Positions 1 through 64,000 of a stretch of DNA of 64,000 bases are shown in pieces. This DNA comes from Lama guanicoe. Taxonomy: Eukaryota. Both the position numbers and the translations under genes were made by a program. Position 1 is the first letter of the stretch; the number at the start of each line of letters is the position of its first letter. The stretch lies in contig MU053136.1 of assembly GCA_013239625.1 (NCBI GenBank), positions 700,017 through 764,016 of the forward strand, written 5' to 3'. The notes beneath the pieces are model-generated. The model was not told where the DNA came from. It made no database searches and saw only the letters and a program-made list of their open reading frames with translations.

Positions 1-422
1 TACATCTTGGTTACTGCTCGTGTGTTAAGCTGCACATGTTTGTTTGTCTCATTTATGTAGACAAAGGCTGCTATTGTTAATGGGAATCTTGGGAGCCAGA
101 AAGTTGCAAAAATTGTTGGAGTTGTTGCCTGGCTGCCTTCTAACATCTGGCAATGGACAGGATGAGATAGGAGATGCAGACACAGAAGGGTCCTAGAGCC
201 TGAGATGTTCCTACGTGTTGGAGGAGAGAGAGCTGGGATGACAAGGACTTCATATGGACCAGAAATGTGTGGATTTCCAATGTCTTAGGTGGTGGTGGTG
301 TGGCAGGCAGGGCAGGTGGTCTTGGTTTGATGACAATTCTTGGGCAGGAGCGTTTGGGAGATTTGGAGGGTAACTGGTGCACTAAAGGAGAAGGGCAGGT
401 GGAAGCAGGGCAGTGGGGCTCT

Positions 423-860
423 TGAAAGAGGGAAGCAGAGGAGGAAAAATAATTTTCCCTCTACCCTTCTAGGTTCTGGGCTGAATAAATAATAAAAGAC
501 AGATTGACAGGAAAAAAAGAAACGGAGGTTTAATCACATGTATACTTCCTGTCTACATGGGAGGTACCCAGGAAAACTAAGAGTTCCTACACATTTAGTT
601 ATCTTTCTGGTACAGAGAGGGAGACACTCTTACAAATGGAGATTTCGCTTACAAATGTAAATATCTCTAACAAAAGGATAATTTCTCAGTTTTCAGAGCT
701 TCTCTGCTGTCTGCTGCTTCTTGAAAAGAATCCTTATGTCAAAGAGGCACATTTGGGGATGTCAAGTTCTGCTCCCCTCCAAGGGGGGGACCAGCTGCTG
801 GAAGCAGGCCTGGGCAGCCAAGGTGCGGTGGCACACAGCGGGATACTGTGAATTCCTTCA
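423..860. mobile_element. Probable solo ERV LTR
   Basis: Starts TGAAAG and ends CCTTCA (TG..CA termini with a short inverted match); internal sequence resembles laurasiatherian ERV LTRs; no clean TSD seen. Confidence 0.5.
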
Positions 861-1239
861 TTTGGCCACCTCGCTGGAAGGGGAGGCCACAGTGAACTTT
901 CAGAGTGGTCCACCATGGGCCCAGCTCTCAAGTATTTATTCATTCAGTTGTTCATTCATTCAAACGGGCTTTATTAAGTACCTATCATATGGACCAGAAA
1001 TGTGTGGTAAGTGCGGGGATGCAGTAATGTGCAGAACCACAGACCCCTGCCTTCAGGAAGCTCTCTGCCTAGTGGCGGAGCTATAAATTAGTCAATAATC
1101 TTACAACTTTTTGTAAAACTGTAACAGCAGATGTTTTGAGAGTAAACTTCTGGGAATATGAGACGTAGAACAGAGGAGGAGATTTAAGCTTAGAGTTGGG
1201 ATGGGGTTTTCACTTCTCCAGGTACCAGGGCGAGGAGGA

Positions 1240-2060
1240 AGTGGTCCTCCGCCGGGTGGATCGCCGCTTCAGAAAAGCCAGGCCTTGGGGATGGGGTCGG
1301 AAACATTCCCGCAACTGCTCCCGAGGGCCGGCCCGGGACCCCGGGTCGCGCGGGGCCCCGGGCGGCTGGGGGGCGGCCCGAGGCTTGGTGGCCTCTGCCC
1401 TCCGGCCTCGCGCCCGGCCCCGCCGCTGTTGGGGGGTGGGGTGGGGGGCGCTGCCTCCTCCCCGGCGGCTGGGGGCGCTGCGGCCGAGCGGACGGGAGCG
1501 GCCCGGGCCGGCGCGGCGAGCGGCGCGGCGGATGGAGGGTCTGGCCGCGGCCGGCGGCGCCGCCTCCTCGTCGGGCCGGGCACGGCGGGCCGGGGCCTTT
1601 GTGTGAGGCGGCGGCGGCGATGGTGCTCGGGCCCCGCGGAGCCGGGTAAGCGCGGCCGGGTGGAGGGTCAGCTGCCCTGGCCGAGGCCGGACCCCCGTCC
1701 CGGCCTTCCTCTCGCCCCCGCTGGGCTCCCCCCTGCCCGCACCCCGGCCGGCCCCGCCGCCGATCCCTTCGCCCCCCGCCCGACCCCGCGCCCCGCCGCG
1801 TCGCCCCCCACCCGCCGCCCGAGGTCGCCCCGCTGTTTGGGAGGCACCGAGGTACTTGGTGCTCCCCAGATGGAGTGCCCCAGCCCTACTGAACTCCCTT
1901 CCTCCCGGATTCGACCCTCCAGAGGGGAGACTGCGGCGCCACGGGGTTGTTGGGGTGCCTTCTCGGAAGTTCCGAATCCGTCCCCTACCGCTCCCCGCTC
2001 AGGCTTCCCGGCGCCCCGACCTGCTGACCGTTGATGTGTGACCACCAGGGCCCGGGAGAT
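1240..2060 (+). promoter_or_regulatory. ZBTB39: CpG-island promoter and first exon of ZBTB39 (exon ends 1645)
   Basis: Very GC/CpG-rich; donor CGG|GTAAGC at 1645/1646; matching acceptor cttttccttttgctgtccacAG at 3121-3122, 44 nt before the ATG. Confidence 0.8.
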
Positions 2061-3166
2061 GCTTGGCTGCTACCCAACAATGCCCAGAAGCTTCCTGGGC
2101 CCCAGAAAAAGTTGGGAGTTAATCGAACGTGATGAGGTGCAGAAAGGGGCTGTGTTGCACAGGGCGAGTCGTGAGACTGAAAGAGAAGCCAGCTAGCTTG
2201 TCCCCTTCGTCGTGCAGGACTCGAAAAGGGGGAAAAAGTGGAACTGAGCAAGCCTGTAGGAGTTACCTGTGTAATCAAGATCAAGTAAATCTCTTAGTTC
2301 TGGTCAAATAAGCATAATTCCTGAAAAGGGTGGGAAAAAGAATGGAAGCGTATTTGTCATATTAAATACCACAGTTGTGTTCTGCTTTGCTTTACTTCTT
2401 TGGGTTCTGAGTGTTTTTACTTCATTCACAGCACACAGAGAATGTGATAGAGCAGTCTCTAAATAGCTCTGGGCTATGGGGAGACAAGAGGGCAGGCAGG
2501 TAGCATGGGTAGAGTGAGATGGGGACTCAAGAATGAGTGAGAGATTTATTGAGGGACTGAAAGAACATAGCAAATGGTAGGAAACTAAAGGACAGAGCAC
2601 CCTTTCCCTTTCCCCAGCAGCCAGTGGCGCTTTGATAATTGTGTTCTAGTGTGTGTGTGGCATTTGGCATCATAAGGGAAGAGAATATACGCAATGAGAT
2701 AGGAAAGCGTGTATTCAGGAGGAAATTAGGAAATTATTGAGAAAAATTTGAGCCAGTTGCTCTGGTAAAGAAGTGTAAGATTTTGTCTGAGAGGATGCTT
2801 CTGGCTTGGCTTTAAGACACTAGCTTCTGTCTAACCAGGCCTACAGACTCTCTTACTGACTCTTAAAGACCAAGCTGACAGTTTTTTCCCCAATACTTTT
2901 GGATTTTGTCGTGACTACTCTGGGCATGTGCAGGGAGCGAGGTCACTGTCCCGTCACTTTTGCTGTCCTTCCCCCCAGCAGAATGGAGCAGGTGTTTGTG
3001 CATTCACTGCTGCTCCCCACGCAGAGCTTGGAAACACGCAGACTGGTGGCATTTCCTCCTGTGGATCTCCTCACCTGCGGGGATGTGTTTGGCCATCCAC
3101 CTTTTCCTTTTGCTGTCCACAGATTAACCGTGCTGATAAGGAGGCAACATCATAGGAGCTGCTAAG

Positions 3167-5302
3167 ATGGGCATGAGGATCAAACTGCAAAGCACCAACC
3201 ACCCCAACAACCTGCTGAAGGAACTCAACAAGTGCCGGCTCTCGGAGACCATGTGCGATGTCACCATCGTGGTGGGGAGCCGCTCCTTCCCGGCCCACAA
3301 AGCCGTGCTAGCCTGCGCGGCTGGCTACTTCCAGAACCTCTTCCTGAACACTGGGCTTGATGCTGCCAGGACCTATGTGGTGGACTTCATCACCCCCGCC
3401 AACTTTGAGAAGATTCTGAGCTTTGTTTACACGTCAGAGCTCTTCACGGACCTGATCAACGTTGGGGTCATCTATGAGGTCGCTGAGCGTCTGGGTATGG
3501 AGGATCTCCTCCGGGCCTGTCACTCCACTTTTCCTGACCTGGAGACCACTGCCGTGGCCAAGCCGCTGACCAGCACCAGTGAGAGCCACTCTGGTAACCT
3601 GAGTTGTAGCTCAGCAGAACCCACCCATCCCCTTGGAGAACTCCGGGGTGGTGGGGAGCACTTTGGTCCTGATAGAAACTATGTGTTGCCTGGTGATGCT
3701 GGAGGAAGCTATAAAGAGGAAGAGAGAAACGTTACCAGTGACACTAACCATAGCCTGCCTCTGCCGCAGCAGCCACTGCCGCCAAAGACAGAAGACCACG
3801 ATGCCCCTGCTCCTTTCACGTCTGTCCCCAGTATGGCGACCCAGCCAGTCCTGGGCACTGTCAGCATGGGCATCCAAACCAGCACAAGCTCCTGCCAGCC
3901 ATACAAAGTCCAGAGCAATGGAGACTTCAGTAAAAACAGCTTCTTTACCCCTGACAATGCAATAGATATTACCACTGGGACCAACTCCTGTCTGAGCAAT
4001 AGCGACCACTCCAAAGACCCCAGCTTTGGGCAGATAGATGAGCTCCAGCTGGAGGACCTGGGGGACGACGACTTGCAGTTTGAAGACCCCACTGAGGAGA
4101 TAGGCACAGCTGAGGAGGTGATTGAATTGAGTGACGACAGTGAGGACGAGCTGACTTTCGGAGAGAATGACAACCGAGAGAGTAAGGCCATGCCCTGCCA
4201 AGTGTGCAAGAAAGTTCTAGAGCCCAACATTCAGCTCATCCGCCAGCATGCTCGGGACCACGTGGACCTGCTGACTGGCAACTGCAAGGTCTGCGAGACA
4301 CACTTCCAGGACCGGAACTCCCGGGTGACCCATGTTCTGTCCCACATCGGTATTTTCCTCTTCTCCTGCGACATGTGTGAAACTAAGTTCTTTACCCAGT
4401 GGCAGCTGACCCTCCACCGACGGGACGGGATATTTGAGAACAACATCATCGTCCACCCCAGCGACCCTCTGCCTGGGAAGCTGGGTCTGTTTGCAGGAGC
4501 AGCCTCTGCAGAGTTGAAATGTGCTGCCTGTGGGAAGGCATTGGCCAGAGATTTCCACGTGGTCCGGGGCCACATCCTTGACCACCTGAACCTGAAGGGC
4601 CAGGCCTGCAGTGTCTGTGACCAGCGCCACCTCAACCTCTGCAGCCTCATGTGGCACACACTCTCCCATCTCGGCATCTCGGTCTTCTCCTGCTCCGTCT
4701 GTGCAAACAGCTTTGTGGACTGGCATCTCCTGGAGAAGCACATGGCTGTGCACCAAAGCCTGGAAGACGCCCTCTTCCGCTGCCACTTGTGCAGCCAGAG
4801 CTTCAAGTCGGAGGCTGCCTATCGCTACCACGTGAGCCAGCACAAATGCAACAGCGGCCTTGATGCGCGGCCTGGTTTTGGGCTACAGCACCCAGCTCTC
4901 CAGAAGCGGAAGCTGCCAGCAGAAGAGTTCCTGAGTGAGGAGTTGGCGCTGCAGGGCCAACCCGGGAATAGCAAGTACAGCTGCAAGGTGTGTGGCAAAA
5001 GATTTGCCCACACAAGTGAGTTCAACTACCACCGGCGGATCCACACGGGCGAGAAGCCATACCAGTGTAAGGTGTGCCACAAGTTCTTCCGAGGCCGCTC
5101 GACCATCAAGTGCCACCTGAAGACGCACTCGGGGGCCCTCATGTATCGCTGCACGGTCTGTGGCCACTACAGCTCCACGCTTAACCTCATGAGCAAGCAC
5201 GTCGGCGTGCACAAAGGCAGCCTCCCGCCTGACTTCACCATCGAGCAGACCTTCATGTACATTATCCATTCCAAAGAGGCCGAGAAGAACCCGGACAGCT
5301 GA
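3167..5302 (+). CDS. ZBTB39: Zinc finger and BTB domain-containing protein 39 (711 aa, single coding exon)
   Basis: N-terminal BTB/POZ (MCDVTIVVGSRSFPAHKAVLAC), acidic linker, multiple C2H2 fingers with an HTGEKPY linker; recognised as ZBTB39; synteny with GPR182. Confidence 0.97.
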   Translation: MGMRIKLQSTNHPNNLLKELNKCRLSETMCDVTIVVGSRSFPAHKAVLACAAGYFQNLFLNTGLDAARTYVVDFITPANFEKILSFVYTSELFTDLINVGVIYEVAERLGMEDLLRACHSTFPDLETTAVAKPLTSTSESHSGNLSCSSAEPTHPLGELRGGGEHFGPDRNYVLPGDAGGSYKEEERNVTSDTNHSLPLPQQPLPPKTEDHDAPAPFTSVPSMATQPVLGTVSMGIQTSTSSCQPYKVQSNGDFSKNSFFTPDNAIDITTGTNSCLSNSDHSKDPSFGQIDELQLEDLGDDDLQFEDPTEEIGTAEEVIELSDDSEDELTFGENDNRESKAMPCQVCKKVLEPNIQLIRQHARDHVDLLTGNCKVCETHFQDRNSRVTHVLSHIGIFLFSCDMCETKFFTQWQLTLHRRDGIFENNIIVHPSDPLPGKLGLFAGAASAELKCAACGKALARDFHVVRGHILDHLNLKGQACSVCDQRHLNLCSLMWHTLSHLGISVFSCSVCANSFVDWHLLEKHMAVHQSLEDALFRCHLCSQSFKSEAAYRYHVSQHKCNSGLDARPGFGLQHPALQKRKLPAEEFLSEELALQGQPGNSKYSCKVCGKRFAHTSEFNYHRRIHTGEKPYQCKVCHKFFRGRSTIKCHLKTHSGALMYRCTVCGHYSSTLNLMSKHVGVHKGSLPPDFTIEQTFMYIIHSKEAEKNPDS

Positions 5303-6478
5303 CTGGGTCCCCGCAGAGCCAGGGGGCGCTCCCAGGCAGCAGCCAGGACGTTAGTTTTCTGATGGCTGTTGGTCCTTCCCGAGCCGAAGTTTCGGTTTTG
5401 CCTTGCTAGGAGTCCTGTTCTGTCCTGTGTTTAAAGGAGAAAAAAAGAAGAAATAGCACATGAACACTGTTACTGTTTTTGAGAAGCGACGGCCCTATCA
5501 TGTTTACCTCCTTACCTGTTCCTGCCCATGCAGGGCTGTGTTTTTGATTCTTTTGAGGCTGGTTTTGGGATCTCGTCAGGCAGTTGGTATCAAGTAGATC
5601 CCCTTCCCCAGCCTCCTGAGTTTTAGTTTACTGATAGGTTTTATGCTGCTAAGAATCCAACCAACAGCCTCACTGAATAGAGGAGGTGGAGAGAGGTCTT
5701 CACGGTGGGTGTTACTGCCAGACCTCCGACCGGGACAACCAGCTATGAGAGAGATTTTGGGAGTGTGGTCATTCAGGAAAGCCTAGTCAGCAGAGCAGCT
5801 CACCTCCGGCTCCAGTCGCAGCCCTCAGCAGGGAAAAGGTGTCAGGGATGGAGGGACCTGCTTGTTCCATGGCTCTGATCTGCTGATTGGATAGTGAGGT
5901 CTCTTGGCAGCTAGATCCCAACTGGGGACAAAGCTTTCCATTTAGGTCAGAAAGCTTTGGGATGAATCCTTGCCAGCCAGAAGAGGTGTCCTGCAGTGCT
6001 GCCGGAAGTGGCAGTCTGGATGGACAGGAAGGGAGGTTACTCTTTTCTCCTCAATTCCAAAGAGACGTGATTTTATGGAGCGATGGCCCAGGACGTCAGG
6101 CCTTCCCTGTGGGGCAGAGAGGACAGGGGGCCACTTTGATGTAGTCATCTGTCATCCGGCCACCTCCATCAACTGTGAGTTTCCTGGGGGAGAGGTGGGG
6201 ATGTCTGACAACAGCAGCCTTGCCTTAATTTACATCCAGTCTCCCACCTCGAATTGTGTTTGGCCTATAGTGTAGATGAGAAGACCCCATGAAGTGGTGG
6301 AGTGGTGGACTGTGAGCCCTTCAGGACTAAAGGGACCCGAGTAACTAGTGGTATGTAGCAGGATGTGCGTTCTGTCTGCCCCAGTCGGGTAACCTGTTGT
6401 TTACTTTGTGCTAACTGGGCCAGAGCTTTGGCAGCTCACCTTTGTCCTGCTGGAATTTATCCTCTCCTGTCATTGCAT

Positions 6479-6496
6479 CGCCACCAGGGGGCGCTA
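6479..6496 (+). promoter_or_regulatory. CTCF core motif (CCACCAGGGGGCGC) in the ZBTB39 3' UTR
   Basis: Exact match to the CTCF consensus core at 6481-6494; binding is inferred. Confidence 0.6.
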
Positions 6497-9185
6497 GTTG
6501 CTGACAGCTGCTTCAGGCCCTCCCTGGGTGGCTGGGCAACGGGTCTTGCCCAGTCCAGGGGTGCTGGTTGGCTCTGTTCTTAGTTGCCTTTTGAGGGGGT
6601 CTTGCCCAAAGAAGGCTTGAGGGAGAGGGCCCTCGGATCTCGCATACTCACAAGGCAGCACCTCAGTAACCCATACTACCTCACCTGCTCAGGCGAGCTC
6701 CGGGAGTCCCTGGCCTCAGCCCTGACGCTGCCCAGGTGGGACTCAGCAGCACCCGGGCTGTTTCACAAGCAAGTGGTTTTAATTGACTCACAAAGCCTTT
6801 TTTGGACATAATATTTATTTATTTTTGGTTTTATATACATATTACCCAGCATCTCTTTTGGATAAGAGACTTCAGGAAAATGAGCTTCTCCCAGTAGGTA
6901 GCCCTATTCCAGGAGACAGTCCTGGTGAGAGATTCGGGAAACAGCGGCTAGAACTAGGGGAGAACAGGTCACACCTTTAAACAAGCAAATTCTTTTCTTT
7001 CTTTCCCGGCAGTCTTGCAGAATAAACCCAGGAAACCCTTTAGATAATGGCATAAGGTCTGGAAAGTTGAGGTTTGTTAAATCCCTAAGCCTTTCATCCC
7101 CCTTCTGTCCTGTGATTGAGTAGATTGGGGATGGGTGAGGGGATCAAGCCACGTAAAGGACCTTTTTGCATATTTTCTCATCCTTCCTAAACTTAGGAAG
7201 CTGGCTGGGACAAACAGGCAAACCAAAGCTCTGTCCTTGTTGAACCTGCTGCCTCTGTCCCCAGCCCTCGATTGATAAAGCCTCCAGGTTGGAGTGCCGG
7301 CCCTCTGGTGAGGTGACGCTTGCACGATGGGACTTGTGCAAGTGGCCACTTCCACTATCTGAAGCCAACTTGTTAAGTGTTCCCTTGGGACATTCTTGCT
7401 GGGAAAGCAGTGCTGAGACTTACCATCCCTGATTGCCTGCTTCCTTCTTCCCACACTGACCATCAGAAGTTTAAGAAAGAAAGTGTATAAAAGACTACAG
7501 GCAAGTATCTGCTAAGTGTTTGCAGCCAGAGCGGTTTCTCCCAGGTTGTTGGTGAGGACCGAGTTTCAAATGGCAGGATTTGGGGCACTTACTGGAACGC
7601 AGCCACGGAGCCGAGAGTGGATCGGTGTGCTGGAGAAGCCCTTTTCCTTAACAGAGGGCATCGTGGATGCTGGGTAGTCTGTGTACTTAACCTGAAACTG
7701 TGAAGTTTTCCCTTTTTGCCAGTAAACCAAAAAACAAATCCTTGAAGCTTTGCCCCTGAAACACAACAAAAACTGCACCCCCTGATCCTCCTGAGGCCCA
7801 GCGGTTGACCAGGGTGGCCCGGTTGGTTCCAGTCAGACATGTAGCAGGGTCAGTAGCTCATGAGGCTCATTGACCAAACCCCATTCCCCTGCGCGTCCCC
7901 TGTATTCACACCTCAACCCTCCCTTTGCAGTCGTGTTTGCTGCCTCTGCCTCCAGCTCACCCTTTTCTGCACTGCTTTATTTGAAACACTATATCATGGC
8001 TTATGGCAAAGGGCATTCAAGGATACCTGGTAGAAGGTATTCATATTTTGAGTTTTAAGTTTTTTCAGCCTTCTGCTCATTGGGTTTTGTTGCCCTCTCT
8101 GCCCTGGAGCCCAGGTTAGCGCTGTCTCATGTGCTGTTCTGAGGTTCTGTCTGCCCTTTGAACGTCTTCTCTGCTCCTTCTCCTCCCCTCTTCTTGTTCT
8201 GTACTCAGGACCAGCTGCATGATTTGCAGAGCCCTTTGTTTAGAAATTACATAGAGCATTAAAGCAAGCAAGCACGAGGCCATTCCCAACTTTTCCCTAA
8301 GGGAAGACGGTGATACTTTAATGGCACACTAAATGGCAGAGGCTGCTGTGCCCAGAGGAAGTGCCAGTGTCCTGGCACTCCTCTGACCCACTGATGGCTC
8401 ACTGATGCCACGGCGCCCGCTGGCAAGCTCTGCTTACCCTGGTATTTGGTCCTAAATTTTAAGACCCCGTGGAGTGTCTATAGTTCATGGCTAGTTGGGA
8501 AGAAAGGAGGTGGGGGTGGGGGCCAGGAAATGGGTAAAAATTCTTTTCGACTTTCCTCTGATCTGTCAACACCCTTTTATCTCTTGGACAGCCTTTGTCT
8601 TTAATACCTTCTCCCCAATCAGGTTTTGCTGCTGATGTTTTCTTCCTCTTCTGGCTGCCTGCTGTGCCCTCCTGCTCCCCAGACTACTCAACTTTGGAAG
8701 TGAATTTAAATTCCTTCGTAGATGGACACTGATTTTGTTGGCATGGAAGTGGGCCATGTGGAGAAATATGCCCCTCTGGGAGTCCCCACATATCCTTTTC
8801 CCGAAATCCTGCACTGGATGAATTAGGAAGCAGGGCACACAGCGTTTGTTTCAATGTGATTGCTCATCATAAACTTAACATCAGGACAAAAAGGAAACTT
8901 TTGATTTGGATGTTTCTTTTAACACCCTTCCCCCGTCCAGTCCACCCTCCCTGCCCCTCTACTAGCTCAAGTCTCTTAACGAATCTGAGAAGAGTTGTTG
9001 ACGTCTAACTCCTTCCATTAAATTAATAAGTACTGACCTCCTAATATTTAAGTGTTTACTATCTATTGCTGTAAAGTTTTGTATATTTTGTAAACTTTTT
9101 TTCCCAAATAGTAGATGTCTAAAATCGTTGTACATCTGATTCTTTTATATTCCATTGTTCGGCACAAAGTGTGGTTTTTATTTAG

Positions 9186-9191
9186 AATAAA
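9186..9191 (+). terminator. ZBTB39: Probable ZBTB39 polyadenylation signal (3' UTR about 3.9 kb)
   Basis: AATAAA after an AU-rich, TGTA-containing block at about 9000-9185, typical of mRNA 3' ends. Confidence 0.7.
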
Positions 9192-11311
9192 AAAAGGAAA
9201 TTTGAAATGGGAGTGCTTTTCCTATTCACTGTGATCATGCTCATCCCTTCAGAGTTCAGAGTACCCGGGCCATCACCCTTTCAGTAGAGTGTTCTGCTCA
9301 GCAGATGCCAGAATTCTTTCAGGTAGCACATTTTCCTTTCCTGTAGCTAGAATTCCCCGGCATTAATTTGTCCTGTTTTTAGTGGGACAGTGGGAAATTA
9401 ATTCAATGACCCGACCTTTTCAGAGGGAACATCCCTGAGAGGAATCTTCTGTTGGCTCAGAGAGAGCAGTGGGGCTCTGTTGATGTCTGGTTGGACCAGA
9501 GATTTGGCCACAGATTTGTCTGGTTGGTGCCATCTGTTTCGCCGTGACATGGTATATCAGAGTGGAGAGGAGGCAGAGGTCTGGCATGGTTTCATGAGGT
9601 TGATAACAACTGTCCCCTCACAGAAGGGAGACAGACCTCTAGAAGGTAGGGCGTGATGTGGTCCATTTGGTCTCAGAGCACATTGCCCGGGCCTGGCCCC
9701 CGATCAGTGCCCCGCAAACGCTGAGGGTGGCCTTGCTCAGCATGCTGGTTCTCTAAGCCCCGGGAAGTACCCGTGCTGCCAGGATGGCACTGGTTGCCAG
9801 AGTGAAATCTGGGAGAAGAGAAGTTGCAGGGAAAGTGGCTTCTGAGGTAACCTGGGGTGTGATATGTGCTGCTGGGTTTCCTTCAGGGAGCTTCTGGAGC
9901 CCAAGTCAGAGGAGGCAGTGATGTGGGCATTGACTTGCTTGGTTTTCATGTGGACACAAGGGAGGAAAGTCCAATACATTTTCTGCATTGTTAGGTTAAG
10001 TTCTTGCTGTAGCCCCACATCACTGTCCTGATTGAAACAGCCTTCAGCTCTATACCACTGAGTAGCTGTTTGTAGCTTAAGACCCTTTATCAGGTTTGGG
10101 CCCAGTGAGCAGTAGACATGGATTTTTTTCTCGGTGCTCCTGACAAACGGGCACGTAGTGTTGGAGCACATGTTTAATGCATCTGGTGAACAGTTTCAGA
10201 TTTCTGAGAGCAGAGGAGACCGCGCACCAGGTCAGTGAGCAGCTAATCCAAGTTAAACATTCCAGACATACTGAGCACTTGAGCAGGACACAGGGTCTCA
10301 GAGACCGTGTCCACCAGCCCTTCTCTCTCCACAGGCAGGATGGAGAGACCGAGGACTCAGAACAGGTGGGCTGGGACCTACTCTCAGGCCTTACTGGAGT
10401 CAGAGCGCTTCACAGACATGGTCCTAGTTCCCCAAACTGATAAATGAGCCTTTTGCAGAAGACTTGCGTGTTAGCAAGAGGACTGACTTTCCTGTCTGTA
10501 TGACAAGTGTTAATGGGAGTGAGTTGTTGGACAGGAAAATTATGAGACTTGTCCAGGAAGAAAGAAGTCTGTGGGTGAGAACTGACTTAGAAGAATGCCA
10601 GAACTCTGCCCTGTGACAGGATTAGAAGATGCCTCCTTCGCTACCCTGTGCACAGGACAAAGGTTGACAGATGGAGCACCGGCAGTGCCTGATGCTGCCT
10701 GTCCCAAAGTCTGCTCCCAGAATGGATGTTCCTTGATGTTTTCCTCTGACCTGGAGAGACAGGGAGGGATGAGGGGTAGAGGTCTGGAAATGTCCTAGAC
10801 CCAGAGCTGGAGGAAGGTGGGCTCTGAGTGTGGACTCTGGGGCAGCTCCTCTGCTCTAGTGGGAGGGGGGTCACGGAGAGCATCGGCAAGGAAATGGAGC
10901 TGCTTCCTGGATGGTGGTGGTGGGGGGTGGAGAATCCTCGTGCTGACCCAGCTGCAGGGTGCCTGTCTCAGACACTGACCTCGGCTTTACCCACCTCTGC
11001 CGGCCCCGCCCCTCCATCTATCATCGCAGGGAGGATGCACTGCTAGGAAACGCCTCCTGAGGCCTCCTGGTTCCTTGGCCTCTGGCCTCTTGTCCCCACA
11101 GCCTGCATGGTGTGCCGGGAGGTCGACAAGCACGAACACAAAAGCAAAGCTGCCGGGGGTTCCTGCAGAGTGCACTCTTTCCGGCCAGCGTGATTTCTGA
11201 AATGAGTGCGTCTGCTTTCTGCTGAGCATCTCTTCAGCCTCAGCTCCCCTCCTAGTCCCAGCTGGCAGGGCAGGTTTTTTCAGAGACCCAGAGTCGTGGC
11301 TGTCTCTAATC

Positions 11312-11317
11312 TTTATT
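11312..11317 (-). terminator. GPR182: Candidate GPR182 polyadenylation signal
   Basis: AATAAA on the minus strand about 250 nt downstream of the stop codon. Confidence 0.45.
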
Positions 11318-11563
11318 TCACCCTTTCCCCTGCGTGTCTCCCTTAGACACCAGGGCCACGTCAAATATCACAACACAAGGACCTGCTCCCTGTCCCTCCC
11401 TGTCCCCTCTCCCCATCCCCAACTCCCCACCTCCCCACCTCAGTATTTTAAGATATACTCAGAATCGGCCATGAGTGCTCTGACCCTCTCCCGTGCTCCC
11501 CCAAAGTCTCTCACCTCCTCTTCCAGCTTTCTGCTTCGCTGGTGGAGGAGACTGGAATCCTCC

Positions 11564-12775
11564 TCAGCTGGCTATGAGAGACTGAGGAGCGGAGGTGGGT
11601 GGGGTATTTGGTGCCTGGAAGTTTAGGCTCGGGTGGAGGTGAGGGCCCGCTGCAGGGGGATGGATGCCTTCCTTGGTGATGATGATGGAATGCTGGGTGG
11701 AGGAGGAGGAGGAGGTGGAGGCACGTCTGCCCTCCCTGGCCTGGGCCTTGGGAAGGTAATGGACCACAGCTTTCAGCAGCCGATCCTGGAAGCCCGGGCT
11801 GAGAAAGTTGTAAAGGATGGGGTTGACGACGCAGTGGAGCATGGAGAAGCAGTCGATGATGTCGTAGAAGAAGTAGAGCAGGTGGGCCAGGTAGCAGTGG
11901 AGGGAGATGTGGGTCCCGTGCAGTGTGATCAGCAGCAGGGTCACATGGTAGGGCAGCCAGCAGATGGCGAAGACGGCTATGTAGGCACACAACAGCAGGC
12001 AGTGGCGCCGGCCCTCGGGCCGCCCCGCCCGCCGCAGGCGGCAGGCCGTCAGCACGTTGAAGACGGCAATGAGAGGGAAGGGCAGCAGGAAGCCCAGGAT
12101 GGTGGTGGACAGGGACACCACCAGCGCCCACGTGCTGTACGTTTCGAAAGGCGCCATGAAGAGGCACATGGGCTCAAAGCTGTCCACCAGCCGGATGTGG
12201 ACCACCTCGGGCAGCGGGACGAGGGCCGAGAGGACCCAGACGGCCGCGCACACAGCCCGCCGCCCGCGGTGCTGGTGGCGCTGCCAGGAGGGCGAGGCGC
12301 CGGTGAGTGTGACGTAGCGGTCGACGCTGAGGCACACCAGGAAGAAGACGCTGCTGTACATGCTGACGAAGTAGCAGTAGTGGGCGAAGCGGCAGGAGAA
12401 GCTGCCCCAGAGCCAGGTGTAGTCCAGCGTGACCTCCAGCATCCACACGGGCAGGGACAGCACGGTGCCCAGGTCGGCGGCCGCCATGTTGAGGACGTAG
12501 AGGCGCAGCAGCCCCGCGCGGCCGGCGCGGCGCCAGTGCACGCAGATCACCAGCAGGTTCTCCACCAGCCCGACCACGAACACGGCCAGGTAGAGCACGA
12601 AGAGCGCCACCCGCTTGGTGTTCTCGCTGAGCTCCACGTGGCACTCGGGCAGCGTGTGGTTGAAGAAGTAGAGCAGCTCCGTCCAGTTGTGGATCTCTCC
12701 CGGCTCGCTGGCCGGCCCCGCCGGGGGCCCCTGGGAGGGGCCGGGCCCCGCGGCCGACATGCGGGCGGCCGACAT
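11564..12775 (-). CDS. GPR182: G protein-coupled receptor 182 (atypical chemokine receptor ACKR5), about 403 aa
   Basis: Class A 7TM motifs (LNMAAADL, SVDRY, CWLPYH, NPILY); GEIHNWTELL and STQHSIIITK recognised; start set at the first ATG (12775) after the acceptor at 12810-12811; second in-frame ATG at 12760. Confidence 0.95.
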   Translation of the reverse strand: MSAARMSAAGPGPSQGPPAGPASEPGEIHNWTELLYFFNHTLPECHVELSENTKRVALFVLYLAVFVVGLVENLLVICVHWRRAGRAGLLRLYVLNMAAADLGTVLSLPVWMLEVTLDYTWLWGSFSCRFAHYCYFVSMYSSVFFLVCLSVDRYVTLTGASPSWQRHQHRGRRAVCAAVWVLSALVPLPEVVHIRLVDSFEPMCLFMAPFETYSTWALVVSLSTTILGFLLPFPLIAVFNVLTACRLRRAGRPEGRRHCLLLCAYIAVFAICWLPYHVTLLLITLHGTHISLHCYLAHLLYFFYDIIDCFSMLHCVVNPILYNFLSPGFQDRLLKAVVHYLPKAQAREGRRASTSSSSSTQHSIIITKEGIHPPAAGPHLHPSLNFQAPNTPPTSAPQSLIAS

Positions 12776-13278
12776 GCGGGCGGCAGGCGCCTCGCGGGGC
12801 GGGGGAGGGCTGCGAGGGAAAAGAGACCTCGGCGGCAGCCCCGTGTGCCCGAGGTCGCGGGCCGCAGGGCCGAGGAGGCTCTGGGTGAAGATTCTGGGTC
12901 TGGGGAGGCAAGAAAGGAGAGTGCACAGCTGACCACAGGCTTTGACCCAAGAGCGCAAATATGTTGTTAAGAGGTCTTGGTGGCAGGAGAGACCAGAACT
13001 GTTTGTGCCCGACCGCTTTCTTCCCAGCCCCGGCCAGCCCCACCCTCCTCCAGTCCAGGTGGGCTCAGTCCCCGCTTCTCTCCCGGCACATCACCCCTTG
13101 GCCCTTTTACGTGGGTCTTCCTTAGGGCTCTCGCTCTGTCTTGCTATTGGGACCACGTATGGGGACACACATCCCCCCACCCTGGCTCCAGCTCCTCCCT
13201 GGGAACAACTGTGATCATGCAAGGAAGCCAATTTCTCCAAGCCCTACTCCCTTCTTCCTGAGAGGGGGCAACACTCAC

Positions 13279-13500
13279 CTGAGTTTCCGTGTCGGGAGCA
13301 CTTCAGTCCTACAGGCCGGCAGGTCTGGAGTGCTGGGGAGCTGTGAGGAGGCTGGAGGGCCGTGGCTGCGGGGCTGGCTTTGCTGCGGGCTCAGGGCTGT
13401 CCTTCTCATCCAGGAAGCAGTATCACTGGCTGAGGCTCTGTGAGAGAGGGTCAGGATTTTTCCTGCCTTCCCCCAATCCAGTTAGAGGGGAAGTCACAGC
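13279..13500 (-). other. GPR182: Probable non-coding exon 1 of GPR182 (5' boundary approximate)
   Basis: Consensus donor CAG|GTGAGT on the minus strand (13279/13278) pairing with acceptor tctcttttccctcgcAG (12811-12810). Confidence 0.55.
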
Positions 13501-13554
13501 CAAAGGTCCAGTATGCCAGTGACAGGGAGGAGTCAGGCTGCAAGCATGAAAATC

Positions 13555-13720
13555 CAGAGTCCTCACTAGCTGTGTGAATTTACCTCTTTAAGCCTCAGTT
13601 CTCTCCTCTGCAAAATGGGATGACAGGCACATCTACTAAAACAGGTGTTGTGAGAATTAAATGAGCCAGCAGGGCGATGTGCTGAGCACAGGGCCGGCCC
13701 TGTGGTAAATGCATTACATA
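13555..13720 (+). mobile_element. MIR SINE fragment
   Basis: MIR core-like gcctcagttctctcctctgcaaaatggg...gttgtgagaattaaatgag. Confidence 0.7.
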
Positions 13721-14491
13721 TGTTTGTGGTCTCCCCTTGCTAAATCAGCTGGAGTCCTGCTCTCCGCTGTCTGTCCTGATTCTTGCCAAAGCAGGACTGG
13801 ATATGGGTGGGAGGGCTAAAGTAAATCTGAAAATGTGTCAGACTTGTAATCACTCTGGCCATTCCCCAGCATTGAGCTGCGATCTGAGGTGAGAATCTGG
13901 AGAGAGAGAGAAGGCTGGGTGTCGAGTGGGAAAGGGGCGTTGGGCTTCAGGGAGAAGCCTGGACACGGAGAGGGAGGAGGACAGCATTCTGTCCCCCGCT
14001 GCTCCGTGCTTCTCTGGCCAAGTGTGGCCGAGAGAGACAGACAGACAGACACCAGACTTCTGTCTCCCTCCAAGCCAAGCGGACGGCATGGAGCCCCTGG
14101 ATTTGTGTTGTTGAGGAACGTCTTGTGTCAGCAGAGCTTCCTGCTTCTCAGAGCACTTTCGCCCCAGTTACTGATTTGACCCCTGAGGTGGCCCTGTGGG
14201 CAGGAAGGGGGAGCTTCCTTATCCTCCGTGAGGCCCAGTCACACAGGCCACATTGCGAAGAGAGCAGAGCCACCTGGAGCTGGGCCTGTGTTTTGTAGGC
14301 TGTAGGATCGAGGGTGTGTTGGCTGGAGGGGGTTTGATATATATAAATTTAATCGAGGTGAAATTCCTATGGCAGTATTAACCATTTTAAAGTTTACAGT
14401 TCAGTGGCATTTAGTATATTCACATTGTTGTGCAAACATCACTACCAACCATCTCCACGGGAAGGGATATTTTTAATTTTTCAGTTTTCTT

Positions 14492-14744
14492 TTTTTTCTC
14501 AACATTTTTCATTGAGTTATACTCATTTTACAATGTTGTGTCAAATTCCAGTGTAGAGAACAATTTTTCAGTTATACGTGAACATACATACATTCATTGT
14601 CACATTTTTTTCTCTGTGAGCTACCGTAAGATCTTGTGTACATTTTCCTGTGCTACACAGTATAATCTTGTTTATCTGTTATACAATTTTGAAATCCCAT
14701 CTATCGCTTCCCACCCTCCGCCCCCTTGGCAACCACAAGTTTGT
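14492..14744 (-). mobile_element. 5'-truncated young L1 3' end with 16-bp TSD
   Basis: Poly-T head; 3' UTR shared with copies at 19.9, 51.9 and 55.9 kb; TSD ATTTTTCAGTTTTCTT at 14476-14491 and 14745-14760. Confidence 0.85.
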
Positions 14745-14769
14745 ATTTTTCAGTTTTCTTAAAGTCTCC

Positions 14770-15573
14770 CATAGAAAAACTGTTTCTTTGCTCACGACGC
14801 TTCTGACACCAAATGTGTAGAGTTCCCCTCACCACTGCCGTACCAACCAATTTTCCAACTCTCCAGACACCAGCTGGGTGTCCTATCATTTAATTCTGAC
14901 ACCAAGCACCTGGAGTTAGTGTCAGACTCCACAGGCTTAAGGGCTTAGATGTCAGTTGCAAGCAATGGGTTCCCCTAGGTACACACACGTCTATCCAACA
15001 TGGCTACAAAGTTCGGGGTACCCACTCCCCCTCCAGTTTTAATAATTTGCTGGAATGGCTCATAAAACTCAGGGAAATACTTACTTATGTTTACTGTTTC
15101 ATTATAAAGGATACAAATGAACAGCCAGATAAACAGGGACTGTCTCTGTGGAGTTGGGGAGCACCACCCTCCTGGCACATGGATATGTTCACCAACCCGG
15201 GAGCTCTTGGAACCTCATAGTGTAGGGATTTTTATGGAGACTTTATCATGTAGACATGACTGATTATTACTTTAATCTCTAGCCCCACCCTTCTCCCCAG
15301 AGGATGGGGTAGGGGGTGAGGCTGAAAGTTCCAAGCTTCTAATCAAGGCTTGGTCTTGCTGGTGAGCAGCCCCATCCCCAAGTCATCAGGAGCCCAAGAA
15401 GAGTCATCTCCCTGGAACAAAAGACATTCCTATCACCCAAGAGATTCCAAGGGGTTTGGGAGTTCTCTGTAAGATGCTCTTGTCACTCTGATTACCAGGA
15501 AATTACCAAGATTTTAGGAGCTCTGTGTAAGGAACCAGGGCAAAGACCAAATGTATATCTTTTATTATATCAC
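14770..15573. mobile_element. MER21-like LTR
   Basis: Characteristic cttctgacaccaaatgt..., cctggagttagtgtcagactccacagg and terminal ...tattatatcaca; family named from recognition. Confidence 0.65.
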
Positions 15574-16819
15574 ACCTCCACTTACACATCAGACCACTCC
15601 TAGATCAAGAAATCTGTCATGATGAACTATGATGACATCAAATGTGGTTCACTTTGATTTTTCAGGCAGTTCTGCTCTCTCTTTAGGGTCTCAGTTTCTA
15701 TCAATAGAGAGCCTTCTGAGAATTTTCACTTCCTTCCCCCTGCATTTGAGCCATGCTGATGGAGGCTCTAATGGACCAAGCACCCTCCAAAAAGACCCAG
15801 GTCTGGCTTCTGTTCTCTCCACATGGACCACACATTGTGACTCACGGTCATTTCCGTTCCTCTCAAGACTGCATTTTAGTGGCTCAGTCTCCTGAGTCTG
15901 AATCTTCCACCCAGAACCTTTCCCCTCCCACACAGAGACATCACCCACTGCAGCCTCACCTCCATCTGCTGCCCAGTCCCCTCACCCCCATCACCCAGTG
16001 TGTATTTGCAGCAAGAGGAAGTGATGGCGGTTCCTTCTGGCAGAGGCACAGAGGGAAAGCTGCTCCCTCAGAAAGAAATAAGTGATAGCTCTGCAGTTTT
16101 CATGTGGTTGTTTTTCTTGGGAGGAGGTAGGCAGCTGGAAAGGGAGAGACTGGAATGAAAGGAAAGAGGGAGGGGGCAGGAGCCCAGGCTCCTTGCCAAC
16201 CTGGATAGGAGGAGAGGGCAAATAATTAAAGCAATAGGACCAGTAGCAAAACAATTCCTGGAAATTTACTCTTTCTCCTTCCTCCCCCCCACCACTTCTT
16301 TTTTAAAAAATATAGACAAGACATTGTAGTCAACAATCAGAAAGGAAGGAAGGTACCAGGGAGGAGTTATTGGGAGGCACAGATAAAGGCAGGCAGCTTC
16401 CCAGGGTTGGGAGGGGGCCAAGGGCTTGCGCCTGGACCCTGGAGGAAGGGGTGGAGCAGATTGTCCCAGGAATCCCCCAACTTGCCTGGCCTTTGTGACC
16501 AAGGACCGTACTTTATGTGGTGAGGGCAGGTGGACTGTGGACAGGTCAAGGCTGAGGAGTTTGGCAGTGATAGCACGCCCTTCCCCAGCCTGAGCTTCCA
16601 GAAGGTCACTGAGTACAGAAGCCAAGTCCAACCGCAGAAGTTGCTCTGCCCTCCTGCCGTGGCTTTTCCAAGCCAGGAAGGTAGGCTTGTCTACCCAGAA
16701 GCACCAGAGCAAGGGCTCCCCAGGCTCCCCAAGACAGGATGTGGCCCAGCGACCCCCATCCTTGCTCTGCTTAGCTCTTCCCTGAGACAGTGGAGAGAAC
16801 ACTAGGTTGGGGACCAGAC

Positions 16820-16985
16820 CTGGCTTTGACACCCTGTTCCACCACTTAGTAGCTTGGTAGCTTTGGGCAATCCACCTTACCTTTCTGAGTCTCACTTTCT
16901 TTATATGTAAAATGAGGATAACGGTGGCAGGGTTGTAGTATGGGATGGATGACATCATATATGTAAAGCGCTTGGCATAAACATG
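16820..16985 (+). mobile_element. MIR fragment
   Basis: ctttgggcaatccaccttacctttctgagtctcactttctttatatgtaaaatgagg, MIR core-like. Confidence 0.65.
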
Positions 16986-17194
16986 CCCCCTTTCCACTTC
17001 TTGGGGACGAGGAGAGAGAAATGCCTTCTGTGGAACTGACCTTGAGATCCTCTCCCTAGTCCCACCAACGCCAGCCATTTTTCCTCTGAACTGGATCAAC
17101 ACTCGCTTCTTTTATTGAGTCGTCTGATGTATGTGTTATGCAAAACGTCAAGAACCCCAGATGCCTCCATGCATCACCAGAGAGGAGCTGTAGT

Positions 17195-17360
17195 AATGGT
17201 GACAGCTAACAGCTACTGAGCACGCACCATTTGCCAGGCATGACTGCAGGGTGCTTTCCAGGTATCATCTCATTTAATCCTCACAGCAACTTGAGGTGGG
17301 TTCTGTCGTAGACAGGGAGACTGAGGCACAACGAGGTCAAACAATTTGCCTGAGTCACAC
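17195..17360 (-). mobile_element. MIR/L2 fragment
   Basis: tcatctcatttaatcctcacagcaac...gactgaggcaca...aatttgcctgagtcacac. Confidence 0.6.
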
Positions 17361-18220
17361 CGCCAGTAGTTCAGTAAACTCTTACTACTGGGATTCTTGA
17401 CCTGGTGCCTGGCACCTAATGGCTTTAGGTGGTCTGTGAACTTACTGAAAACTAAATATAAAACCCTGTCTGTTGCGTTAAGTCGTTTTTATGGGGCTTC
17501 AATCCTTCCTTGGCTGCTCAAAAGGATCCATGATGTCCGAATGGTTAAACATGACCACCCTAGAAGAGCTTCTCAGGGACATGGGGCAGGGTCTACACTT
17601 CTGTGGAGGGGACTCAGCCCTGAGAATTCTGGGAAATTTCTTGAGTGAAGGAGAAGTTGCCTTCATGGTGCTGAGAGAAGTGTGGGAGGATCTGGGGGAG
17701 GGGCTTGAGAAAGGGAAGGTGGGTTGCTTTTGCTTCCCAGCCCTCATCCTTCCTTCAAGATGAAGGACAACTGTTTCCTCTCGTGGTTTCTCAAGAGAGT
17801 GTGTGCCGGGGGGTGGTGCATATTCGTCTAAGGAAGAGGAAACTTGGAGAGACTGACAGAGACTGGCAAGGCCCTGGGTACCATTCTCTCAGGGAAACTG
17901 GGACCTCCCAGCAGTCTCTTGGAATGCCCCAGCTCTCCCCTCCTTCACTTCCCTATCCCCTCCCTGGCTCTGTTCCTCCCTCAGATTCCCCCACCTCCTG
18001 ACCCGCAGTACCTCCTCCAGGGTCCCTGTAGATGTGCTGATTCCAGGTTTATTCAGTTCTACTAATTTGTGCTGAGCACCTAATGTGGGCTGGACAGAAA
18101 TTCTTCTTGCATTCTGTGGAGCTGAGGCCCCAGCTTCCTAAGTTTTCACCATTTTGATGAGAACATACAGATTCTTAGACTCCCAGAGAGCTGGTGTTCA
18201 GAGGACTTGCTGAAGTCATC

Positions 18221-19940
18221 TTTTTTTTTTAATTGAAGTATTGTCAGTTTACAATGTTCTGTCAGTTTTTGGTATACAGCACAATGTTTCTGTCCAACAT
18301 ATACCTACATATATTCCTTTCCGTATTTTTTTCCATTATAGTTTACTGCAAGATATTGCTTATAGTTCCCTGGGCTATACAGTATAAACTTGTTTGTCTA
18401 TTTTATATATAGTAGTTAGTATCTGCAAATCTCAGACTCCCAGTTTATCCCTTACCACACCCTTCCCCTCCGGTAACCATGAGTTTGTTTTCTATGTCTC
18501 TGAGTCTATTTCTGTTTTGTAGATAAGTTCATTTGTGTCTTTTTTTTGTTTGTTTTGGATTCCACATATGAGCGATCACATATGGTATTTTTCTTTCTCT
18601 TTCTGGGTTACTTCACTTAGGATGACGATCTCCAGGTGCATACGTATTGCTGCAAATGACATTATTTTATCCTTTTTCATGGCTCGGTAGTATTCCATTG
18701 CATATGTGTACCACAACTTCTTTATCCAATCATCTGTTGATGGACATTTAGGTTGCTTCCATGTCTTGGCTGTTGTAAATAGTGCTGCTATGAGCGCTAG
18801 GGTGCCCGTATCTTTTCAAATTAGAGTTTCCTCTGGATATATGTCCTGGAGTGGGATTGCTGGATCATACGGTAAGTCTATTTTTAGTGTTTTAAGGAAT
18901 CTGCATGCTGTTTCCCATACTGGTCGCACCAAACTACATTTCCATCAACAGGGTAGGAGGGTTCCCTTTTCTCCACACCACCAGCATTTATTGTTTGTGG
19001 ACTTTTGAATGATGGCTATTCTGACTGGTGTGTGGTGATACCTCACTGTAGTTTTGATTTTCATTTCTCTGATAATGAGAGATACTGAGCATTTTTTCAT
19101 GTGCCTATTGGCCATTTGTATGTCTTCATTGGAGAATTGCTTGTTTAGGTCTTCTGACTATTTTTTGATTGAGTTGTTTGCTTTTTTTGTTGTTGTTATT
19201 AAGTTATATGAGCTGTTTGTATATTTTGGAAATTTAGCTTTTGTCTAATAATTTGCAATTATTTTCTGCCATTCCATAGGTTGTCTTTTTGTTTTGTTTA
19301 TAGTTTCCTTTGCTGTGCAAAAGCTTATAAGTTTAATTAGATCCCATTTGTTTATTTTTTCTTTTATTTCTATTGCCTGGATAGACTGCCCTAGCAGAAC
19401 ATTGCTGATTTATGCCAGGGAATGTTTTGCCTATGTTTTCTTCTAGGAGGTTTATAGTGTCTTGTCTTATGTTTAAGTCTTTAAGCTATTTTGAGTTTAT
19501 TTTTGTGTATGGTGTATGGGAGTGGTCTAACTTCACTGATTTCCATGTGGCTCTCCAGCATCCCAACAACACTTGCCAAAGAGGCTGCCTTTTCTCCACT
19601 GTATATTCTTGCCTCGTTTGCCGAAGATTAATTGGCCATAAGTATGTGGGTTTATTTCTAGGCTGTCTATTCTGTTTCATTGATCCATATGTCTCTTTTG
19701 TGCCAATACCATGCTCTTTTGATTACTGTAGCTCTGTACTATTGTCTGAAGTCTGGGAGGGTTATACCTCTAGCTTTGTTATTTTTCTTGAATATTGCTT
19801 TGGCAATTCTGGCTCTTTTGTGATTCAGTATAAATTTTAAGGTTATTTGTTTTAGTTATGTGAAAAATCTCCTGGATAATTTGATAGGGATCACATTAAA
19901 TCTGTAGATTGCTTTGGATAGTATGGCCATTTTAACAGTA
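18221..19940 (-). mobile_element. L1 3' portion (ORF2 C-terminus plus 3' UTR), older subfamily
   Basis: Poly-T at 18221; ORF2-like peptide remnants on the minus strand (19486-19680 ...HTPYTKINSK); interrupted by the younger L1 at 19941. Confidence 0.9.
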
Positions 19941-22900
19941 TTTTTTTTTACATTTTTTTTATTGAGTAGTAGTCATTTTACAATGTTGTGTCAAATTTCC
20001 AGTGTAGAGCACAATTTTTAAGTTATACATGAATATATATATATGCACATATATATTCATTGTCAGTTTTTTTTTCGCTATGAGCTACCACAAGATCTTG
20101 TATATATTTCCCTGTGCTATACAGTATAATCTTGTTTATCTATTCTGCATTTTAAAATCCCAGTCTGTCCCTTCCCACCCTGTCCCTCCCCCCCCGCCCC
20201 CTTGGCAACCACAAGTTTGTATTCTATGTCTATGAGTCTGTTTCTGTTTTGTATTTATGTTCTTTTTCTTTTAGATTCCACATATAAGTGATCTCATATG
20301 GTATTTTGCTTTCTCTTTCTGGCTTACTTCACTTAGAATGACATTCTCCAGGAACGTCCATGTTGCTGCAAATGGCGTTATGTTGTCGGGTTTTGTGGCT
20401 GAATAGTATTCCATTGTATAAATATACCACCTCTTCTTTATCTAGTCATCTTTTGATGGACATCTAGGGTGTTTTCCATGTCTTGGCTATTGTAAATAGT
20501 GCTGCTATGAACATTGGGGTGCAAGTGTCATTTTGAAGTAGGGTTCCTTTTGGATATATGCCCAGGAGCGGGATTCCTGGGTCACATGGTAAGTCTATTC
20601 CTAGTCTCCTGAGGAGTCTCCATACTGTTTTCCACAGTGGCTTTCCTTGCTTCCCTCTCTCATTCTCAGTGATTTGGATGTCTTCTTTTACAATTCTGTG
20701 TTTATTCTTTTTGTAATTCATGGTAGTCATCACCTTTCCAGTTACGAGTTTCTCATTTCTGTAGCATCCTGCTGCTTTTCTATTTAGAGTAGACCTGTCA
20801 ATATTTCTTTTAGCGTGGGTTTAGTGTTGCTAAACTCTTTTAGTTTTTGCTTGTCTCTGTGAAGTTCTTCATCTCTCCTTCTATTCTGAAGGACAGCCTT
20901 GCTGGATAGAGTATCCAAGGCTGCATCTTTTTTTTCATTCAGGACTTTGAATGTATCTTGCCACTCCCTTCTGGCCTATAGAGTTTGTGTCGAGAAATCA
21001 GCTGAGAGCCTTATGGGGGTTCCCTTGTAACTCACTCTTTGTTTTTCTCTTGCTGCCTTTAGGATCATTTCTTTATCGTTGACTCTGGCCATCTTGATTA
21101 TGGTATGTCTTGGTGTGGGTCTGTTTGGGTTCTTCCTGTTTGGGACCCACTGAGCCTCCTGTACTTGGATATCTGATTCTTTCTTTAGGTTTGGGAAGTT
21201 TTCAGTCATGATTTCTTCCAATACCTTTTCAATCCTCTTTGTCCTTTATTCCCCTTCTGGGACCCCTATTATGTGTAAATTGGCACGCATTATATTATCC
21301 CATCGGTCCCTTATATTGTTTTCATTGTTTTTTATTTGTTTTTCTCTCAGCTGTTCTGATTGGGTGCTTTCTGCTGTCCTGTCTTCTAGGTCACTTATTT
21401 GTTCCTCTGCATTATCTAGCCTGCTTTGGACAGCCTTTAGGTCAGCTCTCATCTCAGCAAATGAGTTTACTAATTCTACTTGGTTCCTCTTTATAGCTTC
21501 TATTTCATTTTTGACATATTTTATATCTGTTTTAGTTCCTTCTGTACTTTGATCACTCCTTTTTTGAAATCTTGATCTAGTAGGCCATCAATGTCTATTT
21601 TCTTGATCATGCTTTCAGGGGATTTCTCTTCATCTTTTAATTGGGAGTGGTTCTTCTGCTTCTTCATCTTGCTCATATCTCTCTGGCACTGTGGCTTAAG
21701 GAGTATCAGTTATCTAGTTCTCTTGGGGAGGGTGTGCTCTTAATGATTTTATTGAGAGGTCTTTGTGTCTTCGCCCTGTTTCACGAACTCAGCTTGCTGT
21801 TTCCAGAGGCCCTCTGTTGGTGCCCTCATCTGTGCTGCTCCCAGTGGCTGTTGGCTAGCAGATCATGAACCCTCCCAACACTGGGTCTGGTGCTGAGCTC
21901 TTACCCAGTGGGCGGGTGGGTCACTCCCCTTCCCGATGCCGCAGTCAGATGCTGTGCTTGGGCGGGTGAGACAGGTGGGCAGATTGTGCCCCCTCCCAGC
22001 ACCGTGGTCAGGTGCTGCGTTCCTGCCGGGAAGGCAGGTGGCCGCCCGCCCTCTTCTGGCGCTGGTTGCTCCGCTGCTCTGTGCAGCTGTGCGCTCCACC
22101 TCAGGTCAGTGCTCCGAAGGTGGGCTCGGGGAAGACCGTGGAATGGTCCTGCCCCTGCTCCCTGCCACATGGTGCGAATTCTCTGAGGTGCCAGGGCAGA
22201 AAGATCCTATCTGCCTCAGGCTGTAAACAAGTCTCAGTCCTGCCTAGGAGGTTGCGGAGCCCCTAGATATGGACTCAGGGCTCGGCCCCGCCCCTGCCCG
22301 GGTGCAGCGTACAGGAGGAGGTGGCGGCTGTGGCTGCGCCTGCCTCTCTTCTTGCAAGAAGTGCCAGTAATGGCGGTGCGGGTCTGAGGAGACAAAGGCT
22401 ACGGCGCCTCTCCCCCCAGGGCACACCAGCCGTGTTGCTTTGCTTGTTTTGCAATTTATGGGGGACTGAGGTTGTTCTGCCCGTATCCCCTCCCAGCCGT
22501 GGCGCGCAGCCCCCTGCAGTCCCCCCGGGCTGCCTCAGTGCAGCCGCCCCTGTCCTCTGCCCGGCTCACCCGGCCTGTCCCAGTCCCCGGCTTGCGTCTC
22601 GGGCTGGGTGTCGCGGGGACCCTTTGTGCCTATTTAACTCAGTTCTGTCGGTCAAGGGGTGCTCGGGGCAGATTGAGCCTCGGAGGCTCCCCCTCCGTCC
22701 CTCTGGCCTCTCCGTTGGAGAGGGGGGAAGACCCAGTGAATGAGTGCTAGTCCTCCTTTGCCGCTCCCTCCCTGCAGGATTGATCCCGCACTGTTTTGAT
22801 ATTTGTTCTTTCTTTTTTCCTTTTCTCCTACCAGATTTTTGGCGTCTTTGTCTTTTGAAGAGGGCGATGTTCTGTTGGAATTCATTAAGTGCTCTGGTTG

Positions 22901-22986
22901 GCTGCGTGGGTCCATAGAAGTGAGTTTTGGTGTATTTGTGGGAGAAGGTGAGCTACGAGTGTCCTTCTACTCTGCCATCTTGGCCC
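19941..22986 (-). mobile_element. L1 with 5' UTR and ORF1 but lacking nearly all of ORF2 (about 3 kb)
   Basis: L1-type 5' end (GGCCAAGATGGCAGAGTAGAAGGAC on minus), CpG-rich 5' UTR, disrupted ORF1 21676-20784 (SRLDNAEEQISDLEDR, ENFPNL...RPTPRHTIIK), spacer joined at 20641/20640 to ORF2 C-terminus PLWKTVWR, then 3' UTR and poly-A. Confidence 0.9.
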
Positions 22987-23248
22987 TGAGTAGGGACAGA
23001 TATTCAATACCTGGAGGCAAGGTTACTTCTCTTCACTGTGGGACGTCACTGCATGTAGCAGGGCTGCAGGTGTGTAGAGCTTGAAACAAACTAGCACAAT
23101 GGGTCCCAGCCCTGCCCATTCCACCTCCCTTTTGTTATCTAAGCTCTCTCTCTTCAGAAGAGCCCTCCTGGGTGGAGAAGAGGTAATGAGTGCCTGGGGA
23201 ATGGTGCTCTTAACTCTTGGCCCTGGTCGCAGCTGAGATTTTGCCTGG

Positions 23249-23266
23249 TGCCACTAGGTGGCGCGT
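23249..23266 (+). promoter_or_regulatory. CTCF core motif (CCACTAGGTGGCGC)
   Basis: Strong consensus match at 23251-23264, between the L1 5' end and RDH16. Confidence 0.55.
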
Positions 23267-25397
23267 GCCTCCCATCCAGGGTGCCCACTGCTCAGAGCTG
23301 CTGCCCCAGAACGGGTGCAGCTGCCCCTCCCAAGACTTCCGGGCAGAGATTTTAGTCCTTGAGCCTGCCTGCCACGGATTGCCTCTGAGAGACCTCTCCT
23401 GTCTCTAAAGCTTTCAGGTGAATGGGTGTCATCCTGGCTTCTTCTGTCTCTCACTGCTCTTTCCCAAGGTTCCTGGGGTCGTTCCCACGGGGGAATGGTC
23501 TGAGAGCCCTGAGGCCCCCAGGAAGTGGTTGTGGTGCTCTAGGGTCCCCAAGAGAGAAGCAGAGGACATGAGGGCTGGGACGGGTTTGCTTCGTCGTCTC
23601 TTGGAAATTTATGATGAAGGACTTTGTGGTCATTGAGGGAAAGATCTCTCGTCTCTTCCAAGAAAAGAAACCATGACCTTATCCCTCAGCAAAGTTTGTG
23701 TTTGCCTAGGGTTTACAGGTCACCCAGGCTTACTGAGAGTTTCCTGGGTGCCGTCCTCCCTCATGACCGTCTTCCTCCTCGCCCTCTGGGGAGCCCTTGT
23801 AGGAGAAGAAGGTCCTGCTAGTCACCCAGGACGCGGGGATGGGCTCGGGTCTGTCAGACCAGCCTTTGCCAGTTCTGCTACCAACTCCCACCTTGAGGGA
23901 CAGACACTTCCAGGACTACCATCGGTTCCCTGCAGAGAACAGTTACACCTAAAGGCTGAATCTGTGCCCCCGTGGGGATATTTCCTCTTCTGAGTGAGGT
24001 GAAGGGCAGTTGAGCCTCTGTATCTTTGCTGGAGACTCTCCTTCCCTCCTTATGCCCCTCGTCTGTCCTTACTTACCTGTCGCAGCTGTGACCGCTGTGG
24101 ACAGTGAGGAGATGCCCTGTGCAGGGAACCTGGCTGCTTCTGTCCCTGCCCCGGCCCCACGCAGCACCGTCCCCTGATGGACTCACCCCCTTTAATGACG
24201 GCATCCCCCACCACACCATGAAAGCCCCTCCGTGCGCAGCTGTCCTGGGGCCCAGTCTCCAGTCCTTTCTTTAGTCTCCTGTGAGGAAGGTCCTTCCACC
24301 TCTCCACAGTCTCCGTGATACAAACTAAAGAACCATCTTCCCAGTTATTGGGGTTACAGCCCTCCCTGCTTGGGGAAGTTAGCTTCATGTTTTTGGTCAT
24401 GGTTCAAGTCAGTCTTTTCTTCCTTTGGGGTCTCAGTATGTGAGTGGTCTGGATTCTGGGTGTGTGGCTGGGCAGGGCCAGGCTCAACCCAGGACGGGCA
24501 GAGGCAGCGTCGCCGGGCCCCCAGGGCTGTGGATGGGGCATCCTCAAGGAGGGAGAGAGGAACAGGTGTCAGACCAGTTCTGTGTCAGTCCCTCCATCAA
24601 CCCTCCCAGCATCTGGGACAAGTCTCACCACTGTGTGCGTCCCCCCCCCCCATTCTCTTCTTGTCCCCTGTCTTTGCCTCTGTGATCAGACTCCTCCACT
24701 GCTCTTCTGAGCCCCTTTCTCCCCCAGAGAACTACTTTATCAGGAAGAGCCCTTGGATTCTTTTGCCTTGTCCCTCTAATCCTAGAGGGGCTGACAGGGG
24801 ACGTAGTCATCGGGAGTGAATTCCGAGTGTTGAGCCAGAGGAGGAAAGGAGGCTCAGAGACTAAGTCAGCCACCCAAGGTCACACAGCTGGTTGGCAGCA
24901 GAGCTGGGTGTTGAAGCCACATGTGTCTTGATTCCAAGTGTATCCTCTTTGTAAGAATCCCCAGTAGGTCAGGGAGACGTGTGTCCCAGACTTGAGCAGG
25001 AGAAAGGGAGGAGGACAGTTGTGGAGCATGAGACCAAGACCATAAGTGTTCCTAAGCATGTGGGCGGTGGGGGGGGGTGTTGAGGGGGTGGACAGAGGGA
25101 AATAGGGAGGAGTGGGAAGACCAAGAAAGGGTGTTTGGAAAAGATCCTCAAGGGGTTGTTTGGAAAGGCAATGGTGTGGATTAGAATGGTGTCAGTGTAC
25201 CAAGGAGCATGCATTTGGGGCCAGAATCAACACTACTCACTAAACAGGTGAATAGGCCAAACTTGAGGATCCCATGCCAGAGAGCCTGGGGACTGGATGG
25301 CAAACCAGCTTGGTGTGTGTCCTTCAGTCCTCTTGTTGGAACACTAGGCAGACTCCAGCTTTACCCCAACCTGTCTGTGTGTGTCCCCTGCAAAGCT

Positions 25398-25710
25398 ATG
25401 TGGTTGTGCCTGGTGGTCCTGCTGGGCCTGTACCACCTCCTGCGCTGGTACCGGGAGAGGCAGGCGGTGAGCCACCTCTGGGACAAGTACGTCTTCATCA
25501 CGGGCTGTGACTCGGGCTTCGGGAACCTGCTGGCCAGGCAGCTGGACCTGCGAGGACTCAGGGTGCTGGCTGCGTGTCTGACCGAGAAGGGGGCCCAGCA
25601 GCTGAGGAAGCAGACGTCCGACAGGCTGGAGACGGTGATCCTGGATGTCACCAAGACAGAGAGCATCGCTGCGGCCACCCAGTGGGTGAAGGAGCGTGTG
25701 GGGGACAGAG
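25398..25710 (+). CDS. RDH16: RDH16-like retinol/sterol dehydrogenase, exon 1 of 4 (317 aa total)
   Basis: ATG 25398, hydrophobic N-terminus MWLCLVVLLGLY, Rossmann motif TGCDSGFG, donor GAG|GTATGG; 313 nt. Confidence 0.9.
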
Positions 25711-27304
25711 GTATGGCCCACATCTCTCAAGTCTGGTCTTGTCTCTCTGTAAGGGGAAGCCCTTGTCTGGTTCCTGGCGAAGATTCTCTCTGTGTTTTCC
25801 CACACCTGAAGCCCCACCTCATTCCACATGTCTCCCAGGGTAGTGGGGTGGGCGTGGGGCTCTGGCTGGAAGGGTGCACGGGTTGGGTGGGGCTGCCCTG
25901 GAGCACTTTAACATGTTCCTTCTGGTGACCCGTAATCATGTGTTTTGGGTTTAAATGTCACCCATTTCAGATGATGTAGCTGAGATCAGGACTCGTTCTA
26001 GGTCTAGCAGGGCCATCACTTTCTCTCTGTTTCCTGTTTTCCTTTTCTTCTTCTTCTTTTTCATTTCTAAATATTTTACAATTCTGCGTGTGTTTTACAA
26101 GGGAGGTAAAGAACTTCAATTTCTTTTATCTAAGTATAAACGTGAAACGTGATCATTGTGAAAAATCAGAAAATTTAGGGACAAAAATCACGTGCACTCA
26201 GTACCTCGCTACTTAGACACAAGTACTGTTAACATTTATATATGTGTGGTGTTAGGTTTTGCACATAGTTGTTATCCTGTTCATTTCATTTAATGAGCAT
26301 TTTAACAACATAATAAAATTGCTTCAAACACGTAATTTTAAAAGAATGAGAATATTCTATCCTTTTGAATAGCATTACTTACAAAAATACTATATTATGG
26401 TATGGTAAAAACATTACTTCCTCCTTTTTTGTTCATTCTATTCATCGTAAATGATGTTTGGTAAACTTTTCTTTACTCAAATCTCTACTCTGTCATCATG
26501 TATATTGACTGGTTCTTAGAAGTCAGAATCTGGTGAACGTCCCATAAGGGCAGGCCAGTTCCTGAGAGGCGGAGGGAGTGAACTGTGTGTGTCAATGCTT
26601 CTGCCACCCTTGCCCCTACTCCTCTGAATTCCTCCTTCTGCTCCCCTCAGTTCTGTTGGTTGGTAAGTCTTCAAGTCTTTGAGATTGTGTCTTTGGGTCT
26701 TCAAGAGAGGTTTCCGTGAAGCTGAGTGAACTGTACACTGAGGGGGGTTGGGCCAGAGTGGCCTCCTGTGTGGGTAGAAGAGAGGCTGGAAGAGAGGGTG
26801 GCACTTGCTGGGACAGGGGGTGAGTGCTGTATTGGGGGAGGCAGTAAGGAGGCATCCTTGCCTCCCCCTGAAAGCCTGCCTCTGGGGACTCCCCAGAGCC
26901 CTGCAGGAACATTGCTCAGTATTGATGCAGGGTGTCTGAGGGCTGGTCCTCTCAGACTCGACCTGTCTCCACAGTCCCCCAAACCTAGGGTTTCAGATCT
27001 GTTTACTCAACCAATCTGTACTCAGACATACAGGTGTGACAACGCAGAACTTAATTCTCGGTAGTCCAGACTGTGGACACAGCAGACTCCCTCCTCCTCA
27101 GCCCCTGCCTCCGTCAAAGCTGGGTGCTTGCGCGCTGCCCCCGGGCAGCGGGCTGGGCCAGGGGCCCCGAGTCCGGAGGAAGGCGCACCTGTCGTCCCGC
27201 ACTTACGGGGCTACTCTGCCCTGACCCCGGCAGCACGCTGCTATCTGTCCCAGCTGCTCCCCATGCAGCCTCTCTCCTAAAGCCGTCGCTGGACTGGAAG
27301 GTGA

Positions 27305-27745
<441 letters not shown>

Positions 27746-28392
27746 TAGAGTCTCTTTGCCCCAGAACCTTCTCTCTTGCTTTTGCCAGGCATTCACTGTG
27801 AAGCTCCTTTTAAGTTCTTGGTATCAGGATGGGCTCTAGGAGTATAGAGATCAAGTGAATGTACCTCTGCGCTGGAGGAGGGCCCAGAATTGGAAAGTGA
27901 GGCAGAATTGTCACCAATATAGCTTGACTACAGGGTGTCCATATACATCACTACTGTGCTGCGAGGTTGGGGGGAGCCTGGGAGGCAGTGTGACCCCGTG
28001 GAAGCAGTTAATCAAGGGAGCTAATTAATTGTATCAGTGGTAGAGAGTCTAGTGGCTGCAGGGCTGGGGGTGGCTTGAGTGTGGGGTGGGGAGTGACCCC
28101 AGGTAGGGAGACGCTTCTCAGAGGACATTCTGACAGCCCAGCGGATGGATGGCCAGGGAGCTGACTGGTGAGGAGAGGAGAGAGGAAACTGAGGAGTGTG
28201 GAGGAGGTAAATTGTACAAAGCCCGGGGACTGGCTGGGTGCCAGGTGAATATGAGGAGATAGCATTTAAGGGGCACCTTGCGGCACAACTGGTAAGATTG
28301 GGAAGTATAAGCACATGTATGGAAAATCTTGGGAAAACGTTTCTCCCGCTGGCCCTCTGACGTTCTTGCCTTTATGCCTGTCTGCACTGCAG

Positions 28393-28556
28393 GAGGGAGC
28401 TCTCCCACTTTGGGGTGAAGGTGGCTATGATCGAGCCCGGTTTCTTCAGCACCAATATAACCGATGTGGAGGCATTTTCTCAGAGTGTCCGGACAGCATG
28501 GGATCAGGCCAGCCCAGAGGTCAAGGAACTCTATGGAGAGACGTTCGTGTCCACCT
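28393..28556 (+). CDS. RDH16: RDH16-like exon 3
   Basis: 164-nt exon RELSHFGVKVAMIEPGFF..., donor GTGAGT, frame preserved. Confidence 0.92.
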
Positions 28557-29097
28557 GTGAGTGAGCTGTGGACCTCGGGGAGAGAAGCAAACCCTTGTCT
28601 GGAAGCCTGGGTCATCATTAGTGCCCCCTCCAGGCTCAGGTCCATCCTCCACACTCTGAACCCCATCCCCCAACAGTGGGGACATCCCCAGGGTCCCATG
28701 TGGTGAACTGGTGACCCAAGGAATGTATCCAGGCCTTGTACACCCGGGGACCACTGTCTCCTCTTACCTCTTATTTGGGGATGAAATTGAGCCAAGGAGG
28801 GAAGACATCCACGTACTCATGGCAGGATGGTGTTAGGGCCAGGCTGGCTTAGGCACCTAGATTTCCAGTGTTTGTGGAGAGCTCCGGTTTATGCGGTGCA
28901 CACATTCCCAGGAGTCGAGGCGGAGGGGGCTAGTGAGGACTGTGACAGTGGGGTAAGACTGAGGACACGCTCGAGTGAAACCCATGAATTGCATTTGGAG
29001 TGTAAGTGCTTTTTTAGGAACTTTTTTCTTTAGTGTATCTGAAAAGTGGGAGGGTTGAGACCTGAGAATAATTTGGATGGTGTCTCCCTCTGAACAG

Positions 29098-29315
29098 TCC
29101 TGGAGTCACTTGAAACACTGAAACCAAGATGGTCCAAGAATCTGTCCTTGGTGACGAACTGCATGGAGCACGCCCTGACCGCCTGCCACCCCCGCACGCG
29201 ATACTCCTGTGGCTGGGATGCCAAGCTCTTCTACCTCCCCATGAGCTACATGCCCACCTTCCTGGTGGATTTCTTGGCCTACTGGAGCTCCCCAAGGCCT
29301 GCTCAGGCCCTGTAG
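29098..29315 (+). CDS. RDH16: RDH16-like exon 4
   Basis: 218 nt to TAG: ...[35 protein letters not shown]...; spliced CDS 954 nt = 317 aa; AATAAA at 29920-29925. Confidence 0.92.
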
Positions 29316-30878
29316 CCCCAAACTAGGGTGCGTGGGGGGGCGGGGTACTATGTGAGGGAGGGGATGCGTCAGTGAAGGGAAATGCAGTGGAGAGGGGATC
29401 TCGTGTCACCAGGGAGACCTGCCTCTCCTCCCTCTCCACCTCCTCCCCAGTCTTCCCGTGGGACATTACTGAGGACGCTGGGGATATTAGGAGGAAGGAA
29501 CCAAGTTTTGTGGTGAGGAACAGGGACCAATAGTTCATTTCTGTGTCTAGTTTCTTGATCAGTCCCTTAAGGCTCTGAGCCTTATGGCCCTCCTGCCACC
29601 CTGAGGAATCCACACGTTTTGGGGGGTGTGAGCTGCTGGAAGTGCATCAGCCCCCTCCCCCCTGCCCCTGTCCACCCCTGCTGGGGTGCCTTGGCCCTGG
29701 CCAGCCTCCCCCTCCCACAGGGTAGAAATGGCCTTGGGGAGGTAAAAGCCTCTCTTCCTTGATGACACCTGTGGACAGGGGTGAGGGGGGCAACCGCCAG
29801 CCTGGCACATCAGGCCAGGGTGAGGGGGTGTCCTCAACAGGGGTCCTGACACAAGACACAGATACCAACTTTTGATTTGTCATGAAACCATGCATTTCCA
29901 ATTATTATTTTTTCCTTAAAATAAAAGTTGGAATGTTTACCCAGGCCAGTGATTGGGACCAGGGCCCTGGGGAGCAGCGGGCTGTGGATCCAGGAGAGGA
30001 AGAGTCCGGTGCCTTCACAGAGGGGAAGGATGAGCGGATGGCCTGAGGAGGGGTTTGAAGAGGGAAGTGAAATCATCGCTTCTTCCACAGACGTGAGGGT
30101 ATAATATATAATAACAATCTTTCCACGGTTTGTCAAGGGACCTGGGTCACGGGGTTAGAGCCAAGGATGGACCCAGGGAGAGGTGTCTTAGGACTGCAGG
30201 GCCCAGACCCTTCCCTGGCAACGTGTAGCCTCTGGCTCCCCAGAAGCCTTTCTGTGGCCCTCCCTCTGTCCCCTCCTTTCAAGTCACTGTCTTCCATCCT
30301 TTGCCATCCCCGCGTTGCCCAACCTAGATCCCCTCCCTGACCCTCAAGGGGAGGGGAGTTAATTCTGTACCCCAGTCTTACGTTTTCTGCTAACCTTTAC
30401 TGAGCACCTACTGTGTGCTGGGCAGGAATTCCCTTGGTTTCCCAGGGCTTCCCGACTCTGCGTCACTGCTGCTTTCATGATGCTCTGAGTATGGACTCAA
30501 TGGAGAAGTCATTGGCACAGAGTCATACAGATTTCCAGGCTGAGTACAAATTTCAGTTGGGAGGTATCTTCCAGTCATCTTAACTCACCTTCCTCATTAT
30601 AAAAATGAGGTTATGCGGACTTTGGGGAATTTTATGCCTTTGAACAATATTTTATATTATATACCTTAAAAAGCATTGACTTATTCAGTCATTTGAAATG
30701 TCATCTAAGTAAACATTTACTGAGTGGGTTTGACATAAATGCAGACAGTGTGAACTGTAAGATCTAGATCAGAGGGGCCTCCAGTGTGAACAGGAAGATA
30801 CCTGAGGACCCCTCGACAGAGGGTGAGTGACAGAACTTGAGTACAACTTTAGCCTTCAGGCACTGTTCTCCGTGAGCC

Positions 30879-33712
30879 GTGTGGCTGTGCCCGGCGGCCC
30901 TGATGGGCCTGTGCCACCTCCTGCTCTGGTACCGGGAGAGGCAGGTGGTGAGCCACCTCTGGGACAAGTACGTCTTCATCACGGGCTGTGACTCGGGCTT
31001 CGGGAACCTGCTGGCCAGGCAGCTGGACCTGCGAGGACTCAGGGTGCTGGCTGCGTGTCTGACCGAGAAGGGGGCCCAGCAGCTGAGGAAGCAGATGTCC
31101 GACAGGCTGGAGACGGTGATCCCGGATGTCACCAGGACAGAGAGCATCGCTGCGGCCACCCAGTGGGTGAAGGAGCGCTTAGGGGCAGAGATACACCCGG
31201 ACTTCTTTTGTGTTTGTTTATTTCTTCTCTCTGAGCAAGAGGAACTCTCTTCTGCTCACTGGGAAGATCCCGAAGATGCTTTGATTTTCAAAGCCTTGCC
31301 CTTTCCTTGAAACTGATGCAGGGTGTTTCAGAGTCTGCCCCCTGATGTCCAATGCAGAGCTATTCTCTAGATTCTTCTGCCCTGGGTTTTCAAGTGTGCT
31401 TCTCCCAGACAGATTTTAGAAAGTGATTATTCATGTTTTTTTCTTTCCTTTTTCTCCTTTATTTCTTTTAAAAAAAATTTCCATTTTCCTTTCTCTTCTC
31501 TAGCTTTCCCTTCCTTTCTGTTTCTTACTCTTCCTCCTGCCTGTCTTTGTCTTTCTCCTATATGAGAAATATTCAAACTCTATCCGGAAGCAATAACCAT
31601 CATCATGAGATTTGTGAGCCCCATTCTACGTTCCCAAACTGTCTATGCATTTAGTTAAGATGGTTTTATTGCCTACTGAATGTAAGCAGTGGTAGAGCCC
31701 GTGCTCAGCATGCACAAGGTCCTGAGTTCAATCCCCAGTGCCTCCATGGAAAATAAATGAATAAAAATCTAATAACCCCCCCCTCCAAAAGAAGCCCCAA
31801 ACCAAACAAACAAACACGCACAAAAAACCCAGATACTTCTTTGCGATTTCTAAGAGTACACGATAAGTGTGTTGGGGACAAGAAGATTTGGTCTTTACCT
31901 GAAAAGTCTGACAGCTGAGAAAGGGACAGGAGATACAGAAATGTTGATCCCTTATGACCATCCCTTATGATGGTCATGACTAAGTTAGCCATGGTGGCCT
32001 TGGTAGGCAGCAGAATGAGGGGAGGGTCTGGGAGATAGGGACTGAGCTGAGGATTGACGAACTGAACTTGGGAACCTGGCAACCTGACGAAGTAGAGTGG
32101 GAAGACTTTCTGAGTGAGGGGATAGTGTCAGCCTAGGCCTAGGATGAGTAATGGTTGAACACTTATGCTGTGGGGTCCCTCAGGGGCAGGCAGAAATGAA
32201 CGAGTGGGATTATGGAGGGCTGTGGATCCCAGACAGACTATGGATCATTATGCTGTTTCCAATGGAACCCCATGGAAGGACTTTTATCAGGGGAGCTATA
32301 ATAATTGAATAAACCTCTAGAGAACCTACTGGCTGCAGAGCAGAGGATGGCTCAGAATGTGGGGCCCTGAGACCGTAGGTAGGGAGATGCTCCTTAGACA
32401 ACAGTTAAAATAACCCAGCTGACTGGTGGCCAGGTTGTTGACTAGAGCAGAAGAGGGGAGGAGGAGTGTGGAGGAGGTAAGGTGGGAAACTCCGGTGATT
32501 GGATAGATGTGAGGGGAATAGGAGGAGATAGCATATAAGTGGCGCTGAGCAGCACGGCTGGTAGGATTTAGAGCTGATAAGCACACGTATGTGAAATATT
32601 TCAAAAAATATTCAAACTCTATACAGAAGCAGTAACCGCCATCATAAGTTTTCTCTCCTTGGCTGCTGTGTTTCACAACTCCCTGACCTTTCAAACTTAA
32701 CCACCCCAGTCTGCGGTGAGGTTTTATTGATTTTGTTTGGCTCCCGTGGTGGCTGAAGACCTTGCCACTCTGCCTCTTGGCTAGCATACAGGAGCTCTCC
32801 TACTCTGGGATGACGTGGCTATGACTGAGTCTGGTTACTGTAAGACCAATATGACCAGCCCTGAGATGTTTTGGGGGGCTTACGGGCAGCATTGTACTGG
32901 TCCATCCCAGAGGTCTAAGGGGAAACGTTCTTAGCAGCAGGTGAGTGAGCCATGGACCTTGGGGAGAGAAGCAATCATTTCTCTGGAAGCCTGGGTCCAT
33001 CATTAGTACCTCCTCCAGTCTCAGGTCCATTCTCCAGGCTCTGACTCCCCCACGCAATGGAGACATGAGCTCCACCCCCAGGTCCTGTGTGGTCAACTGG
33101 TGACCTAAGGAAAGGATCTAGGCCTTGTAGACCCGAGCACCACTGTCTCATACAAACCCCTTGCTATTTTGGGAAGAAACTGTAAGCCTTAGAGGGATGA
33201 TATCCATGGACTCGTGGCAAACTGACATTAGAGCAGCTGGTTTTCATGTGCTTAGGTTTCTAATGTTTGTAGCAACATCCAATATGTATCAGATATTCTC
33301 AGAAATATGGCCAGAGGTCACTTAGTGTGGAACAGTTGTTCCTGTGGGAAGAATTTGGGCACTTCTTGGGAGATTTGGATGGGTTTGGGGTAGGGGGTGG
33401 CCAGGAATTCTTTGAAGCTTTCTTCCCATATTAGAGCTGTGAATTGGAGAGGAGGGATGTGGAAGTATATAAGGCAACTCTCTCATCCTGAACAGACATC
33501 AAAATAATAAAGTATTTTGAAACACTGCAAGTTGATTCTCTGTGCTTAGTCATGGACTTCACAGACATGCTCTGACCAGCTGCCTCCCACGCGTCTGATA
33601 CTCACCTGGCTGGGATGTCAAGCTCATCTCCCTCCCCACGAGCTACATGCCCTCCTTCCTGGTGGATGTCATGGTTGACTTGAGCTCCCCGAGGCCTGCC
33701 AGGGCCCTGTGA
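30879..33712 (+). pseudogene. RDH16-like unprocessed pseudogene (tandem duplicate)
   Basis: Exon 1 copy about 30879-31190 with GTG in place of ATG and donor GT changed to AT; no exon 2 found; degenerate exon 3 (about 32791-32940) and exon 4 (33496-33712) with indels and stops; introns and 3' flank similar to the intact gene. Confidence 0.88.
31687..31830 (+). mobile_element. tRNA-derived SINE, 5'-truncated, resembling camelid Vic-1
   Basis: cagtggtagag...gcatgcacaaggtcctGAGTTCAATCCccagtgcctcc (B box) followed by an A-rich tail. Confidence 0.7.
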
Positions 33713-36308
33713 AGTCAAGACAGGGGTATTTGTGGGGTCAAGTTGGGTGCCATGTGAGGGCATGATGCTTGGGGATGCTCATGACGAGGGAAATAGGGTA
33801 GAGAAAGAGATCTTCTCATCTCTAAGGTCACGTAGCTCTCCTTCCTTCTAATCTCTGCTCCAAGCTTCTCCTGAGACTCTGGGGATATTAGGAAGAAGGG
33901 GCCTAGATCTGTGGCTGAGGAACAGAACTCCAATAGAACACGCCTGTGCGCTCTTCCTTGAGCAGCCTCTCAAGGCTCTGAGCCTCATGACCCTCCTGCC
34001 AGCCTGAGCGATCTACACTTTTTGGAGGGTGTGAGCAGGTGGCAGGGGCTCAGCCTCACCTGCTCTGCCTCTCTTCGCCTCCTCAGGATGTGTGCTGGGT
34101 TTCCTTATCCCATGGGATGAAAATGGCCTGGAGGAGGCAAAGTCTCCGTTCTCCACGGAAAACACCTGTGAAGAGGGGTTGGGGATGCACAACCACCAGC
34201 CTGACCCAACAGCCTCATGTGCCAACCAAAGAGAGGCCAGCCATTGAAGTGGCAGCATCCTCAGTCCTAGGAGGAGAGCCTTCTGTGTGGTCCTGCAGCC
34301 CTCCCATCCCCCATTCCATGGCCTGAATTTTCTGATGTTGGGAGTTTGAGTCCAGGGATTGCCACCTGGAGTCAGCAGAGAGGCCCATGAGATGGTAAGT
34401 CAGGCCCAGACCTGTGCTGGGGCAGTTCCAAGTCATCCTTTTTCAGATCTAGAGCCAGCCCTTGGCTCTCACCTCTCTTCTCAAGAGCTGGGACAGTCCT
34501 AGTCTGACTCAACCCTTGAGTGACGTTGTCTGACTTCTCTCAGCTGAGACTTCCTCGTTCACCCACCCAGGAGGCAGGATGCTGAGTGGCCTCCCAGGCT
34601 CACTGTAGGCGGTGCTGTGCCTTGGGGTGGGTATGAAGTAGGTCAGGTTAGCCTCCACCTCCCGCCTCCACCTCCCACCTCCACAGCCTACAGGCTTTGG
34701 GTCTGCTCCCCAGGGCTGTGTTCATGAACCGACACCCTCCCTCGCAAATCCTACCACCCTTGTACAGAACGGCCAAACTCTCCAAGGTTTCCCAAGGTGA
34801 CACTTGCTTTATCTGATTCTGGAGCTGCCCGGTCTTGGTAGCTAGCGGAGCATGGAGATGCATCCTTGTCCCTTTCCTCTAGAGAACTTTGTGGCCCCAT
34901 TTTTGCGTCAGATCCTCTAGAAGGGAGGGTGTAGGCAGTTGGTCCTGAGTCCCTCAGGACAAGCTGGCGACCAGGCTCATCCTGAGGAATGCTGACCCTA
35001 GAGGTTTAATCCAAAGAACAGTGGTAGACTCCAGCACCATTCTGTCCAATATTTTATGCAACCCTGGTGTGGTGCCTCCTGGCTCGCCCCTCTGTCTCAT
35101 TTCCTTGCTTCCTTTTCCTTATCAGCTTCCCTTCTACGTTTCTGTGAGTTCTTTGCCCCTTTGCCTAGAATCTCTCTTTTCCCCCCACGTCCTGACCCTG
35201 AGAATTTTCCAAGTCTCTGGCCCCAGTTCTCTGCTCCTCCCACGTGTCATCCCCTCTCAGAGCCAAGGACTCAGCCCCAGGCCCTTCCTGCAGCTGCCCA
35301 GGGAACTCGTAACCCACCTTCATCATCCAGCCGGACACCAGTCTCAATCAGACTGTTCATATCAGAGTCCTCAATTCTCCTGACTTCTCCTGCCACCTGT
35401 GGTTCCACCTGCCATCAGCCCCATACCTGAGAATCACTTTGACTCCTGGCCTTCTTTCCCTCTGCACATTCCATTAGCCACTGTGTCAGCTGACTTAGTA
35501 AACCTTTCCTTCCACTGACATCCTCCACACACCGCACCATCAGGCTCCTTAGCTCAGCAGATCACCTAGAATGTGCCTGGTCCTGGACGTAGAAGAAAAT
35601 GCCCAGTGGGGTCCTTGCCTGGGGGAGCTAATGTGTCCCTCCATTTGCCTGGTTGCTGGGTGGTGGGATGCTGGGCTCACTTGGAGTGCAGTGAGGGCTT
35701 CTTGTTGGTGGCCTGAGTATGACCTCCAAGGACCCAGGCCCTGAGCCCCTCAGGGCTTTCTGCTTTCTGGGAGTTGGGGCCTCAAATAACCAGCCTCCCT
35801 TATAGGAGGGTCTGCTGCCTCTGACCTCAGGATAATAGAGGCTCATGTACTCTGGGGGAGACCCTTTATTTCTCATCATCTCTTGTAATGGAGACTCACC
35901 TAAGGGCAGAGAATGTCAAAGTGCTGATAACCTGGGATTCACTTCTCTTGGGGGCTGGAGGGCACAAACCCCATTCTGTTTGTTTTACATGAATGAATTT
36001 TTCTTAATTTTTCCACTGAAAATAAAAATTAAGTTTATTTACATGTCTGCATTCAAAACAAAGGATTTTGACCCCTGGGCTAGAGGTGGAGGATTTCCGG
36101 GGAGGTTCTCTGGGCTGAGTCCTCCTTTTCCATTCCTCTGCTCAGACCACCCAGGCGAGCCACCTCTCAGCGCCAACGTCCCCACTGGGGTTTTTCCCAT
36201 CCTCGGCACCTTCACCTGTCAGGCCTAGAGGAGAGAAAGAGGCAACCACTAGGGCTGTCTGAAGTGACAAAGCTTCAGGTTGGACTTGAATTTCTTGCAG
36301 CTAGGCTA

Positions 36309-36338
36309 ATTGGTGCGCTGATGCATCCACCTATAAAA
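36309..36338 (+). promoter_or_regulatory. SDR9C7: SDR9C7 core promoter (inverted CCAAT plus TATA box)
   Basis: ATTGG 36309-36313 and TATAAAA 36332-36338, about 160 nt upstream of the ATG. Confidence 0.6.
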
Positions 36339-36496
36339 ATTAGAGTGGTTTACGCAGGGTCAGTGCATCTGTTGGCAGCAGTGGAAGGGAGGAGAGCTCT
36401 TCTCAGCGGGTTCCAGCAAACTGGGGCTCAGAGGACCAGCCTCTCTCACTGTTTCCTGAGCCTGATTCTTCTCGGCCATCACCTCCCCACTGCCCT

Positions 36497-36797
36497 ATGG
36501 CGGCTGACGCGGGCCTCTCCTTCATGTACCGCTGGTTCAAGAACTGCAATCTGGTCCGCAACCTCTCGGACAAGTACGTCTTCATCACGGGCTGTGACTC
36601 TGGCTTCGGGAACCTCCTGGCCAGGCAGCTGGTTGATCGGGGTATGCGGGTGCTGGCGGCTTGCTATACTGAGGAGGGGGCCTGGAAGCTTCAGCAGGAT
36701 ACTGCCTACCGGCTGCAGACCACCCTGCTGGATGTCACCAAGACTGAGAGCATCCAGGCGGCGGCCCAGTGGGTGAGGGACCAAGTGGGTGAGCAAG
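36497..36797 (+). CDS. SDR9C7: SDR family 9C member 7, exon 1 of 4 (313 aa total)
   Basis: [20 protein letters not shown]...TGCDSGFG; donor AAG|GTGGGA; 301 nt. Confidence 0.93.
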
Positions 36798-37844
36798 GTG
36801 GGATGAATTGCCTTCTTCGGCTTTCTCAGTTTATCTTTTTTCCTCCTCTTTCTCCCGCAGGCATCTGACAGTTATTAGGGACCCTGTTGTTGAGATAGGG
36901 TGGAGAGATGATGTTGAGAAAGGGGCTGGGGCTGTAGCTCAGCGGGACTGGAGCTGCTGGTCTGCCTGGTTTGGTCTGCCTGCATGAAGAGGTGATTTCC
37001 CAAGGAAGTTTTCTCTCCTCAAAACTAACAGGGATGGCAGAGGTGGGGGTTGCAATAGGAGGTCAGGGAGGGAACTTGTGTTCTGAAGGTCCAAACCTTT
37101 AAAGATGGAGTTGCACCTCTGGGACTTCAGTGGTCCTAACCATCAGCTCCTACAGAAATGTGAGCGTATTTCTTGTTGGGATCAGGCTGGGAAGACGGGA
37201 GCGGGAACAGGAAGTTGGACTCCCTGAGCTCTCCTAGATTGCATCAGGCTAGACAGCAGGGGAGGGATCTGTCCTCTTCCTCACACCATGATGGATTTTG
37301 GGTCGACCTCAGGGTAGGTGTCCACATCAGAGTGGCTGCTCTTACTGGGAAAGGAGGCTGTGGATTAGGGCTGGGCTAGGGCTGCTTGGGAACCTGCCCA
37401 GGGAGCTACCCACACCCAGAACGTAGGTGCAGGAATGGGAGGAGCAGGTGGCTCTGTTGCGGAAGCAGCAGCCTGGGAGAAGGCCTGGCTCCCAAGGGAA
37501 CCACCCTGGGGTCTGTGCACACAGGTCGGGGCAGGAGAGCTCGCTCCTTGGCATTTCCACTAGATCAATGTTCCATATATTTTACTTATTTTTCTCATTT
37601 ATTGTCTATTTCTCCCACCAGAATAAAGCCTCCAGGGGTAGAGGCAGAACATTTTATCTCTTTTATTTACTACCTATCCGTAGTACTTAGATCAGTGTTT
37701 GGCATCTAGTGAGGAACTCAGTAAGTATTTGTTGAATAAACTAAGGAATGAATATTTCAGCAAGAGTGAATTTCTTTCTTCAACAGGCTGTCTCTGCCCA
37801 GTGTCCTACATTCGGCCTTGAGCCACTTATGTTAATGACTCGTT

Positions 37845-38935
37845 AGGTATGTGAGTTTCCTCTTGCTGCTGTAATAAATTCACGCAAACTTAGTGGCTTG
37901 AACCTGCACAAATAGTTCCGGAAGTCAGAAGTCCCAAACAGTCTCAATGGGCGAAAATCAAGGGAAGAATCCATTTCTTGGCCTTTTCCAGCTTCTAGAG
38001 GCTGCCTGCATTCCTTGGCTCACTACCCTCTTCTTCCATTTTCAAGGCCAGCAAGGATGGGCTGAGTCTTTTTCATGCTGCCGTCTCTCTGGTTCTCTGT
38101 CTTCTGGTTGCCTCTATTGCTGGTAGATACAACCGGTGTTCCAAGTTCTTGCCCCGTCCCAGAAAGGATTCAGAGGCAAGATGTAGTGGTTAAAAAAAGT
38201 AAAGTGAGGATTTATTAAAAGATGGATAGTACACTGTCAAGGGGAGAGCAGGCAGGCTCAGGGGAGCGGCTGCCCTGTGTTTCTTTGGTAAGTTAGTTAC
38301 ATAGGGTGTAAAAATGAATGGGTGGAATATTCATTGAGGAGGGAAGAGCTTGGGGTCATATTTCCTGATTATTATCCCAACTCCACCTTCCCAAAGGGAG
38401 GAGGGATTTTTGTCCTTATTAGTCGGAAGTGTCATGGCATTGTTGCATGATGGGGACTTCTGACCTGCAAGGCTAATTTTATTGACATGAGGGCATAATG
38501 AGCAAAAGGTTACATATGGGCACTGAGAATTCCTGCCTTTTCTCACCTTTCTTTGTTGGTCTCCAGGCCAAAAGGTGTGGCCCCTTATCAGCCCAAAGGT
38601 TCCTGCTTTTCTTTCTCTGCCCAGGGACCCCCGGTGCTTACATGATGTGTAGTTTCCTGCATTTGGCCTGTGCCCCTCCTTGCTGCCCAGTTCCTGCCAT
38701 TTGGTCTGTGTCCCCCTTTCTCTGCTCACATCTAGCTCTCTGCCTGCTCTGACACCTCTTCCACTTAGAAAGACCTTTGTGATTATATTGGGCTCATCAG
38801 GCTAATCCAGGATAATCGTCCCATTGCAAGGTCAGCTGCTTAGCAATTTTAATTTCATCGGCTACCTTAAGTCCTCTTTCCCATGTAACCCCCCATATTC
38901 CCGGATTCCAGGGACTAGTATGGAGACCTCTCTGG
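37845..38935. mobile_element. MLT1-like (MaLR) LTR split by a younger ERV1-type solo LTR (38115-38754, TSD CCTC)
   Basis: MLT-like sequence on both sides; inner element ends ...ctctgaCA and is flanked by CCTC at 38111-38114 and 38755-38758. Confidence 0.7.
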
Positions 38936-40109
38936 TGGGCCGCTGGTCTAAGATGCACTGGGAAATGGCGGGGGAAGGGGTTTTTACTTCCTTTTTTGAT
39001 GCCCCTGAGAGTCCCAGGGCATGACAAGTTGACACAGCCCTAAAGCTGTTCGCGCTGCTCTGAAAGTTCTCTAGCTGCTCTTTGCAGAGAGAAAATCAAG
39101 GTTGTCCTGGATCACCAGCAGACCGAACTATTTACCAAGGATGATCAGAGATAGCAGCAACTGTGTCCCTTCTCCATGGGCGGAGACCACTCGAGTTTTA
39201 CAGTCTTTGGGTCTCAGGAGCTCATTTCCCCCCCTGTAAGACAAGAGAGTCCCCGCTAGCTGGGAAGGTTCTGAGTCCTGCCAGCTGGTCTCCTGGGGTC
39301 TCGCTAATTGTAGGAAAGCAGGAAGATAGAGTGGGGACACAGCCTGTGTGGGGACCCCAGGCCTTGGGGAAGGAGTGAACCATGATTGGTGTTTACATCC
39401 AGAATTGCCTGAAAGAGTATCCTGAGGCTAAGGAGTCCAAGGCAGGGTGGTGGGATGGGGGAGGGGAAGGGAAGGACCCCCAGCCCCTCCCCCAAGTGGA
39501 ATTTTACCTGGAAGCCAATATGTTAAACAAATGAAAGCTGAGGTTCTCCTGCATCTCCCTTCCTCAGCAGTTTATGGGGTTCAGCCTGGAAAGCTCTGAG
39601 GACTGCAAACCACAGGCTGGAAACAACTGCTCTAATCCAGTCAACAAAAGACCTAAGATCCAGGGAGGGAAAATGACTTGTCCAAGGCTGGAGGTAGAAC
39701 CAGGACTAGAACTTGAGGCTCTTCAAGTCTGGCCCCTGCAGAGCTGAAAGACGATGCATAGCATTATTTCTCTCCATTTATACCAACTCAATTTAAATAT
39801 CTTAAAGAGAGCCTTTTCCACATTTTTCTATAATTATTTTATTTAAATATTTTTTATATTTGTTTGTAATTATTACTTATTTCTTCTCTGGTTTGTGAGC
39901 TCCTTGAGGGATAAGACCCTGTTTTGTTCATTTTGTGTGTCTAGCACATTCCTCTGTAACTGACAGAGAATAGATGCATGCATGCATGAATGTGTGACTG
40001 GATGAATGAATGAATGGAGTGATTTTGGTGACGTAAAGTGGAGTTGGTTTCTTATATTCAGGTGAGTAGGGAGGGGGAAGCACAATGTGGGAAGGAATTC
40101 AAATATTAA

Positions 40110-40706
<597 letters not shown>

Positions 40707-41373
40707 TGACGGGGCTCTGGTGCCAAACGACTCCGGGTGGCAGTCCTGGGGGTTTCACTTCAGGAAGAGAGGGCTGGATGAGGGCACCCTGTGGGCAGGG
40801 GAGTTCTGGAGAGAAGATGCTGAAACAGTAGCAGGAGGAAGGCTAGACCTCAGGGGGCCTTCCCCGAGGGCCCAGAGAAGAAGGGATGAGAGAAGCGGTG
40901 GGGCGGTGATGGGCAGCCTTCCCTTGAGCTGCCCCAGAATGAACAACACCCTGTCTGGGCTTGTGGAACTAGGAGGCACAGTCCCCCAGACAGACAGAGC
41001 AGCCTAGGAGCAGACACGCCGTGGGTGGCCCTAGGGAGGATGCAGGGCTTGCACAGACCCCATCGCTCCTTTGCCACCTGGGTGTTGGGGTGGGGCTGAG
41101 TGGGAGGGACCAGGTGAGAGCAAGGCTTCTCAGGTCTAGATTCTCTGGAACTTCCTCCCGGCTGGGCTTGCCTATTGTGAATTGCCCGGAAATAGGCTTG
41201 GAGAAGGGCTTATGTGCATGCAGAGCCCGGCCTGGTGCAGGGGTGGAGGGAGCATCTCCAGGCTCCTGATCTCCAAGGGGAGATTGGCTCCTTTAGAGGT
41301 GTCAGAAGTGACTTTCCCTGATGATCCTTTGTCATGGTGGAGGCCCAGACTGAGTCCAGCTCTTCTTTCCCAG

Positions 41374-41537
41374 GCGTGAGCTCCACTACTTCGGGGTGAA
41401 AGTCTGCATCATTGAGCCGGGGAACTACCGGACATCCATTCTGGGCAAGGAGGGCCTGGAGGGGCACGTGCGCAAGCTATGGAAGCGCCTGCCCCAGGAG
41501 ACGCGCGAGAGCTATGGCGAGGAGTACTTCCGTAACT
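41374..41537 (+). CDS. SDR9C7: SDR9C7 exon 3
   Basis: 164 nt, [20 protein letters not shown]..., donor GTGAGT. Confidence 0.94.
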
Positions 41538-41992
41538 GTGAGTGTCCCAGGAGGGAAAGGGGTCTTTGAGGGGGATGGGGAGGTCTTGGGGGTCACTGAT
41601 CCACTTTTACAGATGATGGGATGGAGGCTGGTAGGGGTTATGAGTCCAAGGCCACACAGCTGGTGGCATAGTTGGGATTTGAGAACTGCGGGGAGTGGCA
41701 GAACCATAGCTGTGGGAAGGTGGGGGTGTTTGGAGAGATGTGGCCCAGGAATGCTGCCCACCCCTGGCCCCCGGCCTGCGGCCCACGGCCCGCGGCCCCC
41801 GAACATCAGTGTGCAGGTGACTCAGGTGAAAATGCACTGATGTGAGTACAGAGAAGTTATAAAGAGCACAGCTGCTTGAGCCAGACTGCCTGGGTTTGAA
41901 TCCTGGCTCTGCCACCGAGGGGCTAGGAGACTTTGGGAATGTTCCCTAGTCACTGCATGCCTTAGTTTTTTCATCTATAAAATGGAGCTAAT

Positions 41993-42470
41993 TGTTACCA
42001 GCCAGAGTCCTTGGACTCCTTAATCAGTAGAAATTGATAAGAGGCCGAATGAGGAACGCAGGCAAGGCTTTACTGGAACTCGTGCGGCAGCACGAGGGAC
42101 TGAAAACGAGTAACAGGTGTCCTTGTTTCCTCCACGAAGAAGTGTTGAGCTGGTCCCTGAAAAGGGACGAGGTGGGTTGGGCCACGGCCACCATAGCAGG
42201 GAAGGGGGGAGGGGTGGCCTAGGTGGTCGGCCCACCCCCTTGGGGAGGCCGCGGGCGGGGATTGTGCACGGTACTCTGCTTTTGCTCTGGGCGACTCAGA
42301 AGGGCAGTTGGGTTTTGGCATTTTTGTATCTTGTTGTTCCTACTGTGTTCCAAGGGCGCACATGTGCAGTTATTTTCAGTCCCCTTCTATTTGTATTCTG
42401 CTGCTCCAGGAGGCATCTGTCCAGGTGCAAGCCCCGCAGTAAAGGGTCCCAGGTCTCAGTCTGCCTCACA
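41993..42470. mobile_element. Solo LTR inserted in a MIR
   Basis: TGTTACC...CCTCACA termini; MIR sequence before (41870-41990) resumes after 42470. Confidence 0.65.
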
Positions 42471-43669
42471 GTGATAGTGCCTACCTCACGGGGCTGCTGT
42501 GAGGATTACTGTCTGTGGAGTATCCTGCACACACTCAGTGCTAACCAGTCCGGAAGAGAAGAAGCACGCGCGAGGATTTGCAAGGAAGGGGCTTTAGGCA
42601 GCTCTGCTTCTCCCGGAGCTAAGGGCCTCCTCTGACTCTCAGGTGTTTTTCAAGAGCGCTGGAGGGACATCACAGCTGCCGACTGTACTGTCCCAAACGG
42701 TGCGGTTCTTCCAGTTCGAGGGATGCATGGCGCCCCGGCCGTGGGGGAACGAGAGGTGGGGTGGCCTGCAGGCGCAGCGGAGGAGGGCCTGGTCAGCCTT
42801 GTGGTAGGAGAGAGAAGCCCCCTGGGGGGCCAGAAGGCCCCACGCTCTCAGAGCGCCTAGTCCCGAGGCAGAGCCAGCTGGTTTCAGGAGAGGATGAGCC
42901 ATCCGTGAGACTCCATAGTTCTCTCCATTTCTCTGGCTCCAAGAGCCTGGAGGGAGAGCAGCCCCTCAGGGCCACCCCTGCGGCTGCCCTTGTGTGGGGC
43001 AGAAATGGGGGCGGAGTGGGCGGCTGGCACTCTGCTGGCTCAGGAGGACTCCTTGGGCGGAGTGAAGCCGCCAGGCTCTCAGCCGCGGCCTGTTCCCTTC
43101 AGGCCTCCGCGGTCTGGTCACACCTTCCCCTGACCCAGAGTCTTTTCCCCTCTCTTTTACTCGGCTTCCATCAGCGTCCTCGAGAGACACTTTCCTGTCG
43201 TGGTTAAGCTCTTAGACACTGAAACTAGGCTGTCTGAGTGTAAATTTCAGCTCCCTTGCTTGCCTTAGGCCAGTCACTCAGTTTTCTCATCTGCAATGGG
43301 TTATGAGAAGGAATGAGTCAATATATGTGAAGTGCTTAGAATATTATCTCCTTCCTGGTAATAACAATTTGATCTAAAAGTCTGTTGTTTTTATCTTCCC
43401 TTAGAGCGTGGCCTCCTTTTCTCTATTACATTGGTGCCTGCAAGCTCTAAGTTCTTGTGTTGCAAAGAGAGATTCTTAGCTAGTATTCATCCACATTCCA
43501 AAGTGATGAATTTTAAAACATACCCAGAAAATCTGGATGAGCTAAATGTAACCACTCAGTCAAATTCCTGGCAGGTGTCTAAATGTCCTGGGTGGCAGGG
43601 GTGCTTATTTCAGTGACATGCTGTCTTGGATCTCATACAACAGAGTAGAAAGCCAAGATACCAAACCAT

Positions 43670-44480
43670 GACAGCCATGTGTCCACTTAATGCACATTTT
43701 ATTGACAGCCTACTACATGCCAGGCCCTGGGTGGGGCTGACAGTGGACAAAGCAGCCGGGCACACAGCCGGCTGCCTGTAGCTTATGGCCCAGTGGAGGA
43801 GACAGACCTTAATAAAAACAGACATGCCTAATGACAAACGTGGATAAGCACTGTGGAGAGAAGAAACGCAGGGCTATGAGAAAAGAATGGGGTTAGGAGT
43901 AGGGCCCCAGTTTCGCTTATGGTGTAGGGAGGGCTTCTCTGAAAAGAAGCAGGTCCTCTGACTTTGAAGAAGAATTAGTCAGGCACTGCTGGCAAGTAGA
44001 AAGGGGAAATAAGCAGGTAAGTTTTTTCAGGAAGGCCCTGAGGCAGGAAACTCTTTAGAGGAATTTTAAAGATGCGAGAGGGTGGGGAGCAGTGTAGGGG
44101 AACAGTGCGGGGGAGCAGAGGAGACACAGGGTGAACTAGAGCTTCAAGGCACACTGAGGATGGAGGATGTGATCTGACTTGTGACTGGGAAAGACTGCTC
44201 TGGTTGCTGCAGTATTCCAGGCTAGACATGTCAGTGGTCTGGACTAGAGAGAAGCAGAGGGGATGGAAAGAAGTTGATAGCTGCCAGGTGTATGTTAGGC
44301 TTGCTGGTCCCCAGAGGGAGAGGAAGCAATCCAGGATGAATGCTAGGTATAGTGCAAGGAACCTGGTAGATGGAGGCATCATTCTTTCATTGATTTAGGG
44401 AAGAGTCAGGGAAAAGCCTTTGGAGAAGTGTTCCTTGGGGAAAGTAATCTTATAGTTTTGGGCATATTAGAATTCTGTGA
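43670..44480. mobile_element. L2 fragments
   Basis: catttattgacagcctactacatgccagg and purine-rich L2-like tracts; boundaries approximate. Confidence 0.5.
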
Positions 44481-44504
44481 GGAGAAAAAAGTACTAAGGG
44501 TTTA

Positions 44505-45050
44505 CATCAGTTGGGACGTTCTTGGTTACAAGTGACAGAAAAGCCAACCCAAATTATTTAAACAGAAAAGGAATTTCTTGACACAACTAAAATGTTCAAG
44601 GATACGGGCTTCAGGCACAGCCTGATCCAGTCCACAAAGGATCTTGTTAGGACCTGGTTTCACCTTATTTCTTGGTTCTGCTTCTTTTATCATGGCTCCA
44701 GTCTCACAAGCTCTCTTCTCTATGAGGGTCACGTGGCTGCAGCACCTCCTCATCTCTTCCCAGGATAATCCTTTCCAGTAGCTCCCCGAAAAGGTCCAAG
44801 ACTTACTCTGAATTGGTGGGCCAATGATGGCAGGGGCAGAGGGAACTGCAGGATGTACTCCACCCTGAGTCCATCACTGTGCCTAGGGGAATGTGAAGAT
44901 CTAATTGGCTTAGTGTGGGTCATGTGCTCTGCCCAGACCAAAGGACTCTGAATGGGAGCGGCATGGATCCCCAGAGAGAAATCTGTAGCTGTTACTCTAA
45001 ACAAAAGGAACAGATGTTGGAAGGGTCAGGGGTTATAATATATGTCCTCT
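44505..45050. mobile_element. MLT1-like LTR
   Basis: ttggttacaagtgacagaaaagccaacccaaa...ggcttcaggcacagcctgatccag...aattggcttagtgtgggtcatgtgc. Confidence 0.6.
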
Positions 45051-47292
45051 GTGAGATCCCCCTAAAACTCGCCCTTAGCAAAGGGTAACCCAGATGATTT
45101 ATGGGGCCGCTATGAGGCTGGGGTGAAACGAAGGTTCAGCTGGTGTTTGGGAACCTCACAAAGGCATTTTCTAAGTAAAGTGGCAAAATGAGGCGGAAGT
45201 TGTAGAGCCCTTAGTGAGGTCCATAAAAGAATATGTAGAAAGCAAAACTTCCTCCTGAAACTGCTGTCAAAAAGCTGATGCTGCCCTTTTGAAGAATAGT
45301 AAGGATTGGGTTTACAAAATACAGTAGGCGGGTTCCCCTGTAGCCCGCTCCATAATTTCAGAGGAAAATTTTAGGCAGACATTTGACTACTTTGAGATGA
45401 AAAATTTTCCAAGTGATCAGACTCTAATTTTCACTTCAGTTTTTCTAGTGTTTCCTGGGATACACAGACGAGACAAGATCTCTGGGAATCTAGCAGGGGA
45501 GATCCAAGAGCAGGTGCAAGGCCACACTGAGAATTGTCCAACAGCAGGCATGCATACAAAACAAAGCAGCGGTGCAGGGACTTACTTCTGCTGTCACAGG
45601 AGCCTTCACAGAGGTGACCGTTGATGCCTTAGTGAGTTCTGAAGGATGAAGAGGAGATCACCAAAGAGGGAAAAGGTGGCAGGTGTTTTCCACAGAGGGA
45701 AGAGCAGGAGCAGCGGTTTGGAGACCTGACGGCACCGTGTGCTTTTGAAGGCGGTGTGGATTCGAGGTGTAAATTACAGCCGTACCTCTAACCATGTTAC
45801 ACAGCTCTCTACACTTGTTCCTTCATAGTCAAGTACAAGGATCCCTCTCTTGTGGGCTGTGAGGAGGACTGAACAAGAAAGTAAAGTACTCCGCTCAGCC
45901 ACTTAATAAGAGCTCAACAAACCTTAGCTGTCCTTGCAATGACCAGCCCGGCTCAAGTGAAGGATGGGGGGTGGGGTTGAGGGACGAGGCTGGGAGACAT
46001 CAGGAGTCAGATCAGAAAAGGCTCTGATGCTCCACTGAGAAGTGAGGCTGTCATCCTGGCGGCCTTCGGAGAGCCTTTCACATGGCTCTGAAGTCACCTG
46101 ATCGGATTTGTTTGCGTGGGAAGGATAAGGGGGAGCTGTGAGACCAGCTGGGAAGCAGCCACAGAAACTCAGCGAAGGAATGGGAAAGGCATGAAGTTAA
46201 AGGTCTTGGTCATTGTGGGAAGTTTGTGTGTATGTGGGGTAGTGTTTGGGGGGTGGGAGTGCCGAGTGCTGTGGAGTCAGACTGAAGAAATATTCAGGAG
46301 TAATCATATAGCGCCACTGGACACAAACTCAAGCAAGTTCTTGTGGCCAACAAAACAGGCCCCTGGCTCGTGAACCCTGGGGCCGGGGCAGGTATCTTGG
46401 AGTGATTTTTGGCTATGCCCCAAATAGAACCATATTGGATGTGGCTAGTTAATAGCAATCTAACATACACACATTCCCAGTGAAGCAGCAAGCAGGGTCA
46501 CCGGGACAGGCATGTGAACAGGACAAAGTATTCTTGTCTTCACAGGCCTGGACTCGAGCCTGGTTTGGTTAGCAAGGCTTCGGAGCAACACAGCCACCTG
46601 CCAAGCTTCCTTCTTTATCTCAGTCCTGCTGGGGAAGCTACCCCATATTCACCTTTTAGTCCTCTTTCTTCCTAGGGAGGGACTAGGACTATTGGATCCA
46701 TACCAAGTGCCAAAGCCCGATCCCTGCTATTTCGTAGACTTCATTTTGCTTAATTCTCACAATAGTGCAAACGTTTCCTCGATGCCCAGAGGCAAGGTCC
46801 ACGTTCTTCCTCGTTGTCCTGGAGAGTGACGAGCTAAACGGGTACCTCTGTCTCCCTCTTCCTTGTTTCCTTCCAATTTCTTCTGTGCACTTACATGTAT
46901 TTGCTTTCTATCCTCTCTCCTCCACTGTCTGCCCTGCTAGTATTCATCTTGGTTATTCTCTACAGCAGATATTATTATACGCATTTTATAGATGATGACA
47001 GTTTAAGCTCAAGGTCACACAACTAGTAAGTGGTAGAACGGGGCACAGTTCCTCTCATTGCTAGTCTAATGCAATAGTAGGAATTCAATACATAATTGTT
47101 GGACTCGAAATAGAAATGAGACTATTTACAGGGTGTTTGTGTAGGGGACAACCCGGAGACTGTGAGATCTTCCTGAAGTGTTAGATCAGTGATCTGATAG
47201 AAAGGGAGCTTGGATGGAATTCAGAAGAAGCCATCTTTAATGAAGAGTAATAGAGTCTTTGATTTTTTTCCCCTTCTTGTACCTTCAAACAG

Positions 47293-47510
47293 ATATTGCC
47301 AAGGTAAGAAACATGGTGCAGTCGGCAGAGCCAAGGATCAGAGAAGTCACCAACAGCATGGAACATGCCATTGTCTCCCGGAGCCCTCGCATCCGCTACA
47401 ACCCTGGCCTGGATGCCAAACTCCTCTACCTTCCCTTGGCTAAGTTGCCCACCCCTGTGACAGACTTCATCCTGAGCCGGTACCTTCCAAGGCCAGCAGA
47501 CAGCGTCTGA
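47293..47510 (+). CDS. SDR9C7: SDR9C7 exon 4
   Basis: 218 nt to TGA: ...[51 protein letters not shown]; spliced CDS 942 nt. Confidence 0.94.
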
Positions 47511-50500
47511 GCAGGGGAAGCCCAAGGGGTGGTCAGTGGAGTATAGAGGAGGGAGCGGAGTATAGTGGAGGGGGAGAGAAGGCACTGTTGGGTCACAGAA
47601 GTTGTACCAGATGTTCTTGGGGGACGCTCTGCTTGGCTGACACCCTACTCACTGCTGGTGAATTTCTGGGTAACTTCTAACAGAAGATGAATGCCTCGTT
47701 CCACTCACTGGGGCCTCACGGAAACTTGAGGTGGTCTTTGCAGGTTCAAAGACCTGAAGCGTGGCCCCAAGAGCATCTGTCACCCTGTTAGTTACGGCTT
47801 TCTCCAGACCTGGAAAAGTCAAGGAGAGGAAAACTAGCTCCTGCTGGACCATGAGCCTCTCTCCATTGTCACCGCCACTGGGAACCTTGGTGGGGTAATC
47901 CACCCCAGGAGAACTGAACCACTTTTCTGTTGTGTCTCCAAATATGCATTAACCTCATTCACATAACCCATTATTTGAAGTATGCAGAAAACGGAGTGCA
48001 AGATTATATCAGGCAAAAGTTTATAATTGTATTTTCTCTCTCTTTTATGGATTTCTCTATCCATAGGTGATTGGAATTCACATGAAATAACATTCATTTA
48101 TTTAATCATCATTGATTAATTCTTCAAGTATTTGATGAGTGCCTGGTACACACCAGGTATTGTGTAGGTGCTGGAAGGATATAAAGATGATTGAATCATG
48201 GTCTTGGTTTTTTACTCTTTATTTTGTGGTTTTGTTTTTGTTTATTAGCACAATATCTAGTAGCAGAGATAAGGCAGTGATAGAAGAAACAGAGATCAGA
48301 AAAAAATAAAATTTTAAGAGCTGTGAGGAACCATGGATATTATCTAATTCAGCAGTTCCCAAATTTGGCCATCTATCATAATCATCTGGTTAATTAAAAC
48401 ACAGATTCCTGGGCCTCGGTGTTAGAAAATCTGATACATTAGGCTTGGGATAGGGCCCAGAAATCTGGATTAGTGACAACAACCTAGATGGTTCTGAGGC
48501 ATCTGGGCACCTGGGAACTGCTGACCGTTCCACAGAAGCCAGCTCAGAGGAAGAAGTGAGTTACCTGAGGCTCCCCAGTGTAGCGGCCATGGCAGAGCTC
48601 AGGTGGTCAGACTCTCAGACTAAGGCTTTAGTTATAGGGGGAGAAATTTCTGAAATTAGTAACATTGTGAAATAAATCATGAACTAAATTGTTTTTTTTC
48701 CAACCCACAAACTTCTGAGCCATATAAAGTTCTATTGAAAAGACTTTTTTGATTTTGAGAAATGGTCAAATGTGAATTTTTTAAATTAAAATGTCTTTAA
48801 TTTGTATCTCTCAACATTCAGTTGAGCTTGAAAATAATAACATGTAACTTATTTACAGCTACAAAAGACCCCTTTTCCAAATAAGGTAACAGTCATAGAT
48901 TCCAAGGATTAGGACGTGGACTTCCCTTTTGGGGGCCACCAAACAACCCCACTAAGTCTGTTGTTATTTGCATCACTTCTATCCCTGGCACCAAATTTTG
49001 TGTCGGGTAGGATGCACTGAGCAGCAAGCAACAGAAAATCAATTCACATTGGCTTAAACAACAAAGAAAGAGTTGGGGTAGGACCCCATAGCTGAATGAG
49101 AACTACATCAGCTTTCCATTTCTTTGCTCTGCTATTCATAGTTTAGTCTTTATCCTAAATTCACCACCTTTATTGTTGTGGCATGACTGCCAGTGGCAAT
49201 GGGAATTCTGTGTTTCCTCATTCACAACTCATAGGAGAAGAAAGAACCTATCTTTCCATGACACTAAAGATTGAAGAAGTTTCTTTCCCAGAGCCCTCAC
49301 CAAGGCTTTCCTTGAATCCCATTGACCCAAATTGGCTTAGGTTTGTCCACCCATGAACCAATCACTGACAAGGGGGTAAATTGCCATGAATTATTTAGAT
49401 TAATCACGGGACAGAATGGGAATGCTGGAGAGTCAGTCATGGTGCCCTTTGCCCTGGAAAATTCAAAACTCAGAGTCCATGCTATTAAGAAGGTTACATC
49501 TAAGTCAAAAATAAATTTTCTTTGTTGAAGACACAAAAATTTACTAGGAGGAATAGCCATACTACCTACGGCTAGGTAATATTTTGGGATATTAATTTAC
49601 ATATTTTCATTGCTCCTTGGTTTCCTATTTCCCCCTTCCCCTCTCAAGTAGGGGACCGACTTGGTGCTTCTTTACCTAGAGTGAGATATTTAACAGAATA
49701 GAAAAAGTGTATTTCCTGTAGTTCTTCCAGATTTCATTTCTCCCAGCCTTAATATCTTTAGAGAAATTATAGGATTTAAGGAAAGAAGCAAAAGGGAATG
49801 TGACTTGTGGGTGTATACAATGCCTCAGAGAAGCAGGGCCTTTCCCCTAAGACAGAGTCACGCCGGTGAATTCTGATGAGAGAATAGGGTAAGGTTTGGA
49901 GCTTCCAGAGCAGGAGGGCCCAGGGCTCACTTTTTGTAAGTACATCAGGAGGTGACAAGACTCAGGAGACCCCCAGCTACATTGTAACGTGTAGGCAGGT
50001 GAAAGTCTGAGTGACCTCCATGTCGCACAGTGGCAGGAAGGCAAGTGAGGCTCACCAGATACTAAGGTCATGTAGACTGCGACAACAGAACATTTAAAAG
50101 GTAACCTATTCAGTTAGAAGACTCAAGTTTTTGCACTGAGGGCTAGTCCCCTACCCCACCATTAATAGTTGAGGTAGTTTCTGAATTTGTGGACTGAGAT
50201 GTGTATCTGTGCCAGTTGTACATTTTAGTTAATTTTGTATTCGGATCATAACTTTTCTTGTATAGCTTTTGTATTTTCCTAGAATTTTAAATTGCTTTTC
50301 CTTCTCTTATTCACTTATTTGGCCCCTTAAATTGTCTCCACATTTTTTAAGCAAGGAAGTAATGTAACTTGATTTAAATTGTTAAGAGGTCGCTGTAGGG
50401 CTCTGTGGAATGAGGGGGCAATGGTGGAAGCAAGAAGACCCCCAAGGAAACCATTGCATAATCCAGGCAAGAAATGATGGTGCCCTGGGTTAAAGTAGTA

Positions 50501-51933
50501 GAGTGGGGGTGATGAGAATGGATGAAACTAGTATATAATTTGGAGGTAAAACCACTGAAGAATTTTAATCAGTTAGTCCGTCAAGAAGAATTTATTGTGC
50601 TCTTACTATGTTCCAGGCATAGTGCCAGATGCTGAAGTTATAGTGGTGGACAAGACAGACAAGAAGCCCTTGCCTTCAAAGGGTTTGTGTTCTGGTAGGG
50701 GGAGGAGTTGGGCAATAGACAGAAAGAAATGAATGAAATAATTTTATACACTGGTCAATGCCATGGAAAAGAGAGAACGTAGTAATGCAGTAGAAGACCA
50801 GGGAAGCTGCTTCCTTTTTTTTTTTTAAATTCAATGTTATTGAGGTAAAATTTATATAACAAAATTTCATCCTTTAAGTTGTAAAGTTTGATGAGTTCTG
50901 ACATATGAATACACCTGTGCATCCACCAGCAGTCAAAATACAGAACATCTCTCTCATCCCAGGACGTTCCCCAGTGCCCATTTGCAGTTCATCATCCCTC
51001 CCCTCAGCCCTGGCTCCAGACAGCCTATAATGATCATGATAGTGTTGTTTTGAGGCTACTTACTTTTAAAGAAGATCACTTTTGCTGCCACTGAGGAATG
51101 AATTGGAATGAACTGGATTGGAGGGGACAAGAGAAGCAAGACTAGAGATGACGAGAGAGATGTGATAATACAATTACAGAAATCAGAATAACTGGCATTT
51201 GTTGGACATCTATTCAGTCGCAAGGGCTGTGCCTATTGCTTTCCATATATAATGTACTTAATCTCTGCAGCAAGCCATGTGCGTTTTACAGAGGAGGAAA
51301 CCAAGACTCAAAAAAGTTAAGTAATTTCCATGAATTACACAGCTGACAAATGGCGGGGTCAGGGTTCCAGCCCTTGCAGCTCGCTGTACACCACAATAGC
51401 CAACACACAGTGCTTACTGCATGCCAGGCACTCTTCTAAGCTCTTTAATATTCACAACAAAGAAGGATATTATTATTCAACTTTAATGAGGAAGATTGGA
51501 TAATTACATATCTTAAAGAGTAACTGGCTGAGCAGGTCCTTCTAGTTCCAAATCCTGTTCTTTGAACACATCATTGCTTTATTTCGTCCTGGGGAGCATC
51601 TCTGTGCACGCGCATTTGCAGCAGGGTTTTCGGGCCAGCAGATATGATGTGGTTTGCTTCTGCTTCCATGAACCTTCTGAACCTGTCCTAACCAGCCTTG
51701 CTTGGGCCTCTCTTTGAGCTCTTTCCCTATGAAAAGAGGGAGCCTCTGTCTTCCATGGGCCTCCTTTTCTCCTATGGGACATGCCTGCTTTTCACTTGAG
51801 CCTCAGCTGTCTGCTTGCCAATGAACCTCAACCCAAAAGTGAAGGGAGGTGGGAGGACAGAGCACCATTCAGGGTAAAATGGGGTTGGCTGGTCACTGAG
51901 CTATTGCCTGGCCAGATTGTTTGTGACATTCTT

Positions 51934-52657
51934 TTTTTTTTTTTAACATTTTTTTAATTGAGTTATAGTCATTTTACAATGTTGTGTCAAATTCCAGTGT
52001 AGAGCACAATTTTTCTGTTATACATGAACATTACATATATTATGAACATACATATATTCATTGTCTCATTTTTTTTCACTGTGAGCTACCACAAGATCTT
52101 GTATATATTTCCCTGTGCTGTACAGTATAATCTTGTTTATCTATTCTACATATGCCTGTCAGTATCTATAAATTTTGAACTCCCAGTCTATCTCTTCCTA
52201 CCCCCCTCCCCTTGGCAACCACAAGTTTGTATTCTATGTCTATGAGTCTGTTTCTGTTTTGTATTTATGTTTGGTCTTTTTTTTTTTTAAGATTCCACAT
52301 ATGAGTGATCTCATATGGTATCTTTCTTTCTCTTTCTGGCTTACTTCACTTAGAATGACATTCTCCAGGGACATCCATGTTGCTGTAAATGGTGTTATGT
52401 TGTCAGTTTTTATGGCTGAATAGTATTCCATTTAATAAATATACCACATCTTCTTTATCCAGTCATCCGTTGATGAACATTTAGGCTGTTTCCATGTCTT
52501 GGCTATTGCTAATAGTGCTGCTATGAACATTGGGGAGCAGGTGTCTTTTTGAAGTGGGGTTCCTTCTGGATATATGCCCAGGAGCGGGATTCCTGAGTCA
52601 TATCTTAAGTCTTTTCCTAGTCTTTTGAGGAATCTCCACACTGTTTTCCACAGTGGC
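51934..52657 (-). mobile_element. 5'-truncated young L1 with 17-bp TSD (2 mismatches)
   Basis: TTGTTTGTGACATTCTT 51917-51933 versus TTGTTTAAGACATTCTT 52658-52674; ORF2 C-terminal peptide [11 protein letters not shown]. Confidence 0.88.
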
Positions 52658-53024
52658 TTGTTTAAGACATTCTTGAACAACAACAGTGTAGATACTGCAT
52701 CCAGACCAGTATGAAAGGATACAGAGAATTTTAATGCCAAATTTGGAACAATAGCAAAATGTTCCTTTTGGAATTTCTGACAGAACAGGAGGAGTGAAGA
52801 TTTTAAAAACTGTGCATTTGTTTGATAATCAAAGATAAGTTTCAACCTGGAGATGAATATGAACTGCAAGTAAACACTTTTCAAAGGCAGAATTCAGACT
52901 CCACTCAAGAGTCATTTCAGAGGGCTTTGTAGTAAGAAGAAAAATACCAGCTCTTCCAAGGTTGCCAGGAAAGGAGAGATCTGAATTTCTCCTTCTACTG
53001 AAGGTGGAGGAGGAACCCCCTCCC

Positions 53025-53314
53025 CATGCAATTCTGCTATCTTCTGCGCTGATATCTGGAGAGGCCAGTGATGGGTGAGCCACTTCCAAGACAACCATGA
53101 CTTAATCGTGACATGTGACTCAGGCTTTGGGAAACTGCTGGCCAGGCCGCTGGACCTGTGAGGCTTGAGGGTACTGGCTGAGTATCTGACAGAGAAGGGG
53201 GCCCAGCAGCTGAGGGGCCAGATATCAGATAGGCTGGAGATGGTGACCCTGGATGTCACCAAGACAGCGTTGCTGCAGCTACCCAGTGGGTAAAGGAGTG
53301 TGTGGGAGACCGAA
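53025..53314 (+). pseudogene. Isolated, degenerate RDH16/HSD17B6-family exon 1 relic
   Basis: Encodes CDSGFGKLLARPLDL*GLRVLA...EKGAQQLRGQISDRLEMVTLDVTK with a stop and frameshifts; ends at donor GTATGG; no downstream exons found. Confidence 0.85.
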
Positions 53315-53431
53315 GTATGGTTTAAATACATTTCTCTTAATCTAGATGTCCTATTATTCCAAGTACTGGCCCCACAAGATGACACCAGCCTACTGGTGAG
53401 AGAGAGACACTATCTAGTTATAAAATGTGCT

Positions 53432-54828
53432 CTTTTTTTTAAATTGAGGTATAGTCAGTTACAATGTGTCAATTTCTAGTGTACAGCATAATGTTCCAGT
53501 CAAGCACATGTATACATATATTCATTTTCATATTCTTTTTCATTAAAGGTTGTTACAAGATATTGATTATAGTTCCCTGTACTATATAGAAGAAATTTGT
53601 TTTTTTTTAATCTATTTTTATATATAGTGGCTGACATTTGCAAATCTCAAACTCCTCAGTTTATCCCTTCCCACTCCCTTTCCCCTGGTAACCAAAAGAT
53701 TGTTTACTATGTTTGCGAGGCTGTTTCCATTTTGTAGATGGGTTCATTAATGTCCTTATGTTTTGTTTTGTTTTTTTTAGATTCCACATATGAGTGATAT
53801 CACATGGTATTTTTCTTTCTCTTTCTGGCTTACTTCACTTAGAATGACAATCTCCAGGTCCATCCATGTTTCCACAAATGGCATTCTTTTATTCTTTTTT
53901 GTGGCTGAGTAGTATTCCATTATATAAATATACCACATCTTCTTTATCCAGTCATCTGTTAATGGACATTTAAATTGCTCCTATGTCTTGGCTATTGTAA
54001 ATAGTGCTGCTCTGAACACTGGGGTGCATGTATCTGTTTGAATTAGAGTTCCCTGTAGATATATGCTCAAGAGTAGGATTACTGGATCATAGGGTAAGTC
54101 TGCTTTCAGTTTTTTAAGGAATCTCCATACTGTTTTCTATAATGGCTGTACCAAACTATATTCCCACCAACAGTGTAGGAGGGTTCCCTTTTCTCCACAC
54201 CCTCTCCAGCATTTATCATTTGTGAACTTTTAAATGATGGCCATTCTGACTGGTGTGAGATGATGCCTCATTGTAATTTTAATTTGCATTTCTTTGATAA
54301 CTAGTGATATTGAGCATTTTTTCATGTGCCTATTGGCCATTTGTATATCTTCACTGGAGAAATATTCTTTTAGATCTTCTGTCCATTTTTTGATTGAGTT
54401 GTCTGTTTTTTTGTTATTGAGTTGTATGAGCTGTTTTTGTATTTTGGAAATTAAACTCTTGTCAGTCACAACATTTGCAAATATTTTCTCCCATTCTATA
54501 TGTTATCTTTTTGTTTTATTTATGGTTTACTTTGCTGTGCAAAAGCTTATAAGTTTAATTAGGTCCCATTTGTTAATTTTTGCTTTTGTTTCTATCGCTT
54601 CAGTAGAGTGCCCTAGGAAATCATTGCTACAATTTACATCAGAGACTGTTTTTCCTATGTTCTCTTCAAGGATATTTATGGTGTCTTGTCTTATGTGTAA
54701 GTCTTCAAGGCATTTTGAGCTTATTTTTGTGTATGATGTGAGGGAGTTTTCTACAGCTGTCCAGCTTTCCCAACACCAGTTGTGAAAGAGGCTATTTTTT
54801 CTCCATTCGATATTCTTTACTCCTTTGT
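53432..54828 (-). mobile_element. L1 3' portion, older subfamily
   Basis: Poly-T head; ORF2 remnants ([27 protein letters not shown]...[10 protein letters not shown]). Confidence 0.9.
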
Positions 54829-54946
54829 TAAACATAATTTTTTATGCACTGGAAAACCCCAAAATTTGTGTGATGTGCTTTGCTGCAATATCTGCAATGT
54901 TGTGGTGGTCTGGAACTTGAACCTGCAGTATCTCTGAGGTTTGCCT
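54829..54946 (+). mobile_element. Tigger1-like DNA transposon 3' end
   Basis: aacataattttttatgcactggaaaacc...gtggtctggaacttgaacctgcagtatctctgaggtttgcct. Confidence 0.7.
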
Positions 54947-55179
54947 CCACTAAAAAATACCAGATAGCTATAGAGTGTTTCCAAATTTAATTCAAAATAG
55001 TGATAACTCAGCATTTGATTTACTTGACCATCTGTATACTTAATTCTAAATATTCCTGGACATCTAAGGAGGAAGAAGGAAGTCATTTCCTCCCAGGTAG
55101 TTGCCATTGCCCGGTTGGGTAGCTGAGGTTGCGTGTGGCCCTGAGACCTTGGGGTAAGAATATTTACAGCTGAGGACAT

Positions 55180-55576
55180 TGTCAAAGGACGAAATGAAAA
55201 CAACTTAGTAATGAGTTTAATGTCCTTTATTGAAGGGAAAACAATCCGTGGATCGGGGGAGTGCAGTGGAGCACCGTTCCCAAGAGATTTGGGTCAACGA
55301 TGAGTTTTGCAAAGCATTACAAGTTCCAACGTGGCAACAGGGTATGTTTGGCTGGGGTTGCATATTTGCCCAAAGATCAGTGGATAAGGAAATGAGTACA
55401 GACTCCTGAGCTGGCCTGGTGCTTGGGAGTGGCTGACTGGGTTCACCACGTTTCTGGTCACGTGGAGCATTTACAGAAACAGAAGAGTTCCCTTTGCTGA
55501 TGTACACCCTTCCCACTCCCTGCCCTCCTCCTTGACAGGAGCAGCTCCATCTTGGACCTCGAAGTTTATTTCAACA
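55180..55576. mobile_element. Probable solo ERV LTR
   Basis: TGTCAAA...TTTCAACA termini, flanks ACAT/GCAT (imperfect 4-bp TSD), minus-strand AATAAA near the left end. Confidence 0.55.
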
Positions 55577-55929
55577 GCATCTAGGATGAGTTTTCTCACA
55601 GTGATGGAGGGCAAACATTACTAGAAGGCTCTTTTATGTCCCTATGCCAGATAAGGGGATCTCGCACAATCCCTTGACCCTGCATTTGAACGTGTGACCC
55701 CTAATTTTCACATCTGATTGATGCCTGCAACTCTCACCCACATGGGATCCAGTGAGTCATTTCTGATTATAGTGTAATATGAATAATTTTCATATTCTTC
55801 CTATCTGTAGTGGAACAAATCTTATAGATACAAATCATATATATATACATAGATATATATGACATCTGCTTGGAATCTGTAAAATCTAGGTCTGTCTGAT
55901 ACAAAGTCCAGAATTTGAAGGTCATTCTT

Positions 55930-56367
55930 TTTTTTTTTTTACAATGTTGTGTCAAATTCCAGTGTTCAGCACAATTTTTCAGTCATTCATGGACATATAC
56001 ACACTCATTGTCACATTATTTTCTCTGTGATTTATCATAACATTTTGTGTATATTTCCCTGTGCTATACAGTGTAATCTTGTTTATCTATTCTACAATTT
56101 TGAAATCCCAGTCTATCCCTTCCCACCCTCTACCCCCCTGGTAACCACAAGTCTGTATTCTCTGTCCATGAGTCTTTAGATTCCACATATGAGCGATCTC
56201 ATATGGTATTTTTCGTTCTCTTTCTGGCTTACTTCTCTTAGAATGACATTCTCTAGGAGCATCCATGTTGCTGCAAATGGCATTATGTTGTCAGTTTTTA
56301 TGGCTGAGTAGTATTCCATTGTATAAATATACCACATCTTCTTTATCCAGTCACCTATTGATGGATC
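55930..56367 (-). mobile_element. 5'-truncated young L1 with 13-bp TSD
   Basis: GAAGGTCATTCTT at 55917-55929 and 56368-56380; ORF2 tail peptide WIKKMWYIYTMEYYSAIK. Confidence 0.88.
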
Positions 56368-56468
56368 GAAGGTCATTCTTGTAACAACAGATAACACTTT
56401 GTTTTTTAAGCCAAGGCAAACAAAATAAGTACAAAATTTAAAGTTATTGCAATAAATAATCACTGGTA

Positions 56469-57701
56469 GATGATTTTTGGCCGAGTCTCTAGAAGGGATG
56501 GTATCTGTACTGAGACCAGAAGGATGGGATACCCAGGCTTAGACGCTGAGATCCCTGAGACTTTCTCACTGAAGAGGTGGAGGGCCACTGTCAGAGGCCA
56601 CTGCAATGCCCTTTGGGGGAAGTTCCAGAGATCCTCAGCTGCAGACCCAGGGAATCATCCAAGTGCAGCCAGAGTCGATCCCTGATCCCTGTCGCTGCTT
56701 CACATCCTCCAGTGTCGTGGGAATGTTATGGCGAGGCATCCTGCCTTAGGCTTCACTTTCCAAACCTGTCACTTAATTCCCCCATTGCTTGGCCTCAGAT
56801 TTGTTTTGGGGGGAAATTCAGTGTCTGGCTGCCCATGTCTTTCGGGCCATTGTGTACAGTTGTTTGTATGTCACTTTTCTCTCTGGGTCACACTGGTCTG
56901 GCAAACTTATATATGTACACACACACACACACACAATATCACATACAAACAATATCTCATCTGGCTAAGGTTTTCAAAAATTATGAAGATAATCTGTTTC
57001 ATCAGTTGAAATGAGTTGCAACCAAGATTGTTTGCGCTACTGATCTGGCTCTGATGGTTTGGATTCCTTACTGCTGTAGCTGAACTCAGGGAGTTCAGCA
57101 TGTCTATTTACACTAGTGTGACAGCACATTAACAAAGATGGAGCCGTCTGAGTGTATAAAGTGAACTAAAAAGGAAGAAACATGGACATGGATATATTTT
57201 GCAAATATCACATTAATTAAAAAACAAGTATGACTGATTTTTATTGCTTTAAAGTGGGCATTCTTCACTGTTTCCAGACCTCTGTATATATATTTTTATC
57301 TGTTTTGTTTTGTTTTTGCCAAATAAGATGTTACTTTGCTCCTTTGTTGGTAGAGGTTATGTTTATATAAAACCAATCAGGCCCTAAGTGCAAAAAAGTT
57401 CCGTCTTGGTGCTTATCGCTGTTATAATGATTATTTTTGCTTTTCTAACTTTGCTCTTAGGAGCGTAAATGTTTGTAGCTTTATGGTAATGGAAGATTTC
57501 TAGTCACATACTGTCAAAAATTTTTTTACATTGTACACACAAAGAATCTTTTCAGAGTTAAGTGACTGGTGTTAATGTATATAGAGTAGAATTATTGCAA
57601 TATTTAAAAATGATTTTTCTCAACGTGGTGTTCTTTTAACTCTTTGAAAAATATATGAAAATGATAAACCTTTAGTCAGAATAATAAACAAACAAACAAT
57701 C
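56469..57701 (+). other. TSD-flanked, A-tailed insert; probable retrocopy of an mRNA 3' UTR (source unknown)
   Basis: AATCACTGGTA at 56458-56468 and 57702-57712; GATAAA at 57663, then a degenerate A-tail aataataaacaaacaaac; AU-rich body. Confidence 0.6.
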
Positions 57702-59879
57702 AATCACTGGTAATTAAACAAGCTTAATTCAACCACGGAGTCCTCCTTTCCTTCTTTTCTCCCCTCTTCTGCAAATCACCACAATCGTATCTTATCATTT
57801 CCCTTGTAAATGTAGACTCCCTAGTTAACTGGCTGTAAGTGGGGAGATGATCTCAGAATTTGGAAATAAAGTTAGAAATAATGTCACTCTCTGAATGTGA
57901 GGTGAGTCACTAGAAGTTACCCTACCCAAGAGATTAGTTTGCTAGTGTCACTGTGAAGCGTTACAAGAAACTAGTGAGTTTTATTTGGGTGAGACAAGTC
58001 CCCAATAAAGCAAGCCTGGAATGTGATTTGTGTACATTACATGCAGACATTACAGAAGCTGCCACAAGAGTATGGCAGGGTTCTGACAGAGGGGTGACAG
58101 GTTCCATGGAGCCTAGGAGAAGACAGCCAAAGAGGAGAGCCATTCCAGATGGTCTGCTGCCCCACCCTGGAGAGAAGCTGCTCTGGCCCTGAGGGCTGCT
58201 GCTGTTCCTCAGGACCCCAAAGTCCTAGGATGTCTCGAGAGAGGGAAGTAACTAAGTGTACTAACTTGTTGGAGATATTCTTTAAAAGCATCTCATTCCT
58301 TTGGCTCTAAAACTATCGTCACTAAACAACCTTCTGATCAATGATAGAGACTCCAGGTGTTCTAGGTCTTACCTAGAATAAACCCTATGATAATGCCCTC
58401 CATAGCTTTAATACCCAGAAATAGTTTCCCCTGGAAACTGGGATCTTGGTTTGTAAATCAGCCTCCTCCCAGAGTTTGATCTTCTTGGGTTACAGCTGGA
58501 ACTGGATATAAGGACCAGCAAAGCAGAAATACAGAACTGACTGAGGGACCCTTTAGCATCAGAGCCCACCAGTGAGGTTCAGCCTGAGGCAGGAGTCCAG
58601 TTTACCTCCCTGCTGACTTTTCTTTGCTGTACTTTGGCTATGAATCTGGTGAATGTAGAATTCAGAATCAGTAGGTTCTGATCTTTTGGTGGAATAAAAC
58701 TAACTTATATGGAAGTAGAAAGGAAAGTTCAGGTAGGGAAGAAGTTGGTGACTGTGTGGCCAACAGAAACACCATCATATAGGGAACTGGTGAGTCTTGT
58801 TGAGGCTTGGGGAATAACTGCTTTCTGTTCATAGCAGAGACAGAAAGAAGATGAGCAGCATTTAAAGTTGCATGTTATTCCTAACACAGCATGCTGTCTG
58901 AGGGGCTGCCCATTTTGACGGTGAAGCACGTGGTGCCTGGAGCTAGCTTATCTAGGATTGAATCCTGGCTCCAACACTTACCACCTATGTAAACTTGGGC
59001 AAGAAACTTAACTTCTCTGTGCCTTGGTTTTCTTAACTGTAAAATGACTTTGAAGATTAAAAGATGATGTGCACAAAATGACTAAAACTATGTCTAACAT
59101 CTAGTAAGATATATTGCCATCTAATCTAATTGTGGAGTAGCTTATTCCTCATGAATTGGTTGGGAAAGAAAGCCAACCAGCAGCTTGTTAAGAAGGTAGC
59201 AATAAAGAATGGAAGAAATGGTTCGCTAACTCTTAAATCTGTAATCTTAGGTGAGTAGTAAAGGGCACAGACTTTGATTTGAGTCCATTCAAACAGGATT
59301 TATTTCCATTAACCAGGAAATGCACCCATCAAGTGCATTACAAACACTAACTCACTTAATTTTCCTTAACAACAGTTTGCTGTTATTAACATTTCCATTC
59401 TACAGATGAAGAACTGAGTGAGAGGAGAACAGGGTTTCAACCCCAGCTGTCAGGCTCCAGAGACATGTAGGATGCTGCCCACCGCCCTTCTTCATTCACA
59501 CAGGATTGCAACTTCAGAGTGGTGAACTCAAGAGGCTGGAGTCCAACGCCAATAAACAGCTCCAGGCAAAACATTCTCTCACCTGCTTGCCTTGTTTAAT
59601 TTTTCCCTTCAGTCAGATTGGGATAAGTCAATGCTTTGGCTTTCTTGACACATTTGGGTTTAAGAATGTGCAGGATTTAATTTTCTTATTAGGATTATAA
59701 AGCTGGGAGAAATAAACCAGCTGGGGTCATCAGGCCATTGCCCTGCCCCAGGTTTGTAGTGAAGCTGTTACCCACCCTCTTGAGTCAGTCTGAGCAATAA
59801 GGATCCTTCTGCCCAGCGTCTTTAGAGCGAACAAGACAAGACTGAGTTTGGTTCAGAAAGTGGAGGGGTTGGAGCTTTT

Positions 59880-60250
59880 CCTCTAGCATGCATGCGCTCC
59901 CGGACAGGCCGAGGGCAGCGAAGCTGTGCGATCTCCCCGCGGGGAGGGGCGGAGCGGCCCCGCCCACAGCTCCGGGCCGCGGGGCGGGGCGCCGCCGCTC
60001 TGCACTCAGCCCGCTGCCGCCATCTTGAGTGGCGGAAGCCGGGCGCGTCTGCGCGCGGCACACGGAGCGAGGGGCCGCGCGTGGGGTCTGTGCACAGTCC
60101 GCCCACGCAGTCTGCCCTCGCCGTCTTGAATTGCAGGTCATGAGCCCACTTCTCCATACGGCCCACCTCCGGCTGCGCTGTCAGACGCAGCCGTTTTGCA
60201 CTAGAAACTCTAGTCTGAGGTGCCGGCTGCAAGGCCTCTGCCCGTGACAC
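59880..60250. promoter_or_regulatory. CpG island with housekeeping-type promoter motifs; no gene assigned
   Basis: GC boxes 59940-59990, YY1 GCCGCCATCTTG 60016-60027, ETS CGGAAG at about 60033, NRF1-like GCATGCGC and TGCGCGC. Confidence 0.7.
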
Positions 60251-62294
60251 CCTCTGCACAAGTGAAACAAGACGAAGCTCAAAGGGCGAAAAAAAAGGTT
60301 AGACTTTATTTTATTATCCAGCTTCTGTTTTTATTTCCTGAATTGTTCATGGGCTTTGCCAGTGACAAAACCACAGTGAGGATAACGGTCACCCTTAGTT
60401 ACCGCAGCCCAAGTAAGGGCTGTAAGCACTTGACGTTTCGTGCTGGTGGCAAATGTATAATAAGAATTAAATTTGGTAGATTCCTGATTAGGCTGTAGTG
60501 TGTTTCGTTTTGAAGATGTGTTACTGGCCTTGGCGAAGTTTCTTCTCCTTTTAGAACTTTTGGAGCTACAGAGATTAAGCTGACTAAGTTCAGTGTTTGT
60601 TAATATGAAGGAGAGGGACTTCTCGAGGCAATTAAAATACCATGTTCCTTCTAGCTCTATTAGAGTAAGTCTGACCTGTGAGAGAGTTAAAGGACAGGGA
60701 CTGTGTATCTTTGTCTCCATGTTCTTAGTACCTAATACCTAGCACATAGTAGGTGCTCAGTTCATGCTTGTTTTGTTTAGTTGAATCTTGGGCTGCCACA
60801 GAAATGTGCTAGGTTAAATGCTCGGCTTGGAGGAATTACACTGAATCTTAGCTGAGATTTTAATAGCAATTGTCTTTGGATGGTGAGATTCTAGTGCCTT
60901 CTATTTTCTTCTTTATCCTTTTGATATTTCCCCCAAACCACAGCTTTAGTCTTTGCAACAGATGGCTACTTACAGAAATAAGAGTACCCTCTCCCTATGT
61001 CATTCCTTTCTAAATTGTCATGTTTGTTTTTACAAGATTTATAATTTTAAAAAAATGATATGGGCACTGATATAAAGAGCTACTGAGGACAACCTTTTGG
61101 ATTCTTTTAGTCAGTTATTGTGGTATTTACTTCTGTTTATCTGAATAACATGCTTACGTTGCTTGTTTTTGATTGGGGTATTTTCCATTGGTTTCTCTAT
61201 GGGGGGTTGAGATGAACCTGTTTTGACACCACTCCGACTCCATCCCCAGGTACATTCCAGTCACCCCCATCCTTGCAGAAATTTGGCCAGATTGATACTC
61301 AGTGTTGGCAGTATGCTGATTTGTGTAAACAATTACTCTTGATGCCTTACACATTTTATTTTCTCTAGAGTTAAAATTACCTTTGCTTAGTTTCTGATGT
61401 GTTACCCCCTAAATTGACCTTTCTCCCTTCTCCCTCTCCACCCCCTGTTTTATAAGTCACCCCCGAATATGTTCAAACATGTTAGGCAGTCTGTACTTTT
61501 ATCTTCCAGCATGATTACTTGGAGCCTCTGGACTAGCTCCAATCTGAGAGCTATTTGCTCACACCGAGGAGTGGGGAACTAAAGAACTATAGATTAGTGT
61601 TCCTTGTCAGTTACCCTATTTGCTATTTTTGCTCTGACTGGACTGTTTCAGTGGATACCTGATATCAGTGTTCTAGGCTGTTTTTAATCCCCCCCTTGCC
61701 TTTGTCAGATTCCCTAGGGAAGTTCCTCCAGTCTCCCACCTGGAGGGCATATGCCTGGCTGCCACCATTTTGGTTGCTAAATACAGGAAGAAGGCTGGGC
61801 CCACCTTCTGTTTTATGAGTCTCTTTAGGTGCATTCCATACACAATATATGTACCCTCAGCTCTGCCAAATGCCTGATCCCACTCTCATCTAGTTACTCA
61901 CTGCTGTATCTTTATATTGTTGTATCTACACCCTCTCTTCCCTGGTGTGAGAGGAACAATTGCTGTACATGTCTGGGAGGGGATTCAATGGTCTGTTTCC
62001 TAAATAGGCTTTCAAACAATCTTTTGCTCAGTCCCTTGTTTACCCCTAATTCCAGAGCTATCTGGTGCTTCAATTTTTGAGCCTTTAGGAACTCTTCAGC
62101 TGAACAGAGTTGCTTCTTAGGTCCCCCATTGCTGGCTTGTTACTCAACATTATCAATTCTGCTAAATCATTCACCTCTTTCCATTTGCTTTCTGTCTTCT
62201 AAAATTGCAGTGCTATAGGAGTCTTCTCATAGCTCTTGTGGTTTTAGTGTCTTATTTTAAAAGGTACTTACTGACATTTTAGTGGATTGAAAAC

Positions 62295-62875
62295 AACCTA
62301 AGAGTCTGCTGATGGATGAATGGATAAAGAAAATGTGATGTATATACACCCATACACGCGTACACACAGCACATAGTGGAATGTTATTTAGCTATTAAAA
62401 AAAGGAGGTCCTGCCATTCATGACAACATGAATGGACCTTGAGAGCATTATGCTAAGTGAAATAAGTCACAGAAAGACGAATACAATATGATATCACTTA
62501 CATGTAGAATCTAAAAAAGCTGAACTCAGAAACAGTAGAATGGTTGTTGCTGGGGGCTAGTGGGGGTGTAGGAAATGGGGAGATGTTTGTCAAAGGGTAC
62601 AAACTTCCACTTACAAGAAGAATAAATGAGGGGAATCTAATGTACAGCATGGTAACTATAGTTAAAAATACTGTATTGTATACTTGAAAGTTGCTAAAAG
62701 TAGATTTAAAATATTCTGACCACACACACAAATGATAATTATGTAAAGTAATGGAGGTGTTAACAAACTTTAGTGGTAATCATTTCACATTATTTACATT
62801 ATTAAATCATGTTATGCACCTTAAATGAACACAGATATATGTAATGAGTTATATCTCATTAAGCTGGAAAAAAAT
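62295..62875 (+). mobile_element. Old L1 (L1M-type) 3' end
   Basis: gatggatgaatggataaagaaaatgtg...atgctaagtgaaataagtc...gggtacaaacttcc...; A-rich end. Confidence 0.8.
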
Positions 62876-64000
62876 TTTAAATTAAAAAACCAGAACCACT
62901 CCTTAACAATAAATAATAAAATTAATTAAAAATAAAAGAGATTTCTCAACACCAACAAAGATTAAGAAATTATAAAATTTATTAATTTAGTTAATCAAAG
63001 AGTCTAAAATTAAAATAGCAAATACTCTGAGCAATAAAGATAAAAGAAAGCAAAATTAAAAGGGAATTAAAATGGTAAAAAGTACTTTTTAAATCAAAGG
63101 GAAAATAAAATACTAAAGATTACATATATAGAAGTTAAAGCTTAGCATGTTGATCATAATTATAATAAATAAAAAGATAAACATAAGATTATTGAATTCA
63201 GAGAACAAAAACATTGTTAAATAGAAAAAAACAGTTAAAATGAAGAAATGATTAATAATAAGGAAATTTCTGCTGGTTAGACATAAAATATACAATACGA
63301 TCAGAAATACAAAAATTAAGTAGGCAAAATATGTTTAAACAATGCAGAAACAGGTGAACAATTTTAGAGTTTAAGAAATTAAAGATGTAAAACTTAACTG
63401 AATTAAAAGAGATAGCAGCTTATGTGCTTAAGGTTAACACCTTGTTTCAGGGCAAACAGAGTTTCTGGATAAAGCCAGCCTCCTTAGTTGGGACTGAGCA
63501 AAGAAATCTTGACATTCATCTTCCTCTAAATGGCAGCTCACAGTGCCTGTATCTCAAAGATTGTAAAATACCTGTGGGAGAGGGATGAGTGTTCACTGCC
63601 AAAAGGCTTTGTCAGAGAGGTTACATACAGAGCTGAGCTTCTGAGAGCAGCCCATACATGCTATCTACCAGGCTGTAATTGACACGTGAGGCTCCAGATT
63701 GGCTAGGAGGCTAGCTGGCAAAAATATCTCTGCTCTTTATAACCTCTGGAAATAAAGTCAAAGGTTGCTTAGATAGTATAATCAGTTACAGAAGTAATAT
63801 GATGATGATTTTTAAATATTTGATGTTGACATGGAATAACATGTGGTTTAGAAAAGACTATTTTATACTCATGTTACAGGAGAAATGAGGTCAAAGTCCA
63901 CTATAGAAATTACATAACTGAACAGAGAGTCAACAACCAGAAAAATGGAGGGTAGTTAAAAAAAAAATCTCTCAAATAGATAGAGACCTAAGATCTATCA

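What the first reader, a model, noticed from the sequence alone, without database searches (positions are those of the whole stretch)
19941..22986. L1 with ORF2 apparently removed by RNA splicing: possible spliced half-L1 family
Seen: the element keeps its 5' UTR, ORF1 (stop at 20784) and about 140 nt of spacer, then jumps at 20641/20640 to the end of ORF2 (sense ...GCAAGGAAAG|CCACTGTGGAAAACAG). The non-deleted L1 at about 54145 reads TTTGGTACAG|CCATTATAGAAAACAG at the homologous spot, so an AG acceptor sits exactly at the junction, and AAG fits the exonic end of a donor. Known: spliced integrated L1s (SpIREs) and ORF1-only half-L1 (HAL1) elements exist in other mammals. Inference: a spliced, endonuclease/RT-less L1 RNA was retrotransposed in trans and may have founded a non-autonomous family.
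Basis: partly seen in the sequence, partly recalled or inferred. Interest (0 to 1): 0.75.

Follow-up and report, generated by a model that had tools for sequence, protein, structure and literature searches.

The report
Camelid L1 copy lacking ORF2
A decayed jumping-gene (LINE-1) copy in a camel-family genome has lost its whole enzyme-coding middle; the cut looks more like an ordinary copying or repair accident than RNA splicing, and whether such half elements form a family is still open.

Summary
The anatomy is real. A 3,046-nt camelid L1 (minus strand) keeps its 5'UTR, a decayed ORF1 and 143 nt of spacer, then joins the last 123 codons of ORF2, the 3'UTR and poly(A). About 3.7-3.8 kb (EN, RT, zinc knuckle) is gone.

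Splicing is weakly supported. An arbitrary break can be drawn at an AG 22% of the time (YAG 10-12%). The acceptor has no pyrimidine tract. Only 1 of 2 intact window copies has the AG. A donor-like site 93 nt upstream was left unused. None of 36 pig L1 consensus hits has GT right after the aligned junction. A separate 5'-truncated copy (52657), whose 17-nt target-site duplication I resolved, starts at the same G, so a non-splicing break can give this end.

Best reading: a microhomology jump during reverse transcription (0.55). Splicing 0.13. The element has no TSD and sits in an older L1, so a composite origin remains possible.

Neither decisive test was obtained (GT in the camelid parent; genome-wide junction count). 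An amplified half-L1 family is untested (about 0.3). HAL1s are known, including in pig.

The parts
21677..22986 (-). L1 5'UTR, 60% GC, CpG o/e 0.47
20784..21676 (-). ORF1, decayed (2 stops, 3 frameshifts)
20641..20783 (-). first 143 nt of the inter-ORF spacer; alignable by eye to pig L1 spacers
20728..20736 (-). unused donor-like site AAG|GTGATG in the retained spacer, 93 nt before the junction; the second spacer copy P0140 also reads G-K-V here
20640..20642 (-). junction; A or AG can be assigned to either parent (1-2 nt possible microhomology)
20271..20640 (-). last 123 codons of ORF2 (1 stop, 1 frameshift); no EN, RT or knuckle
19941..20270 (-). young camelid-type 3'UTR and poly(A); no TSD found
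18222..19940 (-). copy D: older same-strand L1 (ORF2 3' part and older 3'UTR) that begins directly under the element's poly(A); its 5' part and 5' TSD are absent
51934..52657 (-). copy B: 5'-truncated L1 starting at the same G as the junction; TSD 52658-52674 and 51917-51933 (15 of 17 match)
53433..54827 (-). copy C: older L1 with continuous ORF2 across the junction-equivalent site (CAG present)

Best explanation
One camelid L1 copy of a fairly young subfamily, carrying a ~3.7-3.8 kb internal deletion that did not arise by GT-AG splicing. Inferred mechanism: reverse transcription primed at the poly(A), ran about 700 nt, broke off at A|GCCAC in ORF2, and the cDNA end re-annealed through 1-2 nt (A or AG) to the purine-rich spacer and went on to the 5' end. 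The jump happened either at this insertion or earlier in a source element that was then copied in trans as a half-L1; I put an amplified family at about 0.3 and could not test it. Shown: anatomy, junction, no TSD, same break base in copy B. Inferred: the RT jump, the deletion size (from pig spacer and ORF2 lengths), and the single-element origin. The copy is dead: ORF1 is broken.
For: Copy B is a plain 5' truncation whose L1 part starts at the same G; its preceding AA belongs to its 17-nt TSD. Chance of that coincidence is 0.4-1.2% under assumed exponential truncation lengths, which hints at a sequence-determined break site. A, E and F lack a ~22-nt 3'UTR segment that B, C and D keep, so A and B probably came from different source elements. 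0 of 36 pig L1 consensus hits have GT after the aligned junction, while all 36 have GT 10 nt upstream, inside the retained part, where this element has GC (by-eye alignment). Acceptor context is 40% pyrimidine, at or below the median of 53 and 34 YAG sites in D and C. A donor-like AAG|GTGATG was left unused. ORF1 stop rate matches tail age (P 0.27) better than D age (P 0.06); 5'UTR CpG o/e 0.47.
Against: The camelid parent sequence after GGAAAG was never seen. The junction does sit at a probable CAG (C has it; Q precedes the site in 118 of 125 matched ORF2 proteins), which chance gives only 10-12% of the time as YAG. Pig is a distant outgroup for a fast-evolving spacer, and 20 of 36 pig hits have a second GT only 2 nt upstream of the aligned point. 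A and B are the closest pair in the 3'UTR (8.4%). No hairpin beyond shuffled background explains a pause (z 0.02, -1.0, 1.12). The missing TSD needs a second event (target-site loss).
Confidence: 0.55

Rival explanations
1. Spliced L1 RNA (donor in the spacer, acceptor in the ORF2 tail) was retrotransposed in trans: a SpIRE-like origin, with or without later amplification.
For: Junction falls exactly after a probable CAG; AAG fits a donor's exon end; YAG-compatible by chance only 0.10-0.12. The youngest pig spacers gained a GT 2 nt from this point (20 of 36), so a donor can arise here.
Against: 0 of 36 pig hits have GT at the point; if the G is aligned to the pig GT, the element keeps the G and the join is one base off a splice. 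No pyrimidine tract, and D lacks the AG. A donor-like site upstream was unused. Human SpIREs described use one 5'UTR donor and generally have TSDs; this element has none. Copy B shows the same end without splicing.
Confidence: 0.13
2. Composite locus: a resident full-length L1 (5'UTR, ORF1, spacer ... copy D) received a young 700-nt 5'-truncated L1, primed in ORF2 and joined to the spacer, deleting the DNA between (L1 insertion-mediated deletion). The 'half-L1' never existed as an RNA.
For: One event explains no TSD around the element, D's missing 5' part, the same strand and the collinear order. The tail starts exactly like truncated copy B. Frameshift density in ORF1 (3.4/kb) equals D's (3.6/kb). 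Such deletions are documented (passages).
Against: ORF1 has 2 stops where D's rate predicts 5.5 (P<=0.087; likelihood ratio about 4 for tail age). 5'UTR CpG o/e 0.47 looks young. No TSD brackets 5' part plus D either, although C of similar age has none recognisable.
Confidence: 0.15
3. Ordinary later genomic deletion inside a full-length L1 that had inserted intact.
For: Old L1 copies decay by internal deletions (passages); 1-2 nt possible microhomology; the locus shows a second loss (no TSD, D decapitated).
Against: Gives no reason for copy B to start at the same base (0.4-1.2% by chance).
Confidence: 0.15

Closest known systems
HAL1 / half-L1 (Smit 1999; Bao and Jurka 2010, seen only as citations in passages of PMC5753468, PMC5786205, PMC2241872), incl. 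pig HAL1_SSc (PMC6501411 supplement 1, part 1) and rat RNHAL1
   Same: 5'UTR + ORF1 + L1 3' end, no EN/RT, about 3 kb (pig consensus 3,016 nt); would need ORF2p in trans.
   Different: HAL1s are amplified families; only one copy with this junction is known here. Pig HAL1_SSc joins its spacer to AT-rich sequence and a short L1 3' tail and keeps no ORF2 tail that I could recognise by eye, so it is an independent origin.
SpIREs (Larson et al. 2018, PMC5860796; abstract, Introduction, first part of Discussion and passages read)
   Same: Internally deleted L1 whose 3' breakpoint follows an AG.
   Different: Described SpIREs use a 5'UTR donor, lose promoter or ORF1 start, keep ORF2, generally have TSDs and are dead ends. 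Here promoter and ORF1 are kept, ORF2 is lost, no donor is shown and no TSD is found.
L1 insertion-mediated deletion and microhomology 5' joining (passages of PMC1920257; template switching in passages of bioRxiv 10.1101/2025.02.02.635956)
   Same: No TSD, short microhomology at the join, insertion in a pre-existing L1.
   Different: Those were defined with the empty site in hand; no empty site was available here.

Membership tests
HAL1 (half-L1) | ORF1 present, ORF2 enzymatic domains absent | tested here: met
HAL1 (half-L1) | Keeps L1 5'UTR and L1 3' end with poly(A) | tested here: met
HAL1 (half-L1) | Many dispersed copies share the junction | tested here: inconclusive
   1 copy in the 64-kb window; no genome; DNA collections held no camelid L1 spacer; protein searches found no junction-spanning product
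HAL1 (half-L1) | Inserted as a unit by TPRT (TSD around the whole element) | tested here: not met
   no TSD, while B, E and F gave 15/17, 14/15 and 19/21 matches; target-site loss could explain it
SpIRE | GT donor directly after the 5' junction in the parent | tested here: inconclusive
   camelid parent not seen; 0 of 36 pig hits have it
SpIRE | AG acceptor directly before the 3' junction in the parent | tested here: inconclusive
   present in C, absent in D; G present in B; Q codon can be CAA or CAG; 40% pyrimidine upstream
SpIRE | Recurrent identical junction at independent loci | not testable with these tools
   needs a camelid assembly; none held
SpIRE | TSD and poly(A) | tested here: not met
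   poly(A) yes, TSD no

The most novel reading that the evidence does not exclude
A GT-AG splice from the L1 spacer to the ORF2 tail removed the whole enzyme region but spared promoter and ORF1, and the product amplified as a camelid half-L1 family. That would be a spliced L1 that is not a dead end and a splicing route to HAL1s.
Probability: 0.07. Interest if true: 0.65.

Novelty: new member of a known kind. Interest (0 to 1): 0.3.

Why it matters
As a single deleted copy it is ordinary L1 debris. If the junction recurs, camelids gain a half-L1 family; I found none described in the searches run, but Repbase and Dfam were not searchable and alpaca L1 entries exist there (L1-2_Vpa is named in PMC6726744). 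If splicing made it, it would be an exception to the dead-end view of SpIREs. The shared break base in two copies hints at a truncation hotspot in camelid ORF2, which is cheap to test.

Tried and rejected
No whole genome is held. No reads or contigs were laid on the junction, so copy number and the parent's letters after GGAAAG remain open. One search listed 21 runs (14 genome-scale runs, DNA status guessed or unrecorded, with 0.53-0.58 of words; 6 RNA runs with 0.07-0.24; 1 with none); unlaid, these are no evidence.

DNA scans: 3'UTR motif 0 hits in viral and genome contigs. An 18-nt motif gave 12 chance viral hits; a gapped pattern gave 0. The ORF1 locus search gave 0 of 10 viral and 5 of 318 genome stretches, none with a matching spacer.

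Proteins: spacer-frame searches found nothing except one 41-aa peptide, P0140, that ends before the junction. ZBTB39 exact look-up failed; the species is not fixed beyond camelid.

Rejected: copy B's 'AAG' as a second spliced junction (my first reading), because the AA is target DNA. The spacer-ORF2 in-frame ORF as functional, because both Met positions are Ile in P0140. An RNA hairpin as the cause. The tree is discarded: A tail and C were read in the wrong frame, and camel tails were an unresolved star.

Supplements of PMC8605555 (camelid TE library) and PMC5872511 (horse and rhino consensus) could not be read and may bear on novelty and on the outgroup test. Belancio 2006 is not held; Bao and Jurka 2010 was not read. 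PMC5203782 has no camelid mention in its main text. Earlier scan notes gave no look-alike.

Full report
Setting. The window holds mammalian genes that I read as ZBTB39, GPR182 and RDH16/SDR9C7-like copies (names recalled, not from a call). All six NCBI-named proteins among the 120 listed hits to the element's ORF2 tail are Camelus dromedarius L1 ORF2 products at 81-88% identity, so this is a camelid L1. No genome is held.

Observation. On the minus strand the element runs 22986-19941 (3,046 nt): 5'UTR, ORF1 (21676-20784; Pfam PF02994 and PF17489 above cut-off; 2 stops, 3 frameshifts), 143 nt of spacer, then GGAAAG|CCACTG into the last 123 codons of ORF2, the 3'UTR and poly(A). Of 125 stored proteins matching the PLWKT motif, 118 have Q before it and none printed carries spacer sequence there. 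With pig spacers of about 390-530 nt and ORF2 of about 3.8 kb (PMC6501411 passages), about 3.7-3.8 kb is missing (inference).

Acceptor side. Copy C has CAG at the matching site; copy D has CGA. The pig consensuses read have CAA. Because the 5' parent is unknown, a break before, within or after an AG can all be drawn as an acceptor: 0.225 of positions in C and D qualify, 0.10-0.12 for YAG. The 20 nt upstream are 40% pyrimidine, against medians of 0.40 (53 sites) and 0.45 (34 sites). The site is a possible but unremarkable acceptor.

Donor side. The camelid parent was not obtainable. As an outgroup I read pig L1 consensus sequences (PMC6501411 supplement 1; a 9-letter word gave 37 hits, 36 in L1 spacers and one elsewhere in the file that I dropped; not every subfamily is covered). 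By eye they align with 20690-20641. All 36 have GT at the position of 20650-20649, 10 nt inside the retained part, where this element has GC. None has GT right after the aligned junction. The last 20 hits (also the pig spacer in PMC5381506's supplement) have a second GT 2 nt upstream of it, so donors can arise nearby; but if the element's last G is aligned to that GT, the G is retained and the join is one base off a splice. The retained spacer also holds AAG|GTGATG 93 nt earlier, read as G-K-V in a second spacer copy, and it was not used. This leans against splicing without excluding it.

Copy B. A copy at 52657-51934, 86% identical to the tail, first looked like a second junction (AAG|CCACTG). 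A TSD search shows a 17-nt duplication (15 of 17; 52674-52658 and 51933-51917), so the AA is target DNA and the L1 part starts at the G, the same base as in the element. With assumed exponential truncation lengths the coincidence has 0.4-1.2% probability. B keeps a ~22-nt 3'UTR segment shared with old copies C and D that A, E and F lack, so A and B probably derive from different source elements, although they are the closest pair by substitutions (8.4%). I read this as a hint of a sequence-determined break; folding shows no unusual structure.

Insertion site. B, E and F have clear TSDs; the element, C and D have none. The element's poly(A) runs straight into ORF2 of the older same-strand copy D, whose 5' part is missing. 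This allows a composite model: a young tail replacing the middle of a resident L1. The age test favours a single element: ORF1 has 2 stops, expected 2.0 at tail rate and 5.5 at D's rate (likelihood ratio about 4), and the 5'UTR keeps CpG o/e 0.47 against 0.27 in the flank and 0.86 in an island. Frameshift density does not discriminate.

Family question. One junction copy in 64 kb. Scans of viral, genome and metagenome collections and four protein searches returned no camelid spacer beyond one short peptide. These collections hold little camelid repeat DNA, so this is absence of data, not evidence of uniqueness. I put an amplified family at about 0.3 by judgement: half-L1s arose repeatedly in mammals (passages), but this copy lacks a TSD.

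Mechanism. Most likely (0.55) a reverse-transcription break at A|GCCAC with re-annealing to the purine-rich spacer through 1-2 nt, at this insertion or in a source element, plus target-site loss. Rivals: composite 0.15, later deletion 0.15, splicing 0.13. These are judgements from the likelihood ratios above, not computed posteriors.

Comparison and novelty. It has the build of a HAL1 but membership is not shown (recurrence inconclusive, TSD not met). It differs from pig HAL1_SSc, whose spacer joins AT-rich sequence and a short 3' tail. It differs from described SpIREs, which use a 5'UTR donor and generally have TSDs (PMC5860796 sections 4 and 17 part 1, passages). Searches listed no camelid half-L1 or spacer-to-ORF2 SpIRE; PMC8605555's main text has no HAL1 or ORF2 mention and its supplements were unreadable. 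Repbase and Dfam were not searchable. Verdict: a real half-L1-shaped copy of a known kind, cause probably not splicing, family status open; interest 0.3.

Noticed in passing
window 52657 versus 20641: Two L1 copies, probably from different source elements, have their 5' break at the same ORF2 base: possible truncation hotspot (0.4-1.2% by chance).
   Followed up: partly
window 20728-20736 (-): Donor-like AAG|GTGATG in the camelid L1 spacer, preceded by the same GGAAAG hexamer as the junction; a candidate donor for real spliced copies elsewhere.
   Followed up: partly
window 55930-56365 (-): Copy E lacks about 30 nt right after the ORF2 stop relative to A and B; may mark a separate camelid subfamily.
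   Followed up: no
window 25399-25716, 30880-31193, 36552-36792, 53035-53320; also 27370-33219: Cluster of RDH16/SDR9C7-like first-exon copies and duplicated downstream exons, some broken; the copy at 53035-53320 is on the opposite strand (gene names recalled).
   Followed up: no
window 20464-20820 (-): The junction falls on a codon boundary and leaves a 118-residue open frame from spacer into the ORF2 tail; the spacer Met codons are not conserved in P0140.
   Followed up: yes
L121:186-354; L120, L122, L123: Mammalian L1 ORF1 DNA in bacterial genome records (a Ruminococcus MAG contig end fused to a bacterial gene; short contigs of two isolates): contamination or mis-assembly.
   Followed up: partly
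P0005: A UniRef entry labelled painted turtle has a camel-type L1 ORF2 tail, nearly identical to dromedary proteins (alignment); probably a mislabel or contamination.
   Followed up: no
window 59900-60200: GC-rich promoter-like island near the window end, not examined.
   Followed up: no
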